From assembly GCA_034717975.1 (NCBI GenBank), contig JAYEMF010000111.1:1-35158 (forward strand): a stretch of 35,158 nt of DNA, in the 5' to 3' direction. Below, one piece after another: positions 1 through 35,158 of this stretch. The notes under the pieces were generated by a model that was not told where the DNA came from, made no database searches, and saw nothing but the letters and a program-made list of their open reading frames with translations. Origin of the DNA: Campylobacterota bacterium. Lineage in GTDB: Bacteria > Campylobacterota > Campylobacteria > Campylobacterales > Sulfurimonadaceae. Positions within the stretch are counted from its first letter, which is position 1; the number at the start of each line of letters is the position of its first letter. A program made the position numbers and the translations under genes.

Positions 1-66
1 CTAAATAGTCTTCACTCTTCTCAAATTCCTACTAAAGTACAGTAGATTTTTTCGGTCTGATTTTTT

Positions 67-72
67 TATAAT
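67..72 (+). promoter_or_regulatory. Putative sigma70 -10 box for the retention-module gene
   Basis: TATAAT preceded by T-tracts, about 30 nt before the ATG at 102; AAGGA SD-like motif upstream of the ATG. Confidence 0.5.
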
Positions 73-101
73 GGTTATAGATAAATGAGAAAGGACAGGT
101 C

Positions 102-1250
102 ATGGCAACGGTAGCAGGATATATAAGTGAGATCAACGGGGCTGTAAGTATAGTCACTGAAAACAGTGTGAAGATTTCACCTAGGAAAGGTGATTCGGTG
201 TTTGAGGATGATGTTATCCAGACATCTGGAAATGGCTCTATTATTATCACCATGAAGAGTGGTCAGACAGTTGAGATCGGAGCAGATGAAGTGGTGCAGC
301 TTGATGAGAGTGTCGTCAACGATACTGTTGGAGAGATTGATGTAACCTCAGCCGATATCGAAGCGCTGCAGGCACAACTCGAAGGCGGGGAAGAGCTCGA
401 AGAGACGGCAGCCGGTAACGGGAGTGGGAAAAGCAGCGGATTGGGAAGCGGGGCTGATTACGAGGAGAGGACAGATAAACGTGGAGATGTCGATTCTGAA
501 CAAAACGAAGAGGATGAGGATGAACGTGAGTTTGTGGAAGATACACCTGAAGAGGCTATTCTAACTTCAGAGGAAGAGGGAGAGGAAGAAAAAGAAGAGA
601 TCATTGACGATGACGACGACGATGACGACGACGATGATGACGACGACGATGATGACGACGACGATGATGACGACGACGATGATGACGACGACGATGATGA
701 CGATGATGACGATGATGACGATGACGACGATGATGACGATGATGACGATGATGACGATGATGACGATGACGATGATGACGATGACGGCAACAAAGGTCAT
801 GGGAACAATCTTGACGGTCAAGATGACAACAATCCCGGTCAGGGAATCGGCGGTCCAAACGAAGAGCCTAAAGATGGAGAGGATGAAGACGAAGGTGCTA
901 TAGGCAACCAGGATGATGACACCCCGGGTGTCGGAACCAATGAAGCCCCACCTCTACTTGGAGAGGATACTCCGATCACCGTAATTGATTATAAAAGTCT
1001 GGAAGGCAACAACAATAGCAAAACGCTGACAGCCGATGATGTCGAAAGTATGCTTGATGATGGCAGCAACGAACTTCTCATCGAACTGAATAATGAAGAC
1101 AATAACAAGGCGCTTGAACTTGATGGTGATGGCTGGGCCCTTGAGAGTGCAGGCAATGAATACGACACCTATTCATTTGAGAGTGACCCTGCCATTGTTG
1201 TCCAGATCGATAGTGATATTGATGTCGATATCGATACCGACTCCGTATAG
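102..1250 (+). CDS. Small retention-module (LapA/BpfA-type N-terminus) putative T1SS surface protein with poly-Asp tract
   Basis: N-terminus GDSVFEDDVIQT...IEALQAQLEGGEELEETAAG resembles the retention module with a TAAG LapG-type site. 60 consecutive Asp. The acidic C-terminus (LTADDV..NELLI..GW..YDTY..VQIDSDI) resembles T1SS adhesin ends. Confidence 0.75.
   Translation: MATVAGYISEINGAVSIVTENSVKISPRKGDSVFEDDVIQTSGNGSIIITMKSGQTVEIGADEVVQLDESVVNDTVGEIDVTSADIEALQAQLEGGEELEETAAGNGSGKSSGLGSGADYEERTDKRGDVDSEQNEEDEDEREFVEDTPEEAILTSEEEGEEEKEEIIDDDDDDDDDDDDDDDDDDDDDDDDDDDDDDDDDDDDDDDDDDDDDDDDDDDDDDDDDDDDGNKGHGNNLDGQDDNNPGQGIGGPNEEPKDGEDEDEGAIGNQDDDTPGVGTNEAPPLLGEDTPITVIDYKSLEGNNNSKTLTADDVESMLDDGSNELLIELNNEDNNKALELDGDGWALESAGNEYDTYSFESDPAIVVQIDSDIDVDIDTDSV
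606..785 (+). repeat. (GAY)60 coding tandem repeat = poly-Asp
   Basis: 180 nt of only GAC/GAT codons, built from GACGACGACGATGAT and GACGATGAT sub-units. Confidence 0.97.
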
Positions 1251-1292
1251 CTCTCTGAAGAGAGACAGGTGCATACTTGCCTGCCTCCCTAA

Positions 1293-2456
1293 TCAGACAG
1301 GAGTATCTTTGAGTGTATCGGTATAAGTGTTATATTGCATCATAGCACTCATAGCATGCTGGAGATAATCGATCCTTACTTCTGTAGCACGGCGGTTGAA
1401 TTTTTTTGATTCGACACTGTTTCCGCCTATTTTATCGATCGCCCGGGGCATCGCCCCGATAAATTTTCCCTTTTTTATCTGTGCCCGGATCAAAAAAGCG
1501 ATACCGCGTGTTACAGAGGAGACAATGCGTTCTCGAATCTCATGGTTTTTGGGTAAAAATGTCAGTGCTGAGAGCAGCCCCTCTAAACATACGGCTGTCG
1601 GCGTTGTCTTTCCATCATTGGAAAAAGCTCCTTCGGCCCTTGGGTACTCCAAATCATCGACCTGGGTCTGAAGCATGGTTTCACAGATCTGCAGGGAGTG
1701 ATTGATTAACAGTGGTCTTGAGAGAGCAATAGTACTATCGTGTTCCAGCAGCAGGATCTTTTCAGTGGCCAGCAACGCCCAGTGATCAGGTGGTACAGCA
1801 GTGCTCTCTTTACGGATTCGAGCCAGATACTCCAGCCCTTTATACGCTGATATCAGCCAGATATCCGATTTCTCCTTTTCATAAAGCATCAACAGCCCCA
1901 ATGCGGCTTCTCCGGGGTAAAAGAGTGAATTCCACTTATCCTGCAAACCTCCCAGAGAAGGAATATATTTGGCATAAAAACTGCCCTCTTCCTTTTGCAT
2001 ATAGAGAATGGATCTGCCAAGTGCCTGCAAAGTGGGCAATGGTGTGAATCCCGGAAATATCTTCTCTATATTCAACAGTGCTGCGAGTCCAAGGCCGGTA
2101 CCGCCAAGTTTTATTTGAGGGGGATGGGCAGTTCCATTTACTTCAGGGTCACACCAGACAGAAAGCATATTTTCCTTCCCGGGCAGAGTGGAGAGAGCCT
2201 CGTCCCGAAGGTATCTTCCGGCACGTTCAATAGCAGATTTCATCTCTTCATCAGGGTGCTTTACATAATAGGTACACATAGCGTAGATGGTGCCCGCATG
2301 CCGCAAGAGGTTGTATCTCTTTTTTACCCTGACCGCAGGGTCCATATTGATGCGATAGGTAAACATCCCATCACTTTTGGTTGCCTTCACCAAATAACGT
2401 GCAGAAGCCTTTATCGCATCTTCCACTTCTTCAAAATGCAGCGGTGTCGATTTCAT
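1293..2456 (-). CDS. Uncharacterised protein, probable alpha/alpha-toroid (six-hairpin glycosidase/prenyltransferase-like) fold
   Basis: 387 aa ORF with helical repeats and motifs YNLLRHAGT, KLGGTGLG, MQKEEGSF, FYPGEAAL, RIDYLQH. The fold is inferred. Confidence 0.6.
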   Translation of the reverse strand: MKSTPLHFEEVEDAIKASARYLVKATKSDGMFTYRINMDPAVRVKKRYNLLRHAGTIYAMCTYYVKHPDEEMKSAIERAGRYLRDEALSTLPGKENMLSVWCDPEVNGTAHPPQIKLGGTGLGLAALLNIEKIFPGFTPLPTLQALGRSILYMQKEEGSFYAKYIPSLGGLQDKWNSLFYPGEAALGLLMLYEKEKSDIWLISAYKGLEYLARIRKESTAVPPDHWALLATEKILLLEHDSTIALSRPLLINHSLQICETMLQTQVDDLEYPRAEGAFSNDGKTTPTAVCLEGLLSALTFLPKNHEIRERIVSSVTRGIAFLIRAQIKKGKFIGAMPRAIDKIGGNSVESKKFNRRATEVRIDYLQHAMSAMMQYNTYTDTLKDTPV

Positions 2457-2484
2457 GATTGAGAATCCTTCCTGCTGTCAACTG

Positions 2485-2541
2485 CTAAAGTGTCACCGGT
2501 TTGGTGCCAAACCCGCCCATAGGCTGCGGTGCATCCTCAAA
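2485..2541 (-). repeat. Diverged duplicate of the mutS2 3' end
   Basis: 46/57 nt identical to 3310-3366 by hand alignment; encodes FEDAPQPMGGFGTKPVTL* versus MutS2 FEDAPQHMGGYGAKLVTL*. Confidence 0.9.
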
Positions 2542-2569
2542 AGGTAAATTTCCCTCCAGAAACCGCTGT

Positions 2570-3274
2570 TTACTCCACATTCATATACGCCAGATCATCA
2601 CTTTTATTTGAAGCCCTCTTTTTCAGTCCGCTGCTCCAGGCATCAGCCAGCATCTCCAAAGCTAAAAGCTTTTCTACGCTCTTTCCATGCTGATCCGGAT
2701 CTTTAAACGCTTCATTAGCCTCTTGGACGGTCACTCTCACCTCCGGCCTGCTCATAAGTTCGACCTCATCCCCTTTTTGAAACAGCCCCTCTTGCAACAC
2801 CCGGTAGTACCAGCCGGTTTTCCCGGTATCAAAGATCTCTTTTGTAAAGTTTTTATTGCCCCATCGCCTTGAGATCTTCCAACAGGGCTTTCTCGGCTGA
2901 GAGACCTCCAAGATAACAGACCCTATTTTATGGACATCCCCAATACAGACATCTCTCTCATCAATACCGTCAAAGGTAAGGTTTTCAGCCAAAGCCCCAA
3001 AAGGCAGACTATCTGCTTGTAAAAACTCCTGCCAGCCTTTATAGTTGAGAAAACTGTTTGCGAACACAACTTTATCTACGCCGCCATGATGCACGGTATC
3101 GGCCACCGCATCGCCTGCAATGCCATCTTTTGTGACCTGAACCTTTCCATCGACGGGATTTTTACAGGAGGCGGTGGTGTACTCCCTGGTAAGAAATTCT
3201 TTACTGGACTTATCCCCGCTTACAGCTACTTTACCGACCTGGACAGATAATAGTTTCGCTATTACATTCATCAT
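2570..3274 (-). CDS. MOSC domain protein (YiiM-like)
   Basis: Motifs HHGGVDK, GALAENLT, VSQPRKPCWKI, GWYYRVLQEG. Confidence 0.9.
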   Translation of the reverse strand: MMNVIAKLLSVQVGKVAVSGDKSSKEFLTREYTTASCKNPVDGKVQVTKDGIAGDAVADTVHHGGVDKVVFANSFLNYKGWQEFLQADSLPFGALAENLTFDGIDERDVCIGDVHKIGSVILEVSQPRKPCWKISRRWGNKNFTKEIFDTGKTGWYYRVLQEGLFQKGDEVELMSRPEVRVTVQEANEAFKDPDQHGKSVEKLLALEMLADAWSSGLKKRASNKSDDLAYMNVE

Positions 3275-3309
3275 TTAACCTCATATAATTTAGGGAACCT
3301 CTAAAAATT

Positions 3310-5520
3310 CTAAAGCGTCACCAGTTTCGCCCCGTAGCCGCCCATATGCTGCGGGGCATCTTCAAACTTCTTCACCTTTGGATGGGCCGTAAGAAAGTTT
3401 TTGACCGCATAGGCGAGCTTCCCCGTACCGATGCCGTGGTAGATGATCACCTCATCCCACCCTTCTACAAGTGCGTCGGAGAGGAACTTGTCCATCTTCT
3501 CCTCGGCCTCCTCGGCACGCAGACCATGCAGGTCAAGTTTCAGACCGCTTCTGGTCTCACGCTCTGTCTTGATCTGCACCTTTGGGCGTGCAGGCAGTTC
3601 GCCGGAAGGCTTGAGTTCATGCAGCTTGACCCGCAGACGCATCCCCTCCACTTCGATCGTCGCCTCTTTGGCTTTCAGTGAGATGATCGTAGCACGCTGC
3701 TTACGATATTTGACATGCTGGCCGACTTCAAAACGATACTGGGCCTGTGCCTTAACCTTCGTTTCCTCTTTTGGAAGCAGCTCTTTGGCCTTGTTCATCT
3801 GACGATGGATCGAAGCCGTATCTTTCCCCTTTGCCGCCTCTTTGGCCTCGTTGATCGCCTGATCGTAGGCATGCTGCAAGGCACGTTTATGCGCATCGAG
3901 TTCACGGGTCACGCTCTCTTTGGCCTCTTTGAGTTCACGCTCTTTTGTTTCCAGCCCTTCGAGCTTCTCATCGATCACCTGGTTTTTGCGTTTCAGGTCT
4001 CGTTCAAGCTGGGAGCCGCGTTCGATCAGGAGGTTCAGCTTCTCATGCTGTTCGCCATAGACACTTTTAGCCTGCTCGACGATGCCCTGTCTGATCCCGT
4101 AACGAAGCGCCGTCTCAAAGGCATAGCTCTTACCGATGATCCCCTGCAGGAACTCATACGTCGGCAGACGACGCTCTTCATCATAGACTGCCGCCATCAG
4201 CTCCACATCGTCCCGGTCCGCCATCAAAGCGGCAAGCCGTTTATGGTGGGTGGTGACGACGATCTTCTGCCCTTTTCTGATCAGCTCATCGAGCATCACT
4301 TTAAAGAGTGCCGCCGCTTCATCGCTGTCCGTCCCCAGTTCGATCTCATCCACGCCGATCAGTGCCGAACGGTGTTCAAAAAGTTTGCTGAACTGCAGCA
4401 TACGGCCGGCAAAGGTGGAGATGTCATTGCCCACGTTCTGCGGATCGTCAATGACCGCCTCAATGCGCTTGAAACTGCCGATAGTCGATTTGTGTTTGTT
4501 GATCTTCATCGGGATCAGGTATTTTGCCATCACCGCCGCACTCAAAATCGACTTGAGCAGCATCGTCTTACCACCGGCATTGACCCCGGTGACCATCAGT
4601 ACAGAACGCGAAAAATCGACATTGACCGGTTTGGCATTGTGCAGAGCCGGATGTTCAAAGCCCTCCAGGACGATCTCACTCTCTTTTTTTGCCGCCATAA
4701 AGACATAGTTTTTGGAGCGTGCAAAAAGGACCCTCGCCTGATAGTGATCCAGTCTGTCAAACTCTCTGTCGATAAACCCGATAAACGGCAGAAGCTCTTT
4801 AAATGTGGCCGAAAAGCGTTTAGCATAGGCATAAAAGAGTGCCTCACGCTCCTGTTCGATCGTGCGGATCTTCTCTTTGGTCTTCATGATCGCATCGGGA
4901 GCCACATAAAAGAAACCGGCCGCTGTCCGTCCGACGACACTCCCTTTGAGAACATGGTTAAAGCCGCCGCGTACGAGCATACACTCTTCATCATGGAGAT
5001 AGTGGATCTGCGTATCGACCAGATAAGGGGAGATCTTGGAAGAGAAGAGCAGCCGTTTGACCTGTGCGCTGATATCGTTTTTGTGCGATTTGATCCGCTG
5101 ACCCAGAACACTCAGCTCTTCATCACGTGATTCGTTAAACTTCCCCTCTTCATCAAAGTAGAGCTCGATCTCGTTAAAAGATTCCGGCACCTCGATCTTT
5201 GCCATCCACTCACCGATCATCCCCTCGAACTTTCTGTTTTTGAGATAGTGAAAATAGCGGACGACCTTGATCACTTCAAAGATCTGTTCAAAGCGGAGAA
5301 CACCGCTCTTTTTAAGATGTGACTTGATCGTACGGAAATGGGTAACTTTGGGAGGAGCTTTGAACTCCAGGCGGTCCAGCGCCCCGATGGTGCGGAAATG
5401 ACGCTCCTGATCCCCTTCCATCGGAAGCTGCTGCTCACGACTGAAATAGGCTTTCAGTGACGCCGTATGCGCAGTGAGGTCGAGCTGTTCGATCAGCTCA
5501 TCGAGCCATGTTACCGACAT
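3310..5520 (-). CDS. mutS2: Endonuclease MutS2
   Basis: Walker A TGVNAGGKT, ISTFAGRM, DEIELGTD, coiled coil, C-terminal Smr domain (LDLHG...HGIGTGKL). Confidence 0.95.
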   Translation of the reverse strand: MSVTWLDELIEQLDLTAHTASLKAYFSREQQLPMEGDQERHFRTIGALDRLEFKAPPKVTHFRTIKSHLKKSGVLRFEQIFEVIKVVRYFHYLKNRKFEGMIGEWMAKIEVPESFNEIELYFDEEGKFNESRDEELSVLGQRIKSHKNDISAQVKRLLFSSKISPYLVDTQIHYLHDEECMLVRGGFNHVLKGSVVGRTAAGFFYVAPDAIMKTKEKIRTIEQEREALFYAYAKRFSATFKELLPFIGFIDREFDRLDHYQARVLFARSKNYVFMAAKKESEIVLEGFEHPALHNAKPVNVDFSRSVLMVTGVNAGGKTMLLKSILSAAVMAKYLIPMKINKHKSTIGSFKRIEAVIDDPQNVGNDISTFAGRMLQFSKLFEHRSALIGVDEIELGTDSDEAAALFKVMLDELIRKGQKIVVTTHHKRLAALMADRDDVELMAAVYDEERRLPTYEFLQGIIGKSYAFETALRYGIRQGIVEQAKSVYGEQHEKLNLLIERGSQLERDLKRKNQVIDEKLEGLETKERELKEAKESVTRELDAHKRALQHAYDQAINEAKEAAKGKDTASIHRQMNKAKELLPKEETKVKAQAQYRFEVGQHVKYRKQRATIISLKAKEATIEVEGMRLRVKLHELKPSGELPARPKVQIKTERETRSGLKLDLHGLRAEEAEEKMDKFLSDALVEGWDEVIIYHGIGTGKLAYAVKNFLTAHPKVKKFEDAPQHMGGYGAKLVTL

Positions 5521-5840
5521 TCAGCCGCGCTAAACATCCGGGCGTAGTGTTCGGTACCTTCACGACCGATAAAAGTCTGTGTCCCGACACTGAGGGAGAA
5601 GTTCGTCTTGTTGACATCCATGCCTTCACATTTAACGGTTTTACCCTGATTGTACTCAAGTATAATCGCATTAGTGTGTTTCCGCGCATTATCGCCCATC
5701 ACATTGTAGGCGTACATCCCGCCGATAAGAAGAGCCGCACCTATGCTGATCCCCGTTTTTTGAGTATGGTTCAACTCGGTAAAGTAGTGCAGTGCTGCAA
5801 AGAACACGATAACAACGACAATGCCTAAGATATAACTCAT
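5511..5840 (-). CDS. Hypothetical membrane protein (2 N-terminal TM segments)
   Basis: 109 aa; overlaps the murC stop (ATGA) and the mutS2 start. Confidence 0.8.
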   Translation of the reverse strand: MSYILGIVVVIVFFAALHYFTELNHTQKTGISIGAALLIGGMYAYNVMGDNARKHTNAIILEYNQGKTVKCEGMDVNKTNFSLSVGTQTFIGREGTEHYARMFSAAECR

Positions 5841-7144
5841 TTTTCACCTCTTATCTGATAAGTAATGTCACCGGCACCAAAACCGATGATGATCCCTTCG
5901 TCCAGTGTCTCCATCACCTCATCGTGCTGACAGACATTGACCGCATCGTGATCACGCTTGAGATAATCCGCCATCTGCAGATTATAGCCGCTAAAATGCT
6001 TCTCGAAATCAATAAAGCGCTCTTTTTCACTTGCTGCCCAGACCGGCAGAATCACCAGTTTATCGGCTCCCTCAAAACAGGTCGTAAAGGCTTCCAGATT
6101 ATCGATCGTTCGTGAATATTTATGAGGCTGCCAGATGGCGGTGATTTTCTCGATACCTTTGAGTCGGGCATAGGTCGTAACCGCCTGCATAGTTGCAGCG
6201 ATCTCGGTCGGATGGTGGCCATAATCATCTATCACGACAGTTGAGTCACTTTTAGTGATAATATCAAAGCGTTTTTTGATCCCTTGGTAGTGCAACAGAC
6301 GGATACGCACCGCCTCAATATCCATACTCTGAACGGCCGCCAGAATAGCCAGTGAAGCATCGAGGGCAATATGCTCGCCAAAGCCCCAGACATCAAATGT
6401 CCCAAGGTCTTTTAACGTAAAACGGGTATAAGGCTCATCATCGATCAGGACATACTCTACACCTGTGATATCTCTGCTTGGATAGAGCCGGATAGCTTCA
6501 CCCTCTATGCTCTCGAGAAACGGGTCTTCCATATTGATGATACGCAGTGACGCCGAGGCAATGAACTTACGGTAAGAGTCATAAAAGAGGTCGAAGTCAT
6601 ATTTATAATACTCCATATGTTCCGGCTCGGCATTGATGACAATGGCACAGTAGGGATTGGAATTTAGAAAGCTGCCGTCACTCTCATCTGCTTCGAAGAT
6701 AAGCTGATCGGTTGTATCGTCATAGCGTACGTTTGAACCGAAGGCTTTTGACTCCGCACCGATGATCGCCGAGCCGTCCATAATAGCCGCCAGAATGGCA
6801 CTGGTCGTACTTTTGCCATGCGCACCGGCAACCGCATAGACCTTCTGTTCATGCAGCAGGTCAAGCAGTGCCTCGCGGCGGGCAAGCACCTTGATCCCCT
6901 GCTCTTTGGCTTCGACCACTTCCGGATTATCAGGCGAGATGATCGCTGAGTGGATGACCAGGTCCTGGGCATCGATCGCTTTTTTATTGTGCGGGATCGT
7001 CACTTCGATCCCTTTCTCACGAAGTGTCTTGACAATGCGGGATTCGGCGATATCCGAACCGCTTACTTCATGCCCTTTATAGTGCATATACTGCGCCAGT
7101 CCGGAGATACCGATGCCGCCAATGCCGATAAAGTGGATTTTCAT
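5837..7144 (-). CDS. murC: UDP-N-acetylmuramate--L-alanine ligase
   Basis: MKIHFIGIGGIGISG, GAHGKSTT, EADESDGSF, DDYGHHPTEI. Start moved from the ORF-track 7162 to the ATG at 7144, which follows an AGGA SD. Confidence 0.97.
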   Translation of the reverse strand: MKIHFIGIGGIGISGLAQYMHYKGHEVSGSDIAESRIVKTLREKGIEVTIPHNKKAIDAQDLVIHSAIISPDNPEVVEAKEQGIKVLARREALLDLLHEQKVYAVAGAHGKSTTSAILAAIMDGSAIIGAESKAFGSNVRYDDTTDQLIFEADESDGSFLNSNPYCAIVINAEPEHMEYYKYDFDLFYDSYRKFIASASLRIINMEDPFLESIEGEAIRLYPSRDITGVEYVLIDDEPYTRFTLKDLGTFDVWGFGEHIALDASLAILAAVQSMDIEAVRIRLLHYQGIKKRFDIITKSDSTVVIDDYGHHPTEIAATMQAVTTYARLKGIEKITAIWQPHKYSRTIDNLEAFTTCFEGADKLVILPVWAASEKERFIDFEKHFSGYNLQMADYLKRDHDAVNVCQHDEVMETLDEGIIIGFGAGDITYQIRGEK

Positions 7145-7299
7145 TTGATTTCCTGACGCCAAAGGAGCAAAGCCCCTCTGGCTACGCTACCGCTTGAGTT
7201 GCTTCGGCAGCAGGCCCGCGTACCTTTTGCACTTTTGGATGATTCGAGACAAACAGTTGCCATTTTAATAATTTGTGACCCTATGGCATACTCCTTCAT
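7141..7299 (-). CDS. Putative 52-aa bridging mini-ORF through a hairpin repeat
   Basis: MKEYAIGSQIIKMATVCLESSKSAKGTRACCRSNSSGSVARGALLLWRQEIK*. The ATG directly follows the upstream TAG; the TGA overlaps the murC ATG (ATGA). Confidence 0.5.
   Translation of the reverse strand: MKEYAIGSQIIKMATVCLESSKSAKGTRACCRSNSSGSVARGALLLWRQEIK
7156..7220 (+). repeat. ACGC-hairpin-CTACG repeat family, copy 1
   Basis: acgCCAAAGGagcaaagccCCTCTGGctacgctaccgct...ggcagcaggcccgcg. Confidence 0.85.
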
Positions 7300-7797
7300 C
7301 TACACATTATCCTGATCGAGATTATCAAGGAGGGTCTGTGCTGCTTCTTTAAAAGAGCTGATATAAAAGGTACCGGCGTTCTGCGTTTCTTCAATATCGG
7401 CGATGGTATTGATAAAATCTTCGAGTGACAACCCTGATCGTGCCGCCCCAAGATGAAGGAGCATAGATCTGGAAAAAGGCTCATCATTAGTCAGTCCCGA
7501 AAGTACTTCGAAGAGTGCCGCCGCATCGATCGCCTTACCGGCACTGTAATGCTCTATGGCATACTCGTAGAGCGCACGGACTGTTGCGAAGTCCTGTACT
7601 TCGGTCATATCCATCCGGCGTGCCGCTTCCAAGGCATCGGTTAAATTCTCGAGTGCCAGATCAAGGATATTGGAGTAATAGGCGCTCAGCGTCTTCTCAT
7701 CAAATGTCTCGTGAGCCTCCTGTTCCAGGACATAGAGTCCGGCGATGTCACCTTCGGTCTGTGCCTTTAACACCTTCTCTTTTAACGCTTCACTCAT
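7300..7797 (-). CDS. Hypothetical helical protein
   Basis: 165 aa ORF in the dapC-murC run, acidic and alpha-helical, AAGG SD. Confidence 0.8.
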   Translation of the reverse strand: MSEALKEKVLKAQTEGDIAGLYVLEQEAHETFDEKTLSAYYSNILDLALENLTDALEAARRMDMTEVQDFATVRALYEYAIEHYSAGKAIDAAALFEVLSGLTNDEPFSRSMLLHLGAARSGLSLEDFINTIADIEETQNAGTFYISSFKEAAQTLLDNLDQDNV

Positions 7798-7919
7798 GAC
7801 AGTGCCTTATAAATTATTTGAACACCAAAGGAAGTAATTCCTTTGGTTACGCTAACGCTGTGTTTACTTAGGCAGTAGGCCCGCGCACAGTAAACCGTGC
7901 TTAAACTATTTTCTAACAT
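7794..7919 (-). CDS. Putative 41-aa bridging mini-ORF through a hairpin repeat
   Basis: MLENSLSTVYCARAYCLSKHSVSVTKGITSFGVQIIYKALS*. TGATG overlap with the dapC stop; ATGA overlap with the next start. Confidence 0.55.
   Translation of the reverse strand: MLENSLSTVYCARAYCLSKHSVSVTKGITSFGVQIIYKALS
7822..7885 (+). repeat. ACGC-hairpin-CTACG repeat family, copy 2
   Basis: acaCCAAAGGAAgtaaTTCCTTTGGttacgctaacgct...ggcagtaggcccgcg. Confidence 0.85.
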
Positions 7920-9064
7920 CATTTTGTTTCACCTAATGCCTGTTTAATGCGCATCAACGCTTCTTTTGTACGCGCTTCACTCTCTACCAGTGCGATCCGG
8001 ACAAACCCTTTACCGGGGTTGTTGCCGTTTGCATCAGTCCGTGCGAGATACTCACCCGGCAGGACTTTGACATTGTAATCGGCGTAGAGGCGCTTGGTAA
8101 ACTCAAGCGCGTCATCCACCTGCAGCCAGATATAGAAGGTTGCTTCCGGGGTATCAACGCCCAATATTTCACTGGCCAGTTCAAAATTTCGCTTATAGAC
8201 TTCGCGCGATGCGGCTACATGTGTCTCCTCCTGCCATGCAGCAGCGGCGGCCGCCTGGAGCGGAAGGGGAGATGCCGCACCGACATAGGTACGGTACTTC
8301 ATGTAGGCTTTCAGTATCTCTGCATCACCGGCAATAAATCCGGAGCGCAGTCCCGGAGCGGAAGAGCGTTTGGAGATCGAATTGATCACCAGTACATTTT
8401 TCAGGCTCTCATTGCCGACATGCTTAGCCGCTTCCAGCAGTGATGGCGGCGGTGTATCGGTATAGATCTCGCTGTAGCACTCATCATTCATCAGTACAAA
8501 ATCATGCTTCAGCGCCAGTTTAACCCACTCGCCAAGTTCATCAAGAGTCAATACCGAAGCGGTCGGGTTGTTTGGGAAGTTCAGAATGACCAGGTCACAC
8601 CTGGTCAGTTCCGTTTCGTCAATCGCCGGTTTAAATCCATTGGCTTCATCGAGATTTAAAAAGTTCATCTCTGCACGGCTGGCGATAGCCGCACCTTCGT
8701 AGATCTGGTAAAACGGGTTGGTAAAAGCCATCACCGGGGCTTCTTTCTCAAAGAGCAGAAACTGCGGGAAGTTGAAAAGCACTTCGCGGGTACCAAAGGT
8801 CGGAATGATCTCCTGATCACTTAAGCTCACGCCAAAACGCTTGGAGACAAACGACTGCATCGCCGTTTTCAGATCCGCTTCACCGGCGGTTTTCGGATAC
8901 TTTTTCAGGAGCGATGAACTCGCTTTCAATCTCTCCTGAATAAAATCAGGCGTCTCAAACTGGGGTTCACCAATGGTCAGGGCAATAGGGTCATAAGTAC
9001 TGTTTGATACGACCGTTTCAAGCAGGGTTGTCAGTTTTTCAAATGGATAGGGTTCAAATTGCAA
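7919..9064 (-). CDS. dapC: Succinyldiaminopimelate transaminase (PLP class I/II)
   Basis: LTIGEPQ, GTREVLF, NFPNNPT, DECYSEIY, SISKRSSAPGLRSGF; TTG start. Confidence 0.88.
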   Translation of the reverse strand: MQFEPYPFEKLTTLLETVVSNSTYDPIALTIGEPQFETPDFIQERLKASSSLLKKYPKTAGEADLKTAMQSFVSKRFGVSLSDQEIIPTFGTREVLFNFPQFLLFEKEAPVMAFTNPFYQIYEGAAIASRAEMNFLNLDEANGFKPAIDETELTRCDLVILNFPNNPTASVLTLDELGEWVKLALKHDFVLMNDECYSEIYTDTPPPSLLEAAKHVGNESLKNVLVINSISKRSSAPGLRSGFIAGDAEILKAYMKYRTYVGAASPLPLQAAAAAAWQEETHVAASREVYKRNFELASEILGVDTPEATFYIWLQVDDALEFTKRLYADYNVKVLPGEYLARTDANGNNPGKGFVRIALVESEARTKEALMRIKQALGETK

Positions 9065-9093
9065 TGGGCTACTCGTCTCATATAATTGACGCG

Positions 9094-9099
9094 ATTATA
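9094..9099 (-). promoter_or_regulatory. Putative -10 box for the dapC-murC-mutS2 operon
   Basis: GGGTATAAT on the minus strand about 30 nt upstream of the dapC start. Confidence 0.55.
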
Positions 9100-9111
9100 C
9101 CCTCTTTCTAC

Positions 9112-11778
9112 TTAGCACTCTGATACCACGCGGTTACGCCCTTTGGTTTTAGCCAGATAGAGGCAGTCATCGGCATGACTCAACCACAATTTACTCCCCT
9201 TCTCATCATCATACTCCGACACCCCGATACTCACAGTGATATGGCCGCCCTCTTTAAAGAGGTGTTTTGCAATTTTTTCCCGTAACCGTTCAGCGATCAT
9301 GGTTGCCTTCTCCTTATCAGTATGCGGCAGCAGGACAAGAAACTCCTCCCCGCCCCACCGAGATGGCAGATCTTCGCCTCTTGAAAAGGCACGGATAATC
9401 CGTGCAGTCTCTTTAAGCACATAATCTCCAATGAGATGGCCGTAGGTATCATTGACCTGCTTGAAAAAGTCGATATCCAGCAAAAAGAGCGAGAGTGGAT
9501 GGCCATGTCGACGGTGACTCTCAATCTCACGCTGCATCTGTGACTCAAAAAGGTGACGGTTAGCCAGACCGGTAAGCTGGTCGTGTGTTGCCAAAATCTT
9601 TAACTGGGCATTCGTCTCTTCAAGACGACGCTGCTGCTCTTTTTGCATCGTGATATCGACAATAGCTGAAATCCGGACGTTTTCACCTCTAAACTGGGCA
9701 TCCGCACCTTTCACCAAAACGGTAACGTACTGACCGCTCTTACTGACCAATTCAAGTTCATAGGGACCGACAACACTCTGCTGCAAATTCTTGATCAACT
9801 GCTCATGATACTTCGGAACAACAAATTCTAACGGAGATTTGCCAATCATCTCTTTTCTGCTATACCCAAAAAGTCCTTCCGTTGAGTCATTTACCTCAAT
9901 GATCACTCCATCTTTCATGATAACAATCGCCTCAAGCGTCGAATTAAAGAGTGCGACAAAACTCTCCAACATTTCGCTGGCTTCTTTTTGCACTTCAATA
10001 AGCTTCCTGTTTTGCAAACGCTGACGAGCGATAATCACTGCCAGCAGCAAGCCGATCAAACCCGCTGAACCGACAATCTTCCATATCAAGGTGTAGTCAA
10101 TTCCCTTTTCATAGCTGATGGATATCCATCGGTTTAATACCTCCTGATGCTGTTCGCGAGTCAGCGTTGCGATCGCCTTCTCAAAGATACCTTGCAGCAG
10201 CGGCTCGTCATTTCGGGTACCAACCGCCAGTTCAAACTTCTCTTCAAATTTTCCCGCGATCTTCAGCTCCCCGGGAAAATTTCGCTGAATCTGATAGCCT
10301 ACTGCGGCAAGGGCATCGGCAAAACCGTAGAGTTCTCCTTCTGCTACCTGCTGCAAGCCCTCCTGCAGGCTATCCACATCCACAAGGTCAATGTTCGGGT
10401 AACGGTTACGCAGGATTTCGCCATAAGCGTACCCTGTAACCACGCCGACACGCTTATTATTTAAAGTGCTTACATCGGAGACGAATAGCTTATCATTCGT
10501 TGTAGCAACCACCAGCGGCATATCAATATAGGGTGTCGTAAAGTCCATGTAGGTTTTACGTTCGGGCGTCTCCATCGCCAGTGAATAGATATCACATTTT
10601 CTACTCTTTGCCAGCTCGATCGATTCACTCCAGCTCTTGACCGGCATCATCTCAATCGGCACCCCGATATGCTCAGACAATAGTCTGAAATAGTCTGCTG
10701 TCATACCAATATGCATGCCCTTTTCGATCTTCTCAAACGGCATCCAGTCGGGGTCGATACACATGGTAATACGCTTTTTGGCATCTAAATATTTTGCTTC
10801 ATCATCACTAAGCCCGCTGTACTTGTGCCTATGTTCATCATAGATATAGTCATCAATGAACTCAGAACTTTTGATCAATCCGCTCTGCTTTAAAAAATTG
10901 GCATTTCGATAGATCTGATCTTTCGGAAGGCTGCCAATCGGATAGAAATCAGGCATGATCAATCGCTCAATAGCCCCCGCTTCATACCGTAAGGCTGCCA
11001 TAGACTTACGCTGTGAATAACGCTTGTAAATTATAGTGATCAGCTCCTCTTTATGTTCCAAAGCATAAATCCATCCCCTGAGACTTGCTTCCATAAAACG
11101 TTTGACCATCGGTTCAGAACTTTCCATCGTCTGTTTTGATGTGAAAAGATTCAGACCAAGCGAGTTGATGTTGTATGCGGTCGGATCCAATATGTTATAG
11201 CCTACCTGTCTTTCCTGCAGTTCAAAAAGTTCGTTGGAGAGGTAAACGGTCATGGCATCGACATCACCGTTTATAAAGGTATCCACGTTGAAGGTATGTT
11301 CAATATGGGTATAGTGTCTGTCATCGATGCCGAATTTTTTCAACATCAAGCTAACCGAGCTCGTCTCCAGCTGGTCTGCAGCGGCCATGACCGTCTTGCC
11401 AATCAGATCTTTTGGCGTAAAGATATCTGGCTTGACGACAAGGGCCAGTGCCGGTCGTTTGAGATAATTCTGCAGCCAGACCACCGGCTTTTTCTTATCG
11501 GCCAGTAATGTCAGATCATCATGCCACACACCAAAGTCGGCGCGACCGTCAATGACCTCTTCGTCTATCTTCATACCGGTTTCATACTCTTTAAGCTTTA
11601 CATCAAGTCCCGATTGCCTGTAAAACCCTTTTTCATAAGCCGCAATAAAACCGGCAAATTCGAACTGGTATTTCCAGTTCAACTGGAGGGTAACAGGTTC
11701 CAGTTTTTTTGCGGAGTCAGTTGCATCTGCAATCAGGAGCAGAGGAAAGAGTAAAATCAGAGAGAGCCATTTATACAT
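9112..11778 (-). CDS. Diguanylate cyclase: NMT1/ABC substrate-binding + PBP2 + TM + PAS + GGEEF
   Basis: LQLNWKYQFEFAGF, CIDPDWMPFE, a TM helix, a PAS-like segment, DQLTGLANR, DIDFFKQVNDTYGH, RxxD I-site (RGED) five residues before GGEEF. Confidence 0.93.
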   Translation of the reverse strand: MYKWLSLILLFPLLLIADATDSAKKLEPVTLQLNWKYQFEFAGFIAAYEKGFYRQSGLDVKLKEYETGMKIDEEVIDGRADFGVWHDDLTLLADKKKPVVWLQNYLKRPALALVVKPDIFTPKDLIGKTVMAAADQLETSSVSLMLKKFGIDDRHYTHIEHTFNVDTFINGDVDAMTVYLSNELFELQERQVGYNILDPTAYNINSLGLNLFTSKQTMESSEPMVKRFMEASLRGWIYALEHKEELITIIYKRYSQRKSMAALRYEAGAIERLIMPDFYPIGSLPKDQIYRNANFLKQSGLIKSSEFIDDYIYDEHRHKYSGLSDDEAKYLDAKKRITMCIDPDWMPFEKIEKGMHIGMTADYFRLLSEHIGVPIEMMPVKSWSESIELAKSRKCDIYSLAMETPERKTYMDFTTPYIDMPLVVATTNDKLFVSDVSTLNNKRVGVVTGYAYGEILRNRYPNIDLVDVDSLQEGLQQVAEGELYGFADALAAVGYQIQRNFPGELKIAGKFEEKFELAVGTRNDEPLLQGIFEKAIATLTREQHQEVLNRWISISYEKGIDYTLIWKIVGSAGLIGLLLAVIIARQRLQNRKLIEVQKEASEMLESFVALFNSTLEAIVIMKDGVIIEVNDSTEGLFGYSRKEMIGKSPLEFVVPKYHEQLIKNLQQSVVGPYELELVSKSGQYVTVLVKGADAQFRGENVRISAIVDITMQKEQQRRLEETNAQLKILATHDQLTGLANRHLFESQMQREIESHRRHGHPLSLFLLDIDFFKQVNDTYGHLIGDYVLKETARIIRAFSRGEDLPSRWGGEEFLVLLPHTDKEKATMIAERLREKIAKHLFKEGGHITVSIGVSEYDDEKGSKLWLSHADDCLYLAKTKGRNRVVSEC

Positions 11779-11796
11779 GTAGTCATTTTACACTAA

Positions 11797-11907
11797 AAAA
11801 CTTTATTGCTTTCACCAAATCAGATAAAGACATTGATGGTGGAACACGTTAAAGAGTATAGTGATGAGGATATTGAGGCAGTGGCGAAATATATTGAAAG
11901 TTTTTAG
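11797..11907 (+). pseudogene. Remnant C-terminus of a class I cytochrome c (c553-like)
   Basis: Frame reads ...QIKTLMVEHVKEYSDEDIEAVAKYIESF*; no CXXCH; in-frame TAA at 11794. Confidence 0.6.
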
Positions 11908-11996
11908 ATTTACTTTAGTGGATTTTTTAGCTTAGCGACTTAATTACGCTTTTTTGAGTCTTTCAAAAATATTTTGATAATTAAACTTTTCTGTGA

Positions 11997-12425
11997 GTGT
12001 CTCTTACTTTCTTTTTGTTCTCGGCAAAAAGAAAGTAAGCAAAGAAAAACTCGCTACCACAGGCTCCGCGGATTCAGCTAGATAGATGTGCGGCAAGAGC
12101 ATCAGGCTGACACTCAATATCATGGCCTATTGAACTACTCCAGATCTAATAAGCCTGAGCATGCATGACAACGCAAGCGTTGTATTTCGCAAAGCGAAAT
12201 AAATTATCATCAATGCGTTCCACAATAGATAAACTCTTGTGCATTTGGAAAACCGATTGTTGGAGTATTTCAGGCGTGAAAAAAATGCATCTGTTTGAGC
12301 GAAGCGAGTTTTGCATTTTTAGTCTGAAATACTTCGACAAGCGGGAACCTCCAGCCAGGAGGTTTTCCAACCGGCACAAGGCGCTTTTTGCTTACTTTTT
12401 TGCAAGCAAAAAAAGTAAGAGACAC
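11997..12425 (+). mobile_element. Non-coding, highly structured element with terminal inverted repeats (MITE-like or ncRNA)
   Basis: 14-bp perfect inverted repeat GTGTCTCTTACTTT/AAAGTAAGAGACAC, a hairpin at each end and multiple nested internal stems. Confidence 0.65.
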
Positions 12426-12481
12426 CGGCAATAAAAGTAATATTGATTAAAAGTCTGAAAGTGACAAGACACATAAGCTGT

Positions 12482-12509
12482 GGATCCCCGGGTCAAGCCC
12501 GAGGATGAC
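12482..12509 (-). repeat. GTCAT-type REP-like palindrome
   Basis: ggatccccgggtcaagcccgaggatgac, closely similar to 16415-16440. Confidence 0.8.
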
Positions 12510-12536
12510 TGGTGGGGGAGGAAAGATGTAAAAAAG

Positions 12537-13208
12537 TTACGCTGTCGGCAACCCAAACTTCTGCGTAACCAACTCCCCATCATCATTAAAAAAGAGATAG
12601 TAGAGATAGTCTTTTTTCACACTCAATCCAGCCAGATACCTCAATGCCAGATTTGCCTGCAACGAAGCGATATGCAGGACAATCGGCGCGGCAATTCCCG
12701 CCGGAGTCTTCTGTGTGATCTTGAAAACATCATTGAAGGAAGCACGATCAAAGAAGCAAACCTGCCCGTTAAAGGCTTCGACTGAACCGTAGACCCATGG
12801 CGTATTGACAGACTTGGCATACTCGTTGATCTTTCCGCGCACAGGAAGGTTATCAGTCGCATCGATGATGAGATCTACCTCGATCCCCTTCGCGGCAAAT
12901 GCATCAAAATCACACTCATGCGCAACTGCTTTGACGTAAGGGCAGCGCTCTTCCATCACTTTAACGGCAATGGCTGCTTTGTTTTTTCCCTCATCGCCTA
13001 CTTTAAACGCGATCTGACGGTGGATATTGTGGATACTCACCTCATCAAAATCGATCATATGGATCTCACCGATCCCTGAAGCTCCAAGTGCAAAAGAGAG
13101 CGATGATCCAAGACCGCCGCTTCCGATGATCGCTATCTTTTTATCTTGTAAAGAGCGCTGTGTCTCTTCACCCCAGAGCTGAACCTGACGGTGGAAATAA
13201 TGCATCAT
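12537..13208 (-). CDS. ThiF/MoeB/HesA family adenylyltransferase
   Basis: RQVQLWG, GSGGLGS, DFDEVSIHNIHRQ, DATDN. Confidence 0.92.
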   Translation of the reverse strand: MMHYFHRQVQLWGEETQRSLQDKKIAIIGSGGLGSSLSFALGASGIGEIHMIDFDEVSIHNIHRQIAFKVGDEGKNKAAIAVKVMEERCPYVKAVAHECDFDAFAAKGIEVDLIIDATDNLPVRGKINEYAKSVNTPWVYGSVEAFNGQVCFFDRASFNDVFKITQKTPAGIAAPIVLHIASLQANLALRYLAGLSVKKDYLYYLFFNDDGELVTQKFGLPTA

Positions 13209-13283
13209 AAGCTTGGCCTTTGAAAATTATTTTGTGAGTGTAGCATTTTTATCTCTTAAAGTTGATATACCTGAGCACCCTGC

Positions 13284-15701
13284 TCAGATATCATCTTTTT
13301 CAGGCATCGTGATGTTATGGCTTGGAATCGGCATGGCAATGCCGGCTTTTCGGATGGCATCATATACACCCAAAGCCACCTCACTTTTTGTGCGTATGAT
13401 CTCTTCGCTGACCCAGTAGTAGAGCTTAAACTCCAGATAGTACTCGCCAAAACCTTTAAACGCGGCAGCCGGTTCAGGATCATCCAGAACATATTCATGA
13501 TTGAGAGCAACCTCTTTCATCAATGCCAGTACCTGATGCGGATCACTTCCAAAAGCGACTTTAAAGAGGAGTTCTGCACGGCGTTGGTTATCTGATAGGG
13601 TCCAGTTCGTCACCTTTTGTGAAATAAAATCGGCATTTGGTACAATCACTTCCGAGCCATCGAAAGTTTCGACAGAGCTCGAACGCACACCGATCGATTT
13701 TACCTTCCCGAAGGTATTATCCATCTCGATGGTATCGCCGATCTGCACAGGCCGTTCAAAGACCATGATGATTCCGGAGACGAAGTTGGCGATGATATTT
13801 CGAAGACCGAAACCAAGACCCACCCCAAGTGCTCCGGCAAGCAGGCCAAGGTGGCTCATATTGAGACCAAGCGAGGAGAGTGCCAGCAAAAATCCAAGGG
13901 CGACAATAAAGTAACGGATTACCATAGAGATAGCTGTCGGCACACCTCTTGGCAGTTTGATTCTTGGAAAGACTTCCAGGTGAAGAAACATACGTACCGC
14001 TTTGATAATCAGCCATGTCATCATTAAAACGAACATAAAACTGCCAATCGCTTCAATCGTAATAGAGACCGATCCAAAATACCACTTATGCATTACCAGC
14101 TCATCCAGCCACGCTTTGACCGGTGTCAAAACACCAAATGTCTTCGCACTGTAATAAGCCCAGATACCAAAGGAGACAACAGTGATAAAATAGCTTACAC
14201 TCCCCTGCATCTCCCTTGAGTAAGCCTTGACAATATAGAGTGATTCAGAAGCGCGCCGTCGAATGAAAAGAACCGCCAGTCCGATAAAAAGCTGTGAAAT
14301 CGCATACATCAACAGAAGAAACATTAACGTAATGGTCATACCTTCGCTAATACGTGTCGCAAGCGTAACACTGCCATAGAGGTTGGCCGCTATCGAAACT
14401 GCCATTATTACATACACAAGCGGTACCAGTTTTAGCAAAAACCTGAACCAGCCGTTTATCGGCAGCTCATATATAAAACTGTTTTTTTGCACTAATTGAA
14501 AAAATCCGGCAATAATACCGATGGTTATACCCAGTAAAAGCAGGCGGTTGATAATTTCAAACTCACCTATACTCCTAATCATAAATACCATTGTGAAAAT
14601 GATGGCAATCGTATAGACATACCGCATAAAGCGTATATCTGCCATACGTCTGAAAATAATTACAATGGGGATGACCCCCAGCATCATCCCCAACTGGCCA
14701 AGGACAGCCGGCCGGTCACTGTAGATAAAGATGATGCTGAAAAGTGAAAGAATAATGGTTGCAGAGATCGGTCTGGAGACAAACGTAACGGAGCCCCACA
14801 CCTTTTCATCACGCTTGATAAAAAGCTCACGTCTTTTGTCTAAAACATAGAGATAGATCATCAATATCAGTAAAACAACTGTTATAAAACCATGAATGAT
14901 CAATCGGTCTTTATTGGTAACCAGATAGATACGGGCATCATTCAACATATCGCCCACAGAGACAAACAGAGCAGGAAAATAACCGGACAGGCTTACTTCA
15001 TCCGTACCAAAAAGCCAGAAAATCGGTTCACTTTCCTGTACAAAAAGTCGGTTGCTCTGTTTCTCTTCAACCTCTTTGATACGCTTCATCAGTTCAGATA
15101 TTTTCAGCATCTCACTCGATACCGAGTTGCTGCAGGTCAGGAGAACATCATACGTTATCTTGGTTTCATCATGATATGATTTAAGCTTTGCGAGTACCTC
15201 ATCAATACGTAAAGTGATCGCTTCTGGAGCATCTTCCGCTTTTGCTTTCAGAGCTGTTTGGGACCATAGGATTTCGCTCTTTTCAAATGCTTTAATCGCA
15301 TCACTATGTTTTGTAACATGCTGATCCAATCCAGTTTTCCACTCTTTGAACTGCTTATAACTGATGGACCACTGCTGATAGAGCTTCTGAAGTTTTCGGA
15401 TACTCTCATTTTCCAGATCGCTGTAGACCGGATTCTCATACTCATCCTGCAACGACTCAATAAAGGCCTCAATGCTCTTCTCCAGCTCTTTATCCTGCTC
15501 ACTCACTAGAAGTTTTCCATGGATATTGCCAAGTTCGACAATAGCACTGTTTGCCTGATCTGGTACATCGTTGACCAGAATAAAGGTGATCTCTTCTGGA
15601 GTGTTCGTCTCAGCAGGCAAATCGGTCTGCAGTGGTTTTGAGTCTGCACCGACAGCGATGGAAAAGAGAAGCAGTAGCAGTAACAGCGTTCTGTGTAGCA
15701 T
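13284..15701 (-). CDS. Large MscS-family (MscK-like) mechanosensitive channel
   Basis: Signal peptide, helical periplasmic domain, multiple TMs, GALGVGLGFGLRNIIANFVSG, ERPVQIGD, VIVPN. Start reset to the ATG at 15701 (GAGGA SD). Confidence 0.92.
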   Translation of the reverse strand: MLHRTLLLLLLLFSIAVGADSKPLQTDLPAETNTPEEITFILVNDVPDQANSAIVELGNIHGKLLVSEQDKELEKSIEAFIESLQDEYENPVYSDLENESIRKLQKLYQQWSISYKQFKEWKTGLDQHVTKHSDAIKAFEKSEILWSQTALKAKAEDAPEAITLRIDEVLAKLKSYHDETKITYDVLLTCSNSVSSEMLKISELMKRIKEVEEKQSNRLFVQESEPIFWLFGTDEVSLSGYFPALFVSVGDMLNDARIYLVTNKDRLIIHGFITVVLLILMIYLYVLDKRRELFIKRDEKVWGSVTFVSRPISATIILSLFSIIFIYSDRPAVLGQLGMMLGVIPIVIIFRRMADIRFMRYVYTIAIIFTMVFMIRSIGEFEIINRLLLLGITIGIIAGFFQLVQKNSFIYELPINGWFRFLLKLVPLVYVIMAVSIAANLYGSVTLATRISEGMTITLMFLLLMYAISQLFIGLAVLFIRRRASESLYIVKAYSREMQGSVSYFITVVSFGIWAYYSAKTFGVLTPVKAWLDELVMHKWYFGSVSITIEAIGSFMFVLMMTWLIIKAVRMFLHLEVFPRIKLPRGVPTAISMVIRYFIVALGFLLALSSLGLNMSHLGLLAGALGVGLGFGLRNIIANFVSGIIMVFERPVQIGDTIEMDNTFGKVKSIGVRSSSVETFDGSEVIVPNADFISQKVTNWTLSDNQRRAELLFKVAFGSDPHQVLALMKEVALNHEYVLDDPEPAAAFKGFGEYYLEFKLYYWVSEEIIRTKSEVALGVYDAIRKAGIAMPIPSHNITMPEKDDI

Positions 15702-15741
15702 TAGTATCCTCGCATTCAATATAGGGGCATCTCTAAAGACA

Positions 15742-15892
15742 CACGGTAATGCAAAACTCACCTCTGTTTAAGGTGTACGCTCTGTCATTCCTGCGAAGGC
15801 AGGAATCTAAGCCTCAAATACTCAAGATTCCTGCCTTCGCAGGAATAACGGCATGCGCTATTTAATGTAAATCTTAGTTTTGATTTACCGTA
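15742..15892. mobile_element. 151-bp MITE with 9-bp target duplication carrying a REP doublet
   Basis: Terminal inverted repeats CACGGTAATGCAAAACT / TACGGTAAATCAAAACT (14/17); flanking direct repeat CTAAAGACA at 15733-15741 and 15893-15901. Confidence 0.8.
15784..15849. repeat. Inverted doublet of GTCATTCCTGCGAAGGCAGGAATCT REP-like palindrome
   Basis: Copies at 15784-15808 (+) and 15825-15849 (-), separated by 16 nt. Confidence 0.9.
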
Positions 15893-15964
15893 CTAAAGAC
15901 ACTGTAATGAAGCATTGTAAACAAAAATGGCTTATAATACACGTTCACAAAACAGGATAGACAC

Positions 15965-16390
15965 GTGAAAGAGAAATTTTCAGAAGATTTTCCAAAATTC
16001 AAAGCCAAGATCCACAACTTTGTTGTTTCGCAGAACTTTGCCGCCAAAGTCGAATATTATGACAAGCTTCTGCATGAGATGGCCTCCGTCGCACCCGATG
16101 ATATGAAAGCGTATGTTGAGCGTTCACCCTCTTTTCTACCGCTTCGCAACAAAAGCCTGCAGATCATGGAGATGATCGTCGATCTTCACAATGACCTTGA
16201 CGCTCTCTTTAAGATGGATGAAGCGGCGTTAGGGGCGAAATTCGATCATGATCTTGCCAAAATCGATCAGAAGGTCGCGGCCAATCTGAAAGAAGCAGCC
16301 AACCTGATCCATCAGTTCGAACAGGTCAGTGAACAGGGACGCAAAGCGATTGAACAGGTTGATTCACCGTTTTTCTCGCAAACACTTTAA
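15965..16390 (+). CDS. Hypothetical helical protein
   Basis: 141 aa, GTG start with AGGA SD, TATAAT about 30 nt upstream. Confidence 0.75.
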   Translation: MKEKFSEDFPKFKAKIHNFVVSQNFAAKVEYYDKLLHEMASVAPDDMKAYVERSPSFLPLRNKSLQIMEMIVDLHNDLDALFKMDEAALGAKFDHDLAKIDQKVAANLKEAANLIHQFEQVSEQGRKAIEQVDSPFFSQTL

Positions 16391-16414
16391 TTAACGAGTA
16401 AAGCTCCCATTTGT

Positions 16415-16472
16415 AGATTCCGGGTCAAGCCCGGAATGACGGGGTTTGTCATCCTGAACTTGATTCAGGATC
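16415..16472. repeat. Two GTCAT-type REP-like palindromes between convergent genes
   Basis: agattccgggtcaagcccggaatgac and gtcatcctgaacttgattcaggatc. Confidence 0.85.
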
Positions 16473-16493
16473 CAGCTTTTACAAGGGTCTAAT

Positions 16494-18299
16494 TTATTTT
16501 ACTTCTGTCAACTCCCTACACAACTTCAAAAACTGTTCCCCGTACCGTTCAAATTTCACCTCGCCGACGCCATGGATGTCTAGCATCTCCTCTTTTGTCG
16601 AAGGCAGAGCATTGGACATCTCTTTCAATGTTTTATCGCCGAAAACAATATAGGCCGGTTTCCCCTCCTCTTTGGCGATTGAGGCTCGAAGTTCACGCAG
16701 GGCATCAAAGCTCTCCTGGTTGATATCCAACACCTCATGATGGCTTACAGCGGCCTTTTTATCCGGTCGTTTCAGTCGTGATGCTCTGATCTCCACCGTA
16801 ATCTCTTTTTTGAGGATCTGCATACCGACCCCGGTCAGTTCAAGCGCTCTGAACTCGCCGCGGCTAACCGCTCCGATCTCCATCATGCGTTCGGCAATAC
16901 TCTCCCAGTAGACCTTGCTCTGTTCTTTGCCGATCCCAAATACAGAGAGCCGGTCATGGCCGTTGTCGCCGATCTTCTGCATCGTACTACCGCGAAGCAC
17001 ATCGATGACATAGGTCTGACCGAAACGCTGACCGGTCCGGTAGACAGCTGAAAGCAGCTTCTGTGCATCGACCGTTATCTCTTTTTTATCATCATCCGGC
17101 GCTTCGCAGTTATCGCACTTTGTCTCACATACACTCAGGTCATCTTCAAAATAGTTGGCAATAAATTTATGCCGGCACTCCTCACCCCCGGCGAAAGTTG
17201 TCATCTGTTCAAGCTTGTCGTAGGCATTGACCTTGTAGGGTGACTCTTCGAGCTGTTCTATAAACTCGCGCTGCATCATCATGTCGGATCCGCTGTAAAG
17301 CAGCAATACCTCCGAGTCCAATCCGTCACGACCGGCACGACCGATTTCCTGATAGTAGTTCTCCACTGTCTTTGGAAGGCTCATATGAACCACAAAACGG
17401 ATATTGCTCTTGTCGATACCCATACCAAAAGCGATGGTCGCCACCACCACATCGATCTCATCATGTACAAAGTCGTGAAATGTCTGACGCTTCTGCTCGC
17501 TGGGAAGCCCCGCGTGAAAAGCAGCCGCTTTGATCCCTTTGGTTTTAAGAAATTCTGCCAGAGCCTCCGTCTGTTTCCGCGAAAATGCGTAGATAATGCC
17601 GCGTTCGCCTCTGAAGAGACTCAAAAAATCAAGCAGCTGTTTTCTGCCATCTTTGATGCGGCGTTCAACGGAGATATGAAGATTCTCCCGAAAGATCTTT
17701 CCGCGTATCTCTACCGGGTTCTTCAGTCGCAGGGCAGTGATAATATCGCTCTGAACCCGGGGTGTCGCCGTTGCCGTAAACGCGGCGATGCCTACCTGCG
17801 GAAAGTGTTCACGGATTAGATCGAGTTTTCGATAATCTTCACGAAACTCATGCCCCCACTCGCTCACACAGTGGGCTTCATCGATCACAAAAAAATTGAT
17901 CTTCAGCGAGTGCAGGAGTCCCAAAAACATTGGTGATGCAAAGCGTTCTGGAGCGACATAGAGCAGTTTGATCTCACCTCTGAGAAGTGCCTGGGTTATC
18001 GACTCGATCTCTTCACTGCTTTGCATGGAGGAGATCATCGCAGCATTGATCCCATTGGCTCTGAGTGCCTCTACCTGGTCATGCATCAATGCCAGAAGAG
18101 GCGATATGACGATGCTTACCCCATCCATCAGAAGCGAAGGAAGCTGATAGCAGAGAGATTTTCCTCCGCCTGTCGGCAGGATCATCAGCAGATCACGATG
18201 GTTTAAAATTGCTTCCACTGCCTCTTCCTGCAGTGGTCTGAACCCATCATGTCCAAAGCTGCTTTTCAAAATGCTGTAAACATCGTTACCTGATAACAT
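16494..18299 (-). CDS. recQ: ATP-dependent DNA helicase RecQ
   Basis: PTGGGKSLCYQ, DEAHCVSEWGH, ATIAFGMGIDK, QEIGRAGRDG, Zn-binding Cys motif, RQC and HRDC domains. Confidence 0.97.
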   Translation of the reverse strand: MLSGNDVYSILKSSFGHDGFRPLQEEAVEAILNHRDLLMILPTGGGKSLCYQLPSLLMDGVSIVISPLLALMHDQVEALRANGINAAMISSMQSSEEIESITQALLRGEIKLLYVAPERFASPMFLGLLHSLKINFFVIDEAHCVSEWGHEFREDYRKLDLIREHFPQVGIAAFTATATPRVQSDIITALRLKNPVEIRGKIFRENLHISVERRIKDGRKQLLDFLSLFRGERGIIYAFSRKQTEALAEFLKTKGIKAAAFHAGLPSEQKRQTFHDFVHDEIDVVVATIAFGMGIDKSNIRFVVHMSLPKTVENYYQEIGRAGRDGLDSEVLLLYSGSDMMMQREFIEQLEESPYKVNAYDKLEQMTTFAGGEECRHKFIANYFEDDLSVCETKCDNCEAPDDDKKEITVDAQKLLSAVYRTGQRFGQTYVIDVLRGSTMQKIGDNGHDRLSVFGIGKEQSKVYWESIAERMMEIGAVSRGEFRALELTGVGMQILKKEITVEIRASRLKRPDKKAAVSHHEVLDINQESFDALRELRASIAKEEGKPAYIVFGDKTLKEMSNALPSTKEEMLDIHGVGEVKFERYGEQFLKLCRELTEVK

Positions 18300-18355
18300 A
18301 TTGCTCTTTTTTCATATAAGTATAAAGATTTTTTCTAGCCATCTGTCAAAATATG

Positions 18356-20299
18356 TCAGGATGGCTTGGTCAGGGTGAGAATAAAACGGGCACCCGCTTT
18401 GCCATTTTCAACATTCAAAGAACCATGCAGGTTCTCTTCGATAATCGTACGTGACATAAAGAGTCCGATTCCAGAGCCCTTGCTATCCTCTTTTGTCGTA
18501 AAATAAGGGTCAAAAATATGATCAATGATCTTTTCACTGACTCCCCCGCCATTGTCTTCAACAGTAATGACAAAATATTCACTGTCTTCGGTCACACCAA
18601 TATCGATATGCCCTTTAGGTTCCTGCTTCTCCACAATGGCGTCACGAGAATTTTTAATCAGATTCATCAGGATCTGGATCAGTTCGTTTTTGTAGGATTT
18701 GACATAATGTTCATTCATCGACGTAACATTGCAGCTGATATGGGAGTAGTTTAACGAAGCCTCGTTAAGGGTTATCACCGTATTAATCACCTCTTCGAGT
18801 GTAAAGTGCTCCTGCTCTTTATGTGGCATGTGTATATTACGAAAATCATCAATCGTTCCAGACATATACTGAAGATTGTTGTTGATCTGTTCATGTGTAT
18901 ACTCAACATCATCATCGCTTAACTGACCAAGCTGCTTTTTGATATAGAGATCCTGATTTAACAGTGCCATCGTATTGAGCGGCTGTCTCCACTGGTGGGC
19001 GATCTGCTCGATCATCTCACCAAGTGCCGCCAAACGCGACTGACTCATCATCACCTTATCTTTTTCACGCGCATGGTCTAAGGCTTCACGCACTTTTCCC
19101 TGAAGGACCACATTCAAACTACTCAGTTTTTCAACATATTCATCCTGCAAAAGCTTAACCCTGTCTGCAAGTGCCCATGAAAGAAAGATCATCTCAAGAG
19201 CTGAACCGATCTGCTGGGCATAATTGAGAAAATAGAAGCCATGCAGCAGATTGAGTTTATTGATCGCCAGAAGAACACTTCCCATTAGAAAAAAACCCCA
19301 GCCAATTACATAAAAACGGGCGGGACGGTAATGACTGTGCCAAAGCACGATTCCGCTTATCCAGAGTATGATCGAGATGATGATCACCGTAATTGCCACA
19401 GAACGGATCACCACTCCATAGGGAAGTATGATGGAAGAGAGTGTCAAGGCCAATCCAATCAAGATCAACAGCATCAGCACCTTGTCAAGCCATGGAAAGT
19501 GCTGTTCTGTTCGAAGAAAGTAGCGGCTGAAAATCACGGCAGCCGTCATGGCCAGGGACATCCAAAAAGCGGCACCATTGGCCACCATCCACTCCCAGTC
19601 ACTCCAGAGATACTGGATACCGAATCCATCCAGTGTCAACTGCCACCCTATAAAGGTAGTAACAAAAAAGATATAACGCAGATAATCATTCTCTTTTGTG
19701 TAGTTGTACATGATGAGGTTATAGAGGATGATGATAGTAAACACCCCGTAATAGAGTCCAAACAGAAGCTGAGAGAGCTGTGAACCTTCAAGGAACTTCT
19801 TGGATGTTTTAAGCTGCATCGGCACCTGCATAGAGCCTTGCGTCTTTACCCGAATATAGAGAGTTGTCGGTTGGGTTAAATTGTTAATGGAAAAAGCAAA
19901 CTGACGCTGGGCAAGCTGACGCTGTTCATAATGATGCAGGCGGCCGCTGATGGCATGAAAGAGCTGCGTATCCCCATCTCCCTGGTAACCAAACAGTTCA
20001 ATATGCTCAAGCAACGGATAATTAAAGATCAGCCACCAATTCAAAGCAGTGAAATGATCCGGTATCAATGTAATCTTAAACCAGTAAACCGACTTTGTAA
20101 ATCCAAAACTCGGGCTCTCTTCGGCAACAGGTTTGAAAGAGAGTGAACGAACCGTCTCAATCGATTCTGCACCCTGAACATCTTCATAATAATCTACATA
20201 GAGCCCTAATGTGTACTCCTCCTGCTCAGAGAGTTTAAGTTCACCGGCAACGATAAGCGAGGAGAACGTAAGTATAAATATAAATAATCTCAAGAGCAT
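18356..20299 (-). CDS. 7TM-DISM sensor histidine kinase
   Basis: DISMED2-like periplasmic domain (SFGFTKSVYWF), 7 TMs, H-box IAHQWRQPL, N-box NLIKNSRDA, DNGGG, FDPYFTTK, GSGIGL. Confidence 0.93.
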   Translation of the reverse strand: MLLRLFIFILTFSSLIVAGELKLSEQEEYTLGLYVDYYEDVQGAESIETVRSLSFKPVAEESPSFGFTKSVYWFKITLIPDHFTALNWWLIFNYPLLEHIELFGYQGDGDTQLFHAISGRLHHYEQRQLAQRQFAFSINNLTQPTTLYIRVKTQGSMQVPMQLKTSKKFLEGSQLSQLLFGLYYGVFTIIILYNLIMYNYTKENDYLRYIFFVTTFIGWQLTLDGFGIQYLWSDWEWMVANGAAFWMSLAMTAAVIFSRYFLRTEQHFPWLDKVLMLLILIGLALTLSSIILPYGVVIRSVAITVIIISIILWISGIVLWHSHYRPARFYVIGWGFFLMGSVLLAINKLNLLHGFYFLNYAQQIGSALEMIFLSWALADRVKLLQDEYVEKLSSLNVVLQGKVREALDHAREKDKVMMSQSRLAALGEMIEQIAHQWRQPLNTMALLNQDLYIKKQLGQLSDDDVEYTHEQINNNLQYMSGTIDDFRNIHMPHKEQEHFTLEEVINTVITLNEASLNYSHISCNVTSMNEHYVKSYKNELIQILMNLIKNSRDAIVEKQEPKGHIDIGVTEDSEYFVITVEDNGGGVSEKIIDHIFDPYFTTKEDSKGSGIGLFMSRTIIEENLHGSLNVENGKAGARFILTLTKPS

Positions 20300-20305
20300 A
20301 TACAG

Positions 20306-22417
20306 TTACAGGTCCTCTTCTTTACGCTGTTTTGGCAAATATTTACCAACCATCAGATATTTGTAAAGCGAATTATAGAGCGAGACCATCTTATAGGGTT
20401 TGCCAAGATGTTCTTGCATACCCGCTTTTTTAGCGCGTTCCACATCTTCAGGCTTGACCTGAGCTGTCAGTGCCAGGATGGGCACATGGCGATAGCGGTT
20501 ATCTTCCCGTATACGACGTGCTGCTTCATACCCATCCATTATCGGCATGTCGATATCCATGATGACAAGACTGACATCAGCAGTTTTTGCAAGCAGTTCG
20601 ATCGCTTCCTTACCGTCACCGGCTATGACCAGGTTGATACCCGTACCATCAAGCAGGTTTTTAATGATGCTCTGATTGACATCATTGTCTTCCGCGAGCA
20701 GGATCGTACTTCCTGCAAACTGATTAAGATCGTTTTTGGTATAGACCTTGATACCCTCATCCTGAGCGACATCATCAACATAGAGCTCGACAATCGTATC
20801 AAAGACATCCTGATAATTGAAGGGTTTTTTCATCTGCATATCTATGCCGTCACTGCCAATTTGGACAGCGTGAAGTGTCTCATTTCCTACAAGTACTATC
20901 TTGGAGTCACAGTTTTGATTGATGACATGGATGGTCCCTTTTCTATCCTGTTCAACAAGTTTTGCATCCAGGTAGATAATGTCATAATCATTCGCTCTCA
21001 ATTTATCGATAACCGCATCCAGATTGGCCACAATATCGGAGTTATGGTGAAAGTAGGCAACCATTTTGTTCAGCGAGATCGCTGCTTCTAGGTTGCTGTC
21101 GGCAATCAATACTTTTTTATACATATTGGATTTGCTTGGCAGCCGATACTGACGTAGATCAAAGTCTTTTGGTATTTTCAGATCCAGCTGAAAGATAAAG
21201 GTCGTTCCTTCACCCGATTTACTGCTTACATCAATAGTGCCATTCATCCGTTCAATAATTTTCTTGGCGATCAGCAGTCCCCACTCTTTACTCTCACTGC
21301 TGTTCAGTGTTTCTGGCGTCATCGAAAGATCAAACAGCTGCTGCAGCCGTTTATCATCCAGACCTCCGGAGCTGTCCGTTATTTCAAAAAGAAGTGAAAA
21401 GACCTTTTTCTTTGATGCATCACGACTGACATGCATAACAACAGAGCCTCTATCGGTCTGCTGAAGTGAGAATCGCAGCAGATTACGCAATACTTCGTCA
21501 AGGTGAGGGGCATCACCCATCATAGTTGAAGGAACATTGTTATCGATATTGAAGATAATTTCAACCCCTTTTTGCGAGGCAATGGGACCTAAGATGGTCG
21601 ATATATTATTTAAAACGGCATTCAGATTGAAGCGTTCCGAATCGATAATGATATTATCGCGTTCGATCTTGGAGAATTTATTCATATCATCCAGTGTAGA
21701 GGAGAGCAGATCGACCGAGTAACGGATCTTCCCCAGATGGCTATGCTGTTTATCATCCAGTTTTGTACCGGAAAGCACATGCGCATATCCCAAAATAATA
21801 TTTAACGGTCCACGGATCTCCTGGTCGAGTCGACTGTAAAATGCCTCTTTAAGCTGAGCTGTCCCCAACAACACCCTGGCATCATTTTGAAGTTCCCTGT
21901 TATCGACAATAAGATTTCGATTTCGCTTTAGCATCAACAGCAGCAAGACCACCAACACCCCGATCAGGAGCCATGAGAGGTAAAGAAGCATATCTATAGG
22001 CAAGGCTTCATAGATAGAGTTTTCCGGCAGAGGCCGTTCACTCTTTTTTGGCTGAATCTGTCTGGGGGATAGCTTTGATGAGAAATCAATCGCCTCATCC
22101 TGGGTAAAAGTCGCTATAAAAGCATCTGAACGGTAACGTTGAACTACCGGCAACAGTTGACGCGCTTCGGCCTCATTTTCAAACGGTCTCAAAGAGAGGC
22201 CGTAATATTTTTCACCTTTGACTATCTGCAGTGCAGGCTTGACATCATAGCGGATAGCACGGTAATCATCGTCTTGAAAGAGTCTTTTTTCAAACCACTC
22301 TTTACCACTGATGGCTCCTGATTTTTTGGTGTAAGTACCTAAAATGATCATATTGTAGCTGTAAGCTGCATGAACAGACAGTGTTATAAAAAAAGAGAGC
22401 AGTAAAATCAGACGCAT
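20306..22417 (-). CDS. Hybrid sensor kinase-like protein with degenerate kinase core and two REC domains
   Basis: Signal peptide, possible SPOR-like domain, TM, HisKA-like DQEIRGPLN lacking His, eroded ATPase boxes, REC domains (IYLD; IMDIDMPIMDG). Confidence 0.85.
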   Translation of the reverse strand: MRLILLLSFFITLSVHAAYSYNMIILGTYTKKSGAISGKEWFEKRLFQDDDYRAIRYDVKPALQIVKGEKYYGLSLRPFENEAEARQLLPVVQRYRSDAFIATFTQDEAIDFSSKLSPRQIQPKKSERPLPENSIYEALPIDMLLYLSWLLIGVLVVLLLLMLKRNRNLIVDNRELQNDARVLLGTAQLKEAFYSRLDQEIRGPLNIILGYAHVLSGTKLDDKQHSHLGKIRYSVDLLSSTLDDMNKFSKIERDNIIIDSERFNLNAVLNNISTILGPIASQKGVEIIFNIDNNVPSTMMGDAPHLDEVLRNLLRFSLQQTDRGSVVMHVSRDASKKKVFSLLFEITDSSGGLDDKRLQQLFDLSMTPETLNSSESKEWGLLIAKKIIERMNGTIDVSSKSGEGTTFIFQLDLKIPKDFDLRQYRLPSKSNMYKKVLIADSNLEAAISLNKMVAYFHHNSDIVANLDAVIDKLRANDYDIIYLDAKLVEQDRKGTIHVINQNCDSKIVLVGNETLHAVQIGSDGIDMQMKKPFNYQDVFDTIVELYVDDVAQDEGIKVYTKNDLNQFAGSTILLAEDNDVNQSIIKNLLDGTGINLVIAGDGKEAIELLAKTADVSLVIMDIDMPIMDGYEAARRIREDNRYRHVPILALTAQVKPEDVERAKKAGMQEHLGKPYKMVSLYNSLYKYLMVGKYLPKQRKEEDL

Positions 22418-22491
22418 AAGCCACCCTGTATTAATAGAAGTTAAGTATATAACGAATTCTCCAAGATGTAAAGAGAATCTTACAGATAACT

Positions 22492-23283
22492 CTAGAACCG
22501 TTTATTTAGTGCTTCTTTAAAGCCCCACCCTCTTCGTGCCTTTACCACTTCAGCATGATCGAGCTCGACGATCATCAACTCTTCCGTATCTCCCAGCGTT
22601 GTCTCGATTTCACCGTTTGGAGTAGCCAGAAGCGAATCCCCATAAAATTGCCAGGTGTATGTACGTTCCTGAAACTCACCGATACGGTTTGCACGAAGGA
22701 TATAACAGTTGTGCGTAAAAGCACGTGAGGTTATAAGGTTCCGCCAGCGCTGATGCGATTCAAATGTAGATACAGTCGGTAACAGCACACAATCAACGTT
22801 TTTCACCGAAGCCATCAGCCACAGATCATCAAAATGAAGTTCAAAACCACCCATCACACCGAACTTGATACCATCAAGTGTAAAGACCATCGGTGACGCA
22901 ATCGGTTCGACCGGATTGGCAAAAAACTTCTCTTCATTCCAGTGGCTGTAATTGATCAGAAGCTGTTGATGGTAATAGGCTGTCGAATTCGGACCTATCT
23001 TGACGATCGCTTTATAAGCTTCTCTCTTCTTCACCAGGACAATTGGCGCCACTATGGTCATATTATAGGTCTTAGCCATCTCTTTGAGAATTTTGAGATG
23101 ATGTTCACTCTGCTCTTTGATCATACTGATCGGCATAGTCTCAAGCTCTTTAAAAAAGGAGTTAAGCAGGTACTCGCCAAGGAGCAGCAGTTTTACCCCG
23201 CGTTTATGGGCAATACGGACATAATGATAGAGTTTGGTCGTGCTCATACCGATAGATGGAAGTTGAAGAACTGCTGCTTTCAT
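22492..23283 (-). CDS. Carbon-nitrogen hydrolase (nitrilase superfamily) protein
   Basis: LLLGEY, HWNEEKFF, RAFTHNCYILRANRIG, FYGDS..PNG. Confidence 0.85.
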   Translation of the reverse strand: MKAAVLQLPSIGMSTTKLYHYVRIAHKRGVKLLLLGEYLLNSFFKELETMPISMIKEQSEHHLKILKEMAKTYNMTIVAPIVLVKKREAYKAIVKIGPNSTAYYHQQLLINYSHWNEEKFFANPVEPIASPMVFTLDGIKFGVMGGFELHFDDLWLMASVKNVDCVLLPTVSTFESHQRWRNLITSRAFTHNCYILRANRIGEFQERTYTWQFYGDSLLATPNGEIETTLGDTEELMIVELDHAEVVKARRGWGFKEALNKRF

Positions 23284-23339
23284 TGATGAGAACCTTGCGA
23301 GATGGAAAAAGGGGAAAGGGGGTGAGTGCAGTAAGTCAT
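23280..23339 (-). CDS. Putative 19-aa bridging mini-ORF
   Basis: MTYCTHPLSPFSISQGSHQ*; ATGA overlaps with both the xseB stop and the CN-hydrolase start. Confidence 0.5.
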   Translation of the reverse strand: MTYCTHPLSPFSISQGSHQ

Positions 23340-23557
23340 AGAGGCATATCCTCTTCCCTCTTCACTCTTCCCTCTTCGCGCATATTAATCACTTTCAGCT
23401 GTGCATCTTCAAGCATCTGCTGAGCTGCTTTGAGCTCCTTCATCCCCTCTTCATAAGCTTTTACACTTGTTTCCAGGGTGATTTCCGGATTCATCAGCTT
23501 CTCTAAAATCGCTTTCGCCTTCTCCAGACGGCTTTCAAAATCTACTGTTTTACTCAT
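23336..23557 (-). CDS. xseB: Exodeoxyribonuclease VII small subunit
   Basis: FESRLEKAKAILEKL..ITLETSVKAYEEG..L..AQLKV; the C-terminal tail is encoded by a heptamer repeat. Confidence 0.9.
   Translation of the reverse strand: MSKTVDFESRLEKAKAILEKLMNPEITLETSVKAYEEGMKELKAAQQMLEDAQLKVINMREEGRVKREEDMPL
23350..23377 (+). repeat. Heptamer tandem repeat (C/A)CTCTTC x4
   Basis: cctcttc cctcttc actcttc cctcttc; imperfectly complementary to the purine heptamers at about 23300-23328. Confidence 0.85.
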
Positions 23558-24662
23558 CTAGTGCCTTTTTAACATAATCTTCAAACTTATCGATCTCGAC
23601 CAGGAAGGCATCATGACCATAATCACTTTCAACTTCCAGGTAGTGACACTTCTCATACCGCTTCTCTTTAAGCAGACCGTCGATCTTCTTCATCTCATCC
23701 GGAATAAAGAGCATATCTTTCGTAAAACTGATAAGGTGAAGTTCACACTGAATCTTCGCCAGCGCATCTCCAAGCGAATCAAAACCGCGTCCCAGATCAT
23801 AGATATTGATCGCTTTGGTAATGTAGAGATAGGAGAGCGGATCAAACCACTTTGTGAAGTTGTAGCCGTTGTATTCCAGGTAGGATTCCACCTGAAATTT
23901 ACCGAACAGCTCATAGAGACCGTCAGTTCGTTTGTATTCACGGCCAAATTTCTCTCCCATAGAGTCATGTGAGAGAAAACTGATATGCCCTGCCATACGA
24001 CCGATCGCCATCCCCGGAAGACCGCTCTCTTTGATCACTTCAGGGTCATAATACCCCTGTTTGAATTCAGGGTCTTTGAGGATAGACTCCTGTGCGACTT
24101 TGTTAAAAGCGATAGCCCACGGCTGTGTAGCATAGGTTGTCGCCATCGCGATCACTTTCTTGGCAAAGTTCGGGTAGTGAATGGCAAACTGAAGCGCCTG
24201 CATACCACCCATCGAACCGCCGACAATCGCGTGAACACGGTGAATGCCAAGACGGTCAAACAGAATTCGCTGTGCCTTGACCATATCTTTGATGCTGACA
24301 ACCGGAAACTTGTAGCGATAAGGGGCATAATGCGGGTACATCGGTGACATCGGACCGGTCGATCCGAAACAGCTGCCGATCACATTGGTACAGATAACGA
24401 AATATCTGTCGGTATCGAGCGCTTTTCCCGGACCGATCAGACCATTCCACCAACCCGGTTTGTTCTCACCCTCATAAGTACCTGCTGCATGATGCGACCC
24501 GGTCAGAGCATGGGTAACAACGACAACATTGTCTCTCTCTTCGTTCAGTTCGCCATAGGTCTCAAAGGCAATATCATACGGTTCGAGGATACGCCCGCTC
24601 TCCAGATAGAGCGGATTGGTAAAGTTCTCGGTATGCGTCTTCAGGTTTAGTGATTCGATAAT
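23550..24662 (-). CDS. metX: Homoserine O-acetyltransferase, non-canonical start (ATT 24662 or ATC 24659)
   Basis: Frame is open for 93 codons upstream of the ORF-track start and reads LYLESGRIL..ETYGELN..HALTGS..GWW..IGPGK; catalytic GGSMGG and GHDAFL motifs downstream. Confidence 0.9.
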   Translation of the reverse strand: MIESLNLKTHTENFTNPLYLESGRILEPYDIAFETYGELNEERDNVVVVTHALTGSHHAAGTYEGENKPGWWNGLIGPGKALDTDRYFVICTNVIGSCFGSTGPMSPMYPHYAPYRYKFPVVSIKDMVKAQRILFDRLGIHRVHAIVGGSMGGMQALQFAIHYPNFAKKVIAMATTYATQPWAIAFNKVAQESILKDPEFKQGYYDPEVIKESGLPGMAIGRMAGHISFLSHDSMGEKFGREYKRTDGLYELFGKFQVESYLEYNGYNFTKWFDPLSYLYITKAINIYDLGRGFDSLGDALAKIQCELHLISFTKDMLFIPDEMKKIDGLLKEKRYEKCHYLEVESDYGHDAFLVEIDKFEDYVKKALDE

Positions 24663-25927
24663 TACGCCTCTAATGCCTGTTTCAAGTCATCGATCAGATC
24701 ACGTGCCGATTCCAGACCGGCACTGATACGGATAAGCCCCGCCGGGACACCGCAGGCATCAAGCTCTTCGTGAGAGAGCTGCTGATGCGTCGTTGATGCC
24801 GGATGGGTGATGATCGATTTTGAATCACCGATATTGACGACTAACGAGTAAAGCTTTGTAGCATCAACGACCTTTGTCGCTTCATTAAAACTCCCCACTT
24901 CAAAACTAAGCAATCCACTTGCCTGGCCATTATCAAAATAGCGCTGTGCATCGGTATAGTTTGCATTAGACAGGAGACCAGGATAGTTGACTTTTTTCAC
25001 TTTTGGATGACGTTCAAGGAATTCGGCGATAACAAGCGCATTATGGGAATGTTCACGCATACGCAGTGACAATGTCTCAAGGCCCTGGATAAAGAGCCAT
25101 GAGTTAAACGGGGAAACCACAGCACCAAGGTCACGCAAGAGAGAAAGACGAGCACGTAAAGTATATGGAGGAAGCGGCACATCGGTATAGACCAGACCAT
25201 GATATGAGGCATCCGGTTCATTAAAGTGCGCATAACGCGGATTGCCCTTTAGTTTCTCAAGAAGTCCTTTACGTTCAACCATGATCCCGCCGATAGCAAG
25301 CCCTTGCCCCGTCGTGTATTTACTCGCACTGTGAACAATGACATCCACACCATGTTCAAAAGGACGGCAGAGTGCCGGTGTTGCCACCGTATTGTCCACT
25401 ACACTCAGGATTCCATGCTCATTGGCAATCGATGTGATAGCAGCAATGTTAGCCACATCAATACTCGGATTGGTCAGTGTCTCAAAAAAGACCACTTTTG
25501 TCTTCTCATCCACTAACCCTTGAATCTCTTCAGGCTCATGCACATTGAAAAAACGGGCTTCAATACCAAAACGCTTCAGTGTATGGGCAGTCTGTGTCAG
25601 TGTCCCACCGTAGAGTTGTGCAGCACAAACAATATTGTCACCCGCTTCAGCAGCATTGGCAATCGCATAGAAGATAGCCGACATACCGCTTGATGTGGCC
25701 AGTGCCGCTTCACCACCCTCAAGCTGGGCAAAACGTTTTTCAAAAACATCTGTAGTAGGATTGTTCAGACGCGTATAGATATTGCCAAGCTCTTTAAGGG
25801 CAAAAAGATTAGCCGCATGCTCTACATCACGGAACTCATAAGCCGTTGTCTGGTAAATCGGTACCGCCATCGTACCTTGCGAATCTTTCTCATACCCTGC
25901 ATGCAGTGCTTCTGTCTGAAATTGCAT
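24662..25927 (-). CDS. metY: O-acetylhomoserine aminocarboxypropyltransferase (sulfhydrylase)
   Basis: PIYQTTAY, GNIYTRLNNPT, HSASKY, NIGDSKSIITHPASTTHQQL; adjacent to metX. Confidence 0.93.
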   Translation of the reverse strand: MQFQTEALHAGYEKDSQGTMAVPIYQTTAYEFRDVEHAANLFALKELGNIYTRLNNPTTDVFEKRFAQLEGGEAALATSSGMSAIFYAIANAAEAGDNIVCAAQLYGGTLTQTAHTLKRFGIEARFFNVHEPEEIQGLVDEKTKVVFFETLTNPSIDVANIAAITSIANEHGILSVVDNTVATPALCRPFEHGVDVIVHSASKYTTGQGLAIGGIMVERKGLLEKLKGNPRYAHFNEPDASYHGLVYTDVPLPPYTLRARLSLLRDLGAVVSPFNSWLFIQGLETLSLRMREHSHNALVIAEFLERHPKVKKVNYPGLLSNANYTDAQRYFDNGQASGLLSFEVGSFNEATKVVDATKLYSLVVNIGDSKSIITHPASTTHQQLSHEELDACGVPAGLIRISAGLESARDLIDDLKQALEA

Positions 25928-25931
25928 CTAT

Positions 25932-26435
25932 TTACTCCTGTGTTGTTTCATTCGTATAGATAACAGCCGTTCCTGCTATCAGGTCGTGTAATCCCCGTTT
26001 GTCTTGACGAAAGGCTACCATGATGAAGCCCATCAGCAAAACAAGCGTGGAAACAATATAACTCAGCGAGCGCGTGATCGCCTGTCTGTTACCCAGTTCA
26101 TCGAAGTTTTTGGCATCGACAACCGTAATACCCACCATGCGCTTACCCGGTGTCGCCCCGCGCCACTGACGCCAGAACAGTACCGTCACCGCCAATACGG
26201 CAAACTCAAACAGCAGCTCCCATTTCAGATCGGTATGGGGCTGCTGTGTGAGAGCGGCGTTGGCATTGCCGTGCATCGCATAAGCGATGTTTTGTTTATA
26301 GGCAGCCCAGTCAAACCACTGCCCGTCACTCAGAAAATAGATGACGATCCCTACCGGGAGTGCCAGTAAAAATGTATCCAGAAATGAAGCGACAAACCTG
26401 ATCCAAAAACCGGCATATCGAACTTCATTTTTCAA
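25932..26435 (-). CDS. RDD family membrane protein
   Basis: YAGFWIRFVASFLD, GATPGKR, KRGLHDLIAGT; TTG start. Confidence 0.92.
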   Translation of the reverse strand: MKNEVRYAGFWIRFVASFLDTFLLALPVGIVIYFLSDGQWFDWAAYKQNIAYAMHGNANAALTQQPHTDLKWELLFEFAVLAVTVLFWRQWRGATPGKRMVGITVVDAKNFDELGNRQAITRSLSYIVSTLVLLMGFIMVAFRQDKRGLHDLIAGTAVIYTNETTQE

Positions 26436-26460
26436 TTTTCACCTTTTAACTTAACGACTT

Positions 26461-26532
26461 CTCTGCCCCAAAAGGGGCAAGCTTCAGTGCCATAGCGGCT
26501 AGCGTAGTGAAATGGGCTTCGCTCATTTCACG

Positions 26533-26533
<1 letters not shown>
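26461..26533 (-). repeat. ACGC-hairpin-CTACG repeat family, copy 3 (opposite orientation)
   Basis: Minus strand: acGTGAAATGagcgaagccCATTTCACtacgctagccgctatggcactgaagcttgccccttttggggcaga. Confidence 0.88.
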
Positions 26534-27987
<1,454 letters not shown>

Positions 27988-28007
27988 TTAGATTATATTT
28001 TATTTAA

Positions 28008-28159
28008 ACGCAAAACGAACAAAGTCCGTTTTGCTACGCTAGCCGCTATATCCAGTGCTAACCAACGGCACTGAACACACGTGGCACTTCTGTGCTAAAG
28101 CATGATGCTGAAAATCACTAAATGATTTCCAGTGAAAGCTTGCCTCTGTTGAGGCAGAA
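28008..28159 (+). repeat. ACGC-hairpin-CTACG repeat family, copy 4 (long composite)
   Basis: acGCAAAACGaacaaagtcCGTTTTGCtacgctagccgcta-tccagtgctaaccaacggcactgaacacacg...aagcttgcctctgttgaggcaga. Confidence 0.88.
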
Positions 28160-28166
28160 TATACGT

Positions 28167-29507
28167 TCACTTATAATTTACCTGCTGTTCAAGGCTCAGG
28201 GCGCCGTCAAACAGGGTCTGTTCATTAAATGGTTTGGCTATCAGCTGTAATCCGACCGGCATACCGTTAGCGGCTTTTTCAACCGGCAGAGCAATTGCCG
28301 GCAGACCTGCCAGATTTACCGAAATCGTATAGATATCACTCAGGTACATCTCCAGCGGATCTTCAAGGGCACCGAACTCATACGCGGTACGCGGCGCAAC
28401 AGGGCTCAAGATCAGGTCAACCTCTTCAAAAAGCTTTGCATACTCATCTTTGATCAGATGGCGTACCTTCTGTGCTTTGACATAGTAGGCATCATAATAA
28501 CCGCTGGAAAGCACGAAGTTCCCCAGCAGGATACGGCGTTTCACTTCATCACCAAAACCTTCAGAGCGCGTTTGAACGAAAGTATCTACCAGGTTTTTCC
28601 CCTCCTTGCGATTTCCGTAACGGATACCGTCATAACGGGCCAGGTTGGTCGTTGCTTCGGCTGTTGCGGTGATATAATAAGCCGAAATATCATACTTCGC
28701 ATCCATCATACTTTTTTCGACGATGGTATGCCCGGCAGCTTTAAGTGCTGCGATGGCTGTCTCATAGGCATGCTTAACATCATCGGAAGCATCTTTGACA
28801 TACTCAGGCAGTACGGCAATGGTCAGTTTACGAGAGGCATCGAGCTTGTCACTGACCTTGTCGTCATCCATAACGACACTGGTGGAGTCTTTCGGGTCAT
28901 GGCCGCTGATAATGTCGTAAAGGATCGCCGCATCTTCAACGTTCTGTGTCATCGGACCGATCTGGTCGAGTGAACTTGCATAGGCACCGAGACCATAACG
29001 GCTGACACGTCCGTAGGTCGGTTTCATTCCGACAATACCGCAGAAGGCCGCCGGTTGACGGATCGAACCGCCCGTATCAGAGCCCAGTGCTGCAATAGCG
29101 AGTCCTGCACCAACCGCTGCCGCTGAACCGCCGGAACTGCCGCCTGGTACACACTCTGGGTTGTGCGGGTTTTTCGTTTTACCGTAAAAACTCGACTCCG
29201 TTGTCGAGCCCATCGCAAACTCATCCATGTTTGTACGGCCAAACGGGCTCAGTCCCGCTGCTTCCATCTTTTCGATGACTGTCGCATTATAAGGAGCGAT
29301 ATAGCCTTGTAAAATGTTAGAACCACCTGTTACCGACCAATCCTTGACCTGGATATTATCCTTGACCGCGATCGGTACACCGTCACCGGCAATATCCAGT
29401 GCCACATACGCATTCAGATCAGATGCTTCGATCTTCTGGGAAAGCTCATCTTTGAGTCGTGAGAGTTCTTCTTTGGAAAGACTCAGAGCTTCTTTTAATG
29501 TAATCAA
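28167..29507 (-). CDS. gatA: Asp-tRNA(Asn)/Glu-tRNA(Gln) amidotransferase subunit A
   Basis: [48 protein letters not shown]. Confidence 0.98.
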
Positions 29508-29629
29508 CCATTTTCCTTTACTTTTTTTGCTCGCAGTACAGCTGCGATCCCTGCTCCGATGATCACAAAGATCACCGCTACCGTCTCGATGATAAAACTC
29601 ATCGGTACAGGTTCGGCCAGATCAGGCAC
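29504..29629 (-). CDS. Small single-TM protein (41 aa) missed by the ORF track
   Basis: [44 protein letters not shown] inside the ileS end with a GAGG SD; TGA overlaps the gatA TTG; hydrophobic helix followed by a basic tail. Confidence 0.72.
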
Positions 29630-32381
29630 CGAGTACCTCTGCACAACGTTCACACGTCTCTTCTTCACTTACCGCATGGAATTTCCAGCAGCGAGGGCAT
29701 TTTGCTTTGCTTGCCGGTCCAATAATGAAGATATCACCATCCACTTCAAAGCGTCCAAGCTCTTCAGCAACATCGTCACTGCTGATGCCAGAGACAACAA
29801 ACCAATCTTCCGCTTCTACCTGGTCAAGGGCCCTGAGCACTGCGGATTTGGTCGAGATGACAAGTTCAAGCGTACTTTTGATCGTCTTCTCTTTTTTGAG
29901 GGCATCGACGATCTCAGAGAAACCTTCGCGTGCTTTCGTCAGATACGGTTCGTTAAAGATACTTGCCACCACATCGATCGACTGATAGTGTAGGTCGAAG
30001 ATATCGCTTGCACCGCCTGTGATCACACTTGGAGCACTCTCCATGATCTCATCCGCCGTATAGGTGAGGATCGGTGCGACCAGGACAACCAACGCTTTTG
30101 TAACCATCGCCATCGCACTCTGGCTGGCACGACGATGCTGGGCATCTTTAGCGTCACAATAGAGTCGGTCTTTCGTAATATCCATATAGATACCGCTCAG
30201 TTCATTGACAATAAAGTTGTTCAGAACGCTCATCCCCTGAACAAAGTTGTATGCCGTGAAGTTGGCATGGACATCATCAAAAACCATCTGGGCTTTGGAG
30301 ACGATCCACTGATCGAGAACACCCAGTTTTTCATACGGAAGGATCACTTCGAGGTCATCGATGTTGGCAAGCAGAAATCTAAAGGTGTTACGCAGCTTGC
30401 GGTATGACTCAGCGGTCTGCTTCAGGATATCGTCCGAGATCTTCAGGTCGCCCTGATAGTCACTCATCGCTACCCACAAGCGAAGGATCTCAGAGCCATA
30501 CTGCTTGATCACTTTCTCCGGGGCGATGACATTGCCTTTGGACTTGGACATCTTCTCGCCCTTGGCATCAACCGTAAAACCATGCGTCAAGATCGCTTTA
30601 TAAGGGGCTTGATGCTGAACTGCCGCACTCAGGAAGAGTGATGACTGGAACCATCCGCGATGCTGGTCGGAACCTTCCAGGTAGATATCTGCCGGGTATT
30701 GTCCTGCATCGTAGTTGCGTGATTTCATCACCGCATTCCAGGTCGCACCACTGTCAAACCAGACATCGAGAATATCACTGACCTTTTCCAGCTCATCGGC
30801 TTTATAGCCGCTGCCAGGGTAAAGCAGCTGCTCCGTCGGCATCGTATACCAGGCGTCTGAACCCTGCATCTCAAAGACCATCGCGATGAAATTGAGTACC
30901 TTCTCGTCCAGGATCACTTCACCCGTCGCTTTGACACGGAAGAAAGCGATCGGCACACCCCAGTCGCGTTGACGGGAGATACACCAGTCCGGACGGTTCT
31001 CCACCATCGAACTCAGACGCTTACGACCGGTTTCAGGATAGAACGTTGTTGTTCCCACTTCGTCGACAGCGATCTCACGAAGCGTCTTACTCTCACCCTC
31101 AGGTGTTCCATCAACGGAGATAAACCACTGTTTCGTCGCACGGAAGATCAGCGGAGTGTGTGAACGCCAGCAGTGCGGATAGGAGTGGGTAAACTTCGAG
31201 ACTTTAAGCAGACTCTCACCCAAAAGCTCCAGGATCGGTTCATTCGATTTAAAAATATGCTTACCGACAAACTCTTCGGCATTCGGGAGCAGCTTTTCAC
31301 GGACAACCGCCTGGTCAAAACAGCCAGTCTCATCGACCGGCATGATCACGTCAAGGTTATAAACAAGACCGATACGGTAGTCATCCTCACCATGACCCGG
31401 TGCGGTATGGACACACCCTGTACCGTTATCCATCAAGACGTGTTCACCCATAACGATGTGTGAACTGCGCCCGTTGAGCGGATTGACGGCATGAAGATTT
31501 TCAAACTGCTTGGCCTCAAAGGTCTGTACGACCTCACCGGAAATGACACCCTGCTCGATCATGGAGTTGTAAAGCTCTTTGGCGACGATATAACCGTCGG
31601 CACTGCGAACATACTTCTCATCCGGATTAAAAGAGATCCCGGTATTTGCCGGCAGGGTCCATGGTGTCGTTGTCCAGATCACCGGTGCGGCACTGCCCTC
31701 GATTCCCAGACGTACTTTTGACTCTTCACTCAGTTCAAATGCCACGTAGATAGAGTGAGACTCTTTATCTTCATACTCCACTTCGGCTTCTGCCAGTGCC
31801 GTGCGCTCCGCCCAGCTCCAGTAGACCGGCTTAGAACGCTCGATCAGAAGGCCTTTGTTCGCTACATCACACAGAGTGCGGTAGATATTGGCCTCAAACT
31901 TGTAATCCATCGTCAGGTATGGCTTTTCCCAGTCGGCGATGATACCCAACTGTTTGAACTCATCACGCTGGACATCGACAAACTTCGCAGCATGCTCACG
32001 GCAAAGTTTTCTCACCTCACCGGTGCTAAGCTTCTCTTTCTTCTGCTTACCGCCAAGCTTCTTCTCGACCTGCTGCTCGATCGGCAGTCCATGACAGTCC
32101 CAGCCCGGGGTAAAACGAACAGATTTACCGTTGAAGTAGTGGTGTTTGACAATAATATCTTTAAGAATCTTGTTAAGTGCGTGACCGATGTGCGTATGGC
32201 CGTTGGCATACGGAGGGCCGTCATGCAGAGTAAACGACGCTGCCCCTTCACGGTTTTTTTTCATCTTGGCATAGACATCCGTCTCATACCATTGGCTATA
32301 ACGTTTCGGCTCATTTTGCACCAGGTTTCCACGCATCGGGAAATCAGTTTTAGGCAGAAGCAGTGTCTCTTTATAATCCAT
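29622..32381 (-). CDS. ileS: Isoleucine--tRNA ligase
   Basis: [36 protein letters not shown]-terminal CPRCW zinc finger. Confidence 0.99.
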
Positions 32382-32503
32382 ACATACCCTTAATACTATA
32401 CAACTTTATAAAATTTTTGCATTATACCTTTTATGCATTTAAAATGTACTGACAGTGTGTTATACTGTCCCACACTTTACTATCATAGGGACACCCTTTT
32501 CAA

Positions 32504-33595
32504 ATGAAAAAACAGCTCTTGTTTGTCGGCAATAAATTCACGCTTAACCGCTCGTTTCAACGTTATATTCTCAGGGAGGTTGAGAAAAAATCAGGGCAGA
32601 TAGATGCCATTTTTTTCTTCCAGGAATCCGATAATTCACTCTTTTTACACCTGGAAAAAGTTCTCTTGAGCAGCGGTACACTCATCATTGTTACGACAAA
32701 AAGCAGTTTTTCAGTTATTGGCAAACTCCTCAGTACCGTCACATCCGACAATCAGATCTTAAAAGAGCAGATGCTCATCCCTTCTCAGACACTGGTTTTC
32801 GAACAAAACTCCTACCTGATCAAACATGAGGATTCAACCGTCAATGTTCTGATGGCTGAAGAGGGAGTCCAGCTGCCAAAGCTGCTTATCGATGAAGAGG
32901 AACGCAGTGCAATTATTCATATTTTTGAAGAAGATGTAGAGAGTGTTCAGGCCATGCTGCACCCTTTGGCTCAGACCTATGATGTCCGTCTCGATTACAC
33001 TCATGTAGTATCGGGATGGGTCAAGCTGCAGATCCAGAGCAGACGATACGGCAATATTGCACAGTTTATCGCTTCTGTAAAACAGCTGCTTCCAAAAAAA
33101 GTGATCGCCGCCTCAAATATCGCCGTTTATATCATTGAAAAGCTGATGCACCATCAGCGTAAAGTCACCTTCGCCGAAAGCTGTACCGGAGGCCTGCTCG
33201 CATCATTCTTTACACGTGAAAGCGGTGCATCCAATGTCTTTGACGGATCACTTGTCACCTATTCCAATTCACTCAAAGCCAATTGGCTCGCGGTGAGTGA
33301 TCTTAACCTTGAACGTTTTGGTGCCGTCAGCCAGGAGATCATTGAAGAGATGACCGATGGAGCACTCAATGTCAGCTATGCCGATTACGCACTGGCAGTC
33401 AGCGGTATCGCCGGGCCCGATGGCGGTACAGAGTTCAAACCGGTCGGTACCATCTTCATCGGTGCGCGCTCAAAACTGGACAATACAACAGAAGAGTGTT
33501 ACTTCGAAGGTGACCGCAATTACATTCAGGAACAGAGCACCTATTATGCTGTTAAGATGCTCTTGCTGCTGGATAAAGAGACTTTTTTCGAATAA
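32504..33595 (+). CDS. CinA-family protein (C-terminal PncC/NMN deamidase domain)
   Basis: AESCTGG, GASNVFDGSLVTYSN, GAVS, SGIAGPDGG..KPVGT; N-terminal half diverged. Confidence 0.9.
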   Translation: MKKQLLFVGNKFTLNRSFQRYILREVEKKSGQIDAIFFFQESDNSLFLHLEKVLLSSGTLIIVTTKSSFSVIGKLLSTVTSDNQILKEQMLIPSQTLVFEQNSYLIKHEDSTVNVLMAEEGVQLPKLLIDEEERSAIIHIFEEDVESVQAMLHPLAQTYDVRLDYTHVVSGWVKLQIQSRRYGNIAQFIASVKQLLPKKVIAASNIAVYIIEKLMHHQRKVTFAESCTGGLLASFFTRESGASNVFDGSLVTYSNSLKANWLAVSDLNLERFGAVSQEIIEEMTDGALNVSYADYALAVSGIAGPDGGTEFKPVGTIFIGARSKLDNTTEECYFEGDRNYIQEQSTYYAVKMLLLLDKETFFE

Positions 33596-33608
33596 GTCTA
33601 AAAAAGTC

Positions 33609-33637
33609 TTGACAAAGAGCCATCTTTTCTCTATAAT
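33609..33637 (+). promoter_or_regulatory. Consensus sigma70 promoter of the tRNA operon
   Basis: TTGACA-17 nt-TATAAT followed by GC-rich ttcggcc. Confidence 0.9.
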
Positions 33638-33669
33638 TTCGGCCTCACAAACAGTTGTGATACGTTAAT

Positions 33670-33745
33670 GTCTTGTTAGCTCAGTTGGTAGAGCATCTCA
33701 CTTTTAATGAGGTGGCCGTAGGTTCGAATCCTACACAGGACACCA
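33670..33745 (+). tRNA. tRNA-Lys(UUU)
   Basis: Cloverleaf, anticodon loop CTTTTAA, GGTTCGAATCC, CCA end. Confidence 0.96.
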
Positions 33746-33748
33746 GAC

Positions 33749-33813
33749 AATTTAATTTTTAATGATGGATTTTTAATTTTTAATTGAGCATTCAAAATTT
33801 AAAATTTAAAATT
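33749..33813. repeat. AT-rich inverted heptamer repeats
   Basis: TTTTAAT-type units followed by complementary AAAATTT-type units. Confidence 0.65.
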
Positions 33814-33819
33814 ATTTAC

Positions 33820-33896
33820 GCGGTGGTAGTTCAGTTGGTTAGAATACCTGCCTGTCACGCAGGGGGTCGCGAGTTCGAGTCTCGTCCACCGCGCCA
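33820..33896 (+). tRNA. tRNA-Asp(GUC)
   Basis: Cloverleaf, loop CTGTCAC, GCCA end. Confidence 0.97.
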
Positions 33897-33909
33897 GAAC
33901 ACAATTTGT

Positions 33910-34013
33910 ACGCAAAACGAGCAAAAGCCCGTTTTACTACGTTTATCCAGTGCGAACCAATGGCACTGAACACACGAATACTAGGTTTTCTTCAGCAGAA
34001 AGCTCAGAAAACG
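33910..34013 (+). repeat. ACGC-hairpin-CTACG repeat family, copy 5
   Basis: acgcAAAACGagcaaaagccCGTTTTactacg-tttatccagtgcgaaccaatggcactgaacacacg-ctaggttttcttcagcagaaagctcagaaa. Confidence 0.9.
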
Positions 34014-34050
34014 AAAAGTACTTGTTCCATTTTATGTTAAAACGTAATAT

Positions 34051-34126
34051 GGGCGCTTAGCTCAGTTGGTAGAGCGCTACCCTTACAAGGTAGATGTCAC
34101 AAGTTCGAGTCTTGTAGTGCCCACCA
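34051..34126 (+). tRNA. tRNA-Val(UAC)
   Basis: Cloverleaf, loop CTTACAA, ACCA end. Confidence 0.97.
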
Positions 34127-34131
34127 TTGAC

Positions 34132-34201
34132 AATTTTGAATGCTTAATGTTTAATTTTGAATTTTCTTTCATTCAACATTAAAAATTTAAAATTAATAAT
34201 T
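34132..34201. repeat. AT-rich inverted heptamer repeats
   Basis: TTTGAAT/TTTAAT units followed by ATTCAAC/ATTTAAA units. Confidence 0.65.
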
Positions 34202-34209
34202 ATTTTGCT

Positions 34210-34285
34210 GACCCTTTCGTCTAGTGGCCAAGGACACTATCACTTCATGGTAGGGACAGAGGTTCAAATCCTTTAGGGGTCGCCA
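34210..34285 (+). tRNA. tRNA-Glu(UUC), atypical anticodon loop
   Basis: Acceptor GACCCTT/AGGGGTC, Glu-like D arm, anticodon stem CTATC/GGTAG, loop ACTTCAT, GCCA end. Confidence 0.85.
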
Positions 34286-34310
34286 TTTCGGTGCTGTCTA
34301 TTGATTTTGT

Positions 34311-34412
34311 ACGCATCATGAGCAAAGCCCATGATACTACGTTTATCCAGTGCGAACCAATGGCACTGAACACACGAACACTAGGTTTTCTTCAGCAGAA
34401 AGCTCAGAAACG
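34311..34412 (+). repeat. ACGC-hairpin-CTACG repeat family, copy 6
   Basis: acgcATCATGagcaaagccCATGATactacg followed by modules nearly identical to copy 5. Confidence 0.9.
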
Positions 34413-34438
34413 AAAAATTTAGTTTTTCCCATTTCGAT

Positions 34439-34514
34439 GGGCGCTTAGCTCAGTTGGTAGAGCGCTACCCTTACAAGGTAGATGTCACAAGTTCGAGTCT
34501 TGTAGTGCCCACCA
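34439..34514 (+). tRNA. tRNA-Val(UAC)
   Basis: Identical to 34051-34126. Confidence 0.97.
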
Positions 34515-34529
34515 TATTATTTATTTTGT

Positions 34530-34603
34530 ACGCAAAACGAGCAAAAGCCCGTTTTACTACGTTAACACTAGGTTTTACTCAGCGTAAAGCTCACGCAACT
34601 AGT
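34530..34603 (+). repeat. ACGC-hairpin-CTACG repeat family, copy 7
   Basis: acgcAAAACGagcaaaagccCGTTTTactacg-ttaacactaggttttactcagcgtaaagctcacgcaactagt; lacks the CAGTGC module. Confidence 0.88.
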
Positions 34604-34674
34604 TGCTTTTAGGTGTTAAAATTTTAATAACGAAATTTTGTTTCATTTTAAACGAAAGTTAAAGATAAAACGCT

Positions 34675-34680
34675 TATAAT
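34675..34680 (+). promoter_or_regulatory. Putative -10 box for the second tRNA-Asp
   Basis: TATAAT followed by ttcgctca, resembling the context of the first tRNA promoter. Confidence 0.6.
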
Positions 34681-34693
34681 TTCGCTCACGGTT

Positions 34694-34770
34694 GCGGTGG
34701 TAGTTCAGTTGGTTAGAATACCTGCCTGTCACGCAGGGGGTCGCGAGTTCGAGTCTCGTCCACCGCGCCA
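34694..34770 (+). tRNA. tRNA-Asp(GUC)
   Basis: Identical to 33820-33896. Confidence 0.97.
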
Positions 34771-35036
34771 TTTCCCTCTTTAATTGTAAATTCTAAACGC
34801 CAATTCTAAAAATAAGTGCAATTTTCAACATGAAATATCTTCGCTATTCAAGCATCCCTGCAGCAGCTGATCATCTCAATACCTTGACCGACGACCTACA
34901 CAGTAAACTTCGTCCATTCCGCACCTGACAAAGATCTCCTATTGCTGCCTCTACTGAAAGGCCTTAACACTCTGCTAACACTTCTAAACTATACTTACCA
35001 AACCAATACAGAAGGATTGAACATGAACAAACTTAT

Positions 35037-35158
35037 GGGCACCTCTAAAAACCCTGGATATCATCAGCGTTACATACATTTTCGTGATCAAGGCAGGTTC
35101 TTGTCAGCGTAGCAGGGCTACGGTGGCAAGGTTCTAACGCAGACTCACGGACATGTAT
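35037..35158. repeat. Long palindromic element, truncated by the window end
   Basis: Nested stems ATACATtTtCGTGA/TCACGgAcATGTAT, CTTGTCA/TGGCAAG and CGTAGC/GCTACG; begins GGGCACCTCTAAAAA. Confidence 0.65.

Follow-up and report, generated by a model that had tools for sequence, protein, structure and literature searches.

Repeats that may stay translatable within operons

The closest described precedent for the arrangement discussed here is the MIRU of mycobacteria (Supply et al. 1997 Mol Microbiol 26:991), a short intergenic repeat of operons which apparently inserts at start codons, as presented in PMC12548453 and PMC3184786 (Delihas 2011). According to these two sources, the MIRU contains an ORF which runs in the direction of the flanking genes, overlaps the adjacent genes and has a −4 (NTGA) spacing to the downstream gene. 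They present this coupling as a presumed means of limiting the disturbance that the insertion causes, and state that filled sites are flanked by short direct repeats. PMC12548453 also describes the delivery of ribosomes by short upstream ORFs, with coupling at NTGA overlaps, and the opening by upstream translation of hairpins near the downstream ribosome-binding site. The palindromic RPE repeats of Rickettsia (Ogata et al. 2000, as cited in PMC3184786 and PMC3733652) lie within genes, whose protein products they lengthen by extra residues.

GTAG-tagged REPs are short palindromic stem-loops of about 20-40 bp headed by GTAG, which are high-copy, extragenic and mostly found where the neighbouring genes run in one direction or converge (Di Nocera, De Gregorio, Rocco 2013, PMC3733652). 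In that work, the G-T pairs of the stem suggest a transcribed, strand-specific fold, and REP termini are described as often supplying a TAG stop to flanking ORFs. GTAG and CGTC repeats are reported there to occur together in Sulfurovum sp. NBC37-1, which belongs to the same phylum as the present host. Our literature searches found no work tying MITEs or REPs to translational coupling, nothing on REPs when their effects upon translation termination were sought, and no description of repeats in Sulfurimonas.

Two hairpin repeats on start codons in one operon

The window, which is the whole stretch of 35,158 nt analysed, contains an operon of a sulfur-oxidising bacterium in which two copies of a mobile hairpin repeat sit on start codons. 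The initial annotation had noticed a repeat copy in each of the two spacers of this operon and a stop-free ORF spanning each spacer. This observation stands: the copies are found at 7822-7892 and 7156-7235 by nhmmer, and at 7822-7866 and 7156-7201 by a covariance model. The interpretation that accompanied it, taken as a whole, is partly supported.

The three genes are on the minus strand. The upstream gene (7919-9064, TGA stop 7921-7919) encodes a class I/II aminotransferase (Pfam PF00155, E 7e-37), previously labelled dapC, whose orthologues are 58-77% identical and adjoin hyp and murC in relatives. The middle gene, hyp (7300-7797, TAG stop 7302-7300), encodes a conserved 165-aa protein that matches no Pfam family; tblastn finds it in 14 relatives of the family at 57-75% identity and in L031, which belongs to another family, at 30%. 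The downstream gene, murC (5837-7144), encodes UDP-N-acetylmuramate-L-alanine ligase and has Pfam Mur_ligase domains. The upstream TTG at 7162, given as the murC start in the ORF listing, was rejected: in 15 relatives, the alignment of MKIHFIGIGG begins with residue 1. No terminator-like site is found within 6900-8200.

Mini-ORF 1 (7794-7922, minus strand) has two in-frame ATGs, 7922-7920 and 7919-7917, which overlap the aminotransferase TGA (ATGA and TGATG, respectively), and it counts 42 codons from the first ATG and 41 from the second. It ends with the TGA at 7796-7794, within the ATGA at which hyp starts (ATG 7797-7795), so that the bridge initially delimited as 7919-7794 has the overlaps ascribed to it. 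It matches no Pfam family. It contains a subfamily B repeat copy (7822-7892, minus strand, 49.7 bits with nhmmer) whose core GTAG hairpin lies at 7822-7866 (43.8 bits with covariance model R1). The segment 7794-7811 on the same strand, read in mini-ORF 1 as ..YKALS-stop, is a relic of the ancestral 3' end of the aminotransferase gene and contains the ancestral TGA/ATG overlap; when compared by eye, the aminotransferases of two relatives (L013, L015) end in ..RIKEALS-stop or ..LKEALS-stop on the same ATGA.

Mini-ORF 2 (7141-7299, minus strand) also has the features initially assigned to it: it counts 52 codons, its ATG at 7299 directly follows the hyp TAG, and its TGA (7143-7141) lies within the ATGA of the murC start (ATG 7144-7142). 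The repeat is here a long subfamily A copy (7156-7262, minus strand), in which an extra 5' module (TGTTYG...) extends beyond the nhmmer match 7156-7235 to about 7262, and the core GTAG hairpin lies at 7156-7201 (covariance model, 54.4 bits). An internal in-frame ATG at 7263-7261, located 119 nt from the ATG at 7144 (the spacing also seen at G000:C27:31714), looks like an orphaned copy of the murC start. In both spacers the core hairpin is just upstream of the Shine-Dalgarno (SD)-like motif of the next gene, as had been proposed: AAGG is 13 nt past the hairpin and 7 nt before the hyp ATG, and AGGA is 2 nt past the hairpin, before murC.

Contigs from four DNA runs of one study are identical to this sequence and contain other repeat copies; no insertion-free variant is seen in them. 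One 179-nt low-depth contig from a relative departs from this sequence ahead of the murC start, but its length is insufficient for use.

The window contains other copies. Two have the short form: the copy at 26488-26533 (plus strand, 57.2 bits with the covariance model) is antisense to the flanking minus-strand genes and unbridged, and that at 28008-28053 (minus strand, 57.7 bits) is in sense in a co-directional spacer and also unbridged, its open frame having no start codon and stopping 17 nt short of the next gene start. Two of the four co-directional copies of the window are therefore unbridged. Three more copies (33910-34006, 34311-34406 and 34530-34600, minus strand) lie between plus-strand tRNA genes, antisense to the tRNAs, in untranslated DNA. 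A scan of the window at Rfam gathering thresholds returns six tRNAs only and leaves the repeats unmatched.

The repeat family and its insertion sites

The repeat is a mobile GTAG-tagged REP-like hairpin element. The genome (2.5 Mb) contains 77 copies according to nhmmer and 85 according to the covariance model, and 72 of the 77 overlap a called gene by at most 20 nt. An exact IUPAC pattern gave just 9 matches in five relatives, so that the covariance model was used instead; it matches 53 of the 61 family genomes searched and covers all 23 sampled genera. The hairpin has 11 pairs, of which 8 are changed on both sides; 96.4% of 703 cells are paired, and none of 500 shuffles reaches its covariation score. 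In a 65-sequence alignment (A1), the stem is immediately preceded on its 5' side by an invariant C-G-T-A and a G with a conservation of at least 90%. The element is modular, with as many as three hairpins, with outer inverted repeats that are optional, and with tandem arrays; the stems vary freely while the loop and the tags are conserved. The outer inverted repeats occur in some copies (G000:C104:6928, C68:7096 and site 1 of G062) and are absent from most. Copies occur in either orientation, also between tRNA genes and where the flanking genes converge or diverge.

The element thus resembles REPs in being a short, high-copy, extragenic stem-loop palindrome with GTAG at one end. It differs from them by the free variation of its stem with conserved loop and tags, by its modularity and by having no adjoining RAYT gene: the genome contains six PF01797 (Y1_Tnp) matches, and none has an R1 hairpin within about 1.5 kb. 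According to PMC3733652, REPtrons can be missing, and the element may therefore be akin to REPs all the same. Flanking target duplications are seen here and are not a described REP feature; coupling ORFs are not discussed for REPs in the available portions of PMC3733652.

Fifteen relatives keep the order aminotransferase-hyp-murC with tight junctions. Both genomes of the same genus are without either insertion, junction 1 being a plain ATGA overlap in them; junction 1 is empty in L008, L009, L013 and L015. The insertions in this operon are therefore probably recent. Flanking duplications with a score of at least 10 surround 44 of 345 copies, compared to 4 of 345 after shuffling. Their length ranges from 10 to 24 nt and is at least 42 nt in L271, so the fixed-length target-site duplication that is characteristic of MITEs is not observed. 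Twelve flanking duplications contain a start codon. A 10-nt direct repeat around junction 1 was rejected as a target duplication, one of its copies being inside the conserved aminotransferase coding sequence.

Filled and empty sites also occur elsewhere in the family. Site 1 of G062 is bridged, and the same site is empty in G072, G011 and G048; in G072, site 2 is empty as well. In L014/L364, from another genus, the same hyp-murC junction is bridged in a different frame. A junction insertion on a TAATG overlap (G000:C104:7385) has no open frame whatever, which speaks against the relay reading discussed below. The exactness of the bridging follows from the manner of insertion: the element duplicates the junction, and an orphan start, an orphan stop and the relic of the aminotransferase C-terminus are left. 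The start/stop overlaps are thus a legacy of the ancestral junction, which was duplicated, and did not have to evolve.

The resemblance to MIRUs would be one of function. In both spacers, a co-directional ORF of the repeat overlaps the stop and start of its neighbours with −4 spacing, but this is the case for only 11 of 183 co-directional copies overall; insertion at start codons, with empty and filled sites, is seen here too (L008, L009, L013, L015; G072 versus G062). The present element belongs to another phylum, the Campylobacterota, and is seemingly unrelated, set apart from the MIRU by description rather than by sequence. Its 11-bp covarying hairpin is GTAG-tagged and has extra modules, it is bridged in both orientations and in different frames, its duplications are long and variable (10 to >40 nt), and a minority of its copies are bridged. 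By analogy, the element probably works like a MIRU; it is not classed as a member of that family. For MIRUs, the concept of such coupling has already been published (Supply et al. 1997, cited in PMC12548453); the initial annotation had known of no description in this group.

Bridging, chance and the proposed relay

Strict bridging is observed in 11 of 173 repeat-bearing co-directional spacers, compared to 2.2 expected after shuffling the whole spacer and 2.9 after shuffling the flanks, which is about a four-fold excess. For loose bridging, the figures are 25 observed and 5.4-7.6 expected. The excess recurs in other species when the deliberately added locus is left out (strict 5 versus 1.4, loose 14 versus 4.2 expected) and in this genome after removal of both spacers of the finding (strict 3 versus 0.85, loose 8 versus 2.7 expected). 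Among spacers of 80-170 nt in this genome, 5 of the 23 repeat-bearing ones are bridged compared to 5 of the 256 repeat-free ones (Fisher 0.0005). The comparison with shuffled spacers proposed in the initial annotation thus comes out positive. The relay "system" that it envisaged is not a dedicated one, as shown by the rarity of strict bridging (about 6% of the 183 co-directional copies; 25 of 183 with the loose definition), by the two further unbridged co-directional copies of the window, and by the occurrence of copies in either orientation and between tRNA genes.

The reading that we favour, with a probability of about 0.55, is that two insertions occurred in an ancestrally tight operon, each with junction duplication, and that translation of the mini-ORFs, melting of the hairpins and hand-on of the ribosomes keep the genes coupled. 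It builds on what is observed of the repeat family and its flanking duplications, on relatives in which the sites are empty and on the bridging excess over shuffles; the relay function of the mini-ORFs is plausible but unproven. In this reading the element inserted at the start of hyp and, separately, at that of murC; its insertion goes with a target duplication of 10 to >40 nt. The upstream-side copy of the junction keeps the real stop and an orphaned start codon; the downstream-side copy keeps the real start together with the final codons of the upstream gene and their orphaned stop. The element has a single stop-free frame in this orientation. With a copy distance of 2 modulo 3, as at both spacers, an ORF beginning at the orphan start crosses the element and ends on the TGA that belongs to the real NTGA start. 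The inherited initiation region would drive translation of the mini-ORF, the 11-bp hairpin would be melted by ribosomes, and these would be handed on when they terminate on the next start. Either termination-reinitiation or RNA unfolding may thereby keep hyp and MurC coupled, making the insertion tolerable, in line with what has been put forward for the MIRUs of mycobacteria. Both are established coupling mechanisms (PMC12548453), and termination-reinitiation had been named as known initially. As in ribosome delivery by upstream ORFs, the mini-ORF may have no other role than to terminate on the next start, handing over the ribosome or unmasking the site for it, but here a mobile insertion created the short ORF, between genes that were formerly coupled directly. 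As with the RPEs, palindromic repeats would be tolerated through staying translatable, but the repeat is here a separate ORF between genes.

The same insertions with junction duplication could also have left mini-ORFs that are idle, hyp and murC using their own SD-like AAGG and AGGA and the bridges lasting until they are mutated. This explanation is possible, but we consider it doubtful. The SD-like motifs of both downstream genes are at normal spacing, the majority of the copies are unbridged and many of the unbridged ones are upstream of genes which retain their own AAGGAG. When the flanks only are shuffled, with gene borders and repeat core kept, strict bridging persists in 15% of cases on the murC side and 19% on the hyp side. 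In G011, the orthologue of a bridged G062 insertion is interrupted by two in-frame stops and has indels (3, 19, 1 and 6 nt) by which the frame is not kept, so that the bridge is lost; the initial annotation, which had proposed a check for frame-preserving indels in relatives, had itself named frequent frameshifts or stops in orthologous spacers as evidence against it. Insertions simulated at 678 tight junctions yield, with favourable payloads, 12% strict and 18% loose bridging, similar to the observed 8/75 and 20/75, so that geometry might be enough by itself if favourable subfamilies predominate. An effect of context on the openness of the sense frame, significant in this genome (19/28 versus 11/42), is not replicated in other species (28/58 versus 49/112), which also weakens the relay reading. 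With the average payload, however, the simulated insertions are bridged in only 2.6% and 5.1% of cases. The recurrence of the shuffle excess in independent species also argues against idle mini-ORFs, as does the phase bias described below. Relay-out ORFs, which cross the whole element and finish at the start of the next gene, occur in 23 of 131 co-directional records compared to 2 of 41 in other contexts (Fisher 0.045), although tails are longer in the latter.

It is very unlikely that the element was built for a coupling ORF or that the peptides are under selection. The consensus is stop-free in one sense and two antisense frames, the peptides are recognisably related and bridging occurs in both orientations, but three of six frames open over about 80 nt is close to expectation, as estimated by the author from base composition. 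Both mini-ORFs do read the repeat in the same frame and give related peptides, as first noted; this is uninformative because conserved TAG triplets close the other two frames in this orientation. The bridged ORFs differ in frame (L014 versus this window) and in strand, the variable positions of the repeat covary as base pairs and not as codons, and there is no Pfam match. Copies that lie between tRNA genes, or in spacers whose flanking genes converge or diverge, also speak against this explanation. The sense frame is open in only 17 of 53 long sense co-directional copies. The suggestion of a de novo microprotein family is thus unsupported, the variation tracking hairpin pairing. Pure coincidence of two open frames in adjacent spacers is the least likely explanation of all. 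The exit overlap is cheap, since 48% of genes here start with NTGA, and whole-spacer shuffles are strictly bridged in 5% (murC side) and 6% (hyp side) of cases, so that either spacer alone is unremarkable; the pair, with a joint probability of about 0.003 (0.05 x 0.057), and the excess across the genome and across species surpass chance, and the duplicated junctions supply a mechanistic explanation.

The phase of the duplications bears on the relay reading. For duplications that contain the start codon of a long coding ORF, the copy distance modulo 3 is distributed as (1,3,8), compared to (16,18,8) for the rest (Fisher 0.003): the phase which ends the ORF on the real start is found in 8 of 12 start-codon duplications and 8 of 42 others, a comparison with n=12, post hoc thresholds, the author's own crude gene caller and partly related genomes. 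An earlier version based on nhmmer hit borders (relay-out 15 versus 10; full 7 versus 1.56) was set aside because element tails outrun the hits and some of these tails are paralogous (G000:C85:23688 and C39:35354), so that phases are not independent. A control in which 1 or 2 nt are deleted shares this weakness, and its p-values are meaningless. The bias suggests that start-codon insertions survive preferentially with relay geometry. A broader proposal, which we put forward tentatively, is that junction insertions are phase-filtered and persist mainly when the start-to-start relay is rebuilt (copy distance of 2 modulo 3). The family would then be a natural genome-wide mutagenesis showing that coupling is needed at many junctions, and the long variable duplications would point to a route without transposase, such as hairpin-stalled replication with template switching, undescribed for REP-like elements.

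For annotation, ORFs of 35-55 codons of this type should not be called protein genes, and care is needed with start codons near the repeats because orphan starts with an inherited ribosome-binding region sit 110-160 nt upstream of the true ones. If the relay is true, the MIRU solution has arisen a second time, in a distant phylum and with a repeat family that is unrelated. Insertion at a start codon while staying translatable would then be a general route by which selfish hairpin repeats enter operons without polarity, and dozens of natural pairs of filled and empty junctions, in both orientations and three phases, would be available for probing the dependence on termination-reinitiation.

Bridged spacers between an aminotransferase gene, hyp and murC

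Three minus-strand genes, defined as ORFs and searched against Pfam, encode a class I/II aminotransferase (9064-7919), a conserved protein of 165 aa without a Pfam family (hyp, 7797-7300) and MurC (7144-5837). The spacers that follow the aminotransferase gene (121 nt) and hyp (155 nt) each hold one copy of a hairpin repeat and are each spanned by a mini-ORF of the same strand. Mini-ORF 1 (7922-7794) begins at two in-frame ATGs that overlap the aminotransferase TGA, and its own TGA lies inside the ATGA of the hyp start. Mini-ORF 2 (7299-7141) starts with an ATG directly after the hyp TAG and ends on a TGA inside the ATGA of the murC start. Re-reading of the window confirmed the initial annotation in all these details (spacers, repeat copies, ORF ends, overlaps and frame). 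Both mini-ORFs read the repeat in the same frame and give related peptides, as the annotation had noted, but this is not evidence of function: in the sense orientation, only one of the three frames escapes the two conserved TAG triplets, one within TTAGCG and one within CGTAG, so that any ORF crossing the element must use it, and the likeness of the peptides is forced. The antisense consensus has two open frames.

The order aminotransferase-hyp-murC is kept with tight junctions in 15 relatives. The aminotransferase stop and the hyp start overlap as ATGA in L008 and L009 (both from same-genus genomes), L013 and L015, and the hyp-murC spacer is 0-60 nt in every relative but L014, which carries a repeat copy of its own. 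The two insertions of the window are therefore recent. At the first junction, the insertion is 125 nt long with ATGA at each end. Just ahead of the hyp start, 18 nt (7811-7794) are read as ..YKALS-stop, matching the ..KEALS-stop with which the aminotransferases of L013 and L015 end; mini-ORF 1 thus closes with a remnant of the ancestral gene end, still in its ancestral frame. At the second junction, an in-frame ATG (7263) precedes the murC ATG by 119 nt and is part of a 10-nt segment that shares 7/10 positions with the murC start region. The same 119-nt geometry is found at another copy of this genome (G000:C27:31714), where the downstream start is duplicated (8/9) and the frame is read through to ATGA. 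In L008 and L009, the codon aligned with the murC ATG is TTA, with no in-frame ATG, GTG or TTG nearby. By tblastn, the hyp-type protein is 57-75% identical in 14 relatives and 30% identical in L031, from another family; it is absent from the matches in L021 and L029, where the aminotransferase and MurC matched.

Flanking direct repeats scoring at least 10 surround 44 of 345 repeat copies (shuffled controls: 4 of 345). Their length is 10-24 nt (19-24 nt around single copies in L080, L090, L231, L070 and L058), and at least 42 nt in L271. Where the element has landed on an operon junction, stop and start codon are both duplicated. Duplicated junctions measure 19 nt in L070, 24 nt in L080, 10 nt at G000:C15:36435 (where the mini-ORF begins with LSWL and the gene with MSWL) and 13 nt at G000:C104:6928 (a 53-codon bridge with ATGA in and out); at G000:C39:3763 the mini-ORF ends in RS-stop, like the upstream protein. 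These duplications are far longer and more variable than those made by transposases at their targets, which suggests a replication- or repair-based insertion route.

The repeat and its distribution

Iterated nhmmer searches found 77 copies in the 2.52-Mb, 149-contig genome that holds the window, and a covariance model of the shared core found 85. The core model matches 53 of the 61 sampled family genomes, in all 23 genera; copy numbers per genome range from 0 to 91. When species genomes were scanned with an exact pattern, the loci obtained included records titled Sulfurimonas, Sulfuricurvum, Sulfurovum, Sulfurospirillum and other Campylobacterota; nhmmer confirmed 62 of the 80 loci fetched, and the other 18, mostly from unrelated phyla, are chance matches.

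The core consists of GTAG, an 11-bp stem, a TTT loop and CGT. Of the stem cells in 65 sequences, 96.4% are paired, and 8 of the 11 pairs show changes on both sides. One G·U pair (columns 29 and 38 of alignment A1) persists in 62 of the 64 distinct sequences, next to pairs which covary freely. Since the opposite strand would have a C·A mismatch there, the fold is strand-specific, and the form that matters is one folded strand, as RNA or ssDNA. Longer forms carry one or two extra 5' hairpins and a 5' module, and some copies have outer inverted repeats. Other species have tandem arrays with periods of 71 or 86 nt; near-identical units (periods 71-86 nt) occur in L052 (989-1174), L057 (957-1204), L243 and L238, one of these arrays lying directly ahead of a gene start that has an AAAGGAG itself.

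In the window's genome, 72 of the 77 copies overlap a called gene by at most 20 nt; 52 lie between co-directional genes, 10 between divergent and 8 between convergent ones, and 7 at contig ends. In the co-directional spacers of all records, 104 copies are sense and 79 antisense (p = 0.08). The window scan gave no Rfam family for the repeat, which fits the GTAG-tagged REPs; the catalogue of Di Nocera et al. 2013 (PMC3733652) includes such repeats in Sulfurovum. The genome has six matches to the Y1-transposase family PF01797 (contigs C57, C146, C113, C46 with two, and C120), one of 124.6 bits with an internal TAG, four of 56-66 bits and one of 36.8 bits; all but the strongest could be RAYT-like. 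The repeat flanks none of these six genes, and its hairpin was not found near any of the matches.

Elsewhere in the window, a cluster of six tRNA genes (33600-34820, by Rfam), with two exact duplicate pairs, has spacers built from repeat copies antisense to the tRNAs; unlike the operon copies, these have an additional hairpin module. A different element, a 25-nt inverted repeat (15784-15849; 96% complementary, 16-nt loop, each arm palindromic), lies between divergent genes, just past the 5' end of minus-strand 13283-15761 and ahead of a plus-strand gene. Fifteen overlapping copies of a GAG/GAT-rich unit (540-824), at spacings that are multiples of 3, form an acidic low-complexity stretch inside ORF 102-1250.

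Bridging excess: geometry or selection

Bridging was called strict when the ORF starts at -4 to +6 of the upstream stop and stops at -6 to +4 of the downstream start, genes and start codons being called with our own codon-score and SD heuristic. In the window's genome, 5 of 23 repeat-bearing co-directional spacers of 80-170 nt are strictly bridged, compared to 5 of 256 repeat-free ones (Fisher 0.0005). The sample was extended to other species by 279 unique copies (298 loci), which are the top-scoring model matches and all matches in five genomes, some congeneric. Among the 183 co-directional records, 11 are strictly and 25 loosely bridged (5 and 10 of 43 in the window's genome, 6 and 15 of 140 in other species). 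For the 173 evaluable records, 2.2 strict and 5.4 loose cases are expected from whole-spacer shuffling, 2.9 and 7.6 from flank-only shuffling, so the enrichment test proposed in the initial annotation gives a positive result. Without the deliberately added locus L364, other species have 5 strict cases vs 1.4 expected (p = 0.004) and 14 loose vs 4.2 (p = 1e-5); the window's genome without its two mini-ORF spacers has 3 vs 0.85 and 8 vs 2.7. For those two spacers, the flank-shuffle probability of bridging is only 0.15 and 0.19.

If favourable subfamilies prevail, the geometry of insertion may be enough to explain the excess. When 21 payloads, defined by their duplications, were inserted in silico at 678 tight junctions of the window's genome, 2.6% were bridged strictly and 5.1% loosely on average; payloads of the right length whose frame is open gave 12% and 18%. 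Real tight spacers (8/75 strict, 20/75 loose) lie above the average (p = 7e-4 and 7e-10) and resemble the favourable payloads (p = 0.69 strict, 0.04 loose). Selection is modestly favoured by the phase of non-tandem duplications scoring at least 9: the distance between copies, modulo 3, splits 1, 3 and 8 when the duplication contains the start codon of a long coding ORF, and 16, 18 and 8 for the rest (Fisher 0.003; binomial against one third 0.019), in a small sample with thresholds set post hoc. With a remainder of 2, the ORF from the orphan start terminates at an NTGA start. Against selection, sense-frame openness by context was not replicated outside the window's genome, and an insertion bridged in genome G062 (site 2) is unbridged in G011, whose copy carries two in-frame stops as well as indels of 3, 19, 1 and 6 nt; of the ORF there, only the 3' portion remains closed by the TGA that overlaps the TTG start. 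A further recent, strictly bridged insertion (G062 site 1) has empty sites in G072, G011 and G048.

Possible coupling and comparison with MIRUs

The insertions, duplications, open frames, bridging excess and phase skew are shown by the sequences; the rest of the mechanism is inferred. An AGGTGA eight nt upstream of the mini-ORF 1 ATG is spaced like the AAGGAG that precedes hyp in relatives, which makes translation of mini-ORF 1 plausible. Terminator prediction gave no site in 6900-8200. The folds, both weak predictions, pair the 5' part of the element with the hyp start region at the first junction (z = -1.84) and involve the element's own hairpins alone at the second (z = -1.22). NTGA is described as the commonest coupling overlap, coupling declines with distance, and structures that mask an RBS can be unfolded by upstream translation, with ribosomes deliverable by short ORFs (PMC12548453). 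The odds that the bridged mini-ORFs act as a functional relay are about even.

For mycobacterial interspersed repetitive units (MIRUs), insertion at start codons with coupling was reportedly described by Supply et al. 1997. MIRUs appear to enter at start codons, which leaves an ORF of the MIRU coupled to the gene at -4 spacing and probably minimises the impact of insertion (PMC12548453); MIRU ORFs have ends that overlap their neighbouring genes, and tetranucleotide direct repeats occur at filled sites (Delihas 2011, PMC3184786). The relay proposed in the initial annotation is thus partly right and not new in kind, the concept of a repeat-borne ORF coupled at a start codon being already in print. 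No description of such bridging in Campylobacterota was found in the literature searched. Compared to MIRUs, the host phylum is new, the element is a GTAG REP-like covarying hairpin, bridging occurs in both orientations, and the duplications are long and variable. The Campylobacterota repeat also provides the first, if modest, statistical evidence for a phase filter.
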